Assembly (NCBI GenBank): GCA_964493485.1
Contig: CAZBMQ010000006.1
Location: 12,081-71,581 of the forward strand
DNA length: 59,501 nt
Direction: 5' to 3'
Origin: an uncultured Candidatus Saccharibacteria bacterium
GTDB taxonomy: Bacteria; Patescibacteriota; Minisyncoccia; Minisyncoccales; JANBVM01
Part shown: positions 1-59,501 of the stretch, piece after piece
Position numbering within the stretch: position 1 is the stretch's first letter
How the letters are laid out: the number at the start of each line of letters is the position of its first letter
The notes under the pieces: generated by a model
What the model saw: the letters and a program-made list of their open reading frames with translations, nothing else
The model's database searches: none
Told to the model about the DNA's origin: nothing
Position numbers and translations under genes: made by a program

Positions 1-26
1 AAAAGCCTTCGGGCTTTATTTTTTTT
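1..26 (+). terminator. Intrinsic terminator of the upstream (off-window) gene
   Basis: AAAGCC-TTCG-GGCTTT hairpin with a UUCG tetraloop, followed by A and a T-run. Confidence 0.75.
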
Positions 27-50
27 GAATAGTGATTTAAAATTAGCAAT

Positions 51-2501
51 ATGGCAATTCTAGATAAAATCTTTGGAAATGCTAATGAAAAATATTTAAA
101 GAAGCTACAGCCTTTAGTTGATAAGATTAACAGCCTCGAAAAAGAATTCGAGGGCTTTTCTGATGCACAACTTAAAGACAAAACAAAAGAGTTTAAAGAA
201 AGACTACAAAAAGGAGAGACCTTAGATGATTTATTGCCAGAGGCTTTTGCCTTGGTAAGGGAAGCGTCAAAAAGAACATTAAAACAAAGACACTACGATT
301 GTCAGTTAATCGGAGGGATTGTTTTGCACCAGGGCAAGATTGCTGAAATGAAGACAGGGGAGGGAAAAACCTTGGCTGCCACTTTGCCTTTATATTTGAA
401 TGCCTTAGAAGGGAAGGGATGCCACCTTGTTACTGTGAATGATTACTTGGCAAGAAGAGATGCTGTTTGGATGGGGCAGATTTATCATGCTTTAGGATTA
501 AGCGTTGGATGTTTAAATCATGAACAGTCTTTTTTATATGATCCAGAATACAAGAAACTGCCAGAAGAAAAAGAAAAAATAAGAGATGAGCTTGGAGGAT
601 TTTATGTTGTGGAAGATTTTCTGCGTCCCTGTGAAAGGAAAGAAGCTTATTTAGCTGATATTACCTATGGAACAAACAATGAATTTGGTTTTGATTATCT
701 GAGAGACAATATGGTCTATAATCTTTCTCAGATGGTTCAGAGAGAGTTTAATTACGCCATTATTGATGAGATTGATTCTATCTTGATTGATGAAGCAAGG
801 ACCCCTTTGATTATTTCAACTCCAGATGTTGAGAGTTCAAAGTGGTATGGGGAGTTTGCCAAAATTATGCCAAAACTTACCCAGGATAAGGACTATGAGA
901 TTGATGAAAAAAGAAGGATAGTTACCTTGACTGAAGAAGGGATTAACAAGGTAGAGAAGATCTTAGGATTAGAGAATATCTATGAAGAAAAGGGGACAAG
1001 ATACCTGCATTATTTGGAGCAAGCCCTCAGAGCAGAAGCTCTTTTCAAGAGAGATAGAGACTATATTGTTAAAGACGGCAAGGTTATTATTATTGACGAG
1101 TTTACAGGAAGATTAATGCCGGGACGCCGCTGGTCTAGAGGTCTTCATCAAGCAATTGAAGCAAAAGAGAATGTGACTATTAATCCCGAATCTCTTACTT
1201 TAGCCTCTATTACTTTTCAAAACTTGTTTAGGATGTATAAGAAATTGGCTGGTATGACAGGTACTGCTCTTAGTTCAGCTGAAGAATTTGATAAGGTGTA
1301 TGGATTAGATGTTGTAGTGATTCCGACGAATAAACCAGTAATAAGAAAAGATTTACCAGATAGGGTGTATAAAACAGAGAAGGGTAAGCTTAAGGCTTTG
1401 ATTAAAGAAGTGAAAGAGAGACACTCAAGAGGACAGCCAATCTTAATTGGTACAAGATCTGTAGAGAAAAATGAGCAACTTTCAAGATTATTAGAAAGAG
1501 AAGGAATTTCCCACCAAGTTCTAAACGCCAAGAATCATCAAAGAGAAGGGGAGATTATTGCGCAAGCTGGCAGATTGAAGGCAGTGACAGTAGCTACCAA
1601 TATGGCAGGTAGAGGAGTTGATATAATCTTAGGAGGCAATCCTCCTGACCCGAAAGAGGCTGAAAAGGTAAAAGAATTGGGGGGTTTGCATGTTATTGGC
1701 ACTGAAAGACATGAGGCAAGAAGGATTGATAATCAGCTCAGAGGAAGAGCTGGAAGACAAGGAGATCCAGGTTCAAGTCAGTTTTTCTTATCATTAGAAG
1801 ATGATTTAATGAGAATCTTTGGGGGAGAAAGAATAAAATCTTTGGCTACTCGCTTGAATCTTCCTGAAGATGAACCGATTGAGGCAAAAATAATTTCAAA
1901 AGCAATAGAGGAAGCTCAGTCAAGGATAGAAGGAATAAACTTTGATATAAGAAAACATGTTCTGGAATATGATGATGTAATGAATAAACATAGAGAGATT
2001 ATCTATAAAAAGAGAAGAGAGATTTTAGAAAAAGCGCAAAAAGGAGAATTGGCAGAGCTTATTATAGAAATGTTTAAGAACGCAGGATATTCTCAGAAAG
2101 ATTATGAGAAAAAGAAAAAGGAATTTGGAGAGACAAATATGTCACAGATTGAAAAGATTATTTCTTTGAGGGTGTTGGATATGTTTTGGATGGCACATTT
2201 AGAAAATATGGACCATTTGAAAGATACTGTGAGATTAAGAGCCTATGGGAAAAAAGATCCCTTGGTCGAATATAAAAAAGAGAGCTATAAGATGTTTAAA
2301 AAATTATTGAAAGATATAGAATTGGTGACTGTTAATACTATTCTTAGAGCAAGTATAGTCCCAGCAGATACTTTAAAGTCAGAATCTGCCGGAAAAACCC
2401 ATATTGCTGGGAGTCGCAAAAATAAGCCGGGTAGAAATGACCCTTGTCCATGTGGTTCAGGAAAGAAATATAAAAAATGCTGTATGCCAAAGTATGGTTA
2501 A
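51..2501 (+). CDS. secA: Preprotein translocase ATPase SecA (816 aa)
   Basis: MKTGEGKT Walker [42 protein letters not shown] and C-terminal SEC-C motif [18 protein letters not shown]. Confidence 0.98.
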
Positions 2502-2517
2502 ATCTAACATTTAAAAT

Positions 2518-3180
2518 ATGTTTTTTATTCCTCTTACCATTTTACTTTTTATTCTTTTTCTTTTATCTTTGCCTTTTTTATTCCTCTTGACGTATTTCCA
2601 GGTTGTTATTATTGGTTTTGAAAAATTAGGAATTTCTCCGGATACTACATTGTTTATTCTTTTTTTAATTTTAATTGGTTCTTTGATTAATATTCCTTTG
2701 ACCAAAAAGAAATTGGTTTTAGTAAGAAAACCAAGCTTTTTTGGTTTTTTTAATGTGCCGAGAATTGAAACTCATTATGTGGCTATTAATGTTGGTGGGG
2801 CAGTGATTCCAATTTTAATCTCTTTTTATTTTCTCTTATTGGCAAAGATTAAAGGCTTTGAGTTGATGCCCATTTTTAAGTCGATTATTTTAATGAGTAT
2901 TGTTTCTAAACTCTTTGCTAAAGTAATACCTGGCCGTGGTATTGTTTTGCCCGCTTTTATTCCTCCTCTTTTTTCTGCGCTTTTTTCAATGATTTTATCT
3001 CCTGATTTTGCAGCTCCCTGTGCATTTATCTCAGGGGTACTCGGAACCTTAATTGGGGCAGACCTTTTAAATCTTAAGAAGATTCAGCATTATAGCGGTT
3101 ATCTTTCTATTGGCGGAGCAGGGGTGTTTGATGGGATATTCTTGGTGGGAATTGTTTCTGCCATGATTTCAGGTTTTTAG
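2518..3180 (+). CDS. DUF1614-like polytopic membrane protein, putative intramembrane protease
   Basis: Multiple TM segments; INVGGAVIP, GTLIGADLLNL and SIGGAGVFDGIFL motifs recalled from DUF1614. Confidence 0.75.
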   Translation: MFFIPLTILLFILFLLSLPFLFLLTYFQVVIIGFEKLGISPDTTLFILFLILIGSLINIPLTKKKLVLVRKPSFFGFFNVPRIETHYVAINVGGAVIPILISFYFLLLAKIKGFELMPIFKSIILMSIVSKLFAKVIPGRGIVLPAFIPPLFSALFSMILSPDFAAPCAFISGVLGTLIGADLLNLKKIQHYSGYLSIGGAGVFDGIFLVGIVSAMISGF

Positions 3181-3246
3181 GTTCACTTGACTAAAGATTT
3201 CTAAAATGGTTAAATAAAAAAATAACAAAATTAACTAATTTAAGTT

Positions 3247-4224
3247 ATGACAAAATTCGATTACCATAAGATTTGTTTAGATTTGCTTTCTGGTCTTGAT
3301 CAAAGGCAGAAAGAAATAATTTCTCGAAGATTTGGTTTAGGAAGAGATAAAAGAGAAACATTAGAATCAATTGGGAAAGATTTTGGAATTTGCAGAGAAA
3401 GGGTGCGCCAAATAGAAGCTGCAAGTTTAAACAAGATAAAGCCAAAGACGCAAGACCATAAAAAGGTCTTTAATTATTTCTTAAATCATCTAAAAAAGTT
3501 TGGGGGAGTGAGGAAGGAAGAAGTCTTATTAAAAGAACTTGGAGAGGATAACGCAAGAAACGAGGTGTATTTTTTATTAAATTTGAGAGAGCCTTTTAAA
3601 AGAATTAATGAAAACAATGATTTTTACTCTGTTTGGATAATAGGTGAGGATTCATATAATTTAGCAAAGGAAGTGGTTAATTCTCTTGCTTTGCAATTCG
3701 AAAATATTAAAAAACCGCTTCCTTTAGAGGAGCTTAATTCTCCAGCTTCTTTAGAGAAAAGAGCTTTGGAATCTTATCTTGAAGCCTCAAAAAAGATTGA
3801 TAAAAACCAAGACAATCTCTATGGACTTTCTCATTGGCCTGAGATTAATCCCAAAGGGATAAAAGATAAAGCTTATTTGGTTTTTAAGAAGATCGGCAAA
3901 CCTCTTCATTTTCATGAGGTGGCAAAATTGATTGAAAATAGTCATGTACAGACTGTTCATAATGAACTTATAAAAGATAACAGGTTTGTTTTAGTTGGGA
4001 GAGGAATATATGCCTTGGCTGAGTGGGGTTATTATCCAGGACAGGTGAGAGACGTAATACTTAAGATACTGCAAGAATCAGAAGAACCTTTAACAAAGGA
4101 AGAGATTTTAGAAAAGGTATTAAAACAAAGATTGGTGAAAAAGAACACTGTATTATTAAATTTAAGCAATAAACAATACTTTTTAAGAGATTCTCAAGGT
4201 AGATATAGAATAAAAGAAGCTTAA
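3247..4224 (+). CDS. Sigma70 region-4 HTH fused to winged-helix (HARE-HTH-like) domains
   Basis: N-term RRFGL..RETLESIGKDFGICRERVRQIE (sigma r4); C-term KDKAYLVFKKIGKPLHFHEVA..TVHNELIKDNRFVLVGRGIYAL; no sigma regions 2-3. Confidence 0.8.
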   Translation: MTKFDYHKICLDLLSGLDQRQKEIISRRFGLGRDKRETLESIGKDFGICRERVRQIEAASLNKIKPKTQDHKKVFNYFLNHLKKFGGVRKEEVLLKELGEDNARNEVYFLLNLREPFKRINENNDFYSVWIIGEDSYNLAKEVVNSLALQFENIKKPLPLEELNSPASLEKRALESYLEASKKIDKNQDNLYGLSHWPEINPKGIKDKAYLVFKKIGKPLHFHEVAKLIENSHVQTVHNELIKDNRFVLVGRGIYALAEWGYYPGQVRDVILKILQESEEPLTKEEILEKVLKQRLVKKNTVLLNLSNKQYFLRDSQGRYRIKEA

Positions 4225-4226
4225 AA

Positions 4227-5603
4227 ATGTTTTCTATATTCTCTGAGATTTGGGATATTTATAAGACAGCAGGCGGTTTAATTATTAAACCCCTCTGGTT
4301 GATTATTAAAAACTGGTGGTGGTTGTTTTTCCCTTTTTTGATTAAAAACCGCTTTTTGTTTTTCTGGAAATGGTGGAGGTTTGAGGCTTTTTTGAAAAAT
4401 GTATTCAGACCTGTTTTGTTGGAGATAAAAATACCCAAGGATATTGTAAAACCAATTAGGGCAATGGAGGATGTGATGACTAGCTTGCATAGTATTATTT
4501 ATCATCCTCCTGACTGGTGGGAAGAGTGGATTGAGGGTCAATTCCAGACCTCTTTAGGTCTTGAGATTGCTTCAATTGAAGGTAAAATACATTTTTATAT
4601 CAGAATTCATGAAGCATACCGCGATGCAGTAGAAGCTGCTATTTATTCCCAATATCCTGAGGTGGAGATTGTTGAGGTTGATGATTATACAAAGCTGGTT
4701 CCCCAAGATATTCCAAACAAAGAATGGGAAATGTGGGGCACGGATTACAGGTTCTTAAAAAACAAAATAGAAGAGAATGCACTTCCCATTCTTACATATA
4801 AGAAATTTGAGACAGGTCAGGAAGATGTGGAGGAAAAAAAGGTAGATCCAATAGCAGAGCTTGTAGAGGCATTAGGCAGAATGGGTCCTGGAGAGCATTT
4901 TTGGATACAGATTGCAGCAACACCTGTAAGTGAGCAAGAAGATAGTGTGAAAACTGTTGGTTTTAACTGGATAGAAGAAGGCAAGAAATTAAGAGATAAA
5001 TTGGCTAAAAGACCTGTGGAAGAGAAAAAGCCATACAGACCAATTATATTAGATGCTATTGATTTTCTAATTACAGGCAAGGTTCCAGAAGAACCAGAGA
5101 AACCTGAAAAAGAAAAATTTTTCCTTCCTCCTGAAATGAAGCTTACTCCAGGAGAAAGAGAAATAGTGGCTGCCATTGAAGAAAAGATTTCAAAGCCAGG
5201 TTTTTACACAAATATTCGTTTTATTTATTTAGGAAAAAGAAAGAATTTTGTGAAAGGAAAATTAAGGCTTGGTTTTACATTTTTTGGAAGTTTTTATACT
5301 CACAATCTTAATGCTCTTATTCCATACGGTGATACAATAACCAAAATTCACAGATCATGGTTTTTACCAATTAATCTCTTCCGCGCCAGGAGATTATATT
5401 TAAGAAAAAGGAAGCTTTTTAGAAATTATGTAAGCAGGGTGCATTCTTATTTCCCCAGACCTCCAAAAAATGTTAAATTTATTCTAAATACTGAAGAATT
5501 GGCATCTATTTTTCATTTCCCATCTTGGAGAATAGCTCCTGTACCTGGTGTTTCTTGGATTGAAGCCAAGAAAAAACCACCCCCAGAGCTACCTGAGCAA
5601 TAA
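4227..5603 (+). CDS. Membrane-anchored hypothetical protein, partner of the downstream ATPase
   Basis: 458-aa ORF; N-terminal Trp-rich hydrophobic segment; AIYSQYPEVEI and ELASIFHFP motifs; 3 nt from the next gene. Confidence 0.65.
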   Translation: MFSIFSEIWDIYKTAGGLIIKPLWLIIKNWWWLFFPFLIKNRFLFFWKWWRFEAFLKNVFRPVLLEIKIPKDIVKPIRAMEDVMTSLHSIIYHPPDWWEEWIEGQFQTSLGLEIASIEGKIHFYIRIHEAYRDAVEAAIYSQYPEVEIVEVDDYTKLVPQDIPNKEWEMWGTDYRFLKNKIEENALPILTYKKFETGQEDVEEKKVDPIAELVEALGRMGPGEHFWIQIAATPVSEQEDSVKTVGFNWIEEGKKLRDKLAKRPVEEKKPYRPIILDAIDFLITGKVPEEPEKPEKEKFFLPPEMKLTPGEREIVAAIEEKISKPGFYTNIRFIYLGKRKNFVKGKLRLGFTFFGSFYTHNLNALIPYGDTITKIHRSWFLPINLFRARRLYLRKRKLFRNYVSRVHSYFPRPPKNVKFILNTEELASIFHFPSWRIAPVPGVSWIEAKKKPPPELPEQ

Positions 5604-5606
5604 ACT

Positions 5607-7274
5607 ATGAAAGATAAAGATATAGTATATTTTGCTGAAACCACTTTTAGAAGAGAGAGGAAAAAAGTGGGTATTAAAACCGATGACAGGCGTCGGCATA
5701 TTTATGTTGTGGGAAAAACAGGAATGGGAAAGACAGCAATGATAGAGAATATGGCAATACAAGATATAAGAGCAGGAAGGGGATTGGGCATAGTTGATCC
5801 TCACGGAGAACTTGCCGAAGATTTATTGGATTTTGTTCCATCTAACAGAATCAATGATGTAGTTTATTTTAATCCTGCAGACACAGAGTATCCTATTGCG
5901 TTTAATGTAATGGAAAAAGTGGCTCCGGAAAATAGACATTTGGTAGCTTCTGGTTTAATGGAGGTATTTAAGAAAATCTGGCCTGATGTGTGGTCGGCCA
6001 GAATGGAATATATTTTGGGAAATTGTATTTTAGCTTTATTGGAGTATCCGAATACTACCCTTTTGGGGATAAACAGAATGTTGGCAGATGCAGCTTATCG
6101 TGAGAAAATAGTACAAAAGGTAAGAGACCCGATGGTAAAGTCCTTTTGGGTGAACGAATTTGCTCGTTATACTCAAAGATATGAAGTAGAGGCTACGGCT
6201 GCAATTCAAAATAAGATAGGCCAGTTGATTTCCAATCCTTTGATTAGGAATATTATTGGACAAGTGAAGACTAAGATTGACATGAGAAAATTGATGGATG
6301 AGGGCAAGATTTTAATTGCTAATTTATCAAAAGGAAAGATAGGAGAGGATAACTCAAAATTATTAGGTGCTCTTTTGATAACAAAATTACAGTTGGCTGC
6401 GATGTCGAGGGTGGATATTCCAGAGGAAGAAAGAAGAGATTTCTTTTTATATGTTGATGAGTTCCAGAATTTTGCCACAGAAGCATTTGCTAATATTTTA
6501 TCTGAGGCAAGAAAATACAGATTGTCCTTAACATTAGCTAATCAGTATATTGCTCAGCTTGAAGAAGTAACGCCCACTGGAAAAAGTACAAAAGTTCGTG
6601 ATTCTGTCTTTGGTAATGTGGGCACCTTGATAGTTTTTCGAGTAGGAGCTGAAGATGCAGAGTATTTAGAGAAAGAATTTGTTCCAGAGCTAATAGCTGA
6701 AGATTTAGTGAATTTGGGGAAGTATCATATTTATCTTAAGTTAATGGTAGATGGGATTGCAGGGAGACCTTTTTCTGCAAAGACTTTACCTCCTTTTGAG
6801 AAACCTGCAAAATCAAATAGAGAGAAGATAATAAGATGTTCTAGAGAAAAGTGTGGTTTTCCAAGAGAAATTGTGGAAGATAAGATAAATCGTTGGAGCG
6901 GATTTATAGAAACACCATTGCCTGTGGAAGAACCAAAGGCCCAACCCACTTTATATGATGCTCAGTGTTCTATGTGTGGCAAGAAGACAAAGGTGATATT
7001 TCCGCCTGATGGTATAAGACCCGTCTATTGCAAGTCCTGTCTTAAAAAGGTAGAAAAAGCAGGAGCTCCAAAAACAGAGATTCCTAAGAAGACTGTTGAG
7101 GAAAAAATAGAACCAGAGAAAGAGGAAATTTCTTTAAAAACAGTTGGTCAATTAGAGCCTATTTCTTTTTCTTCCTCCAAAAAACCTGACAAGAAACTAA
7201 AAAGGCCCAAAAAAAAGGTAAATATTGAAGAATTAAAAAAAGCCTTAGAAGAGGCTTTAAAAAAAGAAAAATGA
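5607..7274 (+). CDS. VirD4/TraD-like (type IV coupling-type) P-loop ATPase with C-terminal CxxC-x17-CxxC domain
   Basis: GKTGMGKT Walker A, DPHGE, LYVDEFQNF Walker B, SEARKYRL, GNVGTLIVFRVG; CSMCG...VYCKSC zinc ribbon. Confidence 0.85.
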   Translation: MKDKDIVYFAETTFRRERKKVGIKTDDRRRHIYVVGKTGMGKTAMIENMAIQDIRAGRGLGIVDPHGELAEDLLDFVPSNRINDVVYFNPADTEYPIAFNVMEKVAPENRHLVASGLMEVFKKIWPDVWSARMEYILGNCILALLEYPNTTLLGINRMLADAAYREKIVQKVRDPMVKSFWVNEFARYTQRYEVEATAAIQNKIGQLISNPLIRNIIGQVKTKIDMRKLMDEGKILIANLSKGKIGEDNSKLLGALLITKLQLAAMSRVDIPEEERRDFFLYVDEFQNFATEAFANILSEARKYRLSLTLANQYIAQLEEVTPTGKSTKVRDSVFGNVGTLIVFRVGAEDAEYLEKEFVPELIAEDLVNLGKYHIYLKLMVDGIAGRPFSAKTLPPFEKPAKSNREKIIRCSREKCGFPREIVEDKINRWSGFIETPLPVEEPKAQPTLYDAQCSMCGKKTKVIFPPDGIRPVYCKSCLKKVEKAGAPKTEIPKKTVEEKIEPEKEEISLKTVGQLEPISFSSSKKPDKKLKRPKKKVNIEELKKALEEALKKEK

Positions 7275-8416
7275 AAAGAATCCAAGATTTCGAACTCAAA
7301 GGTAAAAATGTTTTAGTGAGATGCGATTTCAATGTTCCTATTTCTAAAACCGGAGAGGTTTTAGATGATTTTAGAATCAAGAAAGCTGTTCCCACTATTG
7401 AATATTTAATTGAAAAGGATGCAAGAGTAATATTGATGAGTCATTTAGAATCAAAGGGAGAAAAGAGTAGTTTAAAATGTTTACTTCCTATATTAAAAGA
7501 GTTATTAGGAAAGGAGACAGTGTTATTTAAAGACTATCTCAAAAAGGGAGCCAGGAAAGAAATAGAAGCGTTGACTCCTCAAAATGTAGTATTGTTAGAA
7601 AACCTAAGATTCCACGATGGAGAAAAAAAGAATGATGAGGAATTTGCAAAGAGCTTAGCAAGGCTGGGAGATATTTTTATAAATGAAGCTTTTTCTGTTT
7701 GTCATAGAAAACATGCTTCTATTGTGGGAATACCAAAATATCTTCCTAAAACTAAAGGGTTTTTATTAGAAAAGGAGATTGATGTTTTTTCTCATATTTT
7801 AGAAAGCCCCCAAAGACCTTTTGTAGCAATAATTGGAGGGATAAAAATAGAAACAAAGATAAAGACGATTTTGAATATTTTAAAAATAGCTGACCATTTG
7901 ATTATAGGAAGCAAGATTGGAGAGGTTTTCTTTGTCCATAAAAATCTTTTAATAGGAAGAGATTTACCAGAAGAGAAATTAATAGAGAATATTGATTTAA
8001 CAAATCCCAAAATTCATTTACCCTTAGATGGTGTAATAGCTCTGAAGAGTTTAAAAGAAGGATATCTGAGAAAAGGAGGAATTGGTACTTTGAGAAAGGA
8101 AGAAGACGTTTTTGATATTGGGCCGGAAAGCATTAAAGCTTTTAAGGGTATAATAAGTCATGCTAAGACAATTCTATGGAATGGACCTATGGGAATGTAT
8201 GAAGATGAAAAGTTTGAAAGGGGGACAAAAGAAATTGCTGATGCAATTGTAAGAAATTATTTGGCTTTTAAGGTAGCTGGAGGCGGAGAAACAGTGTCGG
8301 CTATTAATAAATTTAAGCTGGTAGATAAATTTGATTTTCTTTCAACTGGGGGAGGAGCAATGTTGGAATTCTTAGCAGGTGAAAAATTGCCAGGGATTGA
8401 AGCGTTAAAAGAGTAA
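7271..8416 (+). CDS. pgk: Phosphoglycerate kinase (divergent)
   Basis: VRCDFNVP, LLENLRF, WNGPMG, STGGGAMLEFLAGEKLPGIEAL; ATGA overlap with the upstream gene. Confidence 0.92.
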   Translation: MKRIQDFELKGKNVLVRCDFNVPISKTGEVLDDFRIKKAVPTIEYLIEKDARVILMSHLESKGEKSSLKCLLPILKELLGKETVLFKDYLKKGARKEIEALTPQNVVLLENLRFHDGEKKNDEEFAKSLARLGDIFINEAFSVCHRKHASIVGIPKYLPKTKGFLLEKEIDVFSHILESPQRPFVAIIGGIKIETKIKTILNILKIADHLIIGSKIGEVFFVHKNLLIGRDLPEEKLIENIDLTNPKIHLPLDGVIALKSLKEGYLRKGGIGTLRKEEDVFDIGPESIKAFKGIISHAKTILWNGPMGMYEDEKFERGTKEIADAIVRNYLAFKVAGGGETVSAINKFKLVDKFDFLSTGGGAMLEFLAGEKLPGIEALKE

Positions 8417-8420
8417 TATA

Positions 8421-9560
8421 ATGCAACAAATAAAAAACTTAGAAAAAGCAGCAAGCCGTATCCTAAAAGCTGTTAAAGGGAAAGAAAGAATAATTCTTTA
8501 TGGAGATGCTGATTTAGATGGGGTTACTTCAGTTATTATTTTAAAAGAAACTATTAAAAATTTGGGCGGAGAGGTTTGTGCCGTATATTTTCCTGATAGA
8601 GAAATAGAAGGATACGGCATTACAAAAACAAGTTTAGAAAAGCTGAAGAAATTTGCTCCGGCTCTTTTAATTGCTTTAGATTGTGGAATTGGGAATTTTA
8701 AAGAAATAAAATTGGCAAAGAAGATAGGTTTCAGTGTAATAGTTATTGATCACCATAAGGTTTTGGATAAATTGCCATCAGCTGATATTATTGTAGATCC
8801 AAAACAGAAAGGAGATGAATATCCTTTTAAAGAATTTGCCGCAGTAGGAATTGTTTTTAAGCTTTCAGAGATTTTATTGGGCGAGAAAATGGGGGAGGGA
8901 TTGAGGAGAAGTTTTTTAGAATTAGTAGCTTTGGCTACTACTGCTGATATGATGCCAAAGGTTGAAGAAAACAAACTTTTTATTGAGGAGGGGTTAAGGT
9001 ATTTGGAAAATTCTTGGAGGCCAGGAATCAGAGCATTTTTTGAGGCTGATTTTTTGAAAGGATATAATCTGTATGAAAAGGTTTCCAAAATTATTTCTAT
9101 ATTAAATGTAAGAGATGTAGAAGATGGATTGCCAGCTTCTTTTAGGCTTTTAACAGCTTCTTCTCCAGAGGTTTTGCAAGAGATAATTCAGAAACTACAG
9201 GAAAAGAACAAAATAAGGAAAGAAAAAATTAATAAAATTATCCAAGAGATTACACAAAGAATTGAATACAGTAAAGAGCCTATTGTATTCGAGGGAGATT
9301 CTAATTGGGATTATCCATTAATCTCTCCTATTGCTTCACTTTTGTGTAAAGACTTAAAAAAGCCAATTTTTCTTTTTAAGAAATTAGAAAAAGAAAGCCA
9401 GGGCACAGTAAGAGTTCCCAGCGGGATTGATAGTGTTTCTTTGATGGAGAAATGCAAAAAATATTTAATCACATATGGAGGACACCCTCAAGCTTCTGGT
9501 TTTAGGATAAAAAATAAGAATTTAGAGAAATTTAAGAACTGTTTATTAGAACAATTTTAA
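8421..9560 (+). CDS. recJ: DHH/DHHA1 phosphoesterase, short RecJ-like exonuclease
   Basis: GDADLDG, LDCG, IDHH, ADMM and GGHPQASG motifs; 379 aa leaves no room for the C-terminal OB extension. Confidence 0.75.
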   Translation: MQQIKNLEKAASRILKAVKGKERIILYGDADLDGVTSVIILKETIKNLGGEVCAVYFPDREIEGYGITKTSLEKLKKFAPALLIALDCGIGNFKEIKLAKKIGFSVIVIDHHKVLDKLPSADIIVDPKQKGDEYPFKEFAAVGIVFKLSEILLGEKMGEGLRRSFLELVALATTADMMPKVEENKLFIEEGLRYLENSWRPGIRAFFEADFLKGYNLYEKVSKIISILNVRDVEDGLPASFRLLTASSPEVLQEIIQKLQEKNKIRKEKINKIIQEITQRIEYSKEPIVFEGDSNWDYPLISPIASLLCKDLKKPIFLFKKLEKESQGTVRVPSGIDSVSLMEKCKKYLITYGGHPQASGFRIKNKNLEKFKNCLLEQF

Positions 9561-9563
9561 TCT

Positions 9564-10007
9564 ATGAAAAAAATAACAATTTGTACTGACGGCGGTTCCA
9601 GAGGAAACCCAGGACCGGCTGCTGCCGGAGTTGTTTTTTATAATGAAAAAGGTCAACAGTTTAAAAAATATTCAAAATATCTGGGGGAAAATCTTACCAA
9701 CAATGAAGCAGAATATTTAGCAGTAATATTTGCTTTAGAGAAGTTTAAACACTTATTTGGAAAGAAGATTGCAAAGATTAGTGAGGTAGAAATAAAGTCA
9801 GATTCAGAGTTATTGGTAAAGCAACTGAATGGAAAATATAAAATTGTAGACCCTAAAATACAGCAGTTGTTTATAAAGGTATGGAACCTAAAGTTAGATT
9901 TTAAAAAAGTAAAATTTCATCTTATTTCTAGAAACAAAAACAAAGAAGCAGATTCATTAGTAAATGAAGCTTTAGACAGTATAGACAGGGCGAGGAGTTT
10001 GTTTTAG
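9564..10007 (+). CDS. rnhA: Ribonuclease HI
   Basis: TDGGSRGNPG, TNNEAEY, SDSELL and N..AD acidic catalytic set. Confidence 0.92.
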   Translation: MKKITICTDGGSRGNPGPAAAGVVFYNEKGQQFKKYSKYLGENLTNNEAEYLAVIFALEKFKHLFGKKIAKISEVEIKSDSELLVKQLNGKYKIVDPKIQQLFIKVWNLKLDFKKVKFHLISRNKNKEADSLVNEALDSIDRARSLF

Positions 10008-10030
10008 ATATTATTTTTATTCTAAAAGAA

Positions 10031-10063
10031 TTAAAAGAACCCATTTTGTATGGGTTCTTTTAA
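10031..10063. terminator. Bidirectional terminator between convergent rnhA and rnpB
   Basis: Perfect 14-bp inverted repeat TTAAAAGAACCCAT-tttgt-ATGGGTTCTTTTAA. Confidence 0.85.
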
Positions 10064-10064
10064 T

Positions 10065-10466
10065 GTCCTAGCAGGCCCGTAAGCCGAATTCTGTTTTAGG
10101 TGATCATTTATCTTGGCTTTAAGTTGCCTTAAAGCTCATGCGAACTACTTTTTCCTTCAACAAGCCTTGGCTAGTAGCACCAGTACAGGTACACATTGAG
10201 ATTACCTCAGCTTGTCAAAGGTTTGTTCTTGCACCCGATAAGGATTTAGCCGTTTCACCCCCGAAGTTACCTTCGGGACTTATCCAGGGAAAACCTGGAT
10301 ACTTTGAACCTTTCGGTTCAAAGCGTCTCTGCTCGCACCTCTAGCCTTTAAGCCGAGGGGTGTTACCCCCTATCTTTTTAACCCTTGTAAGAATCCAAGG
10401 AGTGGGTGTTCGGACTTTCCTCCCCCTCGAACCCTTCGAGAAGGCGATCACTCGGCCTACTAGGAC
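10065..10466 (-). ncRNA. rnpB: RNase P RNA (about 402 nt)
   Basis: Minus strand has GAGGAAAGTCCG (CR-I) and ACAGAATTCGGCTTAC (CR-V); P1 is GTCCTAGTAGGC/GCCTGCTAGGAC; three hairpins in the P12-P14 region. Confidence 0.95.
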
Positions 10467-10471
10467 ATTTT

Positions 10472-10522
10472 ATTTTATCAATTCTAAATAGCTTTGTCAA
10501 ACCTTTGTATCTGGGGTAGAAT
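10472..10522. promoter_or_regulatory. Overlapping divergent sigma70-like promoters for rnpB (-) and murJ (+)
   Basis: Minus: TTGACA (10500-10495), 17 nt, TGn-TAAAAT (10477-10472), ending 5 nt before the rnpB 5' end. Plus: TTGTCA (10494-10499), 17 nt, TAGAAT (10517-10522). Confidence 0.7.
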
Positions 10523-10550
10523 AAATGGTAGAGTTTAAGATATTACCATA

Positions 10551-12206
10551 ATGAATTTTAATATTTTTTTAAACCATCAGACAAAAACAATAGGACAAGC
10601 CGGAGTTATCTTGGCAGTTTCAGCTTTAATCAGCAGATTTTTAGGAATTACAAGAGATTGGTTGTTGGCTAAGAGTTTTGGCGCAGGAGCTGATTTGGAT
10701 ATTTATTTTGCTGCTTTTAAGATACCAGACCTTGTATATAATATTTTGATTTTGGGAGGAGTGGTAGTAGCTTTTTTACCTTTATTTTCTGAATATTTTT
10801 CTAAAGACCCAAAAGAAGCTTGGGAGTTTTCTTCAAACTGCTTAAATGTGTTTTTGACTTTATTAATTTTGCTTAGTTTTTTTCTTTTTATTTTCACTCC
10901 CCTTTTAGTAAAACTAATTGCTCCGGGTTTTGATTTTGAAAAGATGCAGAAAACAATAATATTAACAAGGATAATGTTTTTAAGCCCTATATTTTTTGGT
11001 TTAAGCTCTATTTTTTCCGGGATTTTACAGCATTTTAATAGATTTTTAGTTTACAGCCTTTGCCCTATTTTATATAACATAGGAATAATCTTTGGTATTT
11101 TGTTTCTTTCTCCTGGTTTAGGAATTATAGGGGTTGCCCTTGGTGTGATATTGGGAGCTTTTATGCATTTTGCAATTCAAGTTCCTTCAGCTTTGAATTG
11201 CGGTTTTTTTTATAAGCCCATCTTGGATTTTAGAGATTCGAAGATAAAAAGAGTTTTTTTGTTAATGATTCCTAGAACATTTGGGGTTTCAGCTTCTCAA
11301 TTGAATTTAGTTTTCATCAATGCTATTGCTTCTACTTTGTCAGAGGGTTCTATTTCTATTTTTAATTTTGCTAATAATATTCAATATTTTCCTATAGGGA
11401 TTATTGGGGCTTCTTTTGCTATGGCAAGTTTTTCAGCTCTTTCCCGAAGTTGGGCTAAAAATGAAAAAGAAGAGTTTATCCACCACTTTTCTTTAGTGTT
11501 CCGGCAGATTCTTTATTTAATAATTCCAGTTAGTATTTTGATTTTTATTTTAAGAAATCAGATTGTGGAGATTATTCTACGACATGGTCAGTTTTCAAAT
11601 CAGGCAGCTTTACTTACTTCAGCCAGCCTAGGCTTGTTTTGTATAGGTATATTTGCTTCTTCTTTAATTCTTCTTTTCTTTCGTGCCTTCTTTGCTTTAA
11701 AAGATACAAAGACACCTACATTAATAGCAGTGATTTCTGTGGCATTGAATATCTTTTTGAGTTTTGTTTTTACTCAATCTTTAAAACCATCAGCAACATT
11801 AAAATGGCAGAAGATAATGCAAGCTTTATTAGTTAATGTATTTTCTCTAAAGGGAATTAATGATATTTCTGTCTTGGGCTTGTCTTTGGCTACTTCTGTT
11901 AGTGTGATTTTTCAATTTATTCTATTATTCATTTTTTTAAAAAAGAAAATAAGGGATTTAAAGATGAAAGAAATCTATAACTCCTTTTGTAAAATTTTTA
12001 TTGGAAGTATATTGATGATTATTACAATTTGTTTTATATTGGTTTTTATTAATTCCTCATTGTATCCCGACTTTTTAAAAGGGGCTTTTTGGGAGATATT
12101 ATTAGTAGGATTAATTGGGTTTTTGGTTTATTATTTTTCAACTGCTTTTGTATTACATTCACCTGAGACAATTGCTGTAAAGTCTTTGTTTATAAAAAAT
12201 AAATAA
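10551..12206 (+). CDS. murJ: Lipid II flippase MurJ (MviN)
   Basis: SRFLGITRD, DIYFAAFKIPD, N-ANNIQYFP.GI and RAFFALKDTKTP motifs; about 14 TM. Confidence 0.95.
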   Translation: MNFNIFLNHQTKTIGQAGVILAVSALISRFLGITRDWLLAKSFGAGADLDIYFAAFKIPDLVYNILILGGVVVAFLPLFSEYFSKDPKEAWEFSSNCLNVFLTLLILLSFFLFIFTPLLVKLIAPGFDFEKMQKTIILTRIMFLSPIFFGLSSIFSGILQHFNRFLVYSLCPILYNIGIIFGILFLSPGLGIIGVALGVILGAFMHFAIQVPSALNCGFFYKPILDFRDSKIKRVFLLMIPRTFGVSASQLNLVFINAIASTLSEGSISIFNFANNIQYFPIGIIGASFAMASFSALSRSWAKNEKEEFIHHFSLVFRQILYLIIPVSILIFILRNQIVEIILRHGQFSNQAALLTSASLGLFCIGIFASSLILLFFRAFFALKDTKTPTLIAVISVALNIFLSFVFTQSLKPSATLKWQKIMQALLVNVFSLKGINDISVLGLSLATSVSVIFQFILLFIFLKKKIRDLKMKEIYNSFCKIFIGSILMIITICFILVFINSSLYPDFLKGAFWEILLVGLIGFLVYYFSTAFVLHSPETIAVKSLFIKNK

Positions 12207-12208
12207 AA

Positions 12209-14080
12209 ATGAAAAATATCAGGAATTTTATAATCTTCAGCCATATCGACCACGGAAAATCTACCTTAGCGGATAGATTTTTAGAATTAACAAACACTAT
12301 TCCTAAAGAAAAGATGCGTTCTCAGTTTTTGGATATGATGGATTTAGAAAGAGAAAAAGGAATTACTATAAAAATGCAACCTTGCCGGATGATATACCAT
12401 CTTAAAGTTCGAAATTCTAACCCTGGAATTTTAGATAAATCTGAGATCCAAAACTTGAAACAATTTACTGATTCAGATTTGGGATTATCAAGTTCAGAAT
12501 TTATTCTGAATTTGATAGATACTCCAGGCCATGTAGATTTTAATTATGAGGTTTCAAGAAGCTTAGCTGCAGTAGAAGGAGGAATCTTATTAGTAGATGC
12601 CACAAAAGGAGTGCAGGCTCAGACTCTGGCTAATTTAGATTTAGCTGAGAAAGAAAAATTGGTAATAATACCAGCTGTGAATAAAATTGATTTACCACAC
12701 GCTAGAATTGAAGAAACAAAAGCTGAGATAGCAGAGCTGTTAAAGGTTTCAAAAGATGAGATTTTTGCAATTTCAGCAAAGAACGGAACAAATGTACAAA
12801 GTCTTCTGGAGGAAGTAATAAGAAAGATTCCCCCTCCTAAAGGAGATGATAACAAACCCTTAAGAGCTTTGGTTTTCGACTCAAAATACGATGCTTTTAA
12901 AGGAGTAATTATATATGTAAGGCTGTTTGATGGAAGAGTAAGGGCTGCAGACATGATTTATTTAATGCAAGCTGGCATTGAAACAAAGATAAAAGAGGTG
13001 GGATATTTTGCTCCTACCCTGAACCAATGTCAGGAGCTAAAGGCAGGAGAAATAGGATATATAGCTACAGGTATTAAAGAGCCTTCAAAGATAAGGGTAG
13101 GAGAAACAATTACATTTACTAGAACAAAGGACATGGTTAAACCTCTCTCTGGCTACAAGACTCCAAAACCAATGGTTTTTGCTTCAATTTATCCTGAGAA
13201 TCCTGATGATTTTGATCTTTTGAAAGATGCTTTAAATAAACTAAAACTTAATGACGCTTCTTTGATATTTGAAAGAGAAACAAAAGAATTCTTAGGTAGA
13301 GGTTTCAAATGTGGTTTTTTAGGTTCTTTGCACGCTGAGATAGTTTGTGAAAGACTGAAAAGAGAATTTGGGTTAAATTTAATAATCTCCACCCCATCTG
13401 TAATTTATAAGGTAATTGATAAAAAAGATAGAGAAGACTTAATTTTTTCTGCTTCTGACTGGCCAGATATGAGCTATATCAAAGAGGTAAGAGAACCTTG
13501 GGTCAGATTAGAGATTATAACCCCAGTTGATTATTTGGGTGGAGTATTAGATCTTTTGAAACAGCAGGAAGCAAAACATATTGAAGATAAATACTTAACC
13601 CAAGAAAGATTGTTATTGGTTTATGAGGCTCCTTTAAGAAAGATAATTGTTGGTTTTTTTGACAAGCTTAAAGGAATAAGCCAGGGATTTGCATCAATGA
13701 ATTATGAGTTTTTAGGATACAGAACAGGTGATTTAGTGAAGCTTGATATTTTAATTGCAGGCAGAAAAGAAGATGCTTTTTCAAAAATTGTAGACAGAAA
13801 AGAAGCGTTTAAAGAAGGAAAGAAAATTGTTACAAAACTTAAAGAGATATTACCAGCTCAACTTTTTTCAGTACCAATTCAAGCTGCAATTTCCGGGAAG
13901 ATTATAGCAAGAGAGACAATAAAGGCAAGAAGAAGAGATGTAACAGCTCCTCTTTATGGAGGAGATGTGACAAGAAAAATGAAGTTATTAGAGAGACAGA
14001 AAAGAGGCAAGAAAAAGCTGAAAGAAAAAGGAAGGGTTGTTATTCCTTCCAAGGTATTTTTGGAAATGTTTAAAAGTTGA
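12209..14080 (+). CDS. lepA: Elongation factor 4 (LepA) with an insertion of about 25-30 aa in the G domain
   Basis: SHIDHGKSTLADR, NLIDTPGHVDF, NKID, GFLGSLH and GGDVTRKMKLLERQK. Confidence 0.97.
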   Translation: MKNIRNFIIFSHIDHGKSTLADRFLELTNTIPKEKMRSQFLDMMDLEREKGITIKMQPCRMIYHLKVRNSNPGILDKSEIQNLKQFTDSDLGLSSSEFILNLIDTPGHVDFNYEVSRSLAAVEGGILLVDATKGVQAQTLANLDLAEKEKLVIIPAVNKIDLPHARIEETKAEIAELLKVSKDEIFAISAKNGTNVQSLLEEVIRKIPPPKGDDNKPLRALVFDSKYDAFKGVIIYVRLFDGRVRAADMIYLMQAGIETKIKEVGYFAPTLNQCQELKAGEIGYIATGIKEPSKIRVGETITFTRTKDMVKPLSGYKTPKPMVFASIYPENPDDFDLLKDALNKLKLNDASLIFERETKEFLGRGFKCGFLGSLHAEIVCERLKREFGLNLIISTPSVIYKVIDKKDREDLIFSASDWPDMSYIKEVREPWVRLEIITPVDYLGGVLDLLKQQEAKHIEDKYLTQERLLLVYEAPLRKIIVGFFDKLKGISQGFASMNYEFLGYRTGDLVKLDILIAGRKEDAFSKIVDRKEAFKEGKKIVTKLKEILPAQLFSVPIQAAISGKIIARETIKARRRDVTAPLYGGDVTRKMKLLERQKRGKKKLKEKGRVVIPSKVFLEMFKS

Positions 14081-14217
14081 AAATTAATAAAAACTTTATT
14101 ACCATCTAAACATAGGAAGTATCATAAGGGTGATTGTGCTGAAAATCACAATACAAACAAGAATAATCCATATAGCTCGAGATATTTTTTTCACTACAGT
14201 TTTCTTCATATAGATAT

Positions 14218-14628
14218 ATGGTAGCAAAAGTTAAAAAATATAAAAAGATTAGACTGAAAAGCGATGTAATTTTCCAAGCTATATTCTTGGGTGTCACCCT
14301 ATTTTTAATTATAATTTTAATAGTTTCTAATTTCAAAATCAGCAAGAAGAGAGCTGCGTTGATGAAGAGGATAGAGTCTTTAAAAGAAGAGATTCAAGAG
14401 TTAGAGCAAGAAAAACAAAAATTAGAGGCAGGAATTTCTCAGACAGGGAAAGAAAGTCATTGGGAGGAAAAGATGAGGGAGCAAGGTTACATCAAAGAAG
14501 GAGAAAATCCTGTGGTGGTGATACCACCTGCAGAAACTCAGAAAGAGGAGATCCCGAAAGAACAAAACTTTTCTCAAAAGCTATTAGATAAAATCAAAGA
14601 TTTATTTGCGAGAGTAATTCAGTGGTAG
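14218..14628 (+). CDS. Septum formation initiator (FtsB/DivIC-like)
   Basis: Short basic N-term, one TM, coiled coil, EEKMREQGYIKEGE motif; last 21 nt lie inside tRNA-Gly. Confidence 0.7.
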   Translation: MVAKVKKYKKIRLKSDVIFQAIFLGVTLFLIIILIVSNFKISKKRAALMKRIESLKEEIQELEQEKQKLEAGISQTGKESHWEEKMREQGYIKEGENPVVVIPPAETQKEEIPKEQNFSQKLLDKIKDLFARVIQW

Positions 14629-14679
14629 AATGCATCCTTCCCAAGGATGACGTCGCGGGTTCGAATCCCGTCTCTCGCT
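14608..14679 (+). tRNA. tRNA-Gly (CCC), CCA not encoded
   Basis: Full cloverleaf: GCGAGAG/CTCTCGC acceptor, CATCC-TTCCCAA-GGATG anticodon arm, TTCGAAT T-loop. Confidence 0.95.
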
Positions 14680-14728
14680 CAGAGATAATCATTAATTTCT
14701 TGATAAAACTTGTTCAATAATTTGTCTT

Positions 14729-14800
14729 GCCGAGGTAGCTCAATGGTAGAGCAACGGTGTCGTAAACCGTTGGTTGGAGGTTCAAATCCTCTCCTCGGCT
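14729..14800 (+). tRNA. tRNA-Thr (CGT), CCA not encoded
   Basis: GCCGAGG/CCTCGGC acceptor; ACGGT-GTCGTAA-ACCGT anticodon arm. Confidence 0.93.
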
Positions 14801-14888
14801 CATATGTGTTCTTTTAGAACACTTTAATTTTTATAGGTTTTATTATATAATCGGGTATAATCGGGTTAGAATAAAAAGCGAGAGTGAA

Positions 14889-15963
14889 ATGGAGAAAACA
14901 GAAGATATTTTTGAAAAGAAAGAAGAATTGAAAAGAAAACTCCTCAATCTTGAGGACTGTCTTTGACATTGAAAAAAAGAAGGAAAGGGTCAAGGAGTTA
15001 GAAAAAAAGATGCAGAATCCTGGATTTTGGCAGAACAAAGAAAAGGCGGTTGCTTTTTCTCGGGAGTTTAATTATTTAAAGGAACAAATAGAGAATATTG
15101 AAAAGTTAAAAAAGAGAATAGAGAACATAAAGGGTCAAAAGGAAATTAATGAATTAGAGAAAGAAATAAGAAAAAGAGAGATAGAGATATTTTTTGCTGG
15201 TAAATATGATAATGGAGATGCCATTTTATCGATTCATGCAGGAGCTGGGGGTCAAGATGCTCAGGACTGGGCAACTATGTTGTTGAGAATGTATGAGAGA
15301 TATTGTCAGAAAAAAGGCTTTGAGACCAATATTTTACATCAGTCGTTCGGAGAAGGAGGGGGTCCTGAAGGAAGAATCGGAACAAAATCTGTAACTTTAG
15401 AGATTAAAGGCTCATTTGCTTTTGGTTTTTTGAAAAAAGAAAACGGGGTTCATAGATTAGTCAGAATCTCTCCTTTTTCGCCCAAAAAGCTGCGTCACAC
15501 CTCATTCGCTTTGGTAGAGGTAATGCCGAAGATTCAGGATTTATCCCAAGAAGACATTGAGGTAAATCCAGAAGATTTAAAGATTGAATTTTTTAGAGCT
15601 TCGGGGCCTGGAGGTCAATATGTTAATAAAAGAGAAACAGCTGTAAGAATAACACATATACCTACAGGGATTGCAGCTTCTTGTCAGTCAGAGAGGTCCC
15701 AAGCTCAAAATAGAAAAAAGGCAATGGAATTGCTGTATTCTAGGCTTTACAGCTTTTACCAAAAGGAACAGAAAAAAGAGATTTCAAAGATAAAAGGAAA
15801 AAAGGTATCAGCCAGCTGGGGAAATCAAATAAGAAGTTATGTATTACATCCTTATAAGCTGGTGAAAGACCTGAGAACAGGAGTTGAAGAGGGAGATATC
15901 GAAAAGGTGTTAGATGGAGAAATAGATAAATTTATTGAAGCTGAAATTAGACATAATGATTAA
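14889..15963 (+). CDS. prfB: Peptide chain release factor 2 with programmed +1 frameshift (about 357 aa)
   Basis: 25-codon first ORF ending CTT TGA C (14961-14967); the +1 frame carries SPF (RISPFS) and GGQ motifs. Confidence 0.96.
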
Positions 15964-16654
15964 ATTTGAAAACGTTACTAAAATTTATCCTTCAAATAAG
16001 CCTGGTTCTGAGGATACAATAGCATTAGAGAATATTTCCTTTGAAGTAAAGCCAAAGGAGTTTGTTTCAATTGTTGGAAAATCGGGTGCGGGGAAAACAA
16101 CTTTATTGAAGCTTCTTTTGGCTGAAGAAAAACCAACTTCGGGAACAATTTTTTTTGAAGGACAGGATATCAACCAGATATTACCTGAGGATTTACCTAA
16201 TCTACGGAGAAAGATAGGAGTGGTTTTTCAAGATTATAGGTTGCTTCCTTCAAAAACTGCTTATGAAAATATTGCTTATGCTATGGAAGTGATAGGAGCT
16301 TCGGACGAGGAGATTGCAAGAGATGTCCCAAAGGTGTTAGAAATTGTTGGTTTAGATGAAAAAGCCCATAATTTTCCCGCTGAATTATCAGGAGGGGAAA
16401 AACAAAGGGTTGCTATAGCAAGAGCATTGGTTCATAGACCAGATGTGATTTTGGCTGATGAGCCTACAGGTAATCTTGATCCATATCATACTATTGGGAT
16501 AATTGATCTTTTGTTAAAGATACAAGAGATGGGGACAACTATTATATTGGCTACACATGATAAAGATGTTGTTAATAGATTAGGCAAGAGAGTGATTACT
16601 TTAGAAAATGGCAGAATAATAAGAGACGATGAAAGAGGAAGGTTTGTTCTATAA
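15956..16654 (+). CDS. ftsE: Cell division ABC ATPase FtsE
   Basis: GKSGAGKTT, VVFQDYRLL, LSGGEKQRV, DEPTGNLD, ATHD; start moved to ATG 15956; adjacent to ftsX. Confidence 0.92.
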   Translation: MIKFENVTKIYPSNKPGSEDTIALENISFEVKPKEFVSIVGKSGAGKTTLLKLLLAEEKPTSGTIFFEGQDINQILPEDLPNLRRKIGVVFQDYRLLPSKTAYENIAYAMEVIGASDEEIARDVPKVLEIVGLDEKAHNFPAELSGGEKQRVAIARALVHRPDVILADEPTGNLDPYHTIGIIDLLLKIQEMGTTIILATHDKDVVNRLGKRVITLENGRIIRDDERGRFVL

Positions 16655-16660
16655 CAAGAA

Positions 16661-16698
16661 TCATATAAGTCATATAAAATCATATAAAATAAGTCATT
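16661..16698. repeat. Short tandem repeat TCATATAA(G/AA) x3
   Basis: tcatataag-tcatataaaa-tcatataaaa-taagtcat in the ftsE-ftsX spacer. Confidence 0.7.
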
Positions 16699-16711
16699 AA
16701 GACAAACAAAT

Positions 16712-17620
16712 ATGTTTACATTGTTAAGGAGAATAATAAGATCAGGATGGCAGAGTTTTCGACGTGATGGAGAAATCGCAGTAGCAACTATTTTTGTTCT
16801 TTTCTTGGCAGTAATGTTGGTTAGCGTTCTTTATCTTTTTAGAGATGTTGCCCATTCTTTGGTTGAAAATATCCAGGAAAGAATTGATATCTCTGTTTAT
16901 TTTAAAGAGGATGTAGCAGAGGCAGATATATTAGAGATAAAAAAAGAAATCTTTAGGTTTCCTGAAGTAAAAGAAGTAGAATATGTCTCTAAAGATCAGG
17001 CTTTGGAAGATTTTATTGTAAGGCATGAGCAGGATTCTATTTTGTTGGAGTCAATTGAGGAAGTAGGGAGAAATCCTTTTCTTGCTTCTTTGAATATAAA
17101 AGCTTGGGATCCCAGTCAGTACGAAAAAGTATCTGAATTTTTGAAGAATCCAGAATTTGAAGATGTGATTGAGAAGATTGATTATTATCAAAGGAAACTG
17201 ATTATTGAAAGAATATGTTCACTTAATTCTATAATATCTAAAACAGGCATGATTTTATCCGTTATTTTAATAGCAGTAGCTGTTGCAGTAACCTTTAACA
17301 CAATCAGATTATCTATCTACAACTCAAGGAAAGAGATTAAAGTGCAGAGACTTGTTGGGGCTTCTAACTGGTTTATTCGAGGACCATTTATAGTGCAGGG
17401 GATAATCTGCGGACTTTTAGCAGCGTTGATTTCTCTTTTACTTTTGACTTTGACTTGTAAGTTTGTTAGTACGAAAACTGAAAATTTCTTTTTTGATTTA
17501 GATGTTTATTCTTTATTTATCAAGAATTTTTGGACTATTGTGACAATTCAGATAATTACTGGTATTGGACTTGGTATAGTTTCAAGCAGTATTGCTATTC
17601 GGAAATATTTAAAGATTTAA
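16712..17620 (+). CDS. ftsX: Cell division permease FtsX
   Basis: Four-TM FtsX topology; VEYVSKDQAL, NTIRLSIY, LVGASNWFIRGPF. Confidence 0.93.
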   Translation: MFTLLRRIIRSGWQSFRRDGEIAVATIFVLFLAVMLVSVLYLFRDVAHSLVENIQERIDISVYFKEDVAEADILEIKKEIFRFPEVKEVEYVSKDQALEDFIVRHEQDSILLESIEEVGRNPFLASLNIKAWDPSQYEKVSEFLKNPEFEDVIEKIDYYQRKLIIERICSLNSIISKTGMILSVILIAVAVAVTFNTIRLSIYNSRKEIKVQRLVGASNWFIRGPFIVQGIICGLLAALISLLLLTLTCKFVSTKTENFFFDLDVYSLFIKNFWTIVTIQIITGIGLGIVSSSIAIRKYLKI

Positions 17621-17632
17621 AATCTTTAAAAT

Positions 17633-17706
17633 TGCGGGGTCGTCTAATGGTAGGACGCTAGGTTCTGGCCCTGGTAATCTAGGTTCGAGTCCTAGCCCCG
17701 CAGCCA
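17633..17706 (+). tRNA. tRNA-Gln (CTG), CCA encoded
   Basis: TGCGGGG/CCCCGCA acceptor, CTAGG-TTCTGGC-CCTGG anticodon arm, G73 then CCA. Confidence 0.93.
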
Positions 17707-17820
17707 GGTAGGATGTTTTGGAGAATTTGCTAAAAGATAGAGAAATTGCAAAGAAAAATTATAAAATAGCAGTTAAGATTGCACTTGATACTTTAGTGGA
17801 GTTATAAATTATAGAATTAT

Positions 17821-17851
17821 AAAATAGCTCAAGAGTTTTGAGTTATTTTTT
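17821..17851 (+). terminator. Intrinsic terminator downstream of tRNA-Gln
   Basis: AAAATAGCTCAA / TTGAGTTATTTT stem followed by T residues. Confidence 0.6.
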
Positions 17852-18140
17852 ATTTTTTCACAAAATTCATTAGCAAAAGGTTTTTCAAAGGTTTCTGACA
17901 TTATATATCCAAGAAAGCTCTGAAATTTGAAAGATATTCTAATTTGAAGACAACTTTTTAATTATATTGATATTTTTTGACTTTTAAATTCAATACAGAC
18001 ACGAAAGAGATGTTAAGTCTTATATTGTTATTAAAAATGATTGTGCTGGCAAAAAAGAAAATAGTTAATATTTAGCCAGAGTTTAATATTTTTGATAAAA
18101 TAATATTAGAAGAGATTTATTACTTAATACAAAAAATAAT

Positions 18141-18740
18141 ATGAAGGAAGAAGATTTAGAAAAAATATTTGAGAGAATTAAAAAGATTAAAGGAGAAACA
18201 AGAGGATTGTCTTTTAAGATTGTTGAAAAATTTATAGAAAAAGAAGAAGGAAAAGAAGGAGTAAAAAAGGTGGAAGAAGAGATGGTAAAGCTAGGGTATC
18301 CAATTTCTTTTGAAAAAATCCACCCAATGAATTTTTATCCTTTAAGATCGCTTGCTATTCTTTTTTATTGTCTAAAAAAATTATTCAATTATAACGAAAA
18401 AAAGGTGAGGGAGATAGGCGCTTTCAGGGCTAGGAGTTCTTTTTTTGTAAGACTTTATCTTACTTATTTTGGTTCTATTGAGAAAATTGTGAAAGATATT
18501 AAAAAAATCTGGAGAAAAGCTGTAACAATAGGGGATGTTAAGGTTTTAGAATATGATAAAGAGAAGAAATCTCTTATTTTTAGATTAGAAAATTATGACC
18601 TACACCCTTTTCAGTGTCAATATTTTATAGGACTTATCTCAGCCTTCTTAGAGATAATTGTAAAATCAAAGGTAAGCTGTGAAGAGATAAAATGTACTTT
18701 TAGAGGAGATGATGCCCATGAATTTTTAATAAAATGGTAG
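18141..18740 (+). CDS. V4R-like (H-NOX/V4R-fold) domain protein
   Basis: C-terminal C..YF.G...F...C.E.KC.FRG...HEF pattern typical of V4R domains. Confidence 0.6.
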   Translation: MKEEDLEKIFERIKKIKGETRGLSFKIVEKFIEKEEGKEGVKKVEEEMVKLGYPISFEKIHPMNFYPLRSLAILFYCLKKLFNYNEKKVREIGAFRARSSFFVRLYLTYFGSIEKIVKDIKKIWRKAVTIGDVKVLEYDKEKKSLIFRLENYDLHPFQCQYFIGLISAFLEIIVKSKVSCEEIKCTFRGDDAHEFLIKW

Positions 18741-18753
18741 AGTAAAATTTTAA

Positions 18754-18782
18754 TTGACCTCTCTGGTTTAAAGTTTTATACT
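18754..18782 (+). promoter_or_regulatory. Sigma70-like promoter of ftsZ, probably leaderless
   Basis: TTGACC, 17 nt, TATACT; ATG begins 7 nt after the -10 box. Confidence 0.65.
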
Positions 18783-18788
18783 TAAAAA

Positions 18789-20186
18789 ATGATGAAGAAA
18801 AAAAAGAAAAAGGGTACAACAAAAAAAAGAGTAAAAAAGAATAAAAAGAAAAAAGAAGTGAGAAAAACCGAACCTCGACAAATTAAAAAAATAAAAGTTC
18901 GTTTAATTGGAATTGGGGGAGGGGGAAGCTCTATCGTGTCTGAGATAGCTCAGAAGATAAAAGGAGCTTCTTTTTTTGCAGCAAATACTGATTTGAAAGC
19001 TTTGGAAAGGCTTCCAAAGAAAGTAAAGAAGTTTCATTTTGGGGAAGAATTAACCCATGGACTAGGGACAGGTATGAATCCTGAATTAGGTGAAGAAGCT
19101 GCAAAAAATGAAAAAGACAGAATAAAAAGTATTTTAGAGGGCCAGGATTTTGTGATTTTAGTAGCTTGTTTAGGCGGAGGACTTGGATCTGGGGCAGCTC
19201 CTGTATTTGCAAAGCTATCTAAAGATTTAGGAAATCTTACATATGGTATTTTTACACTCCCTTTTAAATTTGAAGGAGAAAAGAAGATGGAGATTGCCAA
19301 AAATTCCTTGGAAACCTTAAAGACTCATTTGAATGCTTTTTCCATTATTCCTAATGAAAGAATCTTTCAGATTATTGACAGAACAGCTCCTTTGAAAGAA
19401 GCACTTTCTGCAATTAACAAAAGCTTGGCTGAGAGTTTGCAGAGTCTAATAGAAATAATTTATCGTCCAGGTCTTATTAATATTGACTTTGCAGATTTTA
19501 AGACTATTTTTGGAGGGAGGGGAAGATTGACTTATTTAAACTCCATAGAGATTGAGAAAGAAGATGAAGAAGCGTTCGAAAGGGTAATAAGTTCTCCTTT
19601 GTATCCCTATAGTATTGATGGTGCAAAGGGGGTATTATTTAATATTTCAGGCCAGAAAACCCTTTCTTTATCTCAGGTAGATAAAATTTCGAAAATTATT
19701 GCCTCCCGTGCTTATAAAGAGGCGAAGATTATTTTTGGAATTTCAAAGAGTGACAAAAGTTCAAAGATCAGGGTGAGTATACTCGCTACAGGTTGCAGAC
19801 AGAAGATTTTTCCTGAAGATTCTAAACCAAAAACGAAAGCAAAACGAAAACAGAAAATAAAACCAAAATCTGTTTTGAAAGAAAAACTTGATGAAAAATT
19901 AAAAGAGAAACCAAAGAAAGAAAAATCTATTAAATCTCCTAAAAAATCCTTAGTGAAGAAAAAGAAAAAAAGAAAAAAGATAAAGAAAATAAAAGTAAAA
20001 GCTATAAAAAGCAATATTTTGCCTCCATTTGTGCAAGAACAGATAGAAGAGAAAAAAGAGGTAAAATTGAGAAAAAACGCTCTCCAGGTGAAAAAAGAAA
20101 TCGAAGAAGAAGAAGCTAAGATAATTTCCAAAGAAAAATTTTGGGAAACCCCCACATTTCTTAGAAAAAAAATGCCACAAGGTTAA
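18789..20186 (+). CDS. ftsZ: Divergent FtsZ with Lys-rich N-terminal extension and linker
   Basis: GIGGGG, ANTD, GLGTGMNPELG, GGGLGSG, PFKFEG, GLINIDFAD; C-terminal ETPTFLRK core peptide. Confidence 0.88.
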   Translation: MMKKKKKKGTTKKRVKKNKKKKEVRKTEPRQIKKIKVRLIGIGGGGSSIVSEIAQKIKGASFFAANTDLKALERLPKKVKKFHFGEELTHGLGTGMNPELGEEAAKNEKDRIKSILEGQDFVILVACLGGGLGSGAAPVFAKLSKDLGNLTYGIFTLPFKFEGEKKMEIAKNSLETLKTHLNAFSIIPNERIFQIIDRTAPLKEALSAINKSLAESLQSLIEIIYRPGLINIDFADFKTIFGGRGRLTYLNSIEIEKEDEEAFERVISSPLYPYSIDGAKGVLFNISGQKTLSLSQVDKISKIIASRAYKEAKIIFGISKSDKSSKIRVSILATGCRQKIFPEDSKPKTKAKRKQKIKPKSVLKEKLDEKLKEKPKKEKSIKSPKKSLVKKKKKRKKIKKIKVKAIKSNILPPFVQEQIEEKKEVKLRKNALQVKKEIEEEEAKIISKEKFWETPTFLRKKMPQG

Positions 20187-20209
20187 TAATATTTAATGAA
20201 ATAAGAAAT

Positions 20210-21076
20210 ATGCCAGTAGGTAAAGAAATTTTAAAAGATATTTTTAAAGAAAGAGAAAAAAATCTTTATTATAGAAAATATGATTTTGGGCTTTTATTAG
20301 TGATTGGAGGTTCGGATTTTTATTCTGGTTCACCGGCCTTATCTGCTATGGCAGCTTTTAATACTGGAGTAGATATGGTAAGGATTATTGCTCCAAAGAG
20401 GGCGGCAGATATTATTGCTTCTTTTTCACCAAATCTTGCAGCTTATCCATTAGAGGGGAAATGGCTAGAGAAAAAACATTTGGCTGTTTTACTTGCTATG
20501 ACAGAGTCAGCAAAGAGTGTTGCGAGAGGCAATGTGGCTGTAGTGATTGGCGGAGGAACAGGAAGAAGCAAAGAGACCCAAGAGGTTATTTTAAAGTACT
20601 TGGAAGAAATTTCAATTCCAGTCGTAATAGATGCAGATGCTATACATGCTGTAGGCAAGAAGCCTGAGATAGTGAAAGGAAAACCGTTTTTGATTACTCC
20701 GCATAGCTATGAGTTCTTCGTGTTGACAAAAAGAGAGGTTTATAAATTGCCGCATAAAGACAAAATCAAAGTGGTAAAAGAAGAGGCTGAAAGACTCAAG
20801 ACCACAATTTTGCTTAAAGAAAAACCAGACATTATTTCAAATGGAAAAGAGGTGGTTTTAAATGAAACTGGAAGTCCATATATGTCTGTGGGAGGAACAG
20901 GAGATGTATTAGCAGGAATCTGCGGCGCTTTAGCTGCAAGAAATATAGATCCATTTATTGTTGCTCAAGCAGCAAGCTATATTAGCGGTAAGGCAGGAGA
21001 GATAGCGGCTAGTAAATTAAAAGAAGGATTAGTTGCGACAGAAGTAATAAAGGCTATTCCTGAAGTTTTGCATTAA
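20210..21076 (+). CDS. nnrD: ADP/ATP-dependent NAD(P)HX dehydratase (stand-alone)
   Basis: IGGS..YSGSPAL, VIDADA, ITPH..EF, GGTGDVLAG (YjeF-C). Confidence 0.9.
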   Translation: MPVGKEILKDIFKEREKNLYYRKYDFGLLLVIGGSDFYSGSPALSAMAAFNTGVDMVRIIAPKRAADIIASFSPNLAAYPLEGKWLEKKHLAVLLAMTESAKSVARGNVAVVIGGGTGRSKETQEVILKYLEEISIPVVIDADAIHAVGKKPEIVKGKPFLITPHSYEFFVLTKREVYKLPHKDKIKVVKEEAERLKTTILLKEKPDIISNGKEVVLNETGSPYMSVGGTGDVLAGICGALAARNIDPFIVAQAASYISGKAGEIAASKLKEGLVATEVIKAIPEVLH

Positions 21077-21092
21077 AAAATCTTAAAAATCT

Positions 21093-22037
21093 ATGCTGTA
21101 TGATTTAATTATAGTTGGCGGTGGGCCGGCTGGTATTACAGCTGGTATTTACGCCGCCAGACAAAAACTTAATACACTTTTGATTACCAAAGAATTCGGT
21201 GGGCAGATAGCAAAGAAAGCGGTAGCTATTGAAAATTATCCAGGATTTGAAGAGATAACAGGTATGGAGTTGATAAAGAGATTTGAAAAACATTTAAGAA
21301 AGCAGAAGATTGATATTGAAAGAGACGAAGTAGTCAAAATAAAAAAGGTAAACGACACCTTTTTTGTTTCAACAGAAAGTAAAAACAAGTTTGAGAGCAA
21401 GACAATTATTATAGCTACTGGGGCTGACCCCAGGCCTTTGGAAGTTCCAGGAGAGAAAGAATTTGTCGGGAAGGGAGTCAGTTATTGTGCCGTGTGTGAT
21501 GGACCTCTGTTTTCGGACAAGATTGTAGCAGTAATAGGGGGAGGGAATTCTGGTTTTGAAACTGCTCAGTTTTTAAACAAGATAGCTAAAAAAATCTATA
21601 TCTTGGAATATGGAGCCAAAGTGAAAGCTGACAGAGAAAATCAGGAAAGAGCAGAGAGGAGTGGAAAGGTAGAAGTAATAACAAATGCAGCTTTAAAAGA
21701 GATAAAAGGAAACAAGTTTGTTACTTCTATTATTTATGAAGACAGGACAACTGGGGAGAAGAAAGAACTGGCAGTAGAAGGGGTTTTTGTAGAAATTGGA
21801 AATCAACCATGCACATCATTTGTAAAGGGTTTGGTGGAGTTTAATGAAAGAGATGAAATAAAAATAGAACCTGAAACATATCAGACAAAAACTCCCGGCC
21901 TATTTGCTGTAGGGGATGTAAATGTTGGTGTATTCAAACAGATTGTGATAGCGTGTGGAGAAGGAGCAAAGGCAGCTTTGGCAGCTTTCAATTATTTGGA
22001 GAAACTTAAGATGAAAGATGAAAAAAACAAGAATTAA
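21093..22037 (+). CDS. trxB: Thioredoxin reductase
   Basis: GGGPAG, GVSYCAVCDG, GGGNSG, GLFAVGD. Confidence 0.9.
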   Translation: MLYDLIIVGGGPAGITAGIYAARQKLNTLLITKEFGGQIAKKAVAIENYPGFEEITGMELIKRFEKHLRKQKIDIERDEVVKIKKVNDTFFVSTESKNKFESKTIIIATGADPRPLEVPGEKEFVGKGVSYCAVCDGPLFSDKIVAVIGGGNSGFETAQFLNKIAKKIYILEYGAKVKADRENQERAERSGKVEVITNAALKEIKGNKFVTSIIYEDRTTGEKKELAVEGVFVEIGNQPCTSFVKGLVEFNERDEIKIEPETYQTKTPGLFAVGDVNVGVFKQIVIACGEGAKAALAAFNYLEKLKMKDEKNKN

Positions 22038-23271
22038 AAAGATAAAAGCCAGGGAAATTTTAGATTCAAGAGGAAACCCCACAATTGAGGTTTTTTTAGA
22101 AACAAATTTAGGAGTGTCAAAAGCTTCTGTGCCGTCTGGGGCTTCTACTGGAAGGTATGAAGCTGTTGAGTTAAGGGATAAAGAAAAAAGATACTTAGGT
22201 AAAGGAGTACAGAGAGCTGTAAGAAATATAAATGAGATTATTGCCCCTAGGTTAATAAACAAGAATCCTGTGTTTCAAAAAGAAATAGATGAGTTAATGA
22301 TAGAATTAGATGGTACAGAAAATAAGTCTAATTTAGGAGCGAATGCAATTTGCGGAGTATCTTTAGCTGTGTGTAGGGCAGGGGCTTTAGCAGAAAAATT
22401 AGAACTATTTGAATATATAAAAGAGAAATTTGAAAAGAAAACAGCGAAAAAGAAATATAAAATTCCAAGTCCTTTATTCAATATTATAAATGGAGGTGTG
22501 CATGCAGGAAGCAAATTAGATGTGCAAGAATTTATGATTAACCCTGAAAAAAAGAGCTTTTCAGAAAGCCTGAGAGTGGGTTCAGAGATATACCACCGTT
22601 TAAAAGAAATTATTTCACAAAAATTCGGAAAACAGGCAACAAACTTAGGAGATGAAGGAGGGTTTGCTCCCCCTTTAATATTTCCCGGGCAAGCCATTGA
22701 ATTAATTTTGGCAGCTGCAAAAACTTTAAATTATAAAAAGAAAATAAAGATTGTTTTAGATGTAGCAGCTTCTCAGTTTTTTGAAGGTGGAAAATATAGA
22801 ATGCGGCTTGGTATCTTTACAAAGCAAGGTTTATTAAGATATTATTTAAATCTTATTTCAAAATATCCAATATTAGGCTTAGAGGATCCTTTTTCAGAAG
22901 ACGACTGGGAGGGATTTAGAGAGATTATGAGACAGACAGGAGAAAAAACCTTGATTATTGGTGATGATTTGCTGGTTACAAACCCATACAGAATAGAAGA
23001 GGCGAGAAAGAAAAAAGCTGTAAACGGAATGATTTTAAAGATAAATCAGATTGGTACAGTATCAGAAGCTCTCTCTGCAGCCAAACTAGCAAAAGATTCT
23101 GGCTGGAAAATAATTGTTTCTCATAGATCCGGAGAAACAACCGATGATTTTATCGCAGATTTTGCAGTGGGGATTGAAGCTGATTTCATCAAAACAGGAG
23201 CTCCTGCGAGAGGAGAAAGGGTTGTAAAATATAATAGATTATTGGAGATAGAAGAGAAACTTTCTTCTTAA
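22018..23271 (+). CDS. eno: Enolase
   Basis: ILDSRGNPT, GDEGGFAP, GDDL, LKINQIGT, SHRSGET. Confidence 0.96.
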   Translation: MKKTRIKKIKAREILDSRGNPTIEVFLETNLGVSKASVPSGASTGRYEAVELRDKEKRYLGKGVQRAVRNINEIIAPRLINKNPVFQKEIDELMIELDGTENKSNLGANAICGVSLAVCRAGALAEKLELFEYIKEKFEKKTAKKKYKIPSPLFNIINGGVHAGSKLDVQEFMINPEKKSFSESLRVGSEIYHRLKEIISQKFGKQATNLGDEGGFAPPLIFPGQAIELILAAAKTLNYKKKIKIVLDVAASQFFEGGKYRMRLGIFTKQGLLRYYLNLISKYPILGLEDPFSEDDWEGFREIMRQTGEKTLIIGDDLLVTNPYRIEEARKKKAVNGMILKINQIGTVSEALSAAKLAKDSGWKIIVSHRSGETTDDFIADFAVGIEADFIKTGAPARGERVVKYNRLLEIEEKLSS

Positions 23272-23321
23272 TCGCATTCTCTTAGAAAAAAGATAAATTC
23301 TTAACTATATTAAGAGTAATT

Positions 23322-24521
23322 ATGAAGATTCTTTTTATTGTTTTAGATGGTCTTGGCGATAAACCTATAAGAGAGTTTGGGAATAAAACACCTTTGGAAA
23401 AAGCTGATACTCCAAATTTAGACTATTTAGCTAAAAATGGGATATGTGGTTTAATGTCGCCCCATTATACTAGGGCTTTACCTACCTCTGAAGAGGGACA
23501 TTTTTCTTTATTTGGATATGATCCAAAGATTTATAAAATGAAGAGGGGTATATTTACAGCAATGGGGGCTGGAATGAAATTAAAAAAAGGAGATGTGGCA
23601 TTAAGAGGAAATTTTGGCACAGTAGATGAGAAACTAAATATGATTGATAGAAGGGCTGGAAGGATAAAAGAAACTCAACCTTTAATAAAATCATTAAATG
23701 GAATGGTAATTGATAATGTGAAGTTTCTTTTAAAACAAGCAGGTGAGCACAGGGTAGGAATTATATTAAGAGGAAAAGGATTAAGCAGTAATATTTCAGA
23801 CGGAGATCCTCATTATGGAAAGTTAGGAAAAAAAGCAAAGAAAATCATTCCTTTAGATAACAGCAGAGAAGCTAAATTTACAGCTGAGGTATTGAATAAA
23901 TTTTTAGCTCGAGCCCACAATATTCTTAAAGCCCATCCATTAAATGAAAAAAGAAAACAAAGAGGTCTTCCTGTGGCTAACTATATTTTAATAAGAGGAG
24001 CCAGTTCTCTTCATAGAATTCCTTCTTTTAAAGAAAGATACCATCTTAGGAGTTGCTGTATTGCAGGAAAGATTCTTTATAAACAGATAGGTAAAATATT
24101 AGGTATGAGATTGATTAATGTAAAAGGAGCCAATGGGCTTGTTTCTACAAACATTAAAGGCAAGATACAGGCTGCTAAAAAAGCTTTAAAAAATTATGAT
24201 TTTGTATTTTTGCATATTAAAGCTACAGATAGTTTGGCTGAAGATGGAAACTTTTTAGGCAAAAAAAGATTTATTGAGAAAATCGACAAACATATTAAAC
24301 CATTATTAAAACTTAAAGACGTCTTGATTGTTGTGACCTCCGATCATTCTACTTGTTGTTCTCTAAAAAGGCACTGTAGTGAACCAATACCTATACTTGT
24401 ATATGGAGATGGAAGAGATTTTGTAGATAGGTTTTCAGAAAAAGCCTGTAGAAAAGGAAAATTAGGTAGATTCGCTCAGTTGAAATTAATGTCAAAACTG
24501 TTAAAATTAGCCAAAAAATAA
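23322..24521 (+). CDS. apgM: 2,3-BPG-independent phosphoglycerate mutase, ApgM (archaeal-type) family
   Basis: LDGLGD, TPLEKADTPNLD, FSLFGYD, ALRGNF, DRRAGRI, TSDHST. Confidence 0.85.
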   Translation: MKILFIVLDGLGDKPIREFGNKTPLEKADTPNLDYLAKNGICGLMSPHYTRALPTSEEGHFSLFGYDPKIYKMKRGIFTAMGAGMKLKKGDVALRGNFGTVDEKLNMIDRRAGRIKETQPLIKSLNGMVIDNVKFLLKQAGEHRVGIILRGKGLSSNISDGDPHYGKLGKKAKKIIPLDNSREAKFTAEVLNKFLARAHNILKAHPLNEKRKQRGLPVANYILIRGASSLHRIPSFKERYHLRSCCIAGKILYKQIGKILGMRLINVKGANGLVSTNIKGKIQAAKKALKNYDFVFLHIKATDSLAEDGNFLGKKRFIEKIDKHIKPLLKLKDVLIVVTSDHSTCCSLKRHCSEPIPILVYGDGRDFVDRFSEKACRKGKLGRFAQLKLMSKLLKLAKK

Positions 24522-24529
24522 AATAAGCG

Positions 24530-24558
24530 TTGGCATTAAAAGATAATCTTGATATAAT
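24530..24558 (+). promoter_or_regulatory. Sigma70-like promoter of the ferredoxin gene
   Basis: TTGGCA, 17 nt, TGn-TATAAT. Confidence 0.7.
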
Positions 24559-24639
24559 AAACATCAGTTAATTTTATAAAGGAAATATACATGAAAGGTC
24601 TTTATTTAGGTAAAATTAACAAAAACAGTAAGAACTATT

Positions 24640-24831
24640 ATGGCACAGTTTAAAGTAAATAAAGAAAAATGTATAAGTTGTGGGGCTTGTATTTCTACTT
24701 GTCCTGGAGGAGCTGATTGGGATGAAGATGGAAAATCAAAGATTATAGATTCTCAAAAAATAGAAGAATGTGGAGGCGAGACAGTCTGTCCTTATGGAGC
24801 TATTGAAAAACAGGCAGAACAACAGGAGTAA
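24640..24831 (+). CDS. Small [4Fe-4S]/[3Fe-4S] ferredoxin
   Basis: CISCGACISTCP and C..ETVCPYGAI motifs in 63 aa. Confidence 0.88.
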   Translation: MAQFKVNKEKCISCGACISTCPGGADWDEDGKSKIIDSQKIEECGGETVCPYGAIEKQAEQQE

Positions 24832-24838
24832 ATATTAG

Positions 24839-24898
24839 TTGACAGAACTATTAGAATTTTGATATATTAAAACCGACCGATAGAGTCGGTTTTAATAT
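24839..24898 (+). promoter_or_regulatory. Promoter with overlapping palindromic Rrf2/IscR-type operator
   Basis: TTGACA (24839), 18 nt, TGn-TATATT; perfect 14-bp arms ATATTAAAACCGAC-7 nt-GTCGGTTTTAATAT; the GAC-N7-GTC core matches IscR type-1 geometry. Confidence 0.75.
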
Positions 24899-24908
24899 GA
24901 TTTGAAAT

Positions 24909-25325
24909 ATGAAATTCTCTAAGAGAACTCAATATGGATTAAGAGCAATGGCATATTTAGCAGAAGTTTTTGGAGAAAAGAAAAAGGTATGTTCTCTAAG
25001 GGAGATTTCCAAACAGGAGGGCATTTCTTTTGATTATTTAGAAAAAGTAATTTCCAGATTAGAAAAAAAAGGATTAGTAAAAGCCAAAAGAGGGGCTCGA
25101 GGTGGTTATTTTTTGGCTCGTTCTCCTCAAAAGATTAGTCTAAAGGAAATAATAAAGACCTTAGAAGAAACTACAGCTGTTGTTGAATGCGTTGCGCAAG
25201 AGAGAGGTAGAAGATATAAATGTCCACGCAGAAAAATATGTAAAACCTTTAATGCCTGGGGAAGGATTCAAGAGGCTTTAGATTCTGTTTTAAACTCTAT
25301 TACATTGTGGGATTTAATAAAATAA
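24909..25325 (+). CDS. iscR: Rrf2-family regulator (IscR-like)
   Basis: YGLRAM, ISFDYLEKV, RGARGGYFLARSP; three Cys in C-x10-C-x5-C. Confidence 0.8.
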   Translation: MKFSKRTQYGLRAMAYLAEVFGEKKKVCSLREISKQEGISFDYLEKVISRLEKKGLVKAKRGARGGYFLARSPQKISLKEIIKTLEETTAVVECVAQERGRRYKCPRRKICKTFNAWGRIQEALDSVLNSITLWDLIK

Positions 25326-25335
25326 TATTAAGAAT

Positions 25336-26499
25336 ATGCCAACAAAAAAAAGAATATATTTAGATTATGCTTCTACCACACCTACTGACCCAAGGGTGAT
25401 AAAAGCAATGCTGCCTTATTTTGATAAAGAGTTTGGAAATACTATGTCTTTGCATAGTTTCGGTCAAAAAGCAAAGCTTGCTTTGGAAGAAAGCAGGGAA
25501 AGAGTAGCTGATTTAATGAATGCAAAAAGTTCTGAGATTATTTTTACAAGTTCTGCTACTGAAAGCAATAATTTGGCTTTAAAGGGGATAGCAGCAGCTT
25601 ATAAGAAAAAAGGACGCCACATAATTATCTCTCCTATTGAACATCCTTGTATTATTGAAACTGCAAAATGGCTGGAAAAGAATGGATTTGAAGTAACGAA
25701 AACAAAAGTTGATAAATACGGTTTAGTGGATCCAAAAGAAGTAAAAAGATTAATAAGAAAAGATACTATCTTAGTCTCTGTAATGCATGCTAACAATGAG
25801 ATAGGGACGATAGAGCCTATAAAGGAAATTGGAGCTGTTTGCAAAAAAGCTGGAGTTTATTTTCATACAGATGCTGCCCAGAGTTTTGGCAAGATACCAA
25901 TAGATGTAGACAAAATGAATATAGATTTATTGACAGCAAGCTCTCATAAAATGTATGGACCAAAAGGAGTTGCTTGTTTGTTTGTAAGAGAGGGGATAAA
26001 GATAGAACCTCTTTTGCATGGCGGGGGGCATGAATTTGGATTGAGGGCTTCTACCGTTAATATTTCAGGTATTGTGGGCTTTGCAAAAGCCTGCGAGATT
26101 TGTAAAAAAGAAATTAAAAAAGAAAACAAAAGACTTTCAAGATTAAGAGATAAGCTAATTTCTAAGATATTGGAAAAAATAGATAATTCCTTTTTGAATG
26201 GTCATCCTAAAAAAAGACTACCAAACAATGTAAATTTTGGATTTTCTTTTGTAGAAGGAGAGTCATTAATTATTCAACTGGATCTTTTAGGAATTGCTGC
26301 TTCCACTGGTTCTGCTTGCTCCTCGCAAAAGTTAGAAGCCAGCCATGTACTACAGGCAATTGGATTAAAGCCTTATCAGATACACGGATCGTTAAGGTTC
26401 AGTTTGGGGAGATGGACAAAAGAAGCAGAGATTGATTATGTGATAAAGATTTTACCTAAAATAGTGAGGAAACTAAGAAAAATTTCACCATTTAAATAA
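25336..26499 (+). CDS. iscS: Cysteine desulfurase IscS/NifS
   Basis: YLDYASTTP, HTDAAQ, SSHKMYGPKG (PLP Lys), STGSACSS. Confidence 0.95.
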   Translation: MPTKKRIYLDYASTTPTDPRVIKAMLPYFDKEFGNTMSLHSFGQKAKLALEESRERVADLMNAKSSEIIFTSSATESNNLALKGIAAAYKKKGRHIIISPIEHPCIIETAKWLEKNGFEVTKTKVDKYGLVDPKEVKRLIRKDTILVSVMHANNEIGTIEPIKEIGAVCKKAGVYFHTDAAQSFGKIPIDVDKMNIDLLTASSHKMYGPKGVACLFVREGIKIEPLLHGGGHEFGLRASTVNISGIVGFAKACEICKKEIKKENKRLSRLRDKLISKILEKIDNSFLNGHPKKRLPNNVNFGFSFVEGESLIIQLDLLGIAASTGSACSSQKLEASHVLQAIGLKPYQIHGSLRFSLGRWTKEAEIDYVIKILPKIVRKLRKISPFK

Positions 26500-26994
26500 A
26501 TGACACAAAGAACCCTTTATACAAAAAAAGTGCTTGAATATTTTAAACATCCGCATAATTTCGGAAAGATTAAAAAACCCGACGGTGTAGGTAAAGTGGG
26601 CAATCTTTTGTGTGGAGATGTGATGAAGATATATATAAAAGTGGGTAAGGATAAAAAAAAGAGAGAGATAATAAAAGATATTAAGTTTGAAACTTTAGGA
26701 TGTGTAGCAGCTTTGGCGACAAGCAGTATGGTTACTGAGTTGGCAAAAGGCAAGACATTAAAAGAGGCATTAAAGATTGACAGGAATAAAATCCTCAAAT
26801 CATTGGGAGGGTTGCCTCCCGTCAAAATTCACTGCTCTGTTTTAGCAAACGATGCTCTTTCTGAGGCAATTTACGATTATTTGTCAAAAAACAATAAAAA
26901 GATACCTAAAAGGTTGAAGCTGACCCATCAGAGAATTCAAAAAGAATTGAAGATGATTGAGAAAAAATATGGAAACTTGCAAGAAATTGTTTAA
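26500..26994 (+). CDS. iscU: Fe-S scaffold IscU/NifU-N
   Basis: GNLLCGD, FETLGC, PPVKIHCS. Confidence 0.93.
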   Translation: MTQRTLYTKKVLEYFKHPHNFGKIKKPDGVGKVGNLLCGDVMKIYIKVGKDKKKREIIKDIKFETLGCVAALATSSMVTELAKGKTLKEALKIDRNKILKSLGGLPPVKIHCSVLANDALSEAIYDYLSKNNKKIPKRLKLTHQRIQKELKMIEKKYGNLQEIV

Positions 26995-28069
26995 AGAAAA
27001 AACTAAAACAAAAGGAAAAGGACGGGTTGTGATAGCTATGTCGGGAGGCATGGATTCTTCTGTAGCCGCCGCTCTTTTAAAAGAATCCGGTGATTTTGAA
27101 GTAGTGGGAGTGTTTATGAAATTTTGGAGTGAAGGCAAGACAGGAAGAAGTCAAAATAAATGTTGTTCTACTGAAGCAGAAAAAAGAGCAAGGAAAGTGG
27201 CAGCTCTTTTAAAGATTCCTTTTTATGTGTTTGATTTTAAAAGAGAATTTAAGAAAAAAATTGTTGATTGTTTTTTAAAGAAGATTAGACAAGGCGTTAC
27301 TCCTAACCCTTGTGTTGTTTGCAATAAAGAAATAAAATTTGGATTATTGTTTGAAAAAGCCAAGAGATTCGGGGCAGATTTTATAGCCACAGGTCATTAC
27401 GCTTGTCTCCGTGAAGGAAAAGAGGGTATAAAGTTAATGAGGGCAAAAGATAAAAATAAAGACCAATCCTATTTTTTATGGAGGCTTTCTCAGAAGCAGT
27501 TAGAGCATGTTTTATTTCCTATTGGGGGTTATACGAGACAAGAAGTAGAGAAATTATCAAAAAAATTTAAATTACCTCTTTCAGGAGTGTCAAAATCTTT
27601 AGAGATTTGCTTTGTTGGAGACACAATAAATGATTTTTTAAGGTCACACCTTTCTATTAGACCTGGCAAGATTATTACTTCAAATGGAAAGGTATTGGGC
27701 ACTCACAACGGATTATGGTTTTATACGATAGGTCAAAGAAAAGGAATTATGCTGCCAGGAGGTCCCTATTATGTGTTGGATAAAGATATAAAGAAAAATC
27801 TTTTGATAGTTACAAAAAATGAAAGAGACCTGTATAAAAAGGAGGTAGGGTTGAAAGAGGTAAATTGGATTTTAAAAGATACACCCAGGTTTCCTTTAAG
27901 CGTGAAGGCAAAGATTAGACATAGACATAAATCCGCAGAAGCTGTGATTGTAAGGAAGAATAAAAGATATAGACTTCAATTTAAAAGACCACAAAGGGCA
28001 ATTACACCTGGTCAATCAGCGGTATTTTATAAAGGAAACCAAGTGTTAGGTGGAGCTGTGATTTATTAA
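26969..28069 (+). CDS. mnmA: tRNA 2-thiouridylase MnmA
   Basis: AMSGGMDSS, PNPCVVCN, ATGHYA, KDQSYFL, EICF, YTIGQRKG, RAITPGQ; start ATG 26969 preferred over TTG 26957. Confidence 0.95.
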   Translation: METCKKLFKEKTKTKGKGRVVIAMSGGMDSSVAAALLKESGDFEVVGVFMKFWSEGKTGRSQNKCCSTEAEKRARKVAALLKIPFYVFDFKREFKKKIVDCFLKKIRQGVTPNPCVVCNKEIKFGLLFEKAKRFGADFIATGHYACLREGKEGIKLMRAKDKNKDQSYFLWRLSQKQLEHVLFPIGGYTRQEVEKLSKKFKLPLSGVSKSLEICFVGDTINDFLRSHLSIRPGKIITSNGKVLGTHNGLWFYTIGQRKGIMLPGGPYYVLDKDIKKNLLIVTKNERDLYKKEVGLKEVNWILKDTPRFPLSVKAKIRHRHKSAEAVIVRKNKRYRLQFKRPQRAITPGQSAVFYKGNQVLGGAVIY

Positions 28070-28088
28070 TAATATCTATTGAAGCAAA

Positions 28089-29258
28089 ATGGAATATATT
28101 ATTTGTCATTATCATGAGATAGGATTGAAGGGGAAAAATAGAAAGTTTTTTGAAGAAAAGTTAGTAGAGAACATTAAAAAAGCCTTGCCTAAAGGTTCTT
28201 TTGAGTTTGTTAAGAGGATTTCTGGGAGAATCATTGTAAAGCTGACGCAAAGAGGAATAAAACAGAAAAACGAAATTAAAGAATCCTTAAAAAATGTTTT
28301 TGGAATTGTGTATTTTGCCTTAGCAACATGTTGTGATCAGAGACTTGAAGTAATTAAACAAACCACTGTTGAGATTTTAAAGAAAAAAAGATTCAAGACT
28401 TTTAGAATTTCCACCCAAAGATCTAAAAAAGATTTTCCTTTGACTTCTCAAGAGGTTAATGAGAAGGTTGGAGAATTTGTGATAAAAAAACTTAAAAAGA
28501 AGGTAAACCTTAAAAAACCTGGAATAACATGTTTTATTGAAATAGTAGAAAAATACGCTTTTTTATATACAAAAAAAATAAAATCTTATGGAGGATTACC
28601 GGTTGGGGTAAGCGGAAAAGCCATAAGTCTTATTTCAGGAGGCATTGATTCCCCTGTTGCTGCTTTTAGGGCAATGAAACGTGGAATGAAGATTGTGTTT
28701 GTTCATTTTCATGCTTTTCCTTATACTGACAAGGCCTCGATTGAGAAAGTAAAAAGAATTGTAAGAATCTTGAATAGATTTCAATTTGAATCGAAATTAT
28801 ATCTAATTCCCTTTGCCGATCTTCAAAAAGAAGTGCTTTTAAAAGCTCCAGACAAGCTGAGGGTTATTCTTTACAGAAGATTTATGGTAAGGATTGCTTC
28901 TCAGATTGCACGAAAAGAAAAAGCCTTAGCTCTTATAACTGGTGACAGTGTTGGTCAGGTGGCTTCACAGACTTTAGAAAACATAAAGGTTATTACAGAA
29001 GCAGTAAAATTTCCTGTTTTAAGACCCTTGGTATGCCAAGATAAAGAAGAAATAATTAAACAAGCAAGAGATATAGGAACTTTTGAGATTTCAATATTAC
29101 CCCATCAAGACTGCTGTTCAAGATTTCTCCCGCGTCAGCCAGAAACAAAAGCTGATTTAAAAGAAGTTAGAAAAGCAGAGAAGAAATTAGATATTCAAAA
29201 AATAGTAAAGAATGCTATTAAGAATTCTTCTGTTGTCCTGATATCAGGCAACTTGTAA
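28089..29258 (+). CDS. thiI: tRNA 4-thiouridine synthase ThiI (no rhodanese domain)
   Basis: HYHEIGLKGKNR, THUMP domain, LISGGIDSPVA, GQVASQTLEN, DCC. Confidence 0.95.
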   Translation: MEYIICHYHEIGLKGKNRKFFEEKLVENIKKALPKGSFEFVKRISGRIIVKLTQRGIKQKNEIKESLKNVFGIVYFALATCCDQRLEVIKQTTVEILKKKRFKTFRISTQRSKKDFPLTSQEVNEKVGEFVIKKLKKKVNLKKPGITCFIEIVEKYAFLYTKKIKSYGGLPVGVSGKAISLISGGIDSPVAAFRAMKRGMKIVFVHFHAFPYTDKASIEKVKRIVRILNRFQFESKLYLIPFADLQKEVLLKAPDKLRVILYRRFMVRIASQIARKEKALALITGDSVGQVASQTLENIKVITEAVKFPVLRPLVCQDKEEIIKQARDIGTFEISILPHQDCCSRFLPRQPETKADLKEVRKAEKKLDIQKIVKNAIKNSSVVLISGNL

Positions 29259-29299
29259 AAATTATTCATTCATAATATATTGGAGATATTGTAGAAAAA

Positions 29300-30457
29300 A
29301 TGAGAAAGAATGTATTTCCACTGTTAATTATACTCTTATCGCTGACTCTATCTGCCAGCGTAGTTTTTGCTAAAGACAATTCTTTTGAGATTAATCTTTT
29401 TTATAGTGCTACCTGTCCACATTGTAAAAAGGAAAGAGTTTTTTTGGATACGCTTAAAGAAAAATATCCAGAGATTAAGATAAATGAATATGAGATAATT
29501 TATAATAAAGAGAACCAAAAACTGCTTTCGGAGTTTTATAAAAGATATCAAGTTCCAGAAAGAGAATGGGGGCTTGTTCCAGTGACCTTTACCCCTGATA
29601 AATATTTTGTGGGATTTAATGAACAAATAGGAAGAAATATAGAGATGTGTTTGGAAGAATGTATTAATTCTAATGGAAAAAGTTTAGATTCCTATAAAAT
29701 AAAAATTCCTGTTATAGGGGAGCTTGATCTTTCAAAGATGTCCTTACTTGCTATGACTGCAACATTGGGAGCTTTAGATGGTTTTAATCCATGTGCAATG
29801 TGGGTTTTGTTGTTTTTGTTAACTCTTTTGATTAATGTTCGTTCGAGAAAAAGAATGTATTTAATAGCAGGCACTTTTATCCTTGCTTCTGGAATAGTAT
29901 ATTATTTAATCTTGAATGCATGGCTAAAACTATTTTTGGCTGTCTCTTATGTTAATATTACAAGGATGTTAATTGGAATCTTTGCTATAGGACTGGGGAT
30001 TTGGCAGATTAAAAACTTTTTTAATTTCAAACCAGGAGTATGTAGTGTTACCGACGGAAATACTGGATTTCAGAGGAAGCTTAAGAATGGATTAAAGAAT
30101 CGTGCAGAAAAATTAGTATTATCTCCTCTTAATATAGGAATTATAGGAGGAGTGATAATGTTGGCTTTGGGAGTGAATTTAGTTGAATTCTTTTGTTCTG
30201 CAGGATTGCCTGCAATCTTTACTAGAGTTTTAGCTTTAAACAATGTTTCTGCTTTTAATTACCATCTTTATCTTGTTCTATATACATTCATTTTTATGCT
30301 TGATGATTTAATAATTTTTTCTATTGCAGTATTTACATTAAGCAAGATTGGATTTACAGAAAAATATAATTACTGGGCTACTTTGGTCGGAGGTGTATTG
30401 ATTTTTCTTTTAGGAGTATTGCTGATATTTAAACCGGAAGCCTTAATGTTTGTATAA
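29300..30457 (+). CDS. Exported thioredoxin fold (CPHC) fused to a DsbD/CcdA-like membrane domain
   Basis: Signal-like N-term, CPHC, then DGFNPCAMWVL and EFFCSAGLP in a multi-TM region. Confidence 0.75.
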   Translation: MRKNVFPLLIILLSLTLSASVVFAKDNSFEINLFYSATCPHCKKERVFLDTLKEKYPEIKINEYEIIYNKENQKLLSEFYKRYQVPEREWGLVPVTFTPDKYFVGFNEQIGRNIEMCLEECINSNGKSLDSYKIKIPVIGELDLSKMSLLAMTATLGALDGFNPCAMWVLLFLLTLLINVRSRKRMYLIAGTFILASGIVYYLILNAWLKLFLAVSYVNITRMLIGIFAIGLGIWQIKNFFNFKPGVCSVTDGNTGFQRKLKNGLKNRAEKLVLSPLNIGIIGGVIMLALGVNLVEFFCSAGLPAIFTRVLALNNVSAFNYHLYLVLYTFIFMLDDLIIFSIAVFTLSKIGFTEKYNYWATLVGGVLIFLLGVLLIFKPEALMFV

Positions 30458-30495
30458 ATTTGTATAATAAGCTTTAATATCAATAAAATATAAAA

Positions 30496-30711
30496 ATGAA
30501 AAAAATAACAAAAGAGACAACAATGGCAGAAATATTCTTAGTTTGTCCTGAAGCCGAAAGAGTTTTAGCAAAGTACAATGTTCCTTGTTTAGGTTGCCCT
30601 TTTGCTAAGGTAGAAATGGAGAGGCTGAAAATTGGAGAGGTCTGTGATATGTACGGAATAGACATAGAGAATTTATTAAAAGAATTAAATGAATTATATC
30701 CAGAAAAATAA
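30496..30711 (+). CDS. DUF1858 / redox-disulfide small protein
   Basis: ITKETTMAEI..P....L.KY..PCLGCPFA..E.L...C..YGID pattern. Confidence 0.8.
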   Translation: MKKITKETTMAEIFLVCPEAERVLAKYNVPCLGCPFAKVEMERLKIGEVCDMYGIDIENLLKELNELYPEK

Positions 30712-30773
30712 TTTTGTAAATCTCATTTTCTATTAGATTTACAAAAGATTTTATCTGTGATATTTTTAAATAT

Positions 30774-31763
30774 ATGAAAAAAAAGGTTAAAAATTTAATA
30801 ATAGTAGGAATGGCTTTAATCCTGGTTTCAGGAGTATTTTTATACTTCTATTTCCAAAGGAAAGGAAAATCTTTGACAGTAAAGGGAAACATAGTGAGTT
30901 CTCAAGAGGCTGCCCAGCGAGCCATAGAATATATTAATAACAATTTATTGGTTCCAGGTGTAACAGCCTCTTTGTTAGAGGTTTCAGAGGAAGATGAAGT
31001 TTATAAGATTCATATAAAAATAGGAGGGAATGAATACGATTCTTATATTAGTAAAGATGGGAAATATCTGTTCCCAGAAGGATATGACTTAACCCTAAAA
31101 AAAGAAACAGAGAAAGAAAATGCGGAGGAAAAGGACGTTGAAAAGGTTGAAAAGCCTGATGTAAAACTTTTTGTGATGTCTTATTGTCCTTTTGGGTTGC
31201 AGGCAGAAAAAATGTTTTTGCCAGTATATAATCTGTTAAAAGATAAAGCAGAAATGGGTGTATATTTTGTAAACTATATAATGCACGATAAAAAGGAACT
31301 AGATGAGAATTTGAGACAATATTGTATTCAAAAAGAAGAAAAAGAAAAATATTATGATTATTTGTCTTGCTTTATTGAAGATGGAAATTTTGATAAATGT
31401 CTTGACGATGCTAATATAAATAGAGGAAAGCTCAGAACCTGTATAGAAGATACAGACAAGCAATATAATATATATGCTCAGTATGAAGATAAAAATACCT
31501 GGTTGAATGGAAGATTTCCTAAATTTGATGTTCATACAGACCTTAATCAAAAGTATGGAGTGAGAGGTTCTCCTACTGTGGTGGTAAATGATAAGGTAGT
31601 TCAAGTAAATCCTCGTTCTCCAGAGAAATTTAAAGAAATAGTATGTGCTTCCTTTTCCTCAGCTCCTCAAGAATGCTCTGAAACCCTTTCTGATAAAGCT
31701 TTTTCTCCTGGGTTTGGTTTTAAAGAAGGAGAGGGATCAAGCGGAGGAGGTTGCGGTCAATAA
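30774..31763 (+). CDS. Membrane-anchored thioredoxin/DsbA-like fold protein
   Basis: N-terminal TM, FVMSYCPFG (single Cys), VRGSPTVVVN cis-Pro motif, several paired Cys, C-terminal GGGCG. Confidence 0.6.
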   Translation: MKKKVKNLIIVGMALILVSGVFLYFYFQRKGKSLTVKGNIVSSQEAAQRAIEYINNNLLVPGVTASLLEVSEEDEVYKIHIKIGGNEYDSYISKDGKYLFPEGYDLTLKKETEKENAEEKDVEKVEKPDVKLFVMSYCPFGLQAEKMFLPVYNLLKDKAEMGVYFVNYIMHDKKELDENLRQYCIQKEEKEKYYDYLSCFIEDGNFDKCLDDANINRGKLRTCIEDTDKQYNIYAQYEDKNTWLNGRFPKFDVHTDLNQKYGVRGSPTVVVNDKVVQVNPRSPEKFKEIVCASFSSAPQECSETLSDKAFSPGFGFKEGEGSSGGGCGQ

Positions 31764-31799
31764 AATAAAGATAAAACTTAAACAAAAATAAAAAGAAGT

Positions 31800-32033
31800 A
31801 TGGTTAAAGTTTTTACTACAAAAGTATGCCCTTTTTGTATAAGTTTGAAAGAGTTTTTGAAACAACATAATATTGAATTTGAAGAATTTGATGTGGCAGA
31901 AGATGCTGAAGCAAGAAAAGAAATGATTGAAAAATCAGGTCAGATGGGTGTGCCTGTTATTGAGATTGATGGTAAAATAGTAATAGGATTTGATAAAGCC
32001 AAGATTTCTGAATTATTAGGGATTAAAGAATAA
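31800..32033 (+). CDS. Glutaredoxin-like (NrdH/YruB-type) redoxin
   Basis: CPFC, SGQMGVPVIEIDG. Confidence 0.88.
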   Translation: MVKVFTTKVCPFCISLKEFLKQHNIEFEEFDVAEDAEARKEMIEKSGQMGVPVIEIDGKIVIGFDKAKISELLGIKE

Positions 32034-32053
32034 ACTTTTTAAAACTTATATAT

Positions 32054-32129
32054 AACACATAACATGAGGCATATCACAAAACAAATAATTTAGTTTGTTT
32101 TAGGTGTTTTATGTTTCATGTTTAGTGTT
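32054..32129. repeat. Imperfect palindromic hairpin element
   Basis: AACAC..AACATGA..AAAACAAA / TTTGTTTT..TCATGTT..GTGTT arms ending 2 nt before the gap ATG. Confidence 0.6.
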
Positions 32130-32131
32130 CT

Positions 32132-33160
32132 ATGGCAAAAACAAAAGTTGCTATCAATGGTTTTGGGAGGATTGGAAGAGCCACATTCCGCAACCTCCTA
32201 GAAAAATCACAATCTTTAGAGATAGTAGCAATCAATGATTTAACAGACCCGAAAACTTTGAGTCATTTATTAAGATATGATTCTATCTATGGGATTTATA
32301 AGAAACCTGTTAAATTTACAGAAGATGGACTTTTGGTAGATGGAGCTTTTCATGGTAGGAGAATTAAGATTTTAGCCGAAAGAGATCCAGAAAAGCTCCC
32401 ATGGAAAGAATTAAATATTGATATAGTCTTGGAATGTACAGGTATTTTTAGAAAATATGAAGATTCCAAAAAACACCTGAAAGCAGGAGCAAAAAAAGTG
32501 ATAATCTCAGCTCCTTCTAAAGATCCTGATAAAATTCCTTCATTTGTTCTGGGAGTTAATGAAGATAAATTAGATTTGAAGAAATACGATATAGTAGATA
32601 TGGCTTCTTGTACCACTAATTGTTTGGCTCCTATATCCAAAGTATTGAATGAGCATTTTAAGATTAGGAAAGGCTTTATGACTACTATTCATTCTTATAC
32701 CAACGACCAAAGAATTTTAGACTTACCTCATAAAGATTTAAGAAGGGCAAGAGCTGCTGCTTTGAATATTATTCCAACTACTACTGGAGCTGCAAAGGCA
32801 ATAGGCAATGTGATACCTGAACTGAAAGGCAAATTAGATGGTATAGCTTTAAGGATACCTACTCCTACTGTTTCTGTAGTAGATTTGGTTTGCGAAGTTG
32901 AAAAAGACACAACTGCAGAAGAAGTAAATTTTGTGTTCAAGAAGGCTTCTCAGGAAAAAAGACTCAAAGGAATTTTAGGCGTAGAAGACGCTCCTTTGGT
33001 GTCTTCCGATTATATTGGTAATTCTTTTTCAGCTGTGGTGGATGCTCTTTCCACCAAGGCAATAGGCAATTTGGTGAAAATAATAGCTTGGTATGATAAT
33101 GAATTCGGATATGCTTCAAGATTGGCTGATTTTACTGAGTTTGTTGGAAAGAAGTTATGA
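32132..33160 (+). CDS. gap: Type I glyceraldehyde-3-phosphate dehydrogenase
   Basis: INGFGRIGR, ASCTTNCLAP, NIIPTTTGAAKA, WYDNEFGY. Confidence 0.97.
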   Translation: MAKTKVAINGFGRIGRATFRNLLEKSQSLEIVAINDLTDPKTLSHLLRYDSIYGIYKKPVKFTEDGLLVDGAFHGRRIKILAERDPEKLPWKELNIDIVLECTGIFRKYEDSKKHLKAGAKKVIISAPSKDPDKIPSFVLGVNEDKLDLKKYDIVDMASCTTNCLAPISKVLNEHFKIRKGFMTTIHSYTNDQRILDLPHKDLRRARAAALNIIPTTTGAAKAIGNVIPELKGKLDGIALRIPTPTVSVVDLVCEVEKDTTAEEVNFVFKKASQEKRLKGILGVEDAPLVSSDYIGNSFSAVVDALSTKAIGNLVKIIAWYDNEFGYASRLADFTEFVGKKL

Positions 33161-33191
33161 TTTATTATAAGAGTTAAAGTTTGAGTATTTT

Positions 33192-33215
33192 AAACGGGCA
33201 TGTTGTCCCGTTTTT
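33192..33215 (+). terminator. Intrinsic terminator after gap
   Basis: AAACGGG...CCCGTTT followed by TT. Confidence 0.7.
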
Positions 33216-33272
33216 AATATTAGGGTATACTTAAAATATATAAAAATAATAAATAATAAAACTTAAAAAACC

Positions 33273-35201
33273 ATGATAAAAAAAGGCAATTTATATTATC
33301 CCGACAAAACCCTTAAAAAAACAGCTTGGATAAAAGATAAAAAGATTTATAAGGAAGCCCAAAGGGATCCTATTAAATTTTGGGATAAATTAGCAAAAGA
33401 AATAAATTGGATAAAACCATATAAAAAGGTTTTTTTGCACAATCCTCCTTATTTTAAATGGTTCTTGGGAGGAAAATTAAATATTACTCAAAATGCGTTA
33501 GACAGGAATCTTGAGAAAAGAAAGAATAAAGTAGCTTTAATTTGGGAACCAGAGCCTATAAGAGAGGAGCCTAGAATCTTCACTTATTATCAGTTATATA
33601 GAGCTGTAAATAAATTTGCCAACGCCTTGAAGAAGTTAGGAGTAAAAAAAGGAGACAGGGTTGGTATTTATCTACCAATGATTCCCGAAGTGGTTATTTC
33701 AATGTTGGCCTGTGCACGGATTGGAGCTGTGCACAGTGTTGTTTTTTCTGCCTTTTCTTCTACAGCTTTAAGAATAAGATTGCAGGATACACAAGCTAAA
33801 ATTTTAATTACAGCAGATGGGTATTATAGAAGAGGGAAGGTTATTAATCTAAAAGAAAAGGCAACAGAGGGAATAAGAGATACAAATGTAGAAAAGGTAA
33901 TAGTAGTGAAAAGGGCAGGAAATAAAATAAAATGGGACAAAAAGAAAGATTTTTGGTTCGGTGATTTAATCATGAACGAAAAAGATGAATGTAAACCAGC
34001 AATAATGAACAGTGAAGATTTACTATTTATTCTTTATACAAGTGGGAGCACAGGCAAACCAAAGGGGTGCGAACATGTATGTGGAGGTTATACTGTCCAG
34101 GCTTATTGGACTGGTAAGTGGATCTTCGATTTAAAAGATAATGATATTTTCTGGTCTACTGCTGATGTTGGATGGATTACAGGCCATACCTATAGCGTTT
34201 ATTCTCCTTTATTGAATGGAGCTACTTTTCTCATTTTCGAAGGTGCTCCTAATTGGCCAACATCTGACAGATGGGCTCAAATTATAGAAAAATATGGGGT
34301 GACTATTTTCTATACTGCTCCTACTGCAATAAGAATGTTTCAAAAAGAAGTAGAAGATATTTCAAAGCAATATAGTTTCAAGACTTTAAGAATTTTAGGC
34401 TCTGTTGGCGAGCCAATAGATGAGAAATCTTGGCTTTGGTATTATAGGGAAGTGGGAGGTAAAAGATGTCCTATAGTTGATACATGGTGGCAGACAGAAA
34501 CAGGAGGCATTTTAATTACTTCTTTACCAGGAATAGGTCCTTTCAGACCAGCTTATACAGGAATTCCTTTTCCTGGGATAAGATTTAATATTCTTGATAA
34601 TAAAGGCAAGCCATTACCCGTAGGGAAAGAAGGAAATTTAGTGATGCTTTCTCCTTTTGCTCCTAGTTTATTGAGAGGAGTATATAAAAATCCTAAAAAA
34701 TACAAAAAGACTTATTGGAGCGAATATGGAGATAAAATATACTTTACCTCAGATGCCGCTTTTAAAGACAAGAATGGATTAATTAGGATTGCAGGAAGAG
34801 TTGATGATGTTATTAAGGTGGCAGGACACAGGGTTACTACAGGAGAGTTGGAGAATATTCTCTCAAAACATTCAAATGTTGCTGAATGTGCAGTAGTTGG
34901 AGTACCTCATGAAATAAAGGGAGAAGTGCCAGTAGTGTTTGTTGTGTTGAAAAGAAAAGTAAGCCCTGAAAAGATATCGAAAGAATTACATCAAAAAATT
35001 AGAGATGAGATAGGACCAATTGCAAAACCCAAAGCAATTTACCTAGTTGAAGATTTACCCAAAACCAGGTCTGGAAAGATAATGAGAAGGATCTTGAAAA
35101 GGTTATTTACAGGAGAAAAGCTCGGAGATCTTTCTACTTTATCCAATCCTCAAGCTGTAAAAGAAGTTAAAAATACAATCAAAAAATATGAGACAAGATA
35201 A
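33273..35201 (+). CDS. acs: AMP-forming acetyl-CoA synthetase
   Basis: LYTSGSTGKPKG, TADVGWITGH, DTWWQTETG, GRVDD, PKTRSGKIMRR. Confidence 0.95.
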   Translation: MIKKGNLYYPDKTLKKTAWIKDKKIYKEAQRDPIKFWDKLAKEINWIKPYKKVFLHNPPYFKWFLGGKLNITQNALDRNLEKRKNKVALIWEPEPIREEPRIFTYYQLYRAVNKFANALKKLGVKKGDRVGIYLPMIPEVVISMLACARIGAVHSVVFSAFSSTALRIRLQDTQAKILITADGYYRRGKVINLKEKATEGIRDTNVEKVIVVKRAGNKIKWDKKKDFWFGDLIMNEKDECKPAIMNSEDLLFILYTSGSTGKPKGCEHVCGGYTVQAYWTGKWIFDLKDNDIFWSTADVGWITGHTYSVYSPLLNGATFLIFEGAPNWPTSDRWAQIIEKYGVTIFYTAPTAIRMFQKEVEDISKQYSFKTLRILGSVGEPIDEKSWLWYYREVGGKRCPIVDTWWQTETGGILITSLPGIGPFRPAYTGIPFPGIRFNILDNKGKPLPVGKEGNLVMLSPFAPSLLRGVYKNPKKYKKTYWSEYGDKIYFTSDAAFKDKNGLIRIAGRVDDVIKVAGHRVTTGELENILSKHSNVAECAVVGVPHEIKGEVPVVFVVLKRKVSPEKISKELHQKIRDEIGPIAKPKAIYLVEDLPKTRSGKIMRRILKRLFTGEKLGDLSTLSNPQAVKEVKNTIKKYETR

Positions 35202-37566
35202 AAATAAAAAATTTATTCTTTGGTTTAAAGAAATTTCAAAAAAAGATACACCTTTAGTGGGCGGTAAGAATGCTTCTTTGGGAGAAATGTTTTCCCAATT
35301 AAGCCCAAAAGGAATAAATATTCCAGATGGTTTTGCTTTAACCTCTAAGGCTTTTTGGTACTTTCTTAAAGCAAATAAACTTGATAAAAAATTAAAGAAA
35401 ATCTTTAAAGAATTTAATCCAAAGAGTCTTAATAGTTTAAAAGCTACAGGAAGAAAAGCTCGTCAGTTGATTTTAAAGAGTAAATTCCCAAAAGATTTAC
35501 GCCAGGAGATATTAGAGAGCTATAAAAAGCTATCCCAGAAATATGGAGATAAGGAAACAGATGTTGCAGTAAGATCTTCAGCTACAGCAGAAGATTTAAA
35601 AACAGCTTCTTTTGCAGGACAGATGGAGACGTTTTTGAATATAAAAGGAGGAGAGGAAGTATTAAAGGCTGCCAAGAAATGTATAGCTTCTTTGTTTACT
35701 GATAGAGCGATTTCATACAGAGAGGAGAAAGGATTTAATCATCTAAAGATTGCTTTGTCTGTTGGTATTCAAAAAATGGTAAGATCAGACTTAGCTTCTT
35801 CCGGGATTATGTTTACTATGGACACTGAGACGGGTTTTCAAAATGTAGTGCTGATTACTTCTATTTTTGGGATAGGAGAAATGATTGTTCAGGGCAAGAT
35901 AACTCCAGATGAATTTTATGTCTTCAAGCCCACGCTTAAAAAAGGATATAAATCAATAATTATTAGAAATTTAGGCAGAAAGACCAAAAAATATGTTTAC
36001 GACAAGAAAGGGGGTTTGAAAGAAGTAAAAGTCCCAGAAAGAGAACAAAGGAAATTTTCTTTAACAGACAGGGAAGTTTTAACATTAGCTCGCTGGGCTT
36101 GCCAAATTGAAGATCATTATAAGTTTCCTCAAGATATTGAGTGGGCAAAGGATGGGAAGACAAATAAATTATTTATTGTTCAATCAAGACCTGAGACTGT
36201 GCATGCTGCAAAAACAGGGAGTACTTACCAAGAATATGAAATTAAGACCAAGAAAACCCCAGTTTTAAAAGGGATTCCTGTAGGCAACAAGATAGGTCAG
36301 GGTAGAGTAAAAGTGATTCCAAATGTTTCAGAGATAAGAAAATTTCAAAAAGGAGAGGTTTTGGTGACAAGAATGACTGATCCAGATTGGGTTCCTATAA
36401 TGAGAATGGCTTCTGCTATTGTCACTGATGAAGGAGGAAAGACTTGCCATGCTGCCATAGTGAGTCGTGAGTTAGGTATTCCTTGTTTGGTGGGTACAAA
36501 AAAAGCAACCCATATTTTAAAGACAGGACAGGAAGTGACAGTAGATTGTACCAAAGGAAGAGTATTCTTAGGAAAGGTACCATTTAAGATTAAAAAATAT
36601 AATTTGAAGAAAATTCCTAAATTGCCGGTAAGAATTGTGTTAAATGTTGGGGCTCCAGAGATTGCTTTTAAAGCCTCTTTTCTTCCCGCAGATGGGGTGG
36701 GTTTAGCAAGAGAAGAGTTTATTATTGCAGAGAAGATAAGAATTCATCCTTTGGCTCTTTATCATTACAACAAGATAAAAGATAAAAAGGTTAAAAAAGA
36801 GATAGAGAGGTTAACGGTTGGGTACAAAGACAAAAAACAATATTTTATTGATAAGCTTGCAGAGGGAATTTCTCAGATAGCTGCTGCGTTTTATCCTCGT
36901 GAGATTATCGTGAGGCTTTCAGATTTTAAAACAAATGAATATGCAGCATTAATTGGAGGAGAACAATTTGAGCCGAAAGAAGCAAATCCGATGTTAGGGT
37001 GGAGAGGAGCTTCAAGATATTATGATAAAGACTTCAGACCTGCTTTTGAGATGGAGTGTCAGGCTCTTAAAAAAGCCAGAGAGGTGTTTGGATTAAAGAA
37101 TATATGGGTAATGGTACCGTTCTGTCGTACAGTTGAAGAAGGTAAGAAAGTTTTAGATTTAATGGCAAAGAATGGTCTTAAAAGAGGAAAAGACGGTTTA
37201 AAGGTTATTGTAATGTGTGAAATTCCCTCAAATGTAATATTGGCTAAGAAGTTTTTAGATATTTTTGACGGAATGAGTATTGGTTCAAATGATCTCACAC
37301 AGCTTACTTTAGGAATGGATAGAGATAGTGCAAAGATAGCTTATATTGGTGATGAGAGAAATGAGGCTGTAAAGACCTTGATTGCAAAAGTGATAAAAGA
37401 ATGTAGGAAAAGAAAAAAGTATGTGGGAATCTGTGGAGAAGCACCAAGCTATTTCCCAGAATTTGCTGAGTTTTTATTAAAAGAAGGAATAGGAGCTATT
37501 TCTTTGAATCCAGATACAGTAATCAAAACTACCTTATCTCTTGCTAAAAAAAAGGTCAAAAAATAA
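35188..37566 (+). CDS. ppsA: Phosphoenolpyruvate synthase
   Basis: VGGKNASLGEM, AVRSSATAED, QSRPET, GGKTCHAAIVSRE (phospho-His), EANPMLGWRG, SIGSNDLTQ. Confidence 0.96.
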   Translation: MRQDKNKKFILWFKEISKKDTPLVGGKNASLGEMFSQLSPKGINIPDGFALTSKAFWYFLKANKLDKKLKKIFKEFNPKSLNSLKATGRKARQLILKSKFPKDLRQEILESYKKLSQKYGDKETDVAVRSSATAEDLKTASFAGQMETFLNIKGGEEVLKAAKKCIASLFTDRAISYREEKGFNHLKIALSVGIQKMVRSDLASSGIMFTMDTETGFQNVVLITSIFGIGEMIVQGKITPDEFYVFKPTLKKGYKSIIIRNLGRKTKKYVYDKKGGLKEVKVPEREQRKFSLTDREVLTLARWACQIEDHYKFPQDIEWAKDGKTNKLFIVQSRPETVHAAKTGSTYQEYEIKTKKTPVLKGIPVGNKIGQGRVKVIPNVSEIRKFQKGEVLVTRMTDPDWVPIMRMASAIVTDEGGKTCHAAIVSRELGIPCLVGTKKATHILKTGQEVTVDCTKGRVFLGKVPFKIKKYNLKKIPKLPVRIVLNVGAPEIAFKASFLPADGVGLAREEFIIAEKIRIHPLALYHYNKIKDKKVKKEIERLTVGYKDKKQYFIDKLAEGISQIAAAFYPREIIVRLSDFKTNEYAALIGGEQFEPKEANPMLGWRGASRYYDKDFRPAFEMECQALKKAREVFGLKNIWVMVPFCRTVEEGKKVLDLMAKNGLKRGKDGLKVIVMCEIPSNVILAKKFLDIFDGMSIGSNDLTQLTLGMDRDSAKIAYIGDERNEAVKTLIAKVIKECRKRKKYVGICGEAPSYFPEFAEFLLKEGIGAISLNPDTVIKTTLSLAKKKVKK

Positions 37567-37586
37567 ATTTATAAATCATTATTATT

Positions 37587-38474
37587 ATGTTATTAAGAGA
37601 ACATTTATTAAAAAATGTTAATAAGAATTTAGCATCTTTGATTTTTGAGATAAGTAAGATGTATGAGTTGATAAAGAGAGAACTTCCTTATAGAAGAGGT
37701 TCTACTAACAGGAGAAATGTATATGGAGAGATTCAGCTGGTTGTTGATGATTGGGCTAATGATTTTATAATAGGTGAGCTTGAAAAAACAGGTCTGGTAA
37801 AGACTGTAGTTTCTGAAGAAGAAGCAGATGTTGTTAAAATAAACAAGAAGGGTATTTTTAATATCAGTCTTGATCCTTTAGATGGTTCTTCGAATATAGA
37901 AAGCAATAATTTAGTCGGAACCATAATAGGAATTTATAAGAAAGACTTTCCTACACCGGGAAGAAATATAATAGCTGCAATGTATATGTTATATGGACCT
38001 GTGGGTACCTTGGTGTATGCCACAAAGAAAGGAGTGCATGAATTTTTATTGACTGATGATGGGTTTGTTCTAACAAGAAGTAATATAAGGTTGCCAAGGA
38101 AAGGAAAATTATATAGTATTGGAGGATTGAGAAAAGACTGGATTCCAGAGTTTAAAAAATTTGTTGAAGAGATAGAAGAAAAAGGATATAAATTAAGATA
38201 TGGAGGTTCTTTTGTTGGGGATTCAAATCAGATTTTGCATTATGGTGGAATCTTTGGGTATCCTTCTTTGATAGGCAAACCAGAAGGCAAATTGAGGCTT
38301 GTTTCCGAATCAAATCCCATCTCCTTTATTATTGAACAAGCTGGAGGTCGTTCTTCAAATGGTAAAAAATCTATATTAGATTTAGAATATACTTCTTTGC
38401 AACAAAGAACTCCTACTTATGTGGGAAATAAAAAATTAATTAAAGAATTAGAAAAGGCTTTAAAAAATAAATAA
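37587..38474 (+). CDS. fbp: Fructose-1,6-bisphosphatase class I
   Basis: VSEEE, DPLDGSSN, LRYGGSFVGD, YGGIFGYP, GKLRL..E.NP. Confidence 0.92.
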   Translation: MLLREHLLKNVNKNLASLIFEISKMYELIKRELPYRRGSTNRRNVYGEIQLVVDDWANDFIIGELEKTGLVKTVVSEEEADVVKINKKGIFNISLDPLDGSSNIESNNLVGTIIGIYKKDFPTPGRNIIAAMYMLYGPVGTLVYATKKGVHEFLLTDDGFVLTRSNIRLPRKGKLYSIGGLRKDWIPEFKKFVEEIEEKGYKLRYGGSFVGDSNQILHYGGIFGYPSLIGKPEGKLRLVSESNPISFIIEQAGGRSSNGKKSILDLEYTSLQQRTPTYVGNKKLIKELEKALKNK

Positions 38475-38491
38475 TTTATTTTTAAAAAACT

Positions 38492-39436
38492 ATGAAAAAA
38501 GCATCAAAACCCAAAATTACAGCAAAAGATGTACTTGTGCCTTTGGATGTACCAAAAAGCATGAGAAGGAAGTATATTGAGAACTATTTAAATATGACCA
38601 GATATTCTGGAAGATTGATGCTTTTTGCAGGAGATCAGAAGATAGAACATTTGAACAATGATTTTTATGGAGAGGGAATTCATCCAGATGATGCTGATCC
38701 CGAACATCTCTTTCGTGTAGCAAGCAAAGGAAAGATAGGAGTTCTTGCTACCCAGAGAGGTCTTATTGCAAAATATGGAGCTGATTATAGAAATGTGCAA
38801 TATTTAATAAAACTAAATTCAAAAACAAATCTTATTAAAACAGAACAGAGAGATCCTCTTAATGGAAAAATTACTGATATTGAAGAAGCAATCGAATTTC
38901 AAAAGATTTCAGGATTAAAAATATTGGGTGTTGGTTATACAGTTTATCTTGGGAGCGAGTTTGAGGCAGAAATGCTGAGAGAGGCTTCAAGAATGGTATA
39001 TGAAGCTCACAAACACGGTCTTTTGACAGTAATCTGGATGTATCCCAGAGGCAAGGCTGTGAAAGATGAAAAAGATGCTCATTTAATTGCAGGCGCTACT
39101 GGGGTTGCTGCTTGTCTTGGTACAGATTTTGTTAAGATAAATCCTCCAAAAAAAGAAGGAAAATATGTAACAGAATTATTAAAAGAGGCAGTTTTGGCTG
39201 CAGGCAGAACTAAGGTTGTGTGTGCGGGTGGTTCTTCTGTAGATGTTGAAGCATTTTTACAAAGATTGTATGATCAGATTCAGATAGGAATTTCTGGTAA
39301 TGCAACTGGAAGAAATATTCATCAGAAGGGCTTCAAAGAAGCTGTTGCGATGTGTAATGCTATATACGCAATAACAGTAGAAGGAAAGAATGTCAAAGAG
39401 GCTTTAGAAATATACAATAAGTTTAAAGCCAAATAA
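38492..39436 (+). CDS. Class I (DhnA/archaeal-type) fructose-bisphosphate aldolase
   Basis: FAGDQKIEH, IWMYPRG, Schiff-base DFVKIN, AGG, ATGRNIHQ. Confidence 0.85.
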   Translation: MKKASKPKITAKDVLVPLDVPKSMRRKYIENYLNMTRYSGRLMLFAGDQKIEHLNNDFYGEGIHPDDADPEHLFRVASKGKIGVLATQRGLIAKYGADYRNVQYLIKLNSKTNLIKTEQRDPLNGKITDIEEAIEFQKISGLKILGVGYTVYLGSEFEAEMLREASRMVYEAHKHGLLTVIWMYPRGKAVKDEKDAHLIAGATGVAACLGTDFVKINPPKKEGKYVTELLKEAVLAAGRTKVVCAGGSSVDVEAFLQRLYDQIQIGISGNATGRNIHQKGFKEAVAMCNAIYAITVEGKNVKEALEIYNKFKAK

Positions 39437-39487
39437 CAAAGTCTGAATTTTAGTCAAAAAACTTAAATTCAGATTCTATTCCTGTTT

Positions 39488-40132
39488 ATGTTGTCTCTTT
39501 CTGCAAAAATTCGGAAGGAACTAGGGAGAGAAGTAGAAAAACTCAGAAAGGAAGGTCTTATTCCCGCTGTTTTGTATGGTCCTGGAATTAAGAATTTAAA
39601 TTTGGTATTAGATTCTAAAGAATTTGAAAAGGCGTACAAAGAAGCAGGAGAAAGCTCTTTGATTTCTTTAGAGGTTGAAGGCAAAAAAGATAAATTTCTG
39701 GTTTTGATTCATGATATCCAATTCGATCCTTTAACAGACAAACCTATTCATGTTGATTTATATCAGCCTCACCTTAAAGAGGAGGTAGAGGTGACGGTTC
39801 CTATAATTCTTGAAGGTGAGTCACCAGCCGTTAAGAATTTAGGAGGGACTTTAGTAAAGAATATCTCAGAGATTGAAATTAAAGGACTGCCTCAGGACCT
39901 TCCAAAAGAAATTAGAGTAGATATTACAGCATTAAAGACTTTTGATGATATTCTTTTTGTCAAAGATTTGCAGGTTCCAAAAGGAGTAAAAGTATTGCGT
40001 AAACCAGATGAGATTCTTATTTCAGTTTCTCCTCCTGAGAAGGAAGAAGAGAGACCAGAAGAGGAGGCAGTGGAAGAGAAAGTTTCTGAAGAAAAGCCAG
40101 AGGACTCTGAAGAGAAGGGAAAAGAAGAATAG
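39488..40132 (+). CDS. rplY: 50S ribosomal protein bL25 (long CTC form)
   Basis: LRKEGLIPAVLYG, DIQFDPL..KPIHVD, acidic tail. Confidence 0.95.
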   Translation: MLSLSAKIRKELGREVEKLRKEGLIPAVLYGPGIKNLNLVLDSKEFEKAYKEAGESSLISLEVEGKKDKFLVLIHDIQFDPLTDKPIHVDLYQPHLKEEVEVTVPIILEGESPAVKNLGGTLVKNISEIEIKGLPQDLPKEIRVDITALKTFDDILFVKDLQVPKGVKVLRKPDEILISVSPPEKEEERPEEEAVEEKVSEEKPEDSEEKGKEE

Positions 40133-40165
40133 TTTCTAATTTTTTCTACATTTCTCTCTTAAGGT

Positions 40166-41647
40166 ATGGCTATTTTTAAATCTCTTAAAAGATTTTTATA
40201 TTTTCTATTGATTTTGTGTTTTGTTTTGAGAGCTTTTGGGATTTTAGCACAACAAGAAGAAAATTCTCAGGAAGACTTAGAGGAACTATGTGACCTAGAT
40301 AGGGTTGATTTTGAATGTAATATTGTGTCTCCTCAGAAATGTGCAGAGTTGTTAGAAAAATGTAAGAATTATTATGAAGAAAAAAGCGCTCAGTTGGAGC
40401 AGGAGATTTCTGAGACTAAGAAAAAAGAAAGAACCTATGCAAACCAAGTATATCTTTTGAAAAGCAAGATACAAAAACTAAAAAATCAGATTTATCAGAG
40501 CAATTTAATAATTAAAGATCTTGGTATTCAGATAAAAGATACTGAATATTCAATTTCAAAAACATCTCTTAAGATAGAAGAGACCACAAAGAATCTGATT
40601 GCCATTCTGAGAGCTATTTACGAAGAGGATCAAAAGTCTATTGCTGAGATTTTTCTTTCCGAAGATAAGTTTTCGGATTTTTTTAATGATTTGATGGCTT
40701 TAGAGGTATTGAGCTATAAAAATCGAGAATTACTACAAGAGATAAAAAGCTTGAAATCTTCTTTAGAAAAACAAAAAGAATCTTTGGATAAGGAAGAAGA
40801 AGATTTGAGAAGACAGGTTTTGATTAAGCAACTTCAGCAGCAGCAAAGTGAAGAAGCTAAGAAGGAACAAGAATATTTGTTAAGTAAGGTGAGAGGAGAA
40901 AAAGCTTTATATCAAGAATATTTAGAAGAAGCAAAAAAGAAAGCAGAAGAGATTAGAAAGAGGATTTTCAGATTGGCTCAAATACCTGAATCGCAGGCTC
41001 CTACCTTAGAAGAGGCTTATGAGTTAGCAAAATATGTAGAAAAGGTAACTGGAGTTCGTCCCGCATTTTTGCTTGGACTTTTGCAGATAGAGTCTCGGAT
41101 TGGACAGAATGTTGGACAATGCAATTGTCCTACCTGCAGATATCCCGATATTTCTTGGAGACAGGTGATGGCAAAATCTCAACATGAAGCGTTTCTTAAG
41201 ATTACAGAAGAATTGGGACTTAATCCAGACGAAACCCCTGTTTCTTGTTGGGTGGGTGGTGGAAAGGTTCAGATGGGAGGTGCTATGGGACCAGCTCAAT
41301 TTATGCCAAGCACATGGTTGAATTTAGGTTATAAAAAAAGAGTTGAGGATATAACCTTAAAGAAGCCTGCTAATCCATGGAGGATTAAAGATGCATTTTT
41401 GGCAGCTGGACTTTATCTTGCTGATTGGGGAGCTTCTTCTCAGAATCCGTATGATGAAATTGGAGCTGCTACTGCTTATTTATGTGGAACAAATAAAATG
41501 ACCACAAGATGTATTAGGTCAGGAGGGAAAGCTTATATATATGGTTGGACTGATAAGGAAGGCAAACATCATCCCGGTGTAATGGACTATGCTGCTGAAT
41601 TCCAGGGATACATTGATAGTGGAGTATTTGAGAGTAATGATTACTAA
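40166..41647 (+). CDS. Exported coiled-coil protein with C-terminal lytic transglycosylase domain
   Basis: Signal peptide, about 200-aa coiled coil, catalytic-type LQIESRIG and GAMGPAQFMPSTW. Confidence 0.8.
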   Translation: MAIFKSLKRFLYFLLILCFVLRAFGILAQQEENSQEDLEELCDLDRVDFECNIVSPQKCAELLEKCKNYYEEKSAQLEQEISETKKKERTYANQVYLLKSKIQKLKNQIYQSNLIIKDLGIQIKDTEYSISKTSLKIEETTKNLIAILRAIYEEDQKSIAEIFLSEDKFSDFFNDLMALEVLSYKNRELLQEIKSLKSSLEKQKESLDKEEEDLRRQVLIKQLQQQQSEEAKKEQEYLLSKVRGEKALYQEYLEEAKKKAEEIRKRIFRLAQIPESQAPTLEEAYELAKYVEKVTGVRPAFLLGLLQIESRIGQNVGQCNCPTCRYPDISWRQVMAKSQHEAFLKITEELGLNPDETPVSCWVGGGKVQMGGAMGPAQFMPSTWLNLGYKKRVEDITLKKPANPWRIKDAFLAAGLYLADWGASSQNPYDEIGAATAYLCGTNKMTTRCIRSGGKAYIYGWTDKEGKHHPGVMDYAAEFQGYIDSGVFESNDY

Positions 41648-41661
41648 TACTCAATAAGTAA

Positions 41662-41699
41662 CAAAAAAATATATAGTTTTTTACTATATATTTTTTTTG
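41662..41699. terminator. AT-rich bidirectional hairpin between convergent genes
   Basis: CAAAAAAATATATAGT / ACTATATATTTTTTT inverted repeat. Confidence 0.6.
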
Positions 41700-41710
41700 A
41701 TTAATATTTC

Positions 41711-42454
41711 TTATTTTAATTTTTTCATTAATGTTTTGATAATTGGATCCAGTTTTCCATCCATTATCTTTTCAATGTTATGCCAACTTTTTTTTACCCG
41801 ATGGTCTGTTATTCTATCTTGAGGAAAATTATAAGTTCTAATCTTTTCTACTCTTCTTGCCCAGCCTATTTGAGACCTTCTTTCCTTTCCAAGCTCTTTT
41901 AATTTTTCGTTTTCTTCTCTTTCCAAGAGTTTTGCCTGCAAGATGGCTAATGCATTTTCTTTATTTTGCAATTGATTTCTTTCTGTTTGAGAAGTGACTA
42001 TAATACCTGTTGGGAGATGAGTAATCCTTACGGCTGTTTCTCTTTTGTTGACATATTGGCCTCCTGGTCCTGAAGCACGATAGAAATCAATTTTAATATC
42101 TTCCGGTTTTATTTTTATTCTTGTTTTTTCTGGCTTTAATAAAACAGCTACAGTAGCTGTAGATGTATGAATTCTTCCAGATTTTTCAGTTTTTGGTATT
42201 CTTTGTACTCTATGAACTCCGCCTTCATATTTCAAACAAGAAAAGATTTCGCTGGTCTTTCCGTTTGTAGTAGGACTAAGTTCGAAAACTATTTGTTTTA
42301 ATCCCCCAAGATCAGTAGGATGAGTATCTAATATTTTTTGTTTCCAGCCTTGGTTTTGAGCGTATTTAGAATACATTCTAAACAGGTCTGCTGCGAACAA
42401 AGCAGCTTCTTCTCCTCCTGTTCCTGCTCTGATTTCAACAATGACTGATGACAT
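41711..42454 (-). CDS. prfA: Peptide chain release factor 1 lacking N-terminal domain 1 (247 aa)
   Basis: EIRAGTGGEEAALFA, VHRVQRIPKTE (PxT), GGQ, IRTYNFPQDR.TDHR. Confidence 0.92.
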   Translation of the reverse strand: MSSVIVEIRAGTGGEEAALFAADLFRMYSKYAQNQGWKQKILDTHPTDLGGLKQIVFELSPTTNGKTSEIFSCLKYEGGVHRVQRIPKTEKSGRIHTSTATVAVLLKPEKTRIKIKPEDIKIDFYRASGPGGQYVNKRETAVRITHLPTGIIVTSQTERNQLQNKENALAILQAKLLEREENEKLKELGKERRSQIGWARRVEKIRTYNFPQDRITDHRVKKSWHNIEKIMDGKLDPIIKTLMKKLK

Positions 42455-42474
42455 ATTATAATAATTCGAATGAA

Positions 42475-42702
42475 TTATTTTTTAGATTTTTTAGTTTCTT
42501 TCTTTTTAGCTAATCTTTCCCTGAATTTTTGGACCCGTCCAACAGTATCCAAGATTTTTTCTTTTCCAGTGTAGAAAGGATGACACTTTGAACATATTTC
42601 AGTTTCAATGAATTCTTTTGTTGAGCCAACAGTAAAAGTATTGCCACAGGCGCATTTTACCTGCGCTTCTGGATAATATTTTGGATGTATATTTTTCTTC
42701 AT
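42475..42702 (-). CDS. rpmE: 50S ribosomal protein bL31 (Zn-binding type)
   Basis: [23 protein letters not shown]. Confidence 0.96.
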
Positions 42703-42862
42703 AAATTTTCTTGAAATATTATTAAGAATATTCTATATTAACAAATATTTATTAAAAATCAATATATTATATAAATATATTTCTTAAACTAGAAGAAATT
42801 TCTAAATTAAACTTGAAAAAATATTCTGAAATGATATTATTGAAATATTAAAATTAATAAAT

Positions 42863-43612
42863 ATGATAGAAGAAGAAAACAAGTTTGATATTGATATAGA
42901 AGAGATGGCAAAAGCCGGGCTTCACTTTGGACATAAAACCTCAAAAGCCCATCCTAAAATGGAGCCTTATTTGTATGGGGTAAGAAATGGAATTCATATT
43001 ATTGATTTAGAAAAAACAAAAGAAAAGCTGGAAGAGGCTTTAGGGTTTATAAAAGAGCTAATCTCTCAGGGCAAGATATTATTGATTGTAGGAACCCAAG
43101 TTCATACGAAAGATTTAGTAAAAGAATTTGCTTCTGAATGTGGCCTTCCTTATATTAACGAAAGATGGTTGGGTGGCACCTTTACTAATTTTGAGGTTAT
43201 TAAAAAAAGAATTAATTATTTTAAAGATTTACAAGAGAAAAAGATTAAAGGGGAACTGGAAAAATATACAAAAAAAGAAAGAAGTAAGATAGAAGCAGAG
43301 TTAGAGGAGTTTGAAAGAAAGTTTGGAGGAATTAAAGATTTAGAGAGATTGCCTGATGCTATTTTTGTTTTAGATATGGAAAAAGATAGTTTAGCAGTGA
43401 AGGAAGCTCGAGAAAGAGGAGTGAAGATAGTTAGTATTTCAGACACAAATACAGATCCAACACTTGCTGATTATCCTATTCCTGCCAATGATAATGCGAT
43501 GAGTTCAGTGAAATATATATTAGACAAAGTAAAAGAGGTAATATTAAAAACAAAACAAGAAACAAAAAGCGAGATACAAGAAACAAAAGACAGAGATCAA
43601 GAGAAAAATTAA
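42863..43612 (+). CDS. rpsB: 30S ribosomal protein uS2
   Basis: AGLHFGH, HIIDL, RWLGGTFTNF, LPDAIFV, DTNTDP, IPANDNA. Confidence 0.97.
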   Translation: MIEEENKFDIDIEEMAKAGLHFGHKTSKAHPKMEPYLYGVRNGIHIIDLEKTKEKLEEALGFIKELISQGKILLIVGTQVHTKDLVKEFASECGLPYINERWLGGTFTNFEVIKKRINYFKDLQEKKIKGELEKYTKKERSKIEAELEEFERKFGGIKDLERLPDAIFVLDMEKDSLAVKEARERGVKIVSISDTNTDPTLADYPIPANDNAMSSVKYILDKVKEVILKTKQETKSEIQETKDRDQEKN

Positions 43613-43618
43613 TTCTAT

Positions 43619-43669
43619 TGGAGCATAGAACAGACAGCACATACTGTGTGCTATATGTTTTATGTTCCA
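43619..43669. repeat. Imperfect palindromic hairpin element in the rpsB-tsf spacer
   Basis: TGGAGCATAGAACA / TGTTTTATGTTCCA arms around an inner AGCACA/TGTGCT stem. Confidence 0.65.
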
Positions 43670-43681
43670 TATTTATATTTT

Positions 43682-44131
43682 ATGGTGACTATTGATCAAA
43701 TAAAAGAATTAAGAAATAAAACAGGAGTTTCCATAGGAGAATGTAAAAAAGCTTTAGAAGAAGCGAATGGGGATATGCAGAAAGCTGAAGAGATTTTAAA
43801 AAAAGCAGGCCAGGAGTTTGCTCAAAAGAGGTTAAATAGAGAAACAAAAGAAGGTATTATTGATAGTTATATACATACTGGAAGAAAAGTAGGAGTAATG
43901 ATTGAATTGAATTGCGAATCAGATTTCGTAGCTCGTTCTGAAGATTTTAAAAAATTAGCTCATGAATTATGTCTCCAGATTGCTGCATTGCCCGCAAAAG
44001 ACAAAGAGGATCTTTTAGAGCAGGTATGGATAAAGGACCAATCGAAAACAGTGAAAGATTTAATTAATGGTTATATTGCAAAATTTGGAGAAAATATTAC
44101 TCTCAAGCGGTTTGTCAGGTATGAGCTTTAA
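43682..44131 (+). CDS. tsf: Elongation factor Ts, very short form (149 aa)
   Basis: IKELRNKTG...CKKALEE, ELNCESDFVAR, GENI..KRF; start moved to ATG 43682. Confidence 0.93.
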   Translation: MVTIDQIKELRNKTGVSIGECKKALEEANGDMQKAEEILKKAGQEFAQKRLNRETKEGIIDSYIHTGRKVGVMIELNCESDFVARSEDFKKLAHELCLQIAALPAKDKEDLLEQVWIKDQSKTVKDLINGYIAKFGENITLKRFVRYEL

Positions 44132-44471
44132 AATAGTAGCCTTATTCATTTTATTTGGAAGTTCTCTTGGTTTAGGAGGGATTATTATTAGTAAAATTCC
44201 TGCTTTGTGTTCTTTGCCAGAGACAATTTTTGAGGAAGATAGGGGAGTAGCTTTGAGAATAAAGACAAGAGTAAAAAAATTAAATCCCTTAAAGAGGTTT
44301 TCTTATGATATTTTTTTGCAGAAGGTTTTGACAAAAATAAGGATTTTATCTTTGAAAACAGACACTAAGACATTTAATTTACTTCAGAAATTAAGAGAAA
44401 ATAATCAAAGAAAAAAAATAAAAGAAGATGAGAATTATTGGGATAAGATAAAAAAAGCCACAAAGGGATGA
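44121..44471 (+). CDS. Hypothetical protein with N-terminal TM helix (116 aa)
   Basis: ATG 44121 overlaps the tsf end; hydrophobic N-term and basic C-term; stop 1 nt before tRNA-Thr. Confidence 0.6.
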   Translation: MSFKIVALFILFGSSLGLGGIIISKIPALCSLPETIFEEDRGVALRIKTRVKKLNPLKRFSYDIFLQKVLTKIRILSLKTDTKTFNLLQKLRENNQRKKIKEDENYWDKIKKATKG

Positions 44472-44472
44472 T

Positions 44473-44544
44473 GCCGGTGTAGCTCAGTGGCAGAGCAACG
44501 GTTTTGTAAACCGTAGGGCGTGAGTTCAAATCTCACCACCGGCT
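44473..44544 (+). tRNA. tRNA-Thr (TGT), CCA not encoded
   Basis: GCCGGTG/CACCGGC acceptor; ACGGT-TTTGTAA-ACCGT anticodon arm. Confidence 0.95.
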
Positions 44545-44553
44545 CATAGAGTA

Positions 44554-44582
44554 TTGACAGGGATTTTATAAAAAGATAAAAT
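44554..44582 (+). promoter_or_regulatory. 16S rRNA promoter
   Basis: TTGACA, 17 nt, TAAAAT. Confidence 0.75.
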
Positions 44583-44976
44583 ATAAAGGTATTAGAAAGC
44601 ACTCTTAAAGTAAATATGGTTTTTTAGAGTTGTCCCGACTATTCTTTTTATTCGAGGATTTGATCCTGGTCCAGGATGAACGCTGGCGGCGTGGATAAGG
44701 CATGCAAGTCGAACGGACCTTATGCTTTGCATAAGGTTAGTGGCGAACGGGTTAGTAACACGTGGGTAACATACCGCCGAGACAGGGACAACCCAGAGAA
44801 ATCTGGGCTAATCCCTGATGGCCTGGTAATTGATTATTCTTTTACCAGTAAAGGGTTTCGCAAGAAACCGCTCGGCGAATGGCCTGCGGCCTATCAGCTT
44901 GTTGGTAGGGTAATGGCCTACCAAGGCTATGACGGGTAGGCGGAGTGAGAGCTTGTCCGCCAACAATGGCACTGAG

Positions 44977-45008
<32 letters not shown>

Positions 45009-45525
45009 CGAGAATATTGGTCAATGGGGGAAACCCTGAACCAGCGACGCCGCGTGCAGGAAGAAGGCCTTCGGGTTGTAAACTGCTTTTCTCCGGGAGC
45101 AAGGGAGTAATCCCTGAGAGTACCGGAGGAATAAGGGGATGCAAATTCTGTGCCAGCAGCCGCGGTAAGACAGAATCCCCAAGCGTTATCCGGATTTATT
45201 GGGCGTAAAGGGTCCGTAGGCGGTCCGTCAAGTTTTCTGTTAAATCTCTAGGGCTTAACCTTAGAGCCGCAGAAAAGACTGACGGACTAGAGGGCGTTAG
45301 AGGTTGATGGAACGCTCGGTGTAGGGGTGAAATCCGTTGATATCGAGCGGAACACCGAAAGCGAAGGCAGTCAACTGGGGCGACCCTGACGCTGAGGGAC
45401 GAAAGCGTGGGGAGCAAAAAGGATTAGATACCCTTGTAGTCCACGCCCTAAACGATGGACACTGGCTATCTGTAGTGTCGACCCTACAGGTGGCGAAGCT
45501 AACGCGTTAAGTGTCCCGCCTGGGA

Positions 45526-45557
<32 letters not shown>

Positions 45558-46029
45558 AGACGGGGGCTCACACAAGCGGTGGATCATGTGGCTTAATTCG
45601 ATAACAAACGAGGAACCTTACCAGGGCTTGACAGGCTAGTGAAATCCGCCGAAAGGCGGACTACCCACAAGGACACTAGCCCAGGTGCTGCATGGTTGTC
45701 GTCAGCAGGTGTCTTGAGATGCTCCCTTAAATGGGGAAACCTGCGTAACCCTTGCCCTATGTTTCACGTGTCATAGGGGACTGCCGTAGATAATACGGAG
45801 GAAGGTGAGGATGACGTCAAATCAGCATGGCCCTTTGATGTCCTGGGCTGCACACATGATACAATGGTCAGGACAATGGGTTGCTAAGGAGAAATCCGGA
45901 GCTAATCCCATCAAACCTGATCTCAGTTCGGATTGAGGTCTGCAACCCGACCTCATGAAGCCGGAATCGCTAGTAATCGCCAATCAGCCATGTGGCGATG
46001 AATATGTCCCTGAGCCTTGTACTCACCGC

Positions 46030-46892
46030 CCTGAAATAAAGTGCCTGGTAGGTAAATCAGCTAATAGGTGACTCGTTTATTAAAAATTTGTTTAAACGAG
46101 AAATCCTATTTTATAGCCAAAAATAGCATCCTATTTTCTGTAAAGAGATAGGGGAGAGCTTGAGGCGAAAGGCAGCCCTCCAACCTTAATGGGTTGAAGA
46201 GATAAGACGACTTCTGTTGGGCGGTCAGGAGGAAGTCTCTTTATCTTTAAGCTCTATTTGAGGGATGCCTGAAAGAGTTGATTTACTGACCCAGGGAGAT
46301 CCTGATAAGGAAAGAAGCTGGTACCTGTCAGGAAGTCAGCGAGGTAATAGTACCTTATTTATCTTGACGCTATGCATGTCCAAAGATAAGATAAGGGAAG
46401 GACCTCACCTATCTATGCTTACTGAAGATTATGTTATTGGATTAACAGATGGAGAAGGAAGCTTTACAGTGTTTCAGAGAAAAATTGGAAAGTACCGTAA
46501 GATAGAGTGTCATTTTTATGTGAAGATGAGAAAAGAAGAAAAAGAATTATTAGAGAGGTTGAAAAAATTTTTTGGATGTGGTCGAGTCTCTTTTCAGAAA
46601 GATAAACGAAGAAATCATAGTGATTGTTATCGCTATGAAGTGGGGAACATAAAAGAATTGAGACAAAAAATAATTCCAGTTTTTAAAGGGAGATTGTTAA
46701 GCAAGAAGAGAAAGAAGGATTTTGAGATATTTTGTAAGATTTTGAAGCTTGTGGAAAGTAAGGCACATTTAAGCGAGGAAGGATGGGAAAGAATTAAAAA
46801 GTTGAAAGGAAAGATGCATAGATAGGGCTCCGCCCGGTACGGGAAATCCGTACGCCGGGAAGGAACGAGAAAGCTAGTTTCAAGCACTCAAT
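46030..46892 (+). mobile_element. Group II (IIC-like) intron in 16S at E. coli about 1402/1403, 863 nt; boundary could shift by 2 nt
   Basis: D1 base CCTGG/CCAGG, EBS1 loop GGGCGGT complementary to the junction ACCGCCC, J2/3 AGC, D3 GAGGT/ACCTC, 11-bp D4, CGC-triad D5, end CTCAAT. Confidence 0.85.
46415..46825 (+). CDS. Single-motif LAGLIDADG homing endonuclease (136 aa) in intron domain IV
   Basis: YVIGLTDGEGSF motif, beta-saddle F.V.MR..E..LL..L..FFGCG.V, Y.V..IKEL...IIP.F; the upstream 50 codons of the track ORF are ribozyme sequence. Confidence 0.92.
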   Translation: MLTEDYVIGLTDGEGSFTVFQRKIGKYRKIECHFYVKMRKEEKELLERLKKFFGCGRVSFQKDKRRNHSDCYRYEVGNIKELRQKIIPVFKGRLLSKKRKKDFEIFCKILKLVESKAHLSEEGWERIKKLKGKMHR

Positions 46893-47167
46893 CCGTCACG
46901 CCAAGCGAGCTGGGAATAGCTGAAGTCCCGCCGATTAAGGTGGGCCTAAGCTAGGTTCAGTGAGAGGGGCGAAGTCGTAACAAGGCACGGGTAGCGGAAG
47001 CTGTCCGTGGATCACCACATTTTATTTTTTGATTGGTCGACTAGGATTGAAATCTGGAATTCGGATTTTAATTCTAGGGGTGTTGATCGAGGAGCCTTTA
47101 AGTCTCGATCGTTGAAATAAGTCGGGACAACTCTAAGAAACCATAAAAAGACTTATATAAAATAATT

Positions 47168-47198
47168 AAAAGCCAGTTTGAATGTACAGGCTTTTTTT
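47168..47198 (+). terminator. Possible terminator after the 16S precursor
   Basis: AAAAGCC...GGCTTTT with a 7-T run; 14-nt loop. Confidence 0.5.
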
Positions 47199-47204
47199 AT
47201 TGAC

Positions 47205-47233
47205 TTGCAAAAATAAAAAAATTGACATAAAAT
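47205..47233 (+). promoter_or_regulatory. Promoter of the YbaK-MTase-tRNA unit
   Basis: TTGCAA, 17 nt, TAAAAT, ending 8 nt before ATG 47242. Confidence 0.55.
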
Positions 47234-47241
47234 TTATTTAT

Positions 47242-47748
47242 ATGCCGGTTCCAAAGAAAGTGATTAATTTTTTAGAAAAGAATAGGGCAAGATATGAAAT
47301 AGTTGAACACCGAACAGTTTACACTGCTTTTGATAAAGTGAAGACATTAAAAGTAAAACCAAATATTGTTGGAAAAACATTGGTTTTAAAAGGAGATAAA
47401 GATTTAATATTTGTGTTGATTCCAGCAAACAAGAATTTAGATAAGAATAAATTTAAAAAAATAGTTAATATTTGGAGAAAAAAACAGGGAAAGAAGAGTG
47501 TGAAAAAGATAGAATTTGTATCAGAAAGAGTAATTAAGAATAAAATAAAAGGAGTGAAATTAGGTGCTATTCCTCCTTTTGGAAGCCTTTTTGGGTATCC
47601 TACTTTTGTAAATAAATCATTGTTGAGTCAGAGAAAGATTATTCTGAATTCAGGCATTCCTGATTTTTCAGTTAGAATTACAACAGCTTCTTTTAAAAAA
47701 ATAATCCCAGATATGATATCTGCAAATTTTGTGAAGGCGAAAAAGTAA
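47242..47748 (+). CDS. YbaK/EbsC-family aminoacyl-tRNA deacylase (168 aa)
   Basis: HRTVYTA, VGKTLV (conserved Lys), GAIPPFG; start moved to ATG 47242. Confidence 0.85.
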   Translation: MPVPKKVINFLEKNRARYEIVEHRTVYTAFDKVKTLKVKPNIVGKTLVLKGDKDLIFVLIPANKNLDKNKFKKIVNIWRKKQGKKSVKKIEFVSERVIKNKIKGVKLGAIPPFGSLFGYPTFVNKSLLSQRKIILNSGIPDFSVRITTASFKKIIPDMISANFVKAKK

Positions 47749-47764
47749 TTTAAATGATTTTAAG

Positions 47765-48325
47765 ATGTGGTATCAAACTTTCTCAATATTTTATGAAAAA
47801 GCTGCAGAAAGAATGTGCCAAGAATGTAAAGAGTTTATTAAAAAGGGGAGCAGAATACTTGATTTAGGTTGTGGTTCTGGAATAGTAGGTAATACATTTC
47901 AGAATTTTTTTAAGGCAGAAGTTATGGGAGTGGATATTACAGATAGAAGAGTACTTCCTATTCCATTTAAAACTATTGATGGAAAATCTCTTCCTTTTCA
48001 GGATAATAATTTTGATGCAGTATTAATTTCTTATGTGTTACACCACAGCCAGGATCCAATGCTTCTTTTAAAAGAAGCTAAAAGAGTGACGAGGGATAAG
48101 ATTTTAGTGTACGAAGATTTGCCGGATGGGATTTTCTCAAGATTATTTTGTGCTCTTCATGGATTTTTATTTGATAAATTATTTCAGAATAAAAATAGAA
48201 CAAGCTTTAAAACAGAAGAAGAATGGAAAAAGGTATTTGCAGATTTAGACTTAAAAATGGTTTTTCAAAAAAAGGTTTCTTTTTTAAACCCAGTTAGAAA
48301 AAAATTGTTTGTATTACAGAAATAG
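47765..48325 (+). CDS. Class I SAM-dependent methyltransferase
   Basis: ILDLGCGSG, GVDI, LPFQDNNFDAV, VLHH; the last base of TAG is G1 of tRNA-Ile. Confidence 0.88.
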   Translation: MWYQTFSIFYEKAAERMCQECKEFIKKGSRILDLGCGSGIVGNTFQNFFKAEVMGVDITDRRVLPIPFKTIDGKSLPFQDNNFDAVLISYVLHHSQDPMLLLKEAKRVTRDKILVYEDLPDGIFSRLFCALHGFLFDKLFQNKNRTSFKTEEEWKKVFADLDLKMVFQKKVSFLNPVRKKLFVLQK

Positions 48326-48399
48326 GGCATGTAGTTCAATGGTAGAACACTTCTCTGATAAAGAAGAGGTCGTAGGTTCGATTCCTACCATGCCCACCA
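48325..48399 (+). tRNA. tRNA-Ile (GAT), CCA encoded
   Basis: GGGCATG/CATGCCC acceptor; CTTCT-CTGATAA-AGAAG anticodon arm; A73 then CCA. Confidence 0.95.
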
Positions 48400-48431
48400 A
48401 CATTGCTTTGCAATATAGAATTTAACACACT

Positions 48432-48505
48432 GGGCCCGTAGCTCAGTTGGCTAGAGCATCGCATTTGCAATGCGGAGGTCAGGAGTTCGAGTCTCCTCGG
48501 GTCCA
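48432..48505 (+). tRNA. tRNA-Ala (TGC)
   Basis: G3-U70 identity pair; TCGCA-TTTGCAA-TGCGG anticodon arm. Confidence 0.95.
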
Positions 48506-48657
48506 CACTTATTTTCTTTCTTTAAGTTTTCCACAAAAAGTTTTTTTGGCTCTCTTAACTATGTTATAATATAAAAATATAGTTTGTTATGGCGCATTTG
48601 ATATGCGACATAACTGTTAATTCTTAAAAGGTCGATAAATAACCTTTTACAAAAAAT

Positions 48658-49335
48658 ATGGTGAAAGACTGGTCAGTAATTACTACTGAGGCTTTACAAG
48701 AAACTTGGAGAGCATTTTTATTCTTTTTACCTAAACTGATTGGAGCAATAATAGTATTTGTTATTGGTTGGCTTATTTCTTCTGCTTTAGGCAGATTAGT
48801 GGCTGAGGCTCTGAAGCTTTTAAAGTTTAATCAGGTATTTGAAAGAAGCAATTGGAAAGAAGCTCTTGAAAAAGCAGATTTGAAGGTAAATCCTTCTGAC
48901 TTTGTTGGAGGAATTTGTAAATGGATTCTGGTAATAGTATTCTTGCTTGCTTCAGTAGACATTTTAGGGTTTGAAGAGTTTGCTGACATTTTAAGCAGAG
49001 TTATAAGTTGGCTTCCAAACCTGATAGTTGCTATAGCTATTTTCATAGTGGCTATAATTCTTACTGATATTTTAGAAAAAATCATTAAGGCTAGTGTGGA
49101 AAAGATGGGGATAGAACATGCAGGATTTCTTGGTACTTTGGTAAGATGGTCAGTTTACTTTTTTGCTCTAGTAGCTATACTTATTCAGTTAGAAGTAGCG
49201 CCGAGTATAATTAATACGTTGTTTACAGGAATAGTTGGAATGTTTAGCTTAGCTTTTGGTTTAGCTTTTGGGCTTGGGGGAAAGGATGCTGCAGCTAAGG
49301 TAATTGAAGATTTCAAGAGAAAAATTTCTTCATAA
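48658..49335 (+). CDS. MscS-associated TM-helix repeat membrane protein
   Basis: Two repeats of (F/W)LP(K/N)LI.A..(V/I)F; GLAFGLGGKD C-terminus; no cytoplasmic cage domain. Confidence 0.75.
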   Translation: MVKDWSVITTEALQETWRAFLFFLPKLIGAIIVFVIGWLISSALGRLVAEALKLLKFNQVFERSNWKEALEKADLKVNPSDFVGGICKWILVIVFLLASVDILGFEEFADILSRVISWLPNLIVAIAIFIVAIILTDILEKIIKASVEKMGIEHAGFLGTLVRWSVYFFALVAILIQLEVAPSIINTLFTGIVGMFSLAFGLAFGLGGKDAAAKVIEDFKRKISS

Positions 49336-49419
49336 ATTTTTTTCATCTGAAATTAAAACAGTAACAGAGTAACAGCTTGTATAAAATTACAAGAATGAGT
49401 TTTATTAGTTGAAGGAGAT

Positions 49420-49471
49420 AAACCCACATCACACATCATAGATATCAGTTTGAAGCGTGGTGTGGGTTTTT
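49420..49471 (+). terminator. Long hairpin with T-run just upstream of the 23S promoter
   Basis: 13-bp AAACCCACATCAC / GTGGTGTGGGTTT stem followed by TT; large loop. Confidence 0.5.
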
Positions 49472-49474
49472 AGC

Positions 49475-49502
49475 TTGACAAATTATTTTGATTTGCTAAA
49501 AT
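49475..49502 (+). promoter_or_regulatory. Promoter upstream of 23S-5S
   Basis: TTGACA, 16 nt, TGn-TAAAAT. Confidence 0.7.
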
Positions 49503-49512
49503 AAGGATATAC

Positions 49513-49569
49513 ATGAAAATGATGAGTATGATGATAAATTATTTAATAAAGAAAACAAGAAGCGGTTAG
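49513..49569 (+). CDS. Putative Met-rich leader peptide MKMMSMMINYLIKKTRSG
   Basis: 5 ATG among the first 7 codons; stop codon overlaps the antiterminator 5' arm; not in the ORF track (18 aa). Confidence 0.55.
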   Translation: MKMMSMMINYLIKKTRSG

Positions 49570-49623
49570 TGTTTGGAATTTTTATTAATTACTAGAGAGA
49601 CCGCTTCTTGGGAGCGGTTTTTT
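49556..49623 (+). promoter_or_regulatory. Mutually exclusive antiterminator/terminator hairpins
   Basis: CAAGAAGCGGT (49556-66) pairs perfectly with ACCGCTTCTTG (49600-10); alternatively AGACCGCTTC/GGAGCGGTTT plus T-run forms a terminator. Confidence 0.7.
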
Positions 49624-49707
49624 GATTAAAGAATGGGAAAGAACTCTACAACTAAATAAAGACAGTAAAAGGCATTATTCGCTAAATTTGTTTTATAGGA
49701 TTTTGGA

Positions 49708-52654
<2,947 letters not shown>

Positions 52655-52690
52655 CCAGAATTCTGTAAAACAAAATAATAAAAGGGCGCT

Positions 52691-52804
52691 TTAGTGGCAA
52701 CTATACTGGCATTGTCCCACCTGTTCCCATCTCGAACACAGAAGTGAAATATGCCAAGGCCGATGATAGTGGGTTTCCCGCGAAAGTAGGTAGTTGCCGC
52801 TAAA
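52691..52804 (+). rRNA. rrf: 5S rRNA
   Basis: GTCCCACCTG..CCCAT..CGAAC.CAGAAGTGAAA, GCCGATG.TAGT, AAGTAGG; helix I extended about 10 bp by flanks, then a T-run. Confidence 0.95.
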
Positions 52805-52836
52805 GCGCCTTTTTGTTTCTTGATATCTAATTTATT

Positions 52837-53721
52837 GTGGGTCATAATAATCTAATGAGGTTTTTAGAAGCAAGACAAATTGAAATGTTTGATAAAAAAA
52901 CCAAGAAATCTTTTTTGGTAAATGGTGTTGGGAATTTAAAGTTCAAAGCAGGGATTGTAATTTTTATTCTTATTTCTTTTTTTATTTTGAATGCAACTCC
53001 TTTTTCAAAAGTATTAAGAGGTTTTTTTTATTCTTTTTCTAGGCCTATTCAAGAAAAGCTTTGGGAAAAGGGAAAATTTATCTCTGATTTTTTTGAGACC
53101 TTGGTATATGCAAGGAGACTGAAAGAAGAAAACGAAGAATTAGAATCAAAAAATAGAGAATTAATAACTAAAATTGCAGAATTAGAGGATTTGAGAAAAG
53201 AGAATAAAATACTGAGAAGAGCTTTGGAGTTAGATTTACAAGAAGAATTTGATTTAAAGATATGTAGGGTTATTGGAAGAGAGATTGGAGCAGATTATTT
53301 AATAATTGACAAGGGAGCTGTTGATGGAATATCTTTTGGTGTTCCAGTGATTACTCAGGATAAGTCTTTGGTTGGTAGAATTAGCGAAGTGTATGAGACT
53401 ATTTCTAAGGTTCAGCTTTTAACCTCTAAAGATAGTTCTTTTGATGTAGAAATTTTTGAAAAAGAAATTTATGGCTTAGCTAAGGGTAAGAGAGACTTTA
53501 AACTTTTATTAGATCTTGTTCCAAAAGAAAAAGAGTTGAAGGAAGGTGATAAGGTTGTTACCAGCGCCCTGGGAGGCAATTTTCCAAGAGGATTATTAGT
53601 GGGAGATGTAATACACATTGATAAACCAGATCTTACATCTTTTCAAACAGCTGAAATTAAACCTTCTTTTGAGCTTAAAGAATTGAGCTCTGTGTTTGTT
53701 ATTATAAACTTTGCCAAATGA
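52837..53721 (+). CDS. mreC: Rod shape protein MreC (true start uncertain, may be ATG 52885)
   Basis: TM plus coiled coil, IIDKG..DGI, LVGRISEV, GDKVVTSALGGNFPRGLLVG. Confidence 0.9.
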   Translation: MGHNNLMRFLEARQIEMFDKKTKKSFLVNGVGNLKFKAGIVIFILISFFILNATPFSKVLRGFFYSFSRPIQEKLWEKGKFISDFFETLVYARRLKEENEELESKNRELITKIAELEDLRKENKILRRALELDLQEEFDLKICRVIGREIGADYLIIDKGAVDGISFGVPVITQDKSLVGRISEVYETISKVQLLTSKDSSFDVEIFEKEIYGLAKGKRDFKLLLDLVPKEKELKEGDKVVTSALGGNFPRGLLVGDVIHIDKPDLTSFQTAEIKPSFELKELSSVFVIINFAK

Positions 53722-54014
53722 AGAAGAAAGTTATTTTTTCGATTCTCTTTTTTTATTTTTTGGTTTTACTCCAAACCAGTTTTTTCGTTCATTTCTGTCC
53801 TGAGCACCTGAACCTTACATTAATTGTTATAGCTTTAGTGAATGTTTTTGAAGATAGAAAAGAAAATTTTGGTATTTTTTCAGCTTTCATTGGCGGCTTT
53901 TTTTTAGATATTTTTTCTGAAAAAACTTTTGGTTATTATATTTTTCTTTCTATTTGTATCTCTTTATTTATTAAATTTATTTTTAAAAAATATATCTACG
54001 CATTTCAGAAATAG
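53718..54014 (+). CDS. mreD: Short MreD-like membrane protein (98 aa)
   Basis: LVLLQTSF and AFIGGFFLDIFS motifs; located between mreC and PBP2. Confidence 0.7.
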   Translation: MKKKVIFSILFFYFLVLLQTSFFVHFCPEHLNLTLIVIALVNVFEDRKENFGIFSAFIGGFFLDIFSEKTFGYYIFLSICISLFIKFIFKKYIYAFQK

Positions 54015-54114
54015 AACTTATTTCAAAATTGAGAACTTCCAATTCTGTAAAGGATTGGATTTTTTTTGTATTTTTTGTATGGTAAGATTAGACAAAAGTA
54101 GAAATATATTCTTT

Positions 54115-56058
54115 ATGGATTATTTTAGAGGAAAAAGAATAAGGTTTCGTTTTGCTAGTGAGATTGAACCTCACGAGATTTTATTGGATAGATTGGTAGA
54201 GAAAAGAGAACAGGAAGATGATTTTTTAGAGAGAAGGATTGAGGTGCCTTTGCTAAAAAGAACTTTGCAGAGGTTCTTTGTTTTTTCTGTATTAGTGATT
54301 TTTGGACTTTTTTTGAGAAGTTTTCAATTGCAGGTGATTGAAGGAGAAAGTTTCAGTGCTTTAGCTAATGAGAACAAGTATATTTTCTATAAAATTCAAG
54401 CAGAGAGAGGAGTAATATATGATAAGAATTTAAAACAGCTGGTTTTTAATGTGCCAAGTTTTGATTTGATTTGCCAAAAAGAAAATTTACCTGAAAATAA
54501 AGCAGAACAGAAGAGAATTATAAAAGAAGTTTCTAATATTCTTAAAATAGATCCTCAAATAATTGAAGAGAAAATTCACAAAGATGAAGATTCTATTGTT
54601 TTAATTAAGGAAAATATAGAACATCAGGCATTGATTGTCTTAGAAACCAAAATAGACAATCTCCCAGGATTTAGTATTAAGCAACGTTTGATTAGGGACT
54701 ATAAAGAGGGAGATACTTTTTCTCATATAATGGGATATATGGGGAAAATAAAAAAAGAAGAGTGGGAGAAAAACCCTGAGTTTTATTCGCTTTTAGATTA
54801 TGTCGGGAGAGCAGGTATTGAGAAATCTTATGAAGAAGTATTAAGAAAAAATCCAGGTAAGGTTAGAATTGAAAGAGATGCATTAGGAAATATTATTTCA
54901 AAAGAGGTTGTCTCTTTGCCAAAATCAGGCAAGAGTTTAATTTTGTGGTTGGATTCTGATTTGCAGAGAAAGATAAAAGAAGCATTAGAAAAAGAACTTC
55001 AGGAGATAGGAAGCAAGAGAGCTGTAGCAATTGCGTTAGATCCGAAAACTGGAGGGGTGTTGTCTCTGGTTTCCATTCCTTCTTTTGACAATAATGTGTT
55101 TTTCCAGGGAGATTCTGAAAAAATACAGAAACTTTTGAATGATAAACAAAACCCTCTTTTTAACCGTGCAATATCAGGCCGATATCCTACAGGTTCAACA
55201 ATAAAACCTCTGATGAGTCTAGCAGCTTTAGAAGAAGGAATAATAGATCCAGATAAAAAAATTAATTGTCATGGGAAAATAGAGGTACAGGATTTTTGGA
55301 ACCCTGATAAAGTTTGGGAATATAAAGACTGGAGGACTCACGGTTGGACAGATATGAGAAAAGCTATTGCAGAATCTTGCAATGTGTATTTTTATCGACT
55401 TGGTGGAGGGTATAAAGAACAGGAAGGTTTAGGTCCCACAAGGATAAAAAAATATTTAGAACTTTTCGGTTGGAGTAGTAAAACCCAGATTGATCTTCCA
55501 GGTGAAGCAGAAGGATTTATACCTGACAAGGAATGGAAAAAAGAGGTATGGGGACAGGGATGGTGGGATGGAGACACCTATTTGCTTTCAATTGGCCAAG
55601 GTTATCTTTTAATTACACCTTTGGAAGTAGTGGCTAGTTTTCTTCCGATAGCTAATGGAGGAAAACTATTAAAACCTCATATTGTTCAGAAAATTATTGA
55701 TGGTTCAGCAGATTCGCCCCAAGTGGTTAAAGAAATTGCACCAGAAATCATCAGAGAAAATTTTATTGATCCCAAAAATATTCAAGTTGTGAGAGAAGGT
55801 ATGAGGCAGGCTGTAACAGGAAAAAATAGTCCTCATGCATCCGCAGTTTTATTAAATTCATTACCAGTTTCAGCTGCAGCAAAGACAGGAACAGCTGAAA
55901 CTCCTACAGAGAATCTTTATCATAACTGGATTACTGTATTTGCTCCTTACGAGGATCCAGAGATTCTCTTGACTATTATGATTGAAGATGTAAAAGGTGT
56001 AAGGGCGGCTGCGTTGCCTGTAGCAAAAGAAGTGTTGGAATGGTATTTTAGCCGATAA
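54115..56058 (+). CDS. mrdA: Penicillin-binding protein 2 (class B transpeptidase), about 647 aa
   Basis: RG.IYD.N, GRAGIEKSYE, PTGSTIKP (SxxK), SCN (SxN), KTGTA; start moved to ATG 54115. Confidence 0.93.
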   Translation: MDYFRGKRIRFRFASEIEPHEILLDRLVEKREQEDDFLERRIEVPLLKRTLQRFFVFSVLVIFGLFLRSFQLQVIEGESFSALANENKYIFYKIQAERGVIYDKNLKQLVFNVPSFDLICQKENLPENKAEQKRIIKEVSNILKIDPQIIEEKIHKDEDSIVLIKENIEHQALIVLETKIDNLPGFSIKQRLIRDYKEGDTFSHIMGYMGKIKKEEWEKNPEFYSLLDYVGRAGIEKSYEEVLRKNPGKVRIERDALGNIISKEVVSLPKSGKSLILWLDSDLQRKIKEALEKELQEIGSKRAVAIALDPKTGGVLSLVSIPSFDNNVFFQGDSEKIQKLLNDKQNPLFNRAISGRYPTGSTIKPLMSLAALEEGIIDPDKKINCHGKIEVQDFWNPDKVWEYKDWRTHGWTDMRKAIAESCNVYFYRLGGGYKEQEGLGPTRIKKYLELFGWSSKTQIDLPGEAEGFIPDKEWKKEVWGQGWWDGDTYLLSIGQGYLLITPLEVVASFLPIANGGKLLKPHIVQKIIDGSADSPQVVKEIAPEIIRENFIDPKNIQVVREGMRQAVTGKNSPHASAVLLNSLPVSAAAKTGTAETPTENLYHNWITVFAPYEDPEILLTIMIEDVKGVRAAALPVAKEVLEWYFSR

Positions 56059-56109
56059 TTTTTTAAGGTTTACTAAATAATAAAAAATTACTAAAATTAA
56101 AACATATAT

Positions 56110-57573
56110 ATGGCTATTGAAGAAATAAGAAAAATAAGATTGAAAAAGCTAAAATCAATTGAAAATGCTGGGTTTTTGGCTTATCCTGCAAAGGTCAAAA
56201 GGACGCATGAGGTAGCAGAAGCTTTAAAAAACTTTTCTTCTCTTTCTCGTCAAAAAAAAGAAATAGTGTTAGTAGGAAGGATTAAACTATTAAGAGTGCA
56301 TGGAGGTTCCACCTTTTTACATATAAAAGATGGTACGGGTGAGATGCAGGCTTATTTCAGGAAAGATAAACTTGGAGAAAGTGCTTATAAATTTTTTTTG
56401 AATAATTTCGATATCGGAGATTTTATTGAAATCAAAGGAGTATTGTTTAAGACCAAGAAAGGAGAAAAGACGATTGAGGCATATGATTTTAAAATGTTAG
56501 CCAAAAGCCTTAAACCTCTTCCAGAAAAATGGCACGGCTTGAAAGAGGTTGAGGAAAGATATAGAAAAAGATATTTGGATTTAATCTTTAATCCCGAAGT
56601 AAAGAAAAAATTTGAGCTTCGTTCAAAAATAATAAAAGAAATAAGAAGCTTTTTAGATAAAGAAGGATTTTTAGAGGTCGAGACTCCTATTCTGCAACCA
56701 ATGTATGGAGGGGCGAGAGCAAAGCCTTTTAAAACCCATTTAAATGCTTTAGATATTGATTTATATTTAAGAATATCTCTTGAGCTTTATTTAAAAAGAC
56801 TCTTGGTTGGGGGATTTGAAAAAATTTATGAGTTGGGAAAATGTTTTAGGAACGAAGGTTTAGATAGGTCTCATAATCCTGATTTTACAATGCTGGAATT
56901 CTATTGGGCATTTGCGGATTACAAAGATGTGATGAGGTTAACAGAAAAAATGTTTGTTCATATACTTAAAAATACCTTGGGTAAACTTAAGATTTCCTAT
57001 GAAGGAAAAGAGATTAATTTTAAAACTTCATGGCCTAGGGTTGAGTTTTCACACATTATCAAAAGAGAGACTAAGATAAATATAGAAGAGATGAATAGAG
57101 ACGCATTGGCAAAGAAAGCACAAGAATTAGGCGTTGTGGTTGATAAGCAAGCTCCGAAAATAGAAATTATAGATGAGATTTTCAAAAAGTTATGCAGGCC
57201 TAAGATATGGCAGCCTACTTTTGTAATCCACTACCCAGTAGGATTTCAACCTTTGGCTAAAGCCTTAGAAAAACATCCCAAAAAACTTGCTAATTTTCAA
57301 TTAATTATCGCAGGGTGGGAAATGGTAAATGCTTTTTCCGAATTGAATGATCCAATAGAACAAAGAAAAAGATTTGAAGAACAAGAAAAACTTTACAGGG
57401 CCGGTTTTGAAGAGGCTCAAAGAATGGATGAGGATTTTTTAGAAGCTCTTGAGTATGGAATGCCTCCTGCAGGTGGTTTTGGAATGGGAATAGATAGATT
57501 AGTAGCTTTATTAACAGATTCACATGCTTTAAGAGAAGTAATATTGTTTCCAACAATGAAACCAAAGTCATAA
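56110..57573 (+). CDS. lysS: Lysyl-tRNA synthetase (class II)
   Basis: RYRKRYLDL, EVETPIL, GGARAKPF, FRNEG..RSHNPDF, YGMPPAGGFGMGIDRL. Confidence 0.97.
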   Translation: MAIEEIRKIRLKKLKSIENAGFLAYPAKVKRTHEVAEALKNFSSLSRQKKEIVLVGRIKLLRVHGGSTFLHIKDGTGEMQAYFRKDKLGESAYKFFLNNFDIGDFIEIKGVLFKTKKGEKTIEAYDFKMLAKSLKPLPEKWHGLKEVEERYRKRYLDLIFNPEVKKKFELRSKIIKEIRSFLDKEGFLEVETPILQPMYGGARAKPFKTHLNALDIDLYLRISLELYLKRLLVGGFEKIYELGKCFRNEGLDRSHNPDFTMLEFYWAFADYKDVMRLTEKMFVHILKNTLGKLKISYEGKEINFKTSWPRVEFSHIIKRETKINIEEMNRDALAKKAQELGVVVDKQAPKIEIIDEIFKKLCRPKIWQPTFVIHYPVGFQPLAKALEKHPKKLANFQLIIAGWEMVNAFSELNDPIEQRKRFEEQEKLYRAGFEEAQRMDEDFLEALEYGMPPAGGFGMGIDRLVALLTDSHALREVILFPTMKPKS

Positions 57574-57580
57574 AAACAAT

Positions 57581-57728
57581 AAAAATTCTAAATTCTAAAT
57601 CTAGAGCCCTAAATAATTTCAAAATTCAAATGGTCAAAACAATCATCCAAATCTTTAAAACTGTTTCGAATTCTGATTTTTGTCATTTGAATTTATTTAG
57701 AATTTAGATATTAGGATTTAGAATTTTT
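57581..57728. repeat. About 150-nt nested palindrome of heptamer units (AAATTCT-type)
   Basis: AAAAATTCTAAATTCTAA / TTAGGATTTAGAATTTTT outer arms; ATTCAAATGGTCAAAA / TTTTTGTCATTTGAAT inner arms. Confidence 0.8.
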
Positions 57729-57735
57729 CTATAAT

Positions 57736-58959
57736 ATGCTGGATATAAAATTTATTCGTCAAAATCCAGAAAAAATTAAAGAAGGGTGCAGGAAAAAACA
57801 GGTTAATGTGGATATTGATAGGCTTTTAGAGATAGATAAAAAGAGGAGAACCTATCTGCAGGAAGTGGAAGCTTTACGAGCAGCCCAGAATAAACTTGGT
57901 AAAAATGAGATTGAAAAAGCTAAAGAAATAAAATCAAAGATAAAAGAAATAGAGCCTGAGTTAAAAAGAATAGAAAAGGAATTTAATGAGTTAATGTTAC
58001 AGATTCCAAATTTACCTTTTGATGAAGTACCCGAAGGTAAAGATGAAGAAGAGAATGTGGTATTGAGAGAAGTTGGGGAAAAACCTCAATTCGATTTCCC
58101 TTTTAAAGACTATTTAGAGATTTCTCAGAAACTTGATTTGATTGATGTAAAAAGAGCAGCTAAAGTTTCAGGGAGTAGGTTTGGGTTTTTAAAAAATGAA
58201 GCCGTTTTATTAGAATTTGCTTTAATCAATTTTGTTTTTGAGGAATTAAAGAAGGAAAGATTTATTCCTGTAATTCCTCCAGTAATGATAAAACCCGAAA
58301 TGATGGAAGGAATGGGTTATGTTGAAAGAGGAAGAGATGAGATATATTTTATTGAAAAAGATAATCTTTATTTGGTTGGTACCTCAGAACAAGTTATAGG
58401 GCCAATGCATTCTGGAGAAATTTTTGAAAGAAAGGATTTACCTAAAAGATATGTCGCTTTTTCTTCTTGCTTCAGAAGAGAAGCAGGTTCTTACGGAAAA
58501 GATACCAGAGGCATATTAAGAGTTCATCAATTTGATAAAATAGAGATGTTCATTTTCTGTGAACCTTCTGATTCTAAGAAAGAACATGAATTTTTACTTT
58601 CATTAGAAGAGAAGTTTATGCAGGCCTTAGACATTCCATATAGAGTAATTCAGATATGTACTGGAGATTTAGGCGATCCGGCAGCTGCGAAATATGATAT
58701 AGAGGCTTGGATTCCTTCAGAAAATCGTTATAGAGAAACTCATTCTACTTCGAACTGTACTGATTTTCAAGCGAGGAGACTGAATATAAAATATAGAGAC
58801 GAAGAAGGGAAATTGGCCTTTGTTCATACTCTTAATGGAACAGGACTTGCTATAGGAAGGACTTTAATCGCCATTATAGAGAACTATCAGCAAAAAGACG
58901 GGAGTGTAAAAGTACCTGAGGTCCTGCAAAAATATACAGGATTTGACAAAATAGGGTAA
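57736..58959 (+). CDS. serS: Seryl-tRNA synthetase
   Basis: MLDIKFIR, LVGTSE, FRREAGSYGKDTRG, VHQF.K.E, HTLNGTG..IGR. Confidence 0.97.
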   Translation: MLDIKFIRQNPEKIKEGCRKKQVNVDIDRLLEIDKKRRTYLQEVEALRAAQNKLGKNEIEKAKEIKSKIKEIEPELKRIEKEFNELMLQIPNLPFDEVPEGKDEEENVVLREVGEKPQFDFPFKDYLEISQKLDLIDVKRAAKVSGSRFGFLKNEAVLLEFALINFVFEELKKERFIPVIPPVMIKPEMMEGMGYVERGRDEIYFIEKDNLYLVGTSEQVIGPMHSGEIFERKDLPKRYVAFSSCFRREAGSYGKDTRGILRVHQFDKIEMFIFCEPSDSKKEHEFLLSLEEKFMQALDIPYRVIQICTGDLGDPAAAKYDIEAWIPSENRYRETHSTSNCTDFQARRLNIKYRDEEGKLAFVHTLNGTGLAIGRTLIAIIENYQQKDGSVKVPEVLQKYTGFDKIG

Positions 58960-58966
58960 ATTAATT

Positions 58967-59501
58967 ATGGAGGAAAAGACTCTTTTTATTAATAATTTAG
59001 AGGCTAACTTTAAGATAGCAGGCCAGGGTCCTGCTGTTTTAATTCTGCACGGATGGGGAGGATCTTCTGATTCTTGGATTAAAATTCAAGAAATTTTGTC
59101 AGAAAAAGGATATAAGATAATTTGTCCTGATTTTCCTGGATTTGGAAAAAGCAAAACCCCCAATGAAGCTTGGAGCGTTGCAGATTATGCAAGATGGTTA
59201 AATAGATTTATAGAATCTCAAAAATTAGATAATTTTTTTATTTTGGGTCATTCTTTTGGAGGGAGAGTGGCAATAAAGTTTGTTGTAATGTTCCCTGAAA
59301 AAATAAAAGGATTGATTCTATGTGATTCAGCTGGTATTAAACATAAGCCAGACTTAAAGACAAAAATTATTTTTGAACTGTCTAGGATAGGAAATATGGT
59401 TTTTAGTCCAAGACTTTTAACAAGATTCAAAGACACAGCAAGAAATATTTTTTATATTTTTTTACGACGGAAAGATTATGTAAAAGCTAATGGAATTATG
59501 A
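58967..59501 (+). CDS. Alpha/beta hydrolase (truncated by window end)
   Basis: ATG 58967; LHGWGG, PDFPGFGKS, GHSFGG nucleophile elbow; open to the window edge. Confidence 0.9.
   Translation, partial: MEEKTLFINNLEANFKIAGQGPAVLILHGWGGSSDSWIKIQEILSEKGYKIICPDFPGFGKSKTPNEAWSVADYARWLNRFIESQKLDNFFILGHSFGGRVAIKFVVMFPEKIKGLILCDSAGIKHKPDLKTKIIFELSRIGNMVFSPRLLTRFKDTARNIFYIFLRRKDYVKANGIM

Follow-up and report, generated by a model that had tools for sequence, protein, structure and literature searches.

The lepA gene of the 59.5-kb stretch of DNA analysed here (the window), which comes from an uncultivated Patescibacteria bacterium, contains an insert. With slightly better than even confidence, we read this insert as a decayed heptanucleotide-repeat array that lies in frame, was generated on the spot by slippage and template switching, and is accommodated by the protein as a surface loop. 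As far as literature searches show so far, in-frame heptamer arrays inside essential genes of Patescibacteria have hitherto not been described, and no paper was found on either heptanucleotide repeats or Rickettsia palindromic elements (RPEs) in Patescibacteria or the candidate phyla radiation.

The identity of the host gene is clear. The complete set of GTP_EFTU, GTP_EFTU_D2, EFG_C and LepA_C domains was detected in the protein (Pfam PF00009, PF03144, PF14492, PF00679 and PF06421), giving the translational GTPase domain, domains II, III and V and the LepA-specific C-terminal domain that define LepA/EF4, and the G1 (HIDHGKST), G3 (DTPGH) and G4 (NKID) motifs are present in the translation. LepA/EF4 chains in PDB match it with E values of 1e-45 to 1e-52, and the best named matches are EF4 proteins of Candidatus Nealsonbacteria / Patescibacteria. 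The insert falls between residues 71 and 72 of the Aquifex structure 2ywe, which places it at the tip of the interswitch (beta2-beta3) hairpin in the G domain of LepA. An insert of about 25-30 residues ahead of LNLIDTPGH had been proposed in the original prediction; its size and frame are confirmed (27-28 residues, in frame), and the residues F-I were omitted from the sequence quoted there. Structure prediction with AlphaFold2 gave low confidence for the loop (pLDDT <50 over residues 68-93), flanked by strands 59-64 and 97-104, and the insert is thus predicted to form a disordered surface loop. All features are listed in Table 1.

Table 1. Location of lepA, its insert and the associated palindromic features in the window
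Feature	Position	Strand	Description
lepA (elongation factor 4)	12209..14080	+	623-aa ORF; host gene of the insert
In-frame segment K66-F98	12404..12502	+	KVRNSNPGILDKSEIQNLKQFTDSDLGLSSSEF, then ILNLIDTPGH
Part without counterpart in solved LepA	residues 70-96, 12416-12496	+	aligned to Aquifex LepA (2ywe)
5' junction palindrome	12385..12404	+	native Arg-Met codons (CGG ATG AT) plus imperfect inverted copy (..CAT CTT)
Small hairpin	12411..12432	+	GAAATTCTA-ACCC-TGGAATTTT, from folding
Inner inverted repeat	12437..12480	+	AAATCTGA ... TCAGATTT, 8/8 pairing
3' junction hairpin, 14 bp	12486..12517	+	insert end TATCAAGTTCAGAA pairs with native I-L-N-L-I codons TTCTGAATTTGATA
Intergenic hairpin, ~150 nt	57581..57728	.	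AAATTCT / AGAATTT heptamers; between lysS (stop 57573) and serS (start 57736)

The identical insert sequence was found in contigs of independent hydrothermal-vent metagenomes (2018, 2023 and 2025), and an assembly artefact was therefore rejected. No indel variant was observed in the contigs of four metagenome runs, in which rare variants are dropped, so that their absence is weakly shown. An intein or intron was also rejected, considering the length of 27 residues, the absence of splicing motifs, the preserved frame and the identical sequence across independent metagenomes. Within approximately 15 kb that is syntenic with L001, L085 and L208, no window-specific insertion of at least 16 residues other than that in LepA was found, barring short gaps in PGK and a TrwB-like gene. 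These gaps, of up to 20 residues, appear against single relatives.

Alignment of LepA orthologues revealed that the insert is missing from 109 of the 120 best homologues, in which the segment between GITIK and IDTPGH comprises 15 or 19 residues versus 47 in the window. Among the eight nearest homologues (75-80% identity), P0005 alone has an insert, which consists of 13 unrelated residues, and the peptide MIYH is missing in every insert-less homologue among the 120. The lineages with inserts are polyphyletic and imply five or more independent gains or losses, and the inserts differ in length (11-32 aa, 33-96 nt) and in repeat unit (AAATTCG, AAATTCA, AAATTCC, CAAAAAT and the 8-nt TGTTGGAA), while the peptide motif SDL[GE]..S[EK][FY] is confined to LepA inserts. 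At the same site, head-to-tail heptamer arrays of 4.6-5.0 copies with 92-100% match are carried by LepA genes of L002 (GAAATTC x5), L084 (AAATTCA x4.9, 100% match) and L001 (AAATTCC x4.6), and a second LepA site, in a loop of domain II, has arrays in L001, L086, L210 and L211. A near-identical genome pair with and without an AAATTC-type LepA insert was sought and not found, and a search of genome contigs with LepA yielded, among the matches listed, distant LepA genes alone (at most 59% identity).

The insert of the window itself is merely a degenerate heptamer array whose periodicity is only moderately above chance, with a degenerate sense AAATTCN-type half followed by an antisense-type half (NGAATTT / TNRGAWT). 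The 7-nt periodic units noticed in the original prediction are reflected in a lag-7 autocorrelation of 0.39 (z 2.3; lag-3, 0.12, z -3.6) and in a wrap-around alignment to cyclic AAATTCN plus NGAATTT, where the insert scored 48.5 against 30.6 +/- 6.0 for shuffles (4/300 reach the score) and ranked in the top 0.67% of 99-nt windows. As a counterpoint to these units and to the explanation favoured here, the periodicity is weak, TRF called no period-7 array in the insert, and a native stretch of the L25 gene scored higher on the heptamer test. The high-scoring region at 39535-39667 was considered as another insert and rejected, since it is native L25 coding sequence, and a naive lag-7 scan of the window found mostly A-rich low-complexity DNA. 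The heptamer reading of the insert is rescued by the other Patescibacteria, whose clean arrays at the same LepA site align with it; the scores of its alignments to the inserts of L001, L003 and L002 were reached by 3, 6 and 12 of 500 shuffles, respectively.

These data also bear on whether the insert could be nothing more than a loop that expanded in one lineage with an AT-rich genome, its heptamer and palindrome patterns being produced by composition and chance. The silence of TRF, the equally high heptamer score of native coding DNA, the fold of the insert alone (z -1.5; 17/200 shuffles fold as well) and the chance-level similarity to the intergenic element would all agree with such an origin. 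It is already disfavoured, and we consider it highly improbable, because other lineages have clean arrays at this site that align significantly with the window insert, the 14-bp junction hairpin lies far above a background in which palindrome arms of at least 8 occur at 0.65% of control positions, and the insert contains a rare codon. Its sole Arg is encoded by CGA, which the window uses for 2.6% of its Arg residues, and the native Leu in the 3' junction hairpin by the rare CTG (4.9% of Leu codons), which fits an origin at the DNA level better than selection of a codon-optimised peptide.

The array appears to have arisen in place, at the DNA level. At the LepA site, the native codons themselves are heptamer-periodic (TATATTC TAAATTC TAACCCC TATATTC in the nearest insert-less relatives, and ATTCTGA ATTTGAT for ILNLI) and partly self-complementary (ATTC.GAAT), so that replication slippage could expand units there; TRF calls the native L005 hairpin period 7. 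Fold-back or template-switch synthesis could copy flanking native codons in inverted orientation, which would explain why the edges of these inserts mirror the adjacent native sequence, lineage by lineage. Only expansions that kept the frame and lacked stop codons would survive, their product would be translated as a disordered surface loop tolerated by LepA, and point mutations would then erase the repeat, leaving the state seen in the window.

The arms quoted in the original prediction exist: the inner inverted repeat pairs at 8/8, 12412-12425/12489-12502 are 79% complementary, and AACTTGA/TCAAGTT pairs at 7/7. Where LepA carries an AAATTC-type insert, the bases at the 3' edge repeat the adjoining native codons in inverted orientation, and the same is true of the 5' edge in the window, L002 and L084. 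The 5' junction, whose inverted copy encodes I-Y-H-L, has 87.5% of cells paired in these three genes, with one pair taking three Watson-Crick types (CG, GC and UA), while the 3' junction is 87.7% paired over 13 bp in five AAATTC-type inserts versus 25% in seven other LepA genes, with three pairs altered on both sides. The NSNP codons of the small hairpin match those with which relatives lacking an insert encode the turn of the native hairpin (AAT TCT AAC CCC in L211).

Such junctions raise the question of whether the insert is useful, either as a loop that modulates EF4 on the ribosome or through junction mRNA hairpins that pause or regulate translation or stabilise the message, with the periodicity being secondary. 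Folding becomes stronger when flanks are added, with a z of -2.85 for the 123-nt segment from after Met61 through ILNL and, for 12380-12520 with both flanks, -3.3 on the sense strand (0/200 shuffles) versus -1.1 on the antisense strand. This strand difference, the compensatory changes, the non-Watson-Crick pairs of the junction helices (mostly G.U on the sense strand), the constancy of the sequence in metagenomes from 2018 to 2025 and a heptamer-type TrmD loop that is present in all Patescibacteria homologues examined are consistent with a function. However, the closest relatives lack the insert, the peptides are widely different between lineages, the loop is predicted to be disordered, the covariation was computed on 3-5 sequences and its values were reached by 13/500 and 110/500 shuffles, a search for RNA runs containing the locus found none, and inverted copying of its own flank in each lineage would yield the same pattern without selection; a useful insert thus seems distinctly unlikely to us. 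In the explanation favoured here, the hairpins of the mRNA, above all that of 14 bp, are most probably by-products, although they may affect translation.

The original prediction had also placed the insert in a mobile or expanding repeat family that creates protein insertions, and had compared it with the intergenic element at 57581-57728. That element is a real heptamer-built hairpin (fold z -6.3 and, in a second measurement, -4.6) at which no canonical terminator was called, and long heptamer hairpins of like architecture occur at L088, L089, L114, L117, L142, L148, L159 and L167. Its likeness to the LepA insert did not hold up, as the score of 24 versus 20.1 +/- 3.0 for shuffles was reached by 61/500 and is at chance level; the two belong to a common architectural class and are not demonstrably one element. 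Rfam returned no family at the gathering threshold for either of them, and no further heptamer element was found in the window. The proposed membership of the insert in a family of AAATTCN-type heptamer repeats that give rise to in-frame protein insertions is supported, whereas signs of transposition were not detected: LepA inserts show no target-site duplication, fixed ends or fixed length, and their units are lineage-specific. Considering this and the single other heptamer element in 59.5 kb, 'expanding repeat' is a more fitting term than 'mobile element'.

A mobile palindrome of RPE type could nonetheless have entered a preferred lepA target in frame, either as a MITE-like element or by recombination following the uptake of DNA, with 57581-57728 as another copy. 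The 3' halves of the inserts of the window, L001 and L003 can be aligned in LepA proteins that are approximately 69% identical while closer relatives are insert-less, and one heptamer unit recurs in hairpins between genes as well as in many genes and at both LepA sites. In addition, a different, GC-rich palindrome of 39 nt is clearly dispersed, since 36/39 positions are common to lepA of L084 and trmD of L212, which belong to different organisms, and nine exact 24-base matches occur in viral contigs; this indicates that dispersed, RPE-like elements exist in these genomes. P0005 differs from P0003 (96.7% nucleotide identity) by one recent 39-nt insertion, unrelated and GC-richer, which looks imported rather than locally expanded and has no clear target-site duplication at its boundaries. 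The motif GAGCGAAGCGAC of this insertion is found again in L085, a distant LepA, within its insert, and the P0005 insertion is a counterpoint to the local origin preferred here. We still consider a mobile element unlikely, in view of the missing transposition signs, the chance-level similarity to the sole other heptamer element of the window and the lack of a further copy within 59.5 kb. Moreover, the insert edges copy the native sequence around them, which would be missing from an element formed beforehand, and these flanks are inverted rather than direct copies of native codons, instead of the terminal inverted repeats and direct target-site duplication of a MITE.

Heptamer arrays are not restricted to LepA. 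In a metagenome scan, (AAATTCN)4+ arrays were in frame and in sense orientation in 20/20 Pfam-verified enzymes, covering at least 20 housekeeping genes that include MiaA, TrmD, PGK, aminoacyl-tRNA synthetases, PriA and other enzymes. PGK arrays occur in L001 and L096, and heptamer-type TrmD loops, whose matches are Patescibacteria / Moranbacteria, represent further cases; AAATTCT units, which contain TAA, were never met in ORFs. Junction palindromes were not found beside the arrays of 20 other genes (mean arm 3.3 versus 3.2 in controls), and pairing of arrays in other genes with their own flanks was negative (p mostly >0.1), so that array insertion is not generally marked by a two-sided palindrome. 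Template switching may be peculiar to the LepA site, or the hairpins may have been selected.

Several known systems show partial resemblance. STRRs, the short tandemly repeated repetitive heptanucleotides described in heterocystous cyanobacteria (Mazel et al. 1990), are mostly intergenic with units such as CCCCAGT and others, and are reported inside the RNase P RNA gene as well (Vioque 1997). The comparison with STRRs made in the original prediction is apt for the clean heptamer arrays at the orthologous LepA site and for adjacent, often inverted unit types that form long intergenic hairpins (57581-57728 and the eight similar loci), with gene function surviving, but not for the host, because the LepA and TrmD matches are Patescibacteria, in which AAATTCN-type arrays occupy protein loops in frame. 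Inverted copies of adjacent sequence are also created, and imperfect palindromes made perfect, by template-switch mutagenesis at quasipalindromes and by snap-back templated insertion at breaks (Ripley; Lovett; Pol-theta end joining); the insert edges resemble such copies, although this is a mechanism rather than a family, and its link to LepA is our inference. Phase-variable contingency loci share an intragenic tract whose unit is not a multiple of three, and the clean arrays of L002 and L084 could in principle switch frame by slippage. In contrast to the perfect, length-polymorphic tracts of such loci, the window tract is degenerate, no length variants were seen in contigs of four metagenomes (an absence weakly shown from contigs), and the host is a core translation factor rather than a surface or restriction gene.

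Simple sequence repeats with heptameric units form dispersed arrays in bacteria, with a preference for about four units (Mrazek 2007, as presented in PMC4692102), and GGGAATC arrays are mentioned there for Xanthomonas and Nostoc. The arrays here are similar in unit length, dispersal and copy number (4.3-5.0), whereas they are AT-rich and every verified array within an ORF is on the sense strand. RPEs are approximately 150 bp long; a genome has dozens of similar copies, which fall into defined families that each have a conserved peptide (Ogata et al. 2000, as presented in PMC10969869). The RPE analogy of the original prediction is valid for the outcome, an in-frame and tolerated surface-loop insert, rather than for membership. 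Repeat-derived DNA lies in frame in unrelated housekeeping genes (the LepA tip, MiaA, TrmD, PGK and others), would be translated and tolerated by the fold, and is also found in intergenic regions with hairpin potential. Set against the stable hairpin of about 100-150 bp typical of RPEs, the insert measures 84-99 nt, with the fold z of -1.5 alone and -3.3 with both flanks given above. However, many similar dispersed copies with a conserved peptide were not found within the 59.5-kb window, the length varies (33-96 nt), the body is a tandem of 7-nt, lineage-specific units, the edges mirror native sequence and the phylum is a different one.

More tentatively, and with considerable doubt, we suggest that in Patescibacteria, and perhaps in other uncultivated bacteria, short heptanucleotide arrays and small palindromes may be planted in hot spots of essential genes by an active process at the DNA level that has so far not been described, and that at the LepA site leaves inverted copies of both flanks as a footprint of snap-back synthesis or of the repair of hairpin-ended breaks. 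If so, this process would continuously create and renew disordered loops in core proteins such as LepA, TrmD, MiaA, PGK and aminoacyl-tRNA synthetases, representing repeat-driven evolution of protein loops comparable to that by RPEs with a different mechanism. For annotators, NSKFEIRNS, NSKFQIP, FAKASAGKQ and similar peptides of these genomes should be a warning, as they are translations of repeats. At a single position in a conserved protein, perfect arrays grade into decayed loops, a natural series in which the birth of protein segments can be studied and which also bears on the origin of 7-nt repeats and on a repair mechanism versus mRNA-level selection for the junction hairpins. The results provide a concrete DNA-level source for the many lineage-specific loop insertions in proteins of the candidate phyla radiation, and extend the RPE idea, that repeats are turned into protein segments, to a second, very large bacterial group and another kind of repeat.

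The lepA gene lies in a murJ-lepA-divIC-prfB-ftsE-ftsX order common to relatives, within DNA of 34.8% G+C that is also present in hydrothermal-vent metagenomes, and the best matches of its product are proteins named Candidatus Nealsonbacteria or Patescibacteria (top identity 76%). In an alignment to the solved Aquifex LepA, residues 2-69 and 97-200 of the window's protein correspond to residues 4-71 and 72-175. Since the flanking residues thus match contiguous Aquifex positions, residues 70-96 are a pure insertion, located at the hairpin tip between switch I and the DTPGH motif. GITIK and IDTPGH are 47 residues apart here, the longest spacing among the 120 best homologues, 109 of which have 15 or 19. 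In an AlphaFold2 model (27-sequence alignment as input, mean pLDDT 73), residues 59-64 and 97-104 are modelled as strands, and pLDDT is below 50 at residues 68-93. The identical sequence, without indels, occurs in contigs of 2018, 2023 and 2025 sequencing runs; the insert of the original prediction is real. In the neighboring prfB gene (release factor 2), the classical +1 programmed frameshift is apparently used.

Coordinates and sequences of features in the window and in related loci of other genomes and metagenomes (L-numbers)
Feature	Position	Strand	Description
lepA	12209..14080	+	623 aa
Insert-bearing segment K66-F98	12404-12502	+	KVRNSNPGILDKSEIQNLKQFTDSDLGLSSSEF; immediately 5' of ILNLIDTPGH
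3' edge of window insert			CAAGTTCAGAAT / TT / ATTCTGAATTTG
5' edge of L002 insert			CGCATGAT / TT / ATCATGCG
L002 LepA-site insert			GAAATTC x5; peptide EIRNSKFEIRNS
L084 LepA-site insert			AAATTCA x4.9; 100% match
L001 LepA-site insert			AAATTCC x4.6, then inverse-type units
L087 LepA-site insert			CAAAAAT x4
L086 LepA-site insert			8-nt unit
P0005 lepA insertion	L208 10208-10246		39 nt; AATGCGAAGCATTACAGCGAGCGAAGCGACCGGTTTGTA
L001 phosphoglycerate kinase array	L001 5558-5591		perfect (AAATCTC) x4.9, in frame; peptide ISNLKSQISNLK
prfB	14890-15963		ORF0 from ATG at 14890 to CTT TGA C at 14962-14968, GAGGA shortly 5' of that; long ORF goes on in +1 frame
Intergenic hairpin	57581-57728		imperfect, AAATTCT / AGAATTT heptamers, about 150 nt; fold z -6.3 on + strand, -4.6 on - strand
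RNase P RNA (class A)	10064-10463	-	400 nt vs 367-position model
Ribosomal protein S2 C-terminal tail	43553-43602		KTKQETKSEIQETKDRDQEKN; degenerate 7-nt / 21-nt repeat (TRF: period 7, 4.9 copies; period 21, 2.3 copies)
rRNA region	44648-52802		16S 44648-46067; between 16S and 23S, three ORFs (about 186 aa each; 46265-48325), two tRNAs and one further ORF (225 aa; 48658-49335); 23S 49708-52655; 5S 52693-52802, 27-nt inverted repeat on both sides

The short inverted arms quoted in the original prediction are present in the DNA, and the statistical signal of the insert taken alone is modest. Its heptamer score (gapped wrap-around alignment to cyclic AAATTCN, where N is variable, and to the reverse complement) is 48.5 versus 30.6 +/- 6.0 in dinucleotide shuffles, 4 of 300 being as high; this lies within the top 0.67% of all 99-nt windows, and a native stretch of the L25 gene outscores it on the same test. 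Identity at lag 7 is 0.39 (z 2.3), and at lag 3 it is unusually low (0.12, z -3.6). TRF called no period-7 array at the insert. The only Arg of the insert uses CGA (2.6% of Arg codons in the genome), which is the codon that an AAATTCG unit dictates. Pure chance is considered highly unlikely. The RNA fold has a z of -1.5 for the insert alone and -3.3 for the sense RNA of 12380-12520 (antisense, -1.1); selection on mRNA hairpins or on the loop itself is possible, at a low probability.

Among the eight LepA proteins nearest in sequence (75-80% identity), none has a comparable insert; one of them, P0005, has an unrelated 13-residue insert. Several more distant Patescibacteria LepA proteins carry inserts at exactly the same site, and their peptides look alike because translating a 7-nt unit in each of its three frames in turn yields a peptide period of 7 residues. 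The 3' half of the window insert aligns with the L001 and L003 inserts at scores reached by 3 and 6 of 500 shuffles, respectively, and its start aligns with the L002 array (12/500). In a LepA comparison with variable regions masked, carriers are scattered: P0001, P0104, P0082, P0085 and P0005 have insert-less nearest relatives, and in one group (P0096, P0111, P0066 and P0051) every member has an insert. A second loop, in domain II, contains period-7 arrays in L001, L086, L210 and L211; the L001 genome has two arrays in lepA as well as one in phosphoglycerate kinase (PGK).

The proposed resemblance to the hairpin that fills the lysS-serS spacer was not significant (score 24 vs 20.1 +/- 3.0, matched by 61/500 shuffles). 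The hairpin is itself genuine; nothing in Rfam reached the gathering threshold there, and the locus was not called as a canonical terminator. Similarly built hairpins occur in six metagenome loci (L088, L114, L142, L148, L159 and L167), and AAATTCN-type units between genes elsewhere form long two-armed hairpins resembling it. Other repeat-bearing features of the window include the S2 tail and the rRNA region, and its RNase P RNA exceeds the model length; in cyanobacterial RNase P RNA, extra sequence is made by short tandemly repeated repetitive heptanucleotide sequences (STRRs).

The 3' edge of AAATTC-type LepA inserts mirrors the native I-L-N-L codons just downstream: the final 10-14 bases of the insert are their reverse complement (12/12 in L002 and L003, 10/10 in L084), and where the native arm differs between sequences, the insert arm differs to match (CTG/CAG vs TTG/CAA, and AAC/GTT). 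Over 13 pairs in five sequences, 87.7% of cells are paired, with three pairs altered on both sides, a value matched by 13/500 shuffles; the same positions are 25% paired in seven LepA genes without such inserts. At the 5' edge, three sequences (the window, L002 and L084) have the native Arg-Met codons and, after them, their inverted copy, which accounts for the odd common peptide I-Y-H-x, absent from all insert-less LepA homologues. The Arg codon varies synonymously at its third base (C, T or G), and this base pairs with the first one of the codon after His (Ala, Met or Leu), which in three sequences is only suggestive. Palindromes this large are uncommon in these genomes, with arms of at least 8 at 0.65% of control positions, and no junction palindromes were found beside the arrays of 20 other genes.

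One metagenome scan for (AAATTCN)4 yielded at least 120 stretches, and 80 of the loci were read. Among the matches listed, arrays in low-GC contigs are very often found within long open frames, AAATTCN being the sense strand, and never when wholly or mostly AAATTCT, a unit giving TAA in one frame. The 20 array-bearing frames checked with Pfam, among the matches listed, include MiaA, TrmD, PGK, class I aminoacyl-tRNA synthetases and PriA, with further genes for MiaB-like and 6PGDH-like proteins, glycosyltransferases, methionine aminopeptidase, P-type ATPases and others. By our own reading, the seventh base is C or G in 12 of 20 arrays, where both strands would be open, and all 12 are sense-oriented. 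The PGKs of L096 and L001 have arrays that other PGKs are without, the L001 array being missing in four others. TrmD homologues (named matches Patescibacteria and Moranbacteria) are 209 to 344 aa long, with heptamer-type peptides in two loops; among 16 homologues aligned and inspected, the loop before EYPQYT[RK]P usually carries such a peptide (e.g., KNSKLKIQNS and IRNSKFEIRNS in the L093 trmD comparison). E. coli TrmD presumably has just a few residues there. The Patescibacteria segment looks like an old repeat-derived loop that has been retained.

The main rival, which we hold to be rather unlikely, is a mobile element resembling Rickettsia palindromic elements (RPEs). In its favor, the single recent event visible is a clean insertion of unrelated, GCGAAGC-rich sequence (GCGAAGC twice) at the same hairpin tip: P0005 and P0003 (L209) have lepA DNA 96.7% identical apart from these 39 in-frame nucleotides, whose motif GAGCGAAGCGAC turns up again in the L085 insert of a distant LepA. 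Also in its favor is a GC-rich palindrome, TCCCGCyTTCGCCAAGGCTwCGGCGGGCAAGCAAAAyTC, found in frame in two genes of two organisms (36/39 nt identical), namely the domain II loop of L084 lepA (about 3650-3700; PAFAKATAGKQ) and L212 trmD (P0223; PAFAKASAGKQ). Its 26-nt core occurs nine times in viral contigs, several directly 3' of a TGA triplet, and once between heptamer arrays (L217); the palindrome resembles a dispersed element of the RPE kind.

The most economical account, somewhat favored here, has an STRR-like heptanucleotide array arise and grow at the site itself; the window copy is rated a decayed member of the heptamer-array inserts. At the hairpin tip, the native codons already show a heptamer period and partial self-complementarity, and the NSNP codons of the window match those of the native turn in relatives that lack an insert. 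Units would expand by slippage, flanks would be copied inverted by template switching, selection would let through only stop-free, frame-keeping products in a tolerant loop, and later mutation would blur the repeat.

RPEs lie in frame inside housekeeping genes and are tolerated (PMC10969869). The predicted RPE analogy holds for this outcome; the defining features of RPE families were not found for the LepA insert within the window. Heptameric repeats are over-represented in bacteria (PMC4692102), and it is in architecture that the insert resembles these and cyanobacterial STRRs. Because heptamer arrays occupying protein loops in Patescibacteria were not found in the literature searched, and their outcome is RPE-like and their architecture STRR-like, these loops are regarded as a new variation on known repeats.

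Follow-up and report, generated by a model that had tools for sequence, protein, structure and literature searches.

A divIC gene without a stop codon of its own ends within a downstream tRNA-Gly(CCC) gene in an ultra-small bacterium

The divIC gene in the window (the whole stretch of 59,501 nt of DNA that was analysed) has no stop codon of its own and ends 21 nt into a glycine tRNA gene. We propose that divIC, tRNA-Gly(CCC) and tRNA-Thr(CGT) belong to one transcription unit, and that the overlap represents tolerated tight packing and not a dedicated switch; we give this reading a probability of roughly 0.6. The genome comprises 857 kb in 26 contigs. The features of the locus and its surroundings are:

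10064..10463 (G000:C6:22144-22543), minus strand: RNase P RNA gene (RF00010, 131.5 bits)
14077-14105 and 14139-14167, plus strand: two promoter-like sites in the lepA-divIC intergenic region, each 9/12 (consensus match only)
14218..14628, plus strand: divIC/ftsB-family gene (septum formation initiator), 136 aa (ORF list, Pfam PF04977)
14608..14628, plus strand: overlap of 21 nt, in which the codons A-R-V-I-Q-W-stop are tRNA nt 1-21 (sequence)
14626..14628, plus strand: TAG stop codon of divIC within the tRNA D-loop, tRNA nt 19-21 (sequence, ORF list)
14608..14680, plus strand: tRNA-Gly(CCC), the sole copy of this isoacceptor found in the genome (ARAGORN; Rfam, 67.0 bits at 14608..14679)
14729..14801, plus strand: tRNA-Thr(CGT), second of two tRNAs in what is presumed to be one transcription unit (ARAGORN; Rfam, 70.1 bits)
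14806-14822, with a T-run to 14832, plus strand: terminator-like hairpin and T-run directly after tRNA-Thr (consensus match only)

The frame of divIC enters the tRNA gene with the letters GAT TTA TTT GCG AGA GTA ATT CAG TGG TAG (window sequence). The protein ends in KDLFARVIQW, and the TAG that follows is the first in-frame stop (ORF list). The 21 shared nucleotides span the 5' acceptor strand, the D-stem and the D-loop of tRNA-Gly(CCC). An earlier note on this DNA had described an FtsB-like gene that ends at the TAG of a tRNA D-loop with no earlier in-frame stop, and the ORF list, ARAGORN and Rfam agree on this arrangement: a functional CDS has its stop codon within a valid downstream tRNA gene on the same strand. 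The match of DivIC to PF04977 scores 35.2 bits (cut-off 28.9), with residues 24-103 corresponding to profile positions 5-79 of 80, and the translation, inspected by eye, has a hydrophobic stretch at about residues 17-38 and a heptad-like, E/K/L-rich stretch at about residues 45-75. Members of the DivIC/FtsB family are short bitopic proteins in which an N-terminal membrane helix precedes a coiled coil. The note had also reckoned with a sequencing error. Contigs from two further runs carry identical letters (run X2, 0 differences over 14100-14900; run X4, 0 differences over 14352-14687), and the overlap is therefore not an assembly error. The contig of run X1 matches too, but X1 is a possible source of the window DNA. 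Among public sequencing runs, seven DNA runs and no RNA run were found to contain this stretch.

Homologues of DivIC were found in 36 of the 41 related genomes searched. Judged by the source names of homologues, the organism belongs to Candidatus Nealsonbacteria / Paceibacterales. The family consists of 15 genomes only, all of them already among those searched. The genome search yielded 30 loci, of which 29 matched the protein and 27 had tRNA-Gly(CCC) downstream on the same strand; divIC overlaps the tRNA in four of these 27, three times by 21 nt and once by 10 nt. An alignment of 16 homologues, used as the query against collections of metagenomes and genomes, gave 100 more loci. We left out 16 exact duplicates, L030 (without a match), L103, L109 and L138 (off the contig) and L140 (a distant non-relative). 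The final set holds 109 non-redundant loci, and in 100 of them the next co-oriented tRNA is tRNA-Gly(CCC). The divIC stop lies within the tRNA in 30 of these 100 loci, which are distributed as follows:

Overlap of 42 nt, with tails such as AGLVEWFNATFPR and a frame that runs through the anticodon loop: 12/100 loci
Overlap of 21 nt, with tails ARVIQW or ARVIQR: 7/100 loci
Overlap of 10-11 nt, with the stop at tRNA nt 8-10: 11/100 loci
Gap of 0-10 nt from divIC stop to tRNA: 32/100 loci
Gap of 11-30 nt from divIC stop to tRNA: 21/100 loci
Gap of 31-100 nt from divIC stop to tRNA: 11/100 loci
Gap of more than 100 nt from divIC stop to tRNA: 6/100 loci

The same 21-nt overlap as in the window is present in six other loci (L003, L004, L041, L042, L083 and L104), a recurrence that exceeds chance, and it is kept between proteins that are only 42-65% identical. 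Grouping of the loci by DivIC core at 90% identity gives 83 clusters, and an overlap occurs in 24 of them. The overlaps involve four sequence types of tRNA-Gly(CCC) in five junction configurations: type 0 by 21 nt, type 0 by 10 nt, type 1 by 42 nt, type 4 by 10-11 nt and type 6 by 10 nt. The tRNA type of the window is itself overlapped by 10 nt, in another frame, in seven loci. Among 28 protein clusters from the protein database, 17 end in ARVIQW or ARIIQW, three in ARVIQ and seven in tails of the AGLVE type, with one other. The order divIC, tRNA-Gly, tRNA-Thr is conserved across the bacterial order. The earlier note had called for a comparison of orthologous loci, with orthologues that stop before the tRNA as the sign of a recent stop loss. 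The nearest relatives share the overlap and, judged by the loci compared here, it is neither private to this genome nor recent. Its persistence across proteins that have diverged so far could mean that the 21-nt overlap is maintained, and not merely tolerated.

The tRNA has kept its structure in spite of its second role. The genome contains 46 tRNAs in total, with tRNAs for Gly-GCC and Gly-TCC at other sites (ARAGORN). When the 60 nt of message upstream are included in the fold, the cloverleaf of the window tRNA-Gly is still the structure of lowest energy. In the 30 overlapped tRNAs (26 distinct), standard cloverleaf pairs are formed in 99.5% of 546 cells, with compensatory changes on both sides at 11 of the 21 pairs. 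These pairing values were approached by none of 500 shuffles and by no slid register. This pattern indicates that the overlapped tRNAs are under structural selection. We also considered an RNA switch and dropped it, since folding of the junction gave no structure that competes with the cloverleaf.

The junction has changed state often. A FastTree phylogeny of 105 rows was built from PrfB, the C-terminal part of LepA and the DivIC core, from which the last 16 residues had been trimmed; this is a quick tree with many partly filled rows, and the counts of changes taken from it are rough. The junction states are intermixed on this tree, with at least 30 changes over seven labels. The 21-nt state accounts for five changes, three of them forced by well-supported branches, and the 42-nt and 10-11-nt states for seven changes each. 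Close pairs of loci reveal how such changes look at the level of the letters. Near-identical divIC genes are fused at the same base to two types of tRNA-Gly, which give them a tail of either 6 or 13 aa. L085 and L093 have identical divIC 3' parts, of which one is joined to a type-1 tRNA (42-nt overlap) and the other carries type 0. A 70-nt insert, located 23 nt before the tRNA and flanked by terminal inverted repeats, sets L084 and L093 apart from L087 and L085. It provides a new tail of 20 residues, with a stop that lies 28 nt ahead of the tRNA.

Other loci retain traces of a former overlap. In L044, L047 and L049 the 21 nt are kept as pure coding sequence (21/21 identical), and three different complete tRNA-Gly(CCC) types follow 3-17 nt after the remnant. 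The closest genome, that of L002 (protein 65% identical), has a 21-nt remnant with two synonymous changes; 20 nt beyond it lies a fourth tRNA type. More diverged remnants are found in L013, L009, L043/45/46 and L078, with non-synonymous changes in L013 and L078, and L050 has a remnant of one tRNA type followed by a 10-nt overlap with a new tRNA. The remnants and inserts at the divIC junction point to repeated resolution of overlapped ancestors, either by replacement of the tRNA or by insertion, and overlaps also appear to have arisen in several frames. The coding remnants in L002, L044, L047 and L049 hint that the tail or the stop is under selection and that the sequence is not wholly neutral. 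Site-specific integration was considered as the cause of the tRNA turnover but found no support, given that only 5' pieces are left as remnants and that neither end of the new tRNAs matches the old ones.

The surroundings of the junction are consistent with a common transcript. In a pattern scan of 13800-15200, the two sites in the lepA-divIC intergenic region are the only plus-strand promoter-like matches, and the terminator-like hairpin after tRNA-Thr has a 7-bp stem, a 3-nt loop and a T-rich tail. We scored each tRNA of the genome for its strongest sigma-70-like site within 80 nt upstream. A tRNA promoter inside the CDS, which the earlier note had raised as an objection to its own proposal, was not found in the consensus scan: the best match in the 80 nt before tRNA-Gly(CCC) is 6/12, which is background (2000 random genome windows gave a mean of 6.9, with scores of at least 9 in 206). 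Scores of at least 9 precede 11 of 33 other tRNAs, at sites that end 8-44 nt before the tRNA, and 1 of the 13 tRNAs that abut a CDS. By these consensus matches, which are not proof, free-standing tRNA genes seem to be preceded by recognisable promoters, and none is seen before tRNA-Gly(CCC).

It is possible in principle, but in our view unlikely, that the read-through transcript stays mostly unprocessed, with the tRNA part as a stable 3' structure, and that mature tRNA-Gly is made from a non-consensus promoter within divIC; few non-stop messages would then be expected. The uncharacterised state of promoters in the group leaves room for such a promoter, and tRNA-Leu(CAA), located after topA, does have a 10/12 promoter-like site within the upstream gene, an indication that internal promoters occur in this genome. 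However, the best match before tRNA-Gly(CCC) does not exceed background, and relatives tolerate the 70-nt insert only 23 nt before the tRNA. Persistence of the transcript in an unprocessed form is also difficult to reconcile with a cloverleaf that is the minimum-energy fold in context, and nothing visible shields the tRNA from RNase P. Moreover, any divIC transcript that bears the stop must include tRNA nt 1-21; with the stop within the tRNA and no terminator in between, a message with a stop codon must contain the whole tRNA.

The machinery that would act on such a transcript is encoded in the genome. RNase P cuts at tRNA position +1. The RNase P RNA gene is located 4 kb from the divIC-tRNA junction, and the RNase P protein RnpA is encoded as well. 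A tmRNA gene (115 bits, Rfam) adjoins smpB; it was missed by ARAGORN and detected by Rfam. ArfB was not found, as just two genes with an RF-1 domain, prfA and prfB, were detected. tmRNA-SmpB is the sole rescue system detected in the genome, and the cell appears to be without another. The prfB gene, next to divIC, carries the usual CTT TGA C frameshift site, and TGA is therefore a stop codon here.

We propose the following course of events, for which we infer co-transcription, cleavage, the non-stop fate of the cut message and translation of the tail from the sequence. Transcription of divIC, tRNA-Gly(CCC) and tRNA-Thr(CGT) as one unit would run from the upstream promoter-like sites to the hairpin after tRNA-Thr. 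The ancestral divIC gene probably stopped right where the tRNA begins; after loss of that stop, reading would have continued to the next in-frame stop, the UAG in the D-loop of a conserved tRNA, with the addition of the six residues ARVIQW. Full-length DivIC could be made only from transcripts still uncut by RNase P. A ribosome that terminates at 14626-14628 would cover about tRNA nt 1-33, by the general footprint of ribosomes, and would block the acceptor and D arms until it leaves. After its departure the tRNA would fold and RNase P would cut between 14607 and 14608. The upstream RNA would then end in UUA UUU, without a stop codon and without a protecting 3' structure; ribosomes left on it would have to be rescued by tmRNA-SmpB, and the RNA itself would be broken down. 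The overlap would be little costlier than the gaps of 0-10 nt seen in relatives. By analogy with E. coli secG-leuU, RNase P cutting would end the life of the message in those loci too, so that a shift of the stop into the tRNA should cost little, and this low cost would lead to repeated gain and loss.

Tight packing against tRNAs extends well beyond divIC in this genome. In the whole genome, 14 ORFs of at least 100 aa have their end in the range from 17 nt before to 21 nt after the beginning of a co-oriented tRNA, and about a quarter of the tRNA genes are located 0-17 nt after a co-oriented gene. Pfam matches were obtained for 11 of the 14 ORFs (9 of 10 in one scan, plus DivIC and a methyltransferase), among them topoisomerase I, an M48 peptidase (gap 0), a nucleotidyl transferase, FtsH, ribosomal protein L19, a HAD hydrolase, DnaJ, DnaX and FtsX. 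The remaining two ORFs, beyond the 12 compared with Pfam, are one of 134 aa ahead of tRNA-Thr(TGT) and one of doubtful status within the rRNA operon. Two of the 46 tRNAs are overlapped, tRNA-Gly(CCC) and tRNA-Arg(CCG); in the latter case, the last codons and the TAG of a SAM-dependent methyltransferase gene (232 aa) form nt 1-10 of the tRNA. The arrangement resembles the tRNA punctuation of animal mitochondria, whose tRNAs lie directly against protein genes or overlap them and whose mRNA ends are set by tRNA excision. Mitochondria complete partial stop codons (U or UA) by polyadenylation. We rejected a stop of that type for divIC, because the RNA cut at 14607 would end in UUA UUU and has no partial stop.

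Overlaps of this kind and the proposed mechanism are already in print as hypotheses (PMC4131195, PMC8124441). A survey of 2031 genomes gives, in its text, 250 overlaps with an upstream CDS per 115,660 t(m)RNA genes, rates them as very rare and regards CDS/t(m)RNA overlaps in the same orientation as candidate high-frequency non-stop mRNAs (Hudson, Lau & Williams 2014, PMC4131195). As in the cases described there, a Pfam-positive CDS runs here into a valid co-oriented tRNA and a non-stop mRNA is predicted. Unlike the rarity in that survey, we find 2 of 46 tRNAs and 30 of 100 orthologous loci overlapped, in several frames, a comparison that is indicative only since the methods differ. The leading case in the survey text is the FtsW/RodA/SpoVE family with tRNA-Ile(CAT) in Helicobacter (44 cases; PMC4131195). 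Neither DivIC with tRNA-Gly(CCC) nor these ultra-small bacteria are listed in that text, and the table lists of the survey may name more (PMC4131195). Literature searches on CDS/tRNA overlap, for bacteria in general and for the Candidate Phyla Radiation, brought up no paper on divIC with tRNA-Gly(CCC) and, for that radiation, none on this layout.

A close parallel is selB-selC, where nesting or partial overlap is described in Alphaproteobacteria, Gammaproteobacteria and Nitrospirae, together with a non-stop mRNA model put forward as a hypothesis (Mukai 2021, PMC8124441). In both systems, as far as the published description goes, the C-terminal extension is a translated tRNA, some lineages have a stop in the middle of the tRNA, tRNA remnants are kept in the ORF after disruption, and the overlap has been lost in some relatives. 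However, SelB binds tRNA-Sec, which provides a rationale for stoichiometric control in that account, whereas DivIC and tRNA-Gly have no known link; and at the divIC locus, unlike at selB-selC as described, tRNA alleles have replaced one another repeatedly and the tail has altered accordingly. Non-stop mRNA and tagging are predictions in the published overlap cases, as these sources present them (PMC4131195, PMC8124441). For the secG-leuU transcript of E. coli, RNase P is reported to make one cut, 14 nt past the stop codon, after which the half-life of the secG mRNA is <30 s (Mohanty & Kushner 2008, PMC2241853). The layout here corresponds to that unit as reported, with an mRNA and then a tRNA on a presumed common transcript, no promoter from divIC to the tRNA, a terminator-like hairpin after the tRNAs (both from consensus scans) and a cut by RNase P that would be expected from the genes. 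The secG stop, according to that report, is upstream of the cut and the mRNA keeps it, whereas the divIC stop is at tRNA nt 19-21 and the cut would remove it. To the published cases the locus adds the frequency of the overlap (30/100, in three lengths), tails that are dictated by the tRNA, the routes of resolution, and a hint that excision of tRNAs defines mRNA ends.

A purpose-built coupling, in which DivIC synthesis and the maturation of tRNA-Gly and tRNA-Thr would be mutually exclusive uses of the transcript, with RNase P and tmRNA setting the level, seems improbable to us. Every part that it needs is encoded (RNase P RNA and protein, tmRNA and SmpB), but the same packing against tRNAs is seen in housekeeping genes that have no relation to divIC. 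The overlap is old in some lineages, with the same 21 nt down to 42% protein identity, yet 70 of the 100 related loci are without overlap and states flip between close relatives. The length and frame of the overlap also vary (10, 11, 21 and 42 nt), as expected from chance stops in tRNAs. The same logic has been put forward for selB-selC (PMC8124441), and a division protein is likewise part of the commonest CDS-tRNA overlap in the text of the 2014 survey, that of FtsW and tRNA-Ile in Helicobacter (PMC4131195). The pair of DivIC and tRNA-Gly(CCC), however, has no known functional link.

The earlier note had suggested that tRNA maturation would make a non-stop mRNA and would thereby couple tRNA processing to the turnover of a division protein. 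The premises of the first part stand: divIC has no stop of its own, RNase P, tmRNA and SmpB are encoded, and the consensus scan found no promoter-like site in the 80 nt before the tRNA. The regulatory part finds no support in the comparative pattern, as the junction changes state repeatedly among close relatives, near-identical divIC genes bear differing tails that are dictated by the tRNA or by an insert, and many housekeeping genes are likewise packed against tRNAs. It is also doubtful that in Nealsonbacteria and their relatives tRNAs are routinely matured from message 3' ends in such a way that cutting and tagging act as a true throttle on divIC, with selection keeping the stop past the RNase P site as the cause of the recurrent overlaps in different frames and with different tRNA alleles. 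If this were true, the supply of a division protein would be tied to the tRNA-processing and translation state of the cell.

We give still less credence to the idea that the tRNA-derived tail matters for the protein, for example in a C-terminal contact with FtsL or FtsQ-type partners. Remnants do keep the coding 21 nt (plus 1-3 nt) after a tRNA swap, with synonymous changes in L002, but the sample of diverged remnants is tiny and the changes in L013 and L078 are non-synonymous. ARVIQW or ARIIQW ends 17 of the 28 protein clusters, although in overlapped loci the tRNA fixes these letters anyway. An aromatic last residue is found in many non-overlapping orthologues too; near-identical DivIC proteins nevertheless end in ARVIQW, in a 13-aa tail from another tRNA, or in a 20-aa tail from an insert. 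Finally, an artefact, be it an error in sequencing or assembly, a pseudogene or a different genetic code, can be dismissed, as contigs from two further runs are identical, the overlap recurs in other genomes and metagenomes, divIC has an intact and conserved core, and table 11 in any case leaves the ORF open.

Tolerated packing within one transcription unit, our preferred reading, has several consequences. Gene callers often forbid CDS/tRNA overlap, and the locus is relevant to them. It shows that an overlap can be undone by replacement of the tRNA, with a coding remnant left behind, or by small inserts, and that the C-terminus of a protein can be set by whichever tRNA allele sits downstream. 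If the proposed chain of events is true, each RNase P cut at tRNA-Gly would convert a divIC message to a non-stop message, and the locus would provide a natural, conserved and frequent substrate of ribosome rescue in a cell that apparently has tmRNA-SmpB only. More generally, RNase P may set many mRNA 3' ends in these ultra-small bacteria.

The tRNA-Gly(CCC) alleles at the divIC locus are, judging from the loci of relatives, swapped for one another. At least four tRNA-Gly(CCC) sequence types are found downstream of the same 21-nt coding remnant, corresponding to nt 1-21 of a former tRNA (loci L044, L047, L049 and L002), and two tRNA-Gly types are attached to near-identical divIC genes at an identical position (L085 versus L093 and L087). 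As the mechanism of the swap, integration of a mobile element at the tRNA 3' end, the usual mode, does not fit, because the remnants are 5' pieces.

In another relative (L078), approximately 115 nt separate the divIC stop codon from an intact tRNA-Gly. After the remnant tail, ARLIQ with its stop codon, come the 5' half of a tRNA-Gly of another type, broken in the anticodon arm by approximately 35 nt, and then the intact tRNA-Gly of a third type. From its sequence, this arrangement looks like serial tRNA-Gly replacement. A 5' half-tRNA remnant is likewise located upstream of the tRNA-Gly in L020.

A MITE-like insert of 70 nt with 14-nt terminal inverted repeats is present within the 3' end of divIC in L084 and L093, at about 90 to 23 nt upstream of the tRNA-Gly by comparison with L087 and L085. 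The new tail (DPVRN...) and the stop codon of divIC are encoded by the insert, and the overlap between divIC and the tRNA is therefore removed. The DPVRN tail is found also in L062/L077, L064/L066 and L079/L080, in one case with the initial 12 nt of a tRNA in front of it.

In most non-overlapping DivIC orthologues across the order, the final residue, immediately ahead of the tRNA, is aromatic, either F or W (for example L012, L015, L018, L022-L024 and L029). The ARVIQW tail of the overlapping DivIC likewise ends in W, which is supplied by the invariant GG of the tRNA.

Two neighbouring genes in the window are:

10064-10463, minus strand, RNase P RNA gene (131.5 bits)
14890-15963, prfB (RF2), start at 14890

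tRNA-Gly(CCC), the predicted substrate of RNase P, has the gene for the RNase P RNA only 4 kb upstream. Two TATAAT boxes are located just 5' of prfB (about 14846-14866). Near 14950, prfB contains CTT TGA C, the classic +1 frameshift site; TGA is therefore a stop codon in the source organism.

Outside the window, the same genome (G000) contains another CDS-tRNA overlap, in which a SAM-dependent methyltransferase gene runs into tRNA-Arg(CCG):

G000:C7:43158-43920, the gene pair
L141 259-957, methyltransferase ORF, 232 aa (Methyltransf_11, 76 bits)
L141 948-1021, tRNA-Arg(CCG)

The methyltransferase C-terminus reads ...EKPL, followed by TAG, and the final 10 nt of the ORF are nt 1-10 of the tRNA.

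Genome-wide, of 46 tRNA genes, approximately one quarter lie 0-17 nt downstream of the stop codon of a co-oriented housekeeping gene, the genes directly before them including topA, M48 peptidase, FtsH, L19, DnaJ, DnaX and FtsX. Examples of genes preceding tRNAs in the window are:

16712-17620, FtsX, before tRNA-Gln at 17633
44067-44471, 134-aa ORF, before tRNA-Thr at 44473

In a sigma-70 consensus scan of all tRNAs of the genome, those abutting a CDS generally had no promoter-like site upstream (at least 9 of 12 matched in 1 of 13), and good consensus matches were often present before free-standing tRNAs. This layout of tRNAs behind genes resembles mitochondrial tRNA punctuation.

Follow-up and report, generated by a model that had tools for sequence, protein, structure and literature searches.

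The split 16S rRNA gene and the features of its insert

The window (the whole stretch of DNA that was analysed, 59,501 nt) contains one 16S rRNA gene, which starts at 44648 as assessed with Rfam RF00177 (1343.9 bits), breaks off after ...GTACTCACCGC (last nucleotide 46029) and restarts at CCGTCACGCC (46893). The interruption of the gene by 863 nt (46030-46892), which had been proposed in an earlier sequence-only reading of this DNA, was thereby confirmed, and the break point, CACCGC/CCGUCAC, corresponds to E. coli C1402/C1403. The exact junction is ambiguous from the window sequence alone because of the run of C residues, and was placed at C1402/C1403 using the relative L021 (CACCGC/AAAUC...CCAAU/CCGUCA), yielding a predicted ligated 16S rRNA in which ...CUCACCGC is joined to CCGUCACG. 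Two independent assemblies, L087 and L088, carry an intron 100% identical to that of the window. Judging from the relatives and from the GUACUCAC exon variant, the host would be a member of the candidate phyla radiation (CPR, Patescibacteria). The coordinates of all features are collected in Table 1.

Table 1. Positions of the 16S rRNA exons, intron domains, exon-pairing elements and open reading frame in the window
Feature	Position	Strand	Basis or detail
16S rRNA 5' exon, to E. coli C1402	44648..46029	+	RF00177, 1343.9 bits; ends ...CUUGUACUCACCGC
IBS1 ACCGC, last 5 nt of 5' exon	46025..46029	+	5/5 complement of EBS1
Group II intron, 863 nt	46030..46892	+	limits set by L021 and the family-wide 3' AAU
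5'-terminal linker CCUGAAAUAAA, 5' splice site to GUGYG-like motif	46030..46040	+	alignment of relatives
GUGCC, counterpart of group II 5' consensus GUGYG	46041..46045	+	GYGCN in alignment of 30 relatives
D1	46044..46295	+	base helix 46044-48/46291-95; second helix 46051-62/46276-87
D1 inner helices	46064-68/46105-09, 46116-18/46164-66, 46127-39/46144-53, 46170-79/46261-70	+	RNAalifold and pair counts
EBS1 hairpin, stem CUUCUG 46211-16/CAGGAG 46226-31, loop UUGGGCGGU 46217-25	46211..46231	+	loop-exon matching
EBS1 GCGGU 46221-25; delta G46220 (and G46219)	within EBS1 hairpin	+	pairs with exons
D2, helix 46300-06/46327-33	46296..46333	+	7 pairs, 98.6% paired, 6 compensatory
J2/3 AGUCAGC	46334..46340	+	near-invariant in 30 relatives; within RF01998 match
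D3, base GAGGU 46341-45/ACCUC 46402-06, upper helix 46353-56/46393-96	46341..46406	+	RF01998, 21 bits; compensatory changes
D4, basal helix 46408-18/46816-26	46407..46827	+	11-bp duplex, -18.9 kcal/mol; compensatory changes in relatives
ORF, predicted 136-aa single-motif LAGLIDADG homing endonuclease, motif VIGLTDGEG	46415..46825	+	PF00961, E 3e-15
D5, triad C46831 G46832 C46833, AC bulge 46852-53, GAAAU loop 46843-47	46829..46864	+	family covariation
D6, GAG/CUC, internal loop AAA/A, GCU/AGC	46867..46889	+	read from sequence
Intron 3' end AAU	46890..46892	+	kept in all type A relatives
16S rRNA 3' exon, from C1403	46893..47022	+	CCGUCACGCC...GUCGUAACAAGG...GGAUCACC; 3' end coordinate approximate

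[quoted passage not shown] At the 5' end, the GUGYG motif is displaced from the splice site, its counterpart GUGCC beginning 11 nt inside the intron behind an A-rich linker that varies in length and sequence among the relatives (7 nt in type B and 9-11 nt in type A introns). A 5'-terminal linker is a known trait of rRNA group II introns (Liu et al. 2026, PMC13190283; 2015 review), among which a displaced GUGYG is a described variant. Splicing at GUGCC itself (46040/46041) was considered and rejected, because 11 variable nucleotides would then remain in the decoding centre and because EBS1 is complementary to ACCGC rather than to the linker. The linker and the GUGCC behind it had been overlooked in the sequence-only reading.

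The intron lacks a reverse transcriptase and carries a LAGLIDADG ORF, as had been claimed earlier. The predicted product belongs to LAGLIDADG_1 (Pfam PF00961, E 3e-15), matches halves of enzymes of the I-OnuI/I-SmaMI family in the PDB (E 1e-29) and has 188 homologues of approximately 136-146 aa, mostly from Patescibacteria. Within the motif VIGLTDGEG, residues D12, G13, E14 and G15 do not vary among 32 homologues, so that the expected acidic residue is present. A longer frame of 186 aa opening at 46265 was discarded, as the homologues of 136-146 aa start at an ATG equivalent to that at 46415 and as the longer frame passes through D1-D3. Both the start and the stop codon of the ORF are buried in the basal helix of D4.

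Fold of the ribozyme and recognition of the exons

The insert is a genuine group II intron. In an alignment of 70 related introns, analysed using RNAalifold and pair counts, the 59 pairs of the nine helices of D1-D3 are 94% paired, compared with 67.7% after shuffling and 33-48% when the helices are slid, and 51 of them display compensatory change. The base helix of D1 is 99% paired in 30 relatives, with compensatory change in four of its five pairs. For D5 and D6 together (22 pairs), pairing is 91.7% against 70.1% after shuffling and 34-45% when slid, D5 itself being 95% paired across the family with compensatory changes in 8/10 core pairs. These counts, together with the conserved basal helix of D4, are consistent with the six-domain group II structure, and the folding energy of the intron gives z = -5.4 relative to shuffles. 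Covariation therefore supported D1, D2, D3, D5 and D6 as outlined by eye in the sequence-only reading, whose landmarks all proved to be correctly positioned: CCTGG 46044-48 with CCAGG 46291-95, the loop GGGCGGT at 46219-25, AGC at 46338-40, D3 at 46341-46406 (GAGGU/ACCUC), CGC at 46831-33 and the end ...CTCAAT.

Rfam covariance models were used as a further measure, an Infernal search having been named beforehand as the check on group II identity, and the outcome for the window copy was mixed. RF01998 matches the window and is the best-scoring clan member there, but at 21 bits it falls short of the gathering score of 35, and RF00029 gave no match in the window even at E 10. The same models score higher in the relatives: RF01998 reaches 28-40 bits in 9 of 12 (L002, L009, L015 and L028 exceed the gathering score), RF00029 has its best score in L021 (32.6 bits; gathering score 40), where AGC maps to CGC and the AC bulge and branch A are aligned, and RF02003 gives sub-threshold D1 matches in L083 and L081. 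RF01998, RF00029 and RF02003 match the relatives in the correct order. The earlier claim of a group II rather than a group I intron was upheld by these matches, the group I models having given no match to the introns in the Rfam covariance scans.

EBS1 is always formed by the last 5 nt of its hairpin loop and is complementary to the intron's own 5' exon, with a 5/5 match to IBS1 in nearly all of 71 introns. The pairs differ by group, EBS1:IBS1 being GCGGU:ACCGC in type A, GUGAG:CUCAC in type B and GUGUG:CACAC in L002, in which an exon substitution is matched by a compensatory change in EBS1. In relatives inserted 3 nt upstream, the loop GUGAG is likewise complementary to their own exon. At the other splice site, C46893 is the delta' partner of G46220, and the delta nucleotide changes from G to A in four loci with U as the opening base of the 3' exon, which may represent one or two events only. 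The pairing of EBS1 with IBS1 and of delta with the 3' exon, previously proposed from complementarity in the window, is thus borne out by a loop that covaries with both exons across the relatives. Within the CPR intron family, three junction registers were identified (A1398/C1399, C1399/C1400 and C1402/C1403). The endonuclease phylogeny was uninformative with respect to register, the window protein being approximately 50% identical to type A and type B proteins.

Ordinarily, no part of a group II intron is under stronger constraint than D5. Across the family it displays a CGC or CGU triad (45/64 and 15/64 rows, respectively), a central G.U pair in 59/64 rows, the AC bulge and the GAAAU loop. 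In the window copy, the CGC triad reported earlier is indeed present at 46831-33, but its central G46832 lies opposite A46860/A46861 rather than a wobble U, a departure at the position that the family conserves most strongly, and the 5' strand contains an extra C. This peculiarity of D5 had been overlooked. The G/AA variant is common to L081-L086; the five relatives that share it are approximately 75% identical and have intact ORFs. An assembly error was rejected as its origin, since the variant recurs in these diverged relatives and the two assemblies, obtained independently, do not differ. Five other introns carry a 45-nt two-hairpin insertion in D5, which separates the nucleotide facing the triad C from that facing the triad G. 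In D6, A46886 is unpaired and lies 7 nt from the intron 3' end; compensatory changes in L081 (GGG/CCC and ACU/AGU) preserve the helix, other type A relatives have the bulged A at -8, and type B introns have none on the 3' strand.

The three registers with their rematched EBS1 and delta, taken together with the two tolerated changes in D5, might represent a natural series of retargeted, endonuclease-driven group II introns, a reading to which we give slightly less than an even chance. Neither the tracking of junction registers by EBS1 nor the remodelling of D5 is present in the 2024 and 2026 surveys, and both may be new details.

Known relatives, ribozyme class and alternative readings

Homologous introns are present in all 80 of the 80 genome loci fetched, and 53 group II-like cases near position 1400 of CPR 16S rRNA, 39 of them with a LAGLIDADG ORF, have been published (Tsurumaki et al. 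2024, PMC11270868); the rarity attributed to LAGLIDADG group II introns in the sequence-only reading was therefore overstated. The window intron is a member of this published set, named 16IS9 and first seen by Brown et al. 2015, with which it has in common the host group, the 16S region (approximately 1400), a Rfam group II signal, a single-domain LAGLIDADG_1 ORF without reverse transcriptase, and inferred DNA homing. The 16IS9 study (PMC11270868) gives one position for the site and leaves the RNA unanalysed as to class, EBS, D5 and linker, whereas these elements are analysed and three junction registers resolved here; a screen relying on Rfam at the gathering score would miss the window copy, which scores below it.

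The closest comparison outside the CPR is the rns-1396 IIC-LAGLIDADG intron of giant sulfur bacteria (Thiomargarita and other Thiotrichaceae; Liu et al. 2026, PMC13190283; Salman et al. 2012), for which self-splicing has been shown. It likewise occupies 16S rRNA, a few nucleotides away from the site in the window, with a linker in all members and a single-motif ORF in D4, and it lacks EBS2, none being evident by eye in the D1 alignment of the window intron. The two differ in host phylum, in junction (1396 versus 1402 here and 1399 or 1398 in the relatives) and in the annotation of the 3' exon contact, which is given as IBS3 for rns-1396, whereas in the window family the nucleotide beside EBS1 changes together with the 3' exon. 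The BLASTN survey of 2026 recovered Thiotrichaceae only, indicating low sequence similarity to the CPR introns; the comparison made here is with the published description of the rns-1396 family. The IIB1 introns of fungal mitochondrial rRNA (Toor and Zimmerly 2002; Li et al. 2011; Mullineux et al. 2010) are similar in having an rRNA host gene, LAGLIDADG instead of reverse transcriptase, a GUGYG separated from the 5' exon by 1-33 nt, and loss of EBS2 and of the branch A, the latter also lost here in type B relatives; the enzymes nearest to the window protein are fungal mitochondrial ones of the I-OnuI/I-SmaMI family. However, the fungal introns have an AGC triad and mostly double-motif enzymes, as opposed to the CGC triad, single motif, approximately 440-nt ribozyme and bacterial host of the window intron. 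With canonical IIC introns (O.i.I1, B.h.I1) the window intron shares small size, the CGC triad, D2-D3 of RF01998 type and proposed hydrolytic splicing, which predominates in vitro for the former. Canonical IIC introns encode a reverse transcriptase and insert after terminator or attC stem-loops, neither of which applies to the window intron with its site inside 16S rRNA at C1402/C1403 and its LAGLIDADG ORF. Their D1 matches RF02001, that of the window does not. AGC also occurs in J2/3 of the Oceanobacillus structure.

Assignment of the window intron to class IIC, as originally claimed, is not established. Of that claim, the CGC triad is real and the D2-J2/3-D3 region is of RF01998 type, this family being the best D1-D4 member of its clan in the window and nine relatives and, among 20 phage introns, matching only the IIC one; the small ribozyme (approximately 440 nt without the ORF) also favours IIC. 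The triad is no proof of class, because phage introns classed as IIB carry CGC too. RF02001, to which Rfam assigns the IIC structure from Oceanobacillus (4FAW), gave no match in the window (E <= 10) or in 12 relatives (E <= 5), that is, in any of the 13 introns scanned, while RF02003, which has been seen with a IIA phage intron, weakly matches D1 in L083 and L081. EBS1 is 5 nt long rather than very short, and the base 5' of it covaries with the first base of the 3' exon in place of an EBS3 contact. A delta nucleotide next to EBS1 that pairs with the 3' exon is a IIA-type arrangement. Position -3 of the intron is A, G being found there in the vast majority of IIC introns. These observations would be accommodated by a backbone derived from IIB1, as in the fungal rRNA LAGLIDADG introns, or by a reduced lineage of mixed IIA/IIB/IIC character, the more so as every LAGLIDADG group II intron, the bacterial one included, is assigned to IIB1 in the 2015 review; the 2026 survey (PMC13190283), on the other hand, classes the bacterial rns-1396 family, with its 5' linker, single-motif D4 ORF and absence of EBS2, as IIC. 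A non-IIC ancestry, which would leave mechanism and mobility as in the main explanation, is a serious possibility but the less probable one.

A further reading holds that the window copy is catalytically crippled by its odd D5 and is removed with the help of a host factor or of its own LAGLIDADG protein in a maturase role, or else is excised by host RNases without ligation. The lack of a wobble partner for G46832, the silence of RF00029 and the 45-nt insertion that interrupts D5 at this position in some relatives are in line with this, as is the maturase activity of some group I intron LAGLIDADG proteins, but the one group II LAGLIDADG protein tested gave no help in splicing (2015 review) and a break at C1402/C1403 would hit the decoding centre. 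Moreover, the D5 variant is kept in six sequences that have diverged to approximately 75% identity and whose EBS1 hairpin, D6 and remaining parts of D5 have kept compensatory changes, which argues for selection on the ribozyme; we consider a crippled copy improbable. The interpretation of the insert as a group I intron, or as an unstructured intervening sequence with a free-standing homing endonuclease gene, is effectively refuted. It could draw on the usual residence of LAGLIDADG genes in group I introns, on the finding that more than half of CPR rRNA insertions are group I-like (Tsurumaki et al. 2024, PMC11270868) and on L027, in which a true group I intron lies approximately 70 nt downstream of the group II intron. 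However, RF00028 has no match in the window insert at E <= 10, the intron ends in U and not G, the 5' exon ends in C and not U, and the group II models and covariation fit throughout.

Proposed splicing, mobility and significance

The preferred explanation, to which a probability of about 0.85 is assigned, is that the insert is a mobile group II intron belonging to a family that occupies positions 1398-1402 of 16S rRNA across the CPR. In the precursor rRNA, the GCGGU at the end of the D1 hairpin loop (46221-25) would pair with the exon end ACCGC and G46220 with the nucleotide that opens the 3' exon, so that both splice sites would be defined. The core, comprising J2/3 AGUCAGC, D3 and D5 with its CGC triad, would then excise the intron and join C1402 to C1403, restoring the decoding centre. 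Since the 5' splice site is located 11 nt upstream of GUGCC, the first step is most likely hydrolysis, producing a linear intron and not a lariat, by analogy with IIC introns, which self-splice mostly by hydrolysis, and with the reported association of 5' insertions with branch-site loss (Liu et al. 2026, PMC13190283; 2015 review); the unpaired A46886 in D6 would leave branching possible. Removal from the RNA would be in keeping with reports that CPR rRNA insertions are missing from transcripts (Tsurumaki et al. 2024, PMC11270868; Brown et al. 2015).

D4 would essentially serve as the gene for the 136-aa single-motif LAGLIDADG endonuclease, which, presumably as a homodimer, would cut 16S rDNA that lacks the intron, close to the insertion site. 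The intron would then spread by DNA homing, without reverse transcription, as the break is repaired from a copy that carries it. Because the start codon is base-paired with the region of the stop codon in the basal helix of D4, translation is probably restricted by the folded ribozyme.

The findings are modest extensions of published work and do not describe a new kind of element. Their practical consequences concern annotation and amplification: because the window copy lies below the Rfam group II thresholds, a pipeline would miscall the gene as a truncated 16S rRNA accompanied by a hypothetical protein. Primers placed at 1390-1410 would either not amplify or yield an amplicon approximately 860 bp longer than expected. 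Such bacteria generally have a single rRNA operon. With the intron lying between C1402 and C1403 in the decoding centre, precise splicing would thus be a precondition for every ribosome made. In the wider family, these introns bear on how a group II ribozyme with a DNA endonuclease shifts its insertion point by one to four nucleotides, and on how much change the catalytic D5 can bear.

Position of the insert and its relatives

The window holds a single rRNA operon, the features of which are tabulated below. The 5′ part of its 16S gene ends with ...CUUGUACUCACCGC at 46029 and 16S sequence restarts with CCGUCACGCCAAG at 46893, the 863 nt between them being non-16S sequence, which confirms the split noted in the sequence-only reading; all motif coordinates of that reading were recovered as well. 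With three Cs ahead of the insert and two behind it, the exact junction is ambiguous from the window alone. Only CACCGC stands ahead of the intron in the relative L021, and AAU is the intron 3′ end in all relatives of the window's type; the junction was therefore placed between C1402 and C1403 (E. coli numbering, based on the primer region 1392-1406). The 3′ end of the 16S gene (47009-47023) reads GGAUCACCACAUUUU, so that the usual anti-Shine-Dalgarno CCUCC is absent there.

RNA genes and spacer features of the window
Feature	Position	Remark
16S rRNA	from 44648	rRNA operon
16S-23S spacer	47023-49707	~2.7 kb
Spacer ORF 1	47182-47748	tRNA_edit (PF04073) protein in identical contig L087
Spacer ORF 2	47765-48325	methyltransferase in identical contig L087
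Spacer tRNAs (two)	48325-48396 and 48432-48505	
Spacer ORF 3	48658-49335	
23S rRNA	49708-52655	rRNA operon
5S rRNA	52693-52802	rRNA operon
RNase P RNA class A	10064-10463 (- strand)	131.5 bits
Other tRNAs	14608, 14729, 17633	

Protein relatives were collected in a scan with one genome per species (348), from which 80 loci were kept, and four closer relatives within the window's subclade (L081-L086, ~75% nucleotide identity) were added via the protein. Two independent assemblies (L087 and L088) are both 100% identical to the window intron. The kept loci are Patescibacteria MAGs almost throughout, and in almost every one CCGUCA or CGCCCGUCA, from the same 16S region, follows ~70 nt after the ORF. 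The few with other labels have the same CPR-type exon, GUACUCAC, and non-CPR labels on intron-bearing loci are probably binning or labelling errors. Record titles naming Woesearchaeota, Pacearchaeota, Gammaproteobacteria, Brevinema or Spirochaetia belong to L012, L046, L031, L033, L036 and L072; the flanking 16S exon, inspected in L031, L033, L036, L046 and L072, is of the CPR type.

Group II fold, exon pairing and encoded protein

The insert is a group II intron. RF01998 (group-II-D1D4-1, covering D2, J2/3 and D3) aligns to 46297-46403 with 21 bits against a gathering score of 35, and reaches 28-40 bits at the same place in nine of the 12 relatives scanned, four of them above the gathering score. 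RF00029 (D5/D6) matches L021 with 32.6 bits, the AGC of the model falling on CGC and the AC bulge and bulged branch A being aligned too, with weaker matches to L003 and L002; RF02003 gives a weak match to D1 of L083 and L081, and none of the group I models matches the window insert. In D1-D3, aligned for 30 diverse relatives, nine helices with a total of 59 pairs were scored; standard pairs fill 94% of cells, as against 67.7% with column shuffles and 33-48% with the 3′ partner slid, and both-sided changes occur in 51 of the 59. For D5 and D6 (67 sequences) the paired fraction is 91.7% versus 70.1% shuffled and 34-45% slid. An extra hairpin (CUCGUUU...AAACGAG, 46072-46097), shared with L084 and L006 and missing from most relatives, sits within the loop of hairpin 46064-46109 in D1. 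The 16S gene of L027 additionally contains a bona fide group I intron (3104-3546; RF00028, 74.6 bits), which lies ~70 nt downstream of the group II one.

In nearly all of 71 introns the last five loop bases of one D1 hairpin, directly adjoining the 3′ arm of its stem, are the perfect complement of the intron's own last five exon bases; in the window, EBS1 GCGGU (46221-25) pairs with ACCGC (46025-29). EBS1 sequence tracks the insertion register. In type A, which comprises the window intron and 16 more (between C1402 and C1403), EBS1 is GCGGU; in type B (between C1399 and C1400; ~52 loci) it is GUGAG, and there exon GUACUCAC is followed by an intron running from AAUAAAAGCGC to UAAU and by exon CGCCCGUCA. 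L003 is inserted between A1398 and C1399, one base upstream of type B, and its loop contains one additional base behind GUGAG; L002 combines exon CACAC with EBS1 GUGUG. The loop bases 5′ of EBS1 complement the 3′ exon start, and where this exon starts with U in place of the universally conserved C1400 (L054, L076, L078 and L026) the base 5′ of EBS1 is A, not G. These changes, which may go back to no more than one or two events in evolution, support the proposed EBS1/IBS1 plus delta pairing.

The longest ORF (46265-46825) hits Pfam LAGLIDADG_1 (E 3e-15) and, in the PDB, each of the two halves of I-OnuI/I-SmaMI/I-PanMI family enzymes (E ~1e-29), which bears out a LAGLIDADG ORF as the gene of the insert. 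Its 188 database homologues (136-146 aa) align from the ATG at 46415, which rules out 46265 as the start and gives a gene of 136 aa at 46415-46825. The product has one LAGLIDADG motif (VIGLTDGEG) with the acidic residue conserved. In I-CreI-type enzymes a single motif implies a homodimer, and by analogy the window protein would act as one. An 11-bp helix (46408-18/46816-26) with compensatory changes in relatives closes D4 and pairs the start codon with the end of the reading frame, stop codon included; this pairing probably accounts for the nearly invariant C-terminal Met-His. The proposal of a LAGLIDADG-bearing group II ribozyme within the 16S decoding region was right in substance.

Ribozyme class, 5′ linker and domains 5 and 6

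Assignment of the ribozyme to class IIC, as first proposed, is no more than plausible. The CGC triad and the small size (~440 nt minus the ORF) favour it, although phage introns classed IIB also have CGC. RF01998, the best D1-D4 model here, matches only the IIC intron among 20 phage introns, whereas RF02001, which matches the Oceanobacillus IIC structure, found nothing in the introns scanned. The similar rns-1396 family was classed IIC (Liu et al., 2026; PMC13190283), but a 2015 review put the bacterial LAGLIDADG intron in IIB1. The delta base beside EBS1 that pairs with the 3′ exon, the 5-nt EBS1 and the A rather than G at position -3 are likewise against or neutral to IIC.

The group II 5′ motif GUGCC begins at 46041, away from the splice site behind an 11-nt A-rich linker; linkers are variable in sequence and measure 7 nt (AAUAAAA) in type B introns, as against 9-11 nt in those of type A. 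Linkers of this kind at the 5′ end accompany loss of EBS2 and the branch A in fungal rRNA group II introns (2015 review), and the window intron shares such a linker with every member of the rns-1396 family (Liu et al., 2026). We infer that the intron is spliced and that its protein is an active endonuclease; a hydrolytic first step would be favoured because of the linker and by analogy with fungal and IIC introns. In D6, a canonical bulged A lies at -8 in type A introns other than the window's, in which A46886, at -7, is unpaired within a 3x1 internal loop; the type B 3′ strand is without a bulge.

The family D5 consensus, CUCGC-NNNN-U-GCGG-GAAAU-CCGC-AC-G-N'N'N'N'-GUGGG, has a CGC triad with its central G wobbling with U and, as in the Rfam model, the AC bulge six pairs off. 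In the window D5 the 5′ strand reads CUCCGC and the 3′ strand GAAGG (46859-46863) instead of GUGGG, placing G46832 opposite A46860/A46861. Sequence error was ruled out as the cause, since the two independent assemblies are identical and the variant is kept in all four sequenced subclade relatives, in which the upper D5 helix, D6 and the EBS1 stem have undergone compensatory change. At the same spot in the D5 3′ strand, L015 (about 1040-1175), L025, L027 and L028 (type A) and L077 (type B) carry a ~45-nt two-hairpin insertion exactly between the partner G of the triad C and the U that forms the wobble with its central G (5′ CUCGC ... G[insertion]UGGGAAC); a four-way junction is recovered in the minimum-energy fold.

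Relation to published introns

Group II-like insertions in CPR 16S genes were reported only at about position 1400, with LAGLIDADG_1 encoded in 39 of 53 cases and RT in none; DNA homing was inferred and the RNA itself left unanalysed (Tsurumaki et al., 2024; PMC11270868). The rarity ascribed to LAGLIDADG-bearing group II introns in the sequence-only reading was thus overstated. The rns-1396 family of Thiotrichaceae shows the same set of oddities, in a study that did not recover CPR sequences (Liu et al., 2026). The window element is accordingly one more member of an already published kind of intron. Relative to these two surveys, the existence of three junction registers tracked by EBS1 and delta, the G/AA triad variant of the window's subclade and the 45-nt D5 insertion in five introns may be new.

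Follow-up and report, generated by a model that had tools for sequence, protein, structure and literature searches.

How does an intron that sits in the decoding centre of a 16S rRNA gene, and that has no GUGYG at its splice site, define its own 5′ end, and by what chemistry would it take the first step of splicing? The stretch of DNA analysed here (59,501 nt, hereafter the window) raises this question through an 863-nt insert. [quoted passage not shown] What it observed is for the most part borne out; its reading of those observations is supported in part.

The insert interrupts the decoding-centre strand of the 16S rRNA, on our reading of the junction between positions C1402 and C1403 (E. 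coli numbering). The match to the Rfam bacterial SSU model (44648-46067) breaks at ...CUUGUACUCACCGCCC, i.e. at CACCGC/CCGUCAC, and the 16S sequence resumes 3′ of the insert, from 46893, at ...AAU/CCGUCACGCCAAG; the mature rRNA must read CACCGCCCGUCAC. CC is repeated at both junctions, giving three equivalent registers (46030-46892, 46031-46893 and 46032-46894) with the same mature rRNA. The interrupted gene is the only 16S gene in the window, and it is matched most closely by the 16S of Patescibacteria MAGs. In two hydrothermal-vent metagenome runs, DNA contigs match the intron sequence exactly; the exon-exon 'joints' present in those DNA contigs stem from other, intron-less 16S genes. Metatranscriptomes of relatives gave only short contigs of mature 16S rRNA, with no intron ends, lariat joints or circle joints among them. 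The features that delimit the insert are as follows.

46030-46892, + strand: group II intron in the register we prefer, 863 nt long (sequence, homologue junctions and DNA contigs)
46890-46892, + strand: 3′ tail AAU of the intron, with exon 2 running from CCGUCAC at 46893 (sequence and homologue junctions)
46415-46825, + strand: gene in domain 4 (D4) for a LAGLIDADG_1 homing endonuclease of 136 aa with a single motif (Pfam E = 3e-15)

Relatives of the insert were collected by way of the endonuclease. A scan of one genome per GTDB species returned 80 loci (L001-L080): in L001-L030, which are for the most part Patescibacteria MAGs, a homologous insert interrupts the 16S at this very place, and L031-L080, mostly Acidobacteriota, carry a related endonuclease in the 23S rRNA. 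A protein search led to closer relatives, whose contigs were retrieved (L081-L090) and whose endonucleases, 64-71% identical to that of the window, all begin at the same ATG as the window ORF; over the family relatives as a whole, protein identity is 45-71%. L091-L170 come from a scan of metagenomes. Introns homologous to that of the window were thereby obtained, in this 16S helix, from 30 GTDB genomes and 80 metagenome loci and, after parsing of the junctions, amount to 100 distinct introns, mostly from Patescibacteria. They occupy adjacent 16S sites, tallied as four, from 1398/1399 to 1402/1403, and fall into these groups:

Group E, A1398/C1399: 5 distinct introns
Group A, C1399/C1400: 64 distinct introns, junction CUCAC/AAUAAAAGCG ... 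AAU/CGCCCGUC
Group C, C1402/C1403: 20 distinct introns, junction CACCGCC-A ... AAU-CCGUC
Group B, which includes the window intron, C1402/C1403: 10 distinct introns, junction CACCGCCC-N ... AAU-CCGUC

The group B site thus lies 3 nt downstream of the commonest site, C1399/C1400. In a tree of the endonucleases, a large group A clade stands opposite a clade made up of group B (monophyletic), C, E and the remaining A. Loci L081-L094 have in common CGCCC plus a spacer at the 5′ junction, AAU/CCGUC at the 3′ junction, AA in domain 5 (D5) and AAA/A in D6.

Tsurumaki et al. (2024) have reported 53 group II-like insertions, 39 of them with LHEs, at position 1400 of CPR 16S genes (PMC11270868); these were identified by Rfam models, and their anatomy is not given (PMC11270868). 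Loci L001-L030 and L095-L170 are the 16IS9 family of that report. The window intron is a member of this known '1400' family of CPR 16S introns, within which it belongs to a sub-lineage of 10. It shares with 16IS9 the CPR host clade, the rRNA helix, the LAGLIDADG_1 gene and the lack of a reverse transcriptase, and it aligns to 16IS9-type loci domain by domain. It differs in that its group is inserted 3 nt downstream, at 1402/1403, has a longer spacer opening with CC, lacks the triad G.U in D5 and sets the A of D6 opposite AAA. The view of the intron as an independent bacterial case is not supported: the intron belongs to the reported position-1400 insertions (PMC11270868), and 5′ linkers are already described for the rns-1396 IIC-LHE introns (PMC13190283) and for C.te.I1 (PMC4024640).

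What kind of element is the insert? Models of the Rfam intron families find none at its curated score in the window. RF01998 (group II D1-D4) gives, at a permissive threshold, a weak match over the D2-D3 region at 46297-46403 (21 bits against a cut-off of 35, E 0.29), and RF00029 gives none. Relatives reach 38.6 bits with RF01998, over the cut-off, and 32.5 bits with RF00029, and the GAAGUCAGC...AUAGUA...GAAGG block matches RF01998. The six-domain architecture of a group II intron is present, with covarying helices and the ORF in D4: RNAalifold on the 10 sequences of the sub-lineage gives 93 pairs in D1-D3, 51 of them with compensatory changes. The domains and the junction between D2 and D3 (J2/3) are placed as follows.

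46044-46295, + strand: domain 1 (D1), with basal helix 46044-48 / 46291-95 (RNAalifold, 10 sequences)
46296-46337, + strand: domain 2 (RNAalifold)
46338-46340, + strand: J2/3, AGC (conserved GAAGUC-AGC; first base variable only in the window sub-lineage)
46341-46406, + strand: domain 3 (RNAalifold; weak RF01998 match 46297-46403)
46829-46864, + strand: D5, with triad 46831-33, AC bulge 46852-53 and AAA loop 46844-46 (covariation, D5 of relatives)
46867-46889, + strand: D6, with GAG/CUC and GCU/AGC helices, a 7-nt loop and A46886 opposite AAA 46870-72 (covariation)

These grounds identify the insert as a compact group II intron of IIC-like type that encodes a LAGLIDADG protein and that we assume to be self-splicing; the label IIC-like refers to its compact D1, CGC triad, short IBS1 and lack of EBS2. 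Two other identities were considered and rejected. Group I introns are the usual hosts of LAGLIDADG genes in rRNA, yet RF00028, used to test for their P3-P9 core, has no match in 45950-47000 even at E = 10; the same search does detect group I introns elsewhere, in L084 and L118. An intervening sequence processed by RNases would call for a terminal processing helix, of which there is none, and the group II core is conserved.

[quoted passage not shown]

46030-46038, + strand: 5′ spacer CCUGAAAUA, running from the splice site to the GUGYG-equivalent (family comparison)
46039-46043, + strand: GUGYG-equivalent AAGUG, in which G1 and U2 are replaced (aligned directly 5′ of the D1 basal helix)

The basal helix of D1, CCUGG 46044-48 / CCAGG 46291-95, is backed by compensatory changes, and measured against it the original prediction was correct in stating that GUGYG and G1 are missing and that AAGUG (46039-43) is preceded by 9 extra nt. 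In the 46029/46030 register there is accordingly no GUGYG at the splice site, and its equivalent lies 9 nt inside the intron. The relatives have AAGCG, AUGCG, CUGUG and other pentamers at this place; the first two positions vary across the family, and the conserved part is only G3-Y4-G5. A spacer of ~5-10 nt is present in every family member (100 introns inspected): it is ~5 nt long (AAUAA) in most of the 1399/1400 group and 6-8 nt in others, while in the 10 members of group B it has ~6-10 nt, varies in sequence and length, and always opens with CC. What had been called an 'extension' in the window intron is thus common to the family, in which it ranks among the longer spacers. More generally, the unusual 5′ end and branch region are shared by the whole sub-lineage, and do not amount to a new splice-site mechanism.

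Such a mechanism had been proposed in the form of a long-range pairing, in which UGAAAU of the extension (46032-37) contacts GUUUCA in the D6 loop (46877-82) and so positions the 5′ splice site. The two stretches can indeed pair, over 6 bp with one G.U. Two further introns, L081 (UGAAG/CUUCA) and L090 (UGGAG/CUUCA), also reach 6 bp, and there is one apparent switch from A-U to G-C. This complementarity does not exceed what chance provides, however: shuffling yields a 6-bp run with P = 0.12 for the spacer and P = 0.03 for D6, and the A/U-rich intron offers 12 stretches to which the spacer could pair over at least 6 bp. The longest native runs in the 10 group B introns are 6, 6, 3, 2, 4, 3, 3, 5, 6 and 4, so that seven of the ten reach only 2-5 bp; the complementary stretch shifts its position within the spacer; and in L087 the loop has changed to AAGUCCA, yet UGAA is retained. 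We compared duplex energies and longest runs with those of permuted partners and shuffles, in three groups and under two definitions of D6. Native partners were no better than permuted ones among the 10 group B introns (p = 0.49 and p = 0.2-0.85), and groups A and C gave no signal of spacer/D6 pairing. Covariation between extension and D6 among homologous CPR introns, which had been named as one check on this idea, is thus not seen in the 10 members of group B. With complementarity at chance level, no covariation, and a pairing of EBS1 with IBS1 that accounts for the site, the claim of a new splice-site mechanism is not supported, and we regard the extension/D6 contact as very improbable.

The 5′ splice site is, on the sequences compared here, better explained by the EBS1-IBS1 pairing than by a contact between the extension and D6. 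The elements concerned are these.

46025-46029, + strand: IBS1, the last 5 nt of exon 1, ACCGC, E. coli A1398-C1402 (complementary to GCGGU 46221-25)
46211-46231, + strand: EBS1 hairpin, stem CUUCUG / CAGGAG and loop UUGGGCGGU at 46217-25 (covarying stem)

The EBS1 loop of the window intron contains GGGCGGU, complementary to exon ACCGC(CC). EBS1 is GCGGU at 46221-25, the GG at 46219-20 is complementary to the CC with which exon 2 begins, and the loop as a whole can pair with ACCGCCCG in the ligated exons, over 8 bp without a break. The opening CC of the window spacer could likewise pair with G46219-20. The same arrangement recurs at the other sites: the group A loop, GGGYG-GUGAG, pairs with CUCAC/CGCCC, the group E loop is GCGG-UGAGU, and the loop of groups B and C, (GG)G-GCGGU, pairs with ACCGC/CC(G). 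In all groups the stem-adjacent part of the loop pairs with 5 nt of exon 1, and a further 2-8 nt of exon 2 are paired. Where the junctions are unambiguous, in groups A and E, exactly five stem-adjacent bases pair with exon 1 and their 5′ neighbours with exon 2. In group B the earlier GAG has become CAG and has been taken up into the covarying stem CUUCUG/CAGGAG, which makes GCGGU 46221-25 the stem-proximal pentamer. Our preference for the 46029/46030 register comes from carrying the 5-nt pairing rule over from the groups with unambiguous junctions. We infer from it that exon 1 ends with C46029 and the intron with U46892, three bases past D6 like the other groups.

In either of the other two registers, exon 1 would end at C1403 or C1404 (46030 or 46031), the intron would end in AAUC or AAUCC, and IBS1 would be ACCGCC(C). 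Such a choice would make use of the complementarity of GGGCGGU to the entire ACCGCCC, would conform to canonical introns in having the IBS1 pairing end at the splice site, and would bring the distance from A46886 to the 3′ end to the canonical 7-8 nt. We nevertheless consider it rather unlikely, given that IBS1 is exactly 5 nt beside the stem in the unambiguous groups, where the intron ends in U, 3 nt past D6, and given that in group C the single repeated C rules out the +2 register for that group. The γ-γ′ interaction is uninformative on this point, because the first base of J2/3 is A, U or G while the 3′ end of the sub-lineage is constant. As to EBS2, the 19 nt upstream of IBS1 show no complementarity above chance, in keeping with its loss. 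EBS2 is absent from IIC introns generally.

We now consider the first step of splicing, on which D6 bears most directly. The window D6 reads GAG-AAA-GCU-AGUUUCA-AGC-A-CUC-AAU. A lower helix, GAG 46867-69 / CUC 46887-89, lies beside A46886, and a second helix, GCU 46873-75 / AGC 46883-85, lies directly above it; both 3-bp helices covary in group B (GGG/CCC, ACU/AGU, GCC/GGC). The original prediction had seen the lower helix and had rightly called this D6 atypical, but its statement that the pairs flanking the branch position are missing was mistaken, as two covarying helices flank A46886. A46886 and the AAA facing it (46870-72) are invariant in all 10 members of the sub-lineage, and the combined D5/D6 model is 100% paired over 10 sequences, with compensatory changes at 4 pairs, above all slid controls. 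A46886 lies in a 3x1 internal loop rather than being a pure bulge, and is the 7th nt from the 3′ end counting itself (6 nt before the end; 7-8 in the other registers). A purely bulged A, located 7 nt from the 3′ end with 4 bp and AAU after it, occurs in 15 of the 20 group C introns, which bear spacers too; the same pure bulge is found in 13 of the 64 group A introns, spacer-bearing as well. In the large group A clade the homologous position is base-paired, as covarying U-A or C-G, from which we take the branch A to be truly gone there. The window D6 is intermediate, with an A kept at the canonical place yet not bulged. The term 'branch-less' is thus not established for this intron, whose A46886 is invariant and homologous to the canonical bulged A of its spacer-bearing sister groups.

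There are then two possible routes for the first step. In one, branching persists: the 2′-OH of A46886 would attack the phosphate at 46029/46030, and the lariat loop would include the 9-nt spacer. The invariance of A46886 between two helices with compensatory changes, its canonical distance from the 3′ end, and the sister groups that keep a pure bulged A alongside a spacer (15/20 in group C, 13/64 in the 1399/1400 group) all speak for this route. In the other, the first step is hydrolysis, which is favoured by the absence of G1, the IIC-like backbone, the lack of a reverse transcriptase, which leaves no selection for a lariat, and a branch A that is not a clean bulge but faces three unpaired A. 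Known introns point the same way. Those with a spacer that have been assayed, C.te.I1 and that of Pycnoporellus (Li 2011), give linear product only and splice by hydrolysis alone (PMC4024640); branching in vitro is a rare event for IIC introns, including those whose branch site is normal (PMC4748821). Weighing these points, we hold that the first step would most likely be hydrolysis, which the original prediction had reasonably guessed; branching through A46886 is doubtful, though far from negligible.

A further oddity concerns D5, which in the window is near-identical to the D5 of the relatives and, save for one mispairing in the triad, is that of a group II intron. The relatives' D5 reads UCGCCGUAU-GCGGG-AAA-UCCGC-AC-GUACGGUGG, with a CGC triad and G.U in the lower helix, an AC/AG bulge and an upper helix. 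In the window the triad is C46831 G46832 C46833, and G46832 faces A46860/A46861 instead of U, exactly as had been noted from the window alone; the AA is invariant in 10 of 10 sub-lineage members. Group B has GCCGGG-AA-GG in 10/10, against ...G-UG-GG in the other groups, and the other family members inspected keep the usual triad G.U. In one alignment of the strands G46832 and C46831 face A46860 and A46861, while with the strand slipped G faces AA; the G.U is lost either way. All 14 D5 pairs form in every sequence of the sub-lineage, one of them with a compensatory change. J2/3 has also changed. Its first base is A in group A (56/56 scorable) and group C (19/19 scorable), and U, A or G in group B. 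At the spot in the 3′ strand of D5 where group B has lost the triad G.U, nine relatives carry an insertion of 40-70 nt, made of two hairpins.

Do these changes signal a ribozyme in decay? A decayed intron would leave the insert retained in the rRNA, or cut by host RNases without ligation, giving fragmented rRNA. The disrupted pairing of the D5 triad, the unconstrained first base of J2/3 and the failure of the Rfam models on the window are what one would expect in that case. Set against them are deviations fixed in 10 diverged members, in a lineage with abundant compensatory changes and intact endonuclease genes. Moreover, the window has no second 16S gene, and it is the decoding centre of this single one that the insert interrupts; the intron ends form no processing stem. 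We consider decay extremely improbable, and from the fixation of these changes alongside intact endonuclease genes and abundant compensatory changes we judge the changes in D5 and J2/3 to be tolerated or adaptive. Assuming that the intron self-splices, its active site would then be a remodelled one, with no triad G.U and an unconstrained first J2/3 base.

Our explanation of the locus as a whole, which we think probable without being sure of it, is a IIC-like intron of the 1400 family with its 5′ site set by EBS1, a hydrolytic first step, ligation of the exons and homing at the DNA level. The EBS1 loop UUGGGCGGU, and not the spacer, would set the 5′ splice site: its five stem-proximal bases GCGGU would pair with exon ACCGC, and the two G that follow would find their partners in the initial CC of exon 2 or, as long as the first step is still to come, in the CC at the very start of the intron. 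In this way the loop would serve as a single contiguous guide across both exons and, combined with a spacer tolerant of ~5-10 nt, would allow relatives to slide among four neighbouring sites. Hydrolysis would follow as the first step, a lariat not being needed where there is no reverse transcriptase; exon ligation would restore CACCGCCCGUCAC, and the intron would spread via DNA homing by its endonuclease.

Several known systems resemble this one in part. The rns-1396 IIC-LHE introns of Thiotrichaceae, which Liu et al. (2026) class as IIC (PMC13190283; see also Salman et al. 2012), are bacterial 16S introns of IIC-like type. Their D4 encodes a single-motif LHE, every member bears a linker at the 5′ terminus, EBS2 is lacking, and the EBS1 loop is complementary across both exons (Table S4 of PMC13190283). 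They differ in their site, A1396/C1397, and mostly in host lineage, and are likened to the window intron by description only. Mitochondrial IIB1 introns (Li, Costa, Bassi, Lai & Michel 2011), as summarised in PMC4424553 and PMC4024640, also lie in rRNA genes and splice 1-33 nt upstream of GUGYG; they have an altered IBS1-EBS1, no EBS2 and often a LAGLIDADG gene, and one spacer intron of this kind that was tested spliced by hydrolysis. The spacer at the 5′ end, the missing G1 and the atypical D6 that the original prediction had noted match the syndrome of these mitochondrial rRNA introns (Li et al. 2011). In contrast to the window intron, they have a IIB1 backbone, are organellar and have lost the branch A, where the window keeps an unpaired A and its sister groups combine a spacer with a canonical bulged A. 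C.te.I1 of Clostridium tetani (McNeil & Zimmerly 2014) is bacterial and cannot splice without its spacer of 8 nt. EBS1-IBS1 specifies a 5′ site located 8 nt before GUGYG, EBS2 is missing, and an IIA-like pairing of the 3′ exon beside EBS1 covers as many as ~4 bp; hydrolysis is its sole mode of splicing (PMC4024640). Unlike the window intron it is of class B (IIB), lacks an ORF, resides in a protein-coding gene with alternative splicing, and has an EBS1 loop enlarged to 24 nt and no branch A (PMC4024640). Finally, canonical IIC introns (e.g. O.i.I1 of Oceanobacillus iheyensis) share the compact D1, CGC triad, short IBS1 and absence of EBS2, as well as a tendency to hydrolysis in vitro (PMC4748821); they differ in starting with GUGYG, encoding a reverse transcriptase, targeting terminator hairpins and keeping the triad G.U.

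Much of this is already known, namely the position-1400 CPR insertions with LHEs, the 5′ linkers, and the syndrome of spacer, missing EBS2 and hydrolysis. In the literature we found no description of one family spread across several adjacent sites with a guide loop that re-registers, of spacers that coexist with canonical branch sites, or of a remodelling of D5 and J2/3 like that in the sub-lineage of the window. We put forward tentatively, as what may be new, that the EBS1 loop is a contiguous two-exon guide which, with a spacer of free length, let the intron slide among four adjacent decoding-centre sites (1398/1399, 1399/1400, 1402/1403 and, in the related rns-1396 family, 1396/1397), and that the window sub-lineage is a natural ribozyme with a remodelled core, in which the triad G.U has given way to G-A and C-A mismatches and J2/3 has an unconstrained γ base.

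Group II introns serve as the model for the active site of the spliceosome, and the D5 triad, J2/3 and the branch helix are among the most constrained RNA elements known. With no triad G.U and a freed γ base in J2/3, its branch-position A lying in an A-rich internal loop and its predicted cleavage 9 nt upstream of the GUGYG-equivalent, the sub-lineage persists in an essential gene. If it is self-splicing, it provides a natural means of finding out how far the catalytic core can be dispensed with. Set beside the sister groups, which have a canonical branch A as well as a spacer, it would also allow a test of whether 5′ spacers really force hydrolysis. The introns of the family sit under the 1392/1406 'universal' primer site, and carriers are therefore missed by 16S amplicon surveys.

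Domain 5 (D5) of group II introns is usually an invariant hairpin of ∼34 nt. In 9 of the 100 distinct introns of the family, however, the 3' strand of D5 holds an insertion of 40-70 nt that consists of two covarying hairpins, and the carriers are distributed across three site groups. The insertion point lies exactly between the partners of triad C and triad G, and so coincides with the position of the AA in the window (46860-61, facing triad G46832). We found no published report of a two-hairpin insertion in the 3' strand of D5.

L110, L122, L161/L169, L123, L125, L138, L143, L146, D5 region: 16S loci with the D5 insertion
L125, final ∼110 nt of the intron: example of the insertion

The adjacent 16S sites 1398/1399, 1399/1400 and 1402/1403 are all used by this one intron family (L001-L030, L081-L170 and the window, 46025-46031), while the related rns-1396 family occupies 1396/1397. 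In the shifted site groups, the exon sequence C or CC is directly repeated at both junctions, and these short repeats look like footprints of intron sliding.

Three of the 1398/1399 introns share a further feature. In their EBS1 stem, the 3' strand reads GGUAUGGGG or GGUAUGAGG and is complementary over 9 nt (including G.U pairs) to the exon stretch UCUUGUACU, immediately upstream of IBS1.

L001, L110, L133: introns with EBS1-stem/exon complementarity

This match may represent an alternative or IBS2-like pairing, or it may have arisen by chance.

In the automatic ORF list, the endonuclease frame of the window reaches upstream to 46265, across D2-D3, giving 186 aa. Because the endonucleases of the homologues all begin at an ATG corresponding to 46415 (136 aa), the extension 46265-46414 is probably not translated. 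Related LAGLIDADG proteins, with 31-38% identity to that of the window, are encoded by 23S rRNA inserts of L031-L080, placed between window LSU positions ∼1916 and ∼2005. Their hosts are mostly Acidobacteriota, with Chloroflexota and Omnitrophota MAGs also represented.

L037, 2733-3448: example of a 23S insert

The window's 16S and 23S genes are separated by 2.7 kb (47016-49707), occupied by two tRNAs and three protein genes, which encode an aminoacyl-tRNA editing domain, a class I methyltransferase and an MscS-type channel helix. Two relatives carry, in addition to the 16S group II intron, group I introns (RF00028) farther along the rRNA operon.

L084, 2059-2484: group I intron RF00028, 85.6 bits
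L118, 1775-1983: group I intron RF00028, 48.2 bits

Follow-up and report, generated by a model that had tools for sequence, protein, structure and literature searches.

Results

A group II intron in the 16S rRNA gene

The window, by which we mean the whole 59,501-nt stretch of DNA that was analysed, carries a 16S rRNA gene in two exons, separated by an insert with an endonuclease ORF. The features are listed in Table 1. The DNA belongs to a Parcubacteria/Patescibacteria genome (0.86 Mb, 94% complete) with one 16S gene in the assembly. Because this gene is the only one, the insert must, on this indirect argument, be excised from the rRNA. Exon 1 ends in ...CUUGUACUCACCGC, at approximately E. 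coli position 1402, where a run of C leaves the boundary ambiguous by 0-2 nt. When the two exons are ligated, the universal decoding-centre sequence GUACxCACCGCCCGUCAC is regenerated. Comparison of the exon ends with those of 15 relatives placed the insertion at approximately 16S 1396-1404, with the ORF between domain III (D3, end 46406) and domain V (D5, start 46828).

Table 1. Features of the split 16S rRNA gene and its intron, in positions of the window.
Feature	Position	Strand	Details and basis
16S rRNA exon 1	44648..46029	+	Rfam SSU match, sequence reading, comparison of relatives' exon ends
Group II (IIC-like) intron, CPR 16IS9 / position-1400 class	46030..46892	+	About 863 nt; homologous introns at the same 16S region
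5'-terminal linker CCUGAAAUAAA, before the conserved 5' motif	46030..46040	+	Family alignment by eye
Domain I, begins GUGCCUGGUAGG	46041..46299	+	3' limit approximate; conserved 5' motif in all relatives
Domain II hairpin UCCUGA...UCAGGA	46300..46333	+	Rfam RF01998 alignment, sequence reading
Domain III	46341..46406	+	GAGGU...ACCUC basal stem, CAUAGUA-type core, GAAGGAC end; RF01998 alignment 46297-46403; conserved in relatives
Domain IV basal stem, 5' arm CCUAUCUAUGC	46408..46418	+	Holds the start codon
LAGLIDADG_1 homing endonuclease ORF	46415..46825	+	136 aa, 411 nt, single motif VIGLTDGEGSF, stop TAG
Domain IV basal stem, 3' arm GCAUAGAUAGG	46816..46826	+	Holds the codons His-Arg-stop
Domain V	46828..46863	+	Lower helix, bulge A46852 C46853, 4-bp upper helix, GAAAU loop; nhmmer D5 profile, family comparison, MFE
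J5/6 and putative weak domain VI	46864..46892	+	Intron end ...CACUCAAU; relatives' 3' ends ...CGCAAU, ...GAUAAU; inferred
16S rRNA exon 2	46893..47015	+	CCGUCACGCC... to GGAUCACCACAUUUU; sequence reading and blastn of relatives' exon 2

Judged by its sequence, the insert is a group II (IIC-like) intron of the published CPR 16IS9, or position 1400, class. The Rfam model RF01998 (group-II-D1D4-1) gave 21 bits (E 0.3) on the window at 46297-46403, which is below its cut-off of 35 bits, and relatives exceeded this cut-off (L023 40.1, L005 38.3, L013 37.8 and L055 37.0 bits). RF00029 had no match in the window, and the Rfam D5-D6 model likewise remained unmatched. The ends were compared with the GUGYG and AY termini. 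GUGCC is found at 46041, preceded by an 11-nt linker, and the 3' end is AU if the boundary lies at 46892, with 0-2 nt of ambiguity from the run of C. Such a 5'-terminal linker has been described for the rns-1396 family (PMC13190283). In the relatives, the 5' motif of domain I is GCGCCUGGCAGC, downstream of a short A/U-rich linker, and the core of D2-D3 that they have in common reads ...GAAGUCAGC..CAUAGUA..GAAGGAC.

The insertion point was found to shift among members of the family. It lies at about 1396/1397 in the L013 type, at 1398/1399 in L005, at 1399/1400 in L002 and at 1402-1404 in the window and L003. As a result of these shifts (46029-46031 and 46892-46895 in the window), the 5' linker differs accordingly in length and sequence. 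A group I intron was rejected as an identity for the insert, since no Rfam group I match was found in it up to E 10 and its ends break the U...G rule. In some relatives, the 16S gene has a second intron further downstream, which is of group I (L020:2105-2354 with 78 bits and L007:1142-1353 with 58 bits in Rfam).

In D5 of the window, the CGC triad is at 46831-46833, and six pairs (46833-46838 with 46854-46859) lead up to the 2-nt bulge, in the same register as in relatives. The D5s of the relatives have the CGC triad, a G.U wobble in every case, a C-G neighbour in all but L032 (C.A), the 2-nt bulge at canonical spacing and a GAAA(U) loop. Divergent D5s (L005, L011, L013 and others) escaped the nhmmer D5 profile and were placed by eye. 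In the window, G46832 is opposite A46860 and C46831 is opposite A46861, instead of U and G, and the window D5 has neither the G.U wobble of the triad nor the neighbouring Watson-Crick pair. The G.A and C.A at the triad, together with the unmatched Rfam D5-D6 model, make the self-splicing competence of the intron uncertain. Since an intron in the only 16S gene needs to be removed, this oddity must be accommodated: the variant D5 is either tolerated, or requires a helper, or is an error in the MAG.

The endonuclease ORF

On sequence comparison, the ORF is a LAGLIDADG homing endonuclease of the single-motif, homodimer type, predicted to cleave the intron-less 16S allele site-specifically. It scored 58.6 bits with Pfam LAGLIDADG_1 against a cut-off of 23.1. 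Counted along the 136 aa, the domain begins at residue 8, and the motif GLTDGEG has Glu at the catalytic position. In a comparison with the PDB, the ORF aligned with each half of the I-OnuI/I-SmaMI family at E of about 1e-29. Homologs of the endonuclease were found in 91 of 401 genomes of the phylum. A related CPR enzyme has reportedly been characterised biochemically (PMC11270868). A Met near the C terminus is a conserved feature of the protein (fungal homologs end in ...KNKMN), and it gives rise to a palindrome AUGCAU in the 3' arm of the stem described below, which pairs with AUGCAU of the 5' arm in many relatives. LAGLIDADG homologs of 31-38% identity are also present in many MAGs of Acidobacteriota, Chloroflexota, Omnitrophota and others (L061-L110). 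A search for the D5 of the family gave no match in L061-L110, and these were left out of the intron set.

An 11-bp helix joins the start and stop of the ORF

An earlier note on this DNA had claimed that the start and stop codons of the ORF lie in two 11-mers that are perfect reverse complements of each other. In this study, we found that CCTATCTATGC (46408-46418) and GCATAGATAGG (46816-46826) are 100% complementary over 11 nt and lie 397 nt apart, with ATG (46415-46417) and TAG (46823-46825) both within the arms. The ends of the helix are fixed, since A46407 is opposite G46827 and T46419 is opposite T46815, so that no extension is possible. Domain IV (D4) comprises 46408-46826 (419 nt) and is flanked by single unpaired bases, A46407 after D3 and G46827 before D5. 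As had also been claimed, the ORF fills D4: it takes up 411 of the 419 nt, so that 7 nt precede the ATG and 1 nt follows the TAG. The helix lies exactly between D3 and D5 and has counterparts in all 44 introns compared below, which confirms its assignment as the D4 stem of a group II intron.

The helix was contained in the MFE fold of the whole insert, which took in 14 exon bases; these left the helix unaffected. In the full-intron fold in silico, its pairing probability was 1.00, with the AUG included. The predicted folded RNA thus agrees with the proposal that the start codon is sequestered. The duplex alone was calculated at -18.9 kcal/mol and is the longest perfect version in the family. 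At least 11 perfect pairs occurred in 8 of 20,000 random pairs of 27-nt windows taken 300-500 nt apart within the 59.5-kb window, and in the 49 further ORFs of 100 aa or more that the window contains, start and stop were complementary over 7 bp at best. A chance origin of the helix was rejected by these two controls and by the permutation test of cognate arms described below.

A hairpin of domain I at 46131-46153, CCUAUUUUCU GUAA AGAGAUAGG, has CCUAU...AGAUAGG in common with the D4 stem (46408-46414 and 46820-46826). Because the hairpin and the stem share this sequence (the repeat pair is complementary at 10 of 11 positions), cross-pairing between the D1 and D4 arms is possible on paper.

The stem is present in all 44 introns compared

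The stem was examined in 44 introns at this 16S site, namely that of the window (L001) and 43 relatives; the set was drawn from a 401-genome sample of the phylum (14 introns) and from GTDB species genomes (30 introns). A whole-D4 MAFFT alignment was dropped for pair counts and RNAalifold, as the arms were out of structural register. An unconstrained duplex search in wide windows was also discarded because of spurious pairings with D3 in several relatives. In place of the alignment, we used anchored stems determined for each sequence, with duplex search windows bounded by the end of D3 and the start of D5, and a permutation test of cognate versus non-cognate arms. A stem between the end of D3 and the start of D5 was found in 44/44 introns. 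The mean energy was -11.8 kcal/mol for cognate arms and -8.1 kcal/mol for non-cognate arms, and none of 20,000 permutations matched the observed sum.

The stem occurs in 28 distinct versions, with CG, UA and GC exchanges at levels 2-8; as the duplexes were fitted singly to sequences that are related, the significance of this covariation is inflated, and its direction is still clear. The arm pairs include CCUAUCUAUGC/GCAUAGAUAGG in the window and CUCUAAUGCA/UGCAUUAGAG, CCCUAAUG/CAUUAGGG, CCUGUUCUU/AAGAACGGG, CCUAAG/CUUGGG, CUCUAUG/CAUAGAG and CCGAU/AUCGG in relatives. In introns with an ORF that ends in TGA rather than TAG, the 5' arm has lost the matching U.

A scan of 151 genomes with RF01998 gave six introns, two of which had no ORF. 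The ORF-less introns are about 400 nt long and belong to the same family and the same 16S site (L113:1584-1605 on the plus strand and L114:1480-1495 on the minus strand). Their D4 is a hairpin of 7-8 bp, CUUUAUGU-CUAACAAA-ACAUAAAG in L113 and CCCUAAU-UAAU-AUUAGGG in L114, and both are of the same sequence family as the ORF-bearing stems. In these hairpins the UAG-bearing 3' arm is retained, and the 5' arm even contains an AUG. Since these two relatives retain the stem with nothing to translate, it appears to be mainly a part of the ribozyme architecture. As a separate observation, two contigs with typical introns of the CPR family (L037 and L038) belong, by their labels, to Gammaproteobacteria MAGs, which could reflect mis-binning or a connection with the rns-1396 family of Thiotrichaceae.

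Placement of the two codons relative to the stem

In all 35 introns with an ORF that ends before D5, the stop codon is the last codon before D5 and lies within the 3' arm (TAG in 31 and TGA in 4). In the same 35 introns, the AUG is fully paired in 11, has two of its three bases paired in 8, stands immediately 3' of the last pair in 12, is in an internal loop in 2, and is absent or farther off in 2. In 6 of the 12 introns with the AUG immediately 3' of the last pair, the stem itself holds another in-frame AUG, which precedes the first by two codons (AUG CAU AUG). [quoted passage not shown]

In whole-D4 folds, the mean probability of being unpaired was 0.20 for the start AUG, 0.36 for all triplets and 0.30 for other AUGs. 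For the start AUG this probability was below the median of its own D4 in 30/44 introns, below 0.5 in 40/44 and below 0.2 in 27/44. The expectation that the geometry is conserved in homologous introns was therefore borne out for the stop codon, which is in the 3' arm in all 35 of these introns, and not for full pairing of the start codon. These results indicate that burial of the start region is a tendency of the family and no invariant.

In ten introns (L003, L004, L005, L006, L011, L013, L019, L022, L027 and L028), the LAGLIDADG frame reads on through D5. The stop codon falls within the 5' strand of D5 in L004 and within its loop in L005, or else it is reached in D6, with just 7-10 nt left to the 3' splice site. 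Five of these introns (L013, L019, L022, L027 and L028) have a conserved tail at the C terminus of the protein, ...DSLDALDxHVQWGAIExx, which D5-D6 encode.

Discussion

We suggest that the helix is the D4 basal stem of a compact IIC-like intron and is chiefly architectural, with the closing of the folded intron to translation as a consequence, and we give this reading a probability of about 0.7. The stem would loop out the 411-nt endonuclease gene and bring domain III and domain V side by side, so that the ribozyme core could form and the intron could be removed. The gene fills the D4 loop and takes its stop from the UAG of the 3' arm, with its AUG in the 5' arm; the burial of the start and stop codons would then arise because the ORF fills the loop. 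Once formed, the stem would probably block initiation at 46415. Synthesis of the endonuclease would then be limited to the time until transcription reaches the 3' arm, some 400 nt past the AUG, or to moments when the stem opens transiently. A translating ribosome would hold D4 open until it terminates within the 3' arm, and ribosomes on the ORF and a closed D4 would be mutually exclusive.

The earlier note had suggested that sequestration of the start codon could limit translation of the nuclease to unfolded, nascent or processed RNA. Folds of truncated transcripts agreed with an AUG that is open in nascent RNA and closed when the 3' arm is present: for transcripts that end no later than 46812, the predicted probability of the AUG being unpaired was 0.41-0.91, and for those that reach 46830 or beyond it was 0.00. 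These predictions suggest that translation is feasible only on nascent or unfolded RNA; such a limit on translation is plausible and in line with the principle established for T4 intron endonucleases. The further suggestion that the stem shields the pre-rRNA from ribosome loading is speculation.

The 3' tail of the 16S rRNA may bear on how effective such a stem would be. In the window (47001-47015), the tail is GGAUCACCACAUUUU, with CCACA in place of the CCUCC anti-Shine-Dalgarno. Elsewhere, the tails of L002 (GGAUCAUAUCAUUUU) and L006 (GGAUCACUACAUUCU) deviate, and L005, L008 and L011 have CCUCC. With a tail that has no CCUCC, initiation may rely less on Shine-Dalgarno pairing than on how open the RNA is, and the stem would then be more effective.

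A different reading is that burial of the start codon was itself selected, and that the stem is a long-range switch that allows the endonuclease to be made only from RNA that is nascent or unfolded and prevents ribosomes from reaching the pre-rRNA and the ribozyme core. We consider this unlikely. The overlap of the initiation region with the 5' arm in every intron and the low probability that the start AUG is unpaired in most of them speak for it, as do the length and stability of the window stem and the open-then-closed prediction for truncated transcripts. There is also a precedent, since in T4 efficient splicing depends on sequestration of the RBS of the intron endonucleases (PMC2988022), and with the deviating 16S tail of the window the accessibility of the start site may count for more than usual. 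Against it, the ORF-less relatives retain the stem, the AUG is fully paired in a minority of introns and often lies just 3' of the last pair or in an internal loop, and the enrichment of pairing at the start AUG is modest. In addition, the frame of the ten relatives that runs through D5 or D6 is unlike a design that shields the core from ribosomes.

Another reading, also unlikely, is that the D4 stem acts as a co-transcriptional timer in an rRNA gene. Ribosomes would load on the AUG only in the interval of about 400 nt before the 3' arm appears, and termination of the last ribosome at the UAG would zip D4, stop translation and license folding of the ribozyme and 16S maturation. If this were true, the timer would be a translation-gated splicing switch made of the start and stop codons themselves.

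The stem would be irrelevant to initiation if the ORF began upstream and the ATG at 46415 were an internal Met. Upstream of 46415 the frame stays open as far as 46265; ATGs in this frame at 46265 and 46376 would give 186 or 149 aa, and the closest relative (L031) has a long open upstream frame too. However, the upstream extension contributes no domain, the Pfam domain begins at residue 8 of the shorter form, and the extension overlies the conserved D2-D3 RNA. Furthermore, the homologous ATG is the sole in-frame ATG in 21/35 relatives, with in-frame stops 3-60 nt upstream. A start at 46265 or 46376 is thus improbable, and translation very probably starts at 46415.

LtrA binds DIVa, which contains its own start region, and some LAGLIDADG proteins act as maturases. 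By analogy only with these cases and with domain IVa of group II RTs, the stem might be a protein-binding site, for example for the endonuclease as a maturase that autoregulates its translation, but this is highly improbable, because Pfam found no RT or maturase domain in the ORF, PMC11270868 likewise reports none, and the stem sequence varies freely with compensation, which suits a plain helix and not a sequence-specific site.

The reading of the stem as chiefly architectural can be compared with known systems. Previous work on 16IS9 (position 1400) of CPR 16S rRNA reported group II intron-like insertions with single-domain LAGLIDADG endonucleases (Tsurumaki et al. 2024, PMC11270868). The intron of the window is similar to these in host lineage, 16S region, the LAGLIDADG_1 ORF, the absence of a reverse transcriptase and the group II D1-D4 signature of its relatives. 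The terms "start codon" and "domain IV" do not occur in PMC11270868. The window intron differs from 16IS9 in that it is inserted 3-6 nt further 3' than most relatives and in its D5 mismatches opposite the triad.

The rns-1396 intron family of Thiotrichaceae was reportedly treated by Salman et al. in 2012. It is now described as a family of IIC group II introns with the LHE in DIV, and its bacterial members are listed only from Thiotrichaceae (Liu et al. 2026, PMC13190283). The intron of the window has in common with this family the IIC backbone, the 5'-terminal linker, a single-motif LHE in DIV and the position at 16S ~1396-1400, whereas the host phylum differs. The terms "start codon" and "translation" are absent from PMC13190283.

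[quoted passage not shown] The rationale given there is that ribosomes are excluded from the ribozyme core so that splicing works (PMC2988022). In both systems a stable RNA structure, here a predicted one, covers the initiation region of an intron-borne endonuclease gene. In T4 the Shine-Dalgarno is hidden by a local hairpin, the effect of which is lifted by a late promoter within the intron, whereas the structure of the window is a 400-nt long-range helix which is part of the ribozyme, pairs the start with the stop and has no known internal promoter. RT-encoding group II introns (Ll.LtrB/LtrA) also have an ORF looped out of D4, with the initiation region in a D4 structure. The window intron resembles domain IVa of Ll.LtrB in both respects and differs in that it has no RT or maturase; the likeness lies in gene layout.

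The intron class is already published, and, judging by the wording of the two papers on these introns, the codon-in-stem geometry appears to be undescribed for the family. This geometry goes a small step beyond what is known already, both of ORFs that loop out of D4 and of starts of intron endonucleases that are occluded by structure. For now, it amounts to one more structural detail of the published class and is no new kind of system. If the stem does gate translation, it would be a long-range counterpart of the T4 hairpin control, inside an essential rRNA gene. These results suggest that, in the most streamlined bacteria, the same nucleotides serve both a mobile endonuclease gene and a ribozyme, the gene borrowing its stop, and often its start, from the stem with which the ribozyme folds.
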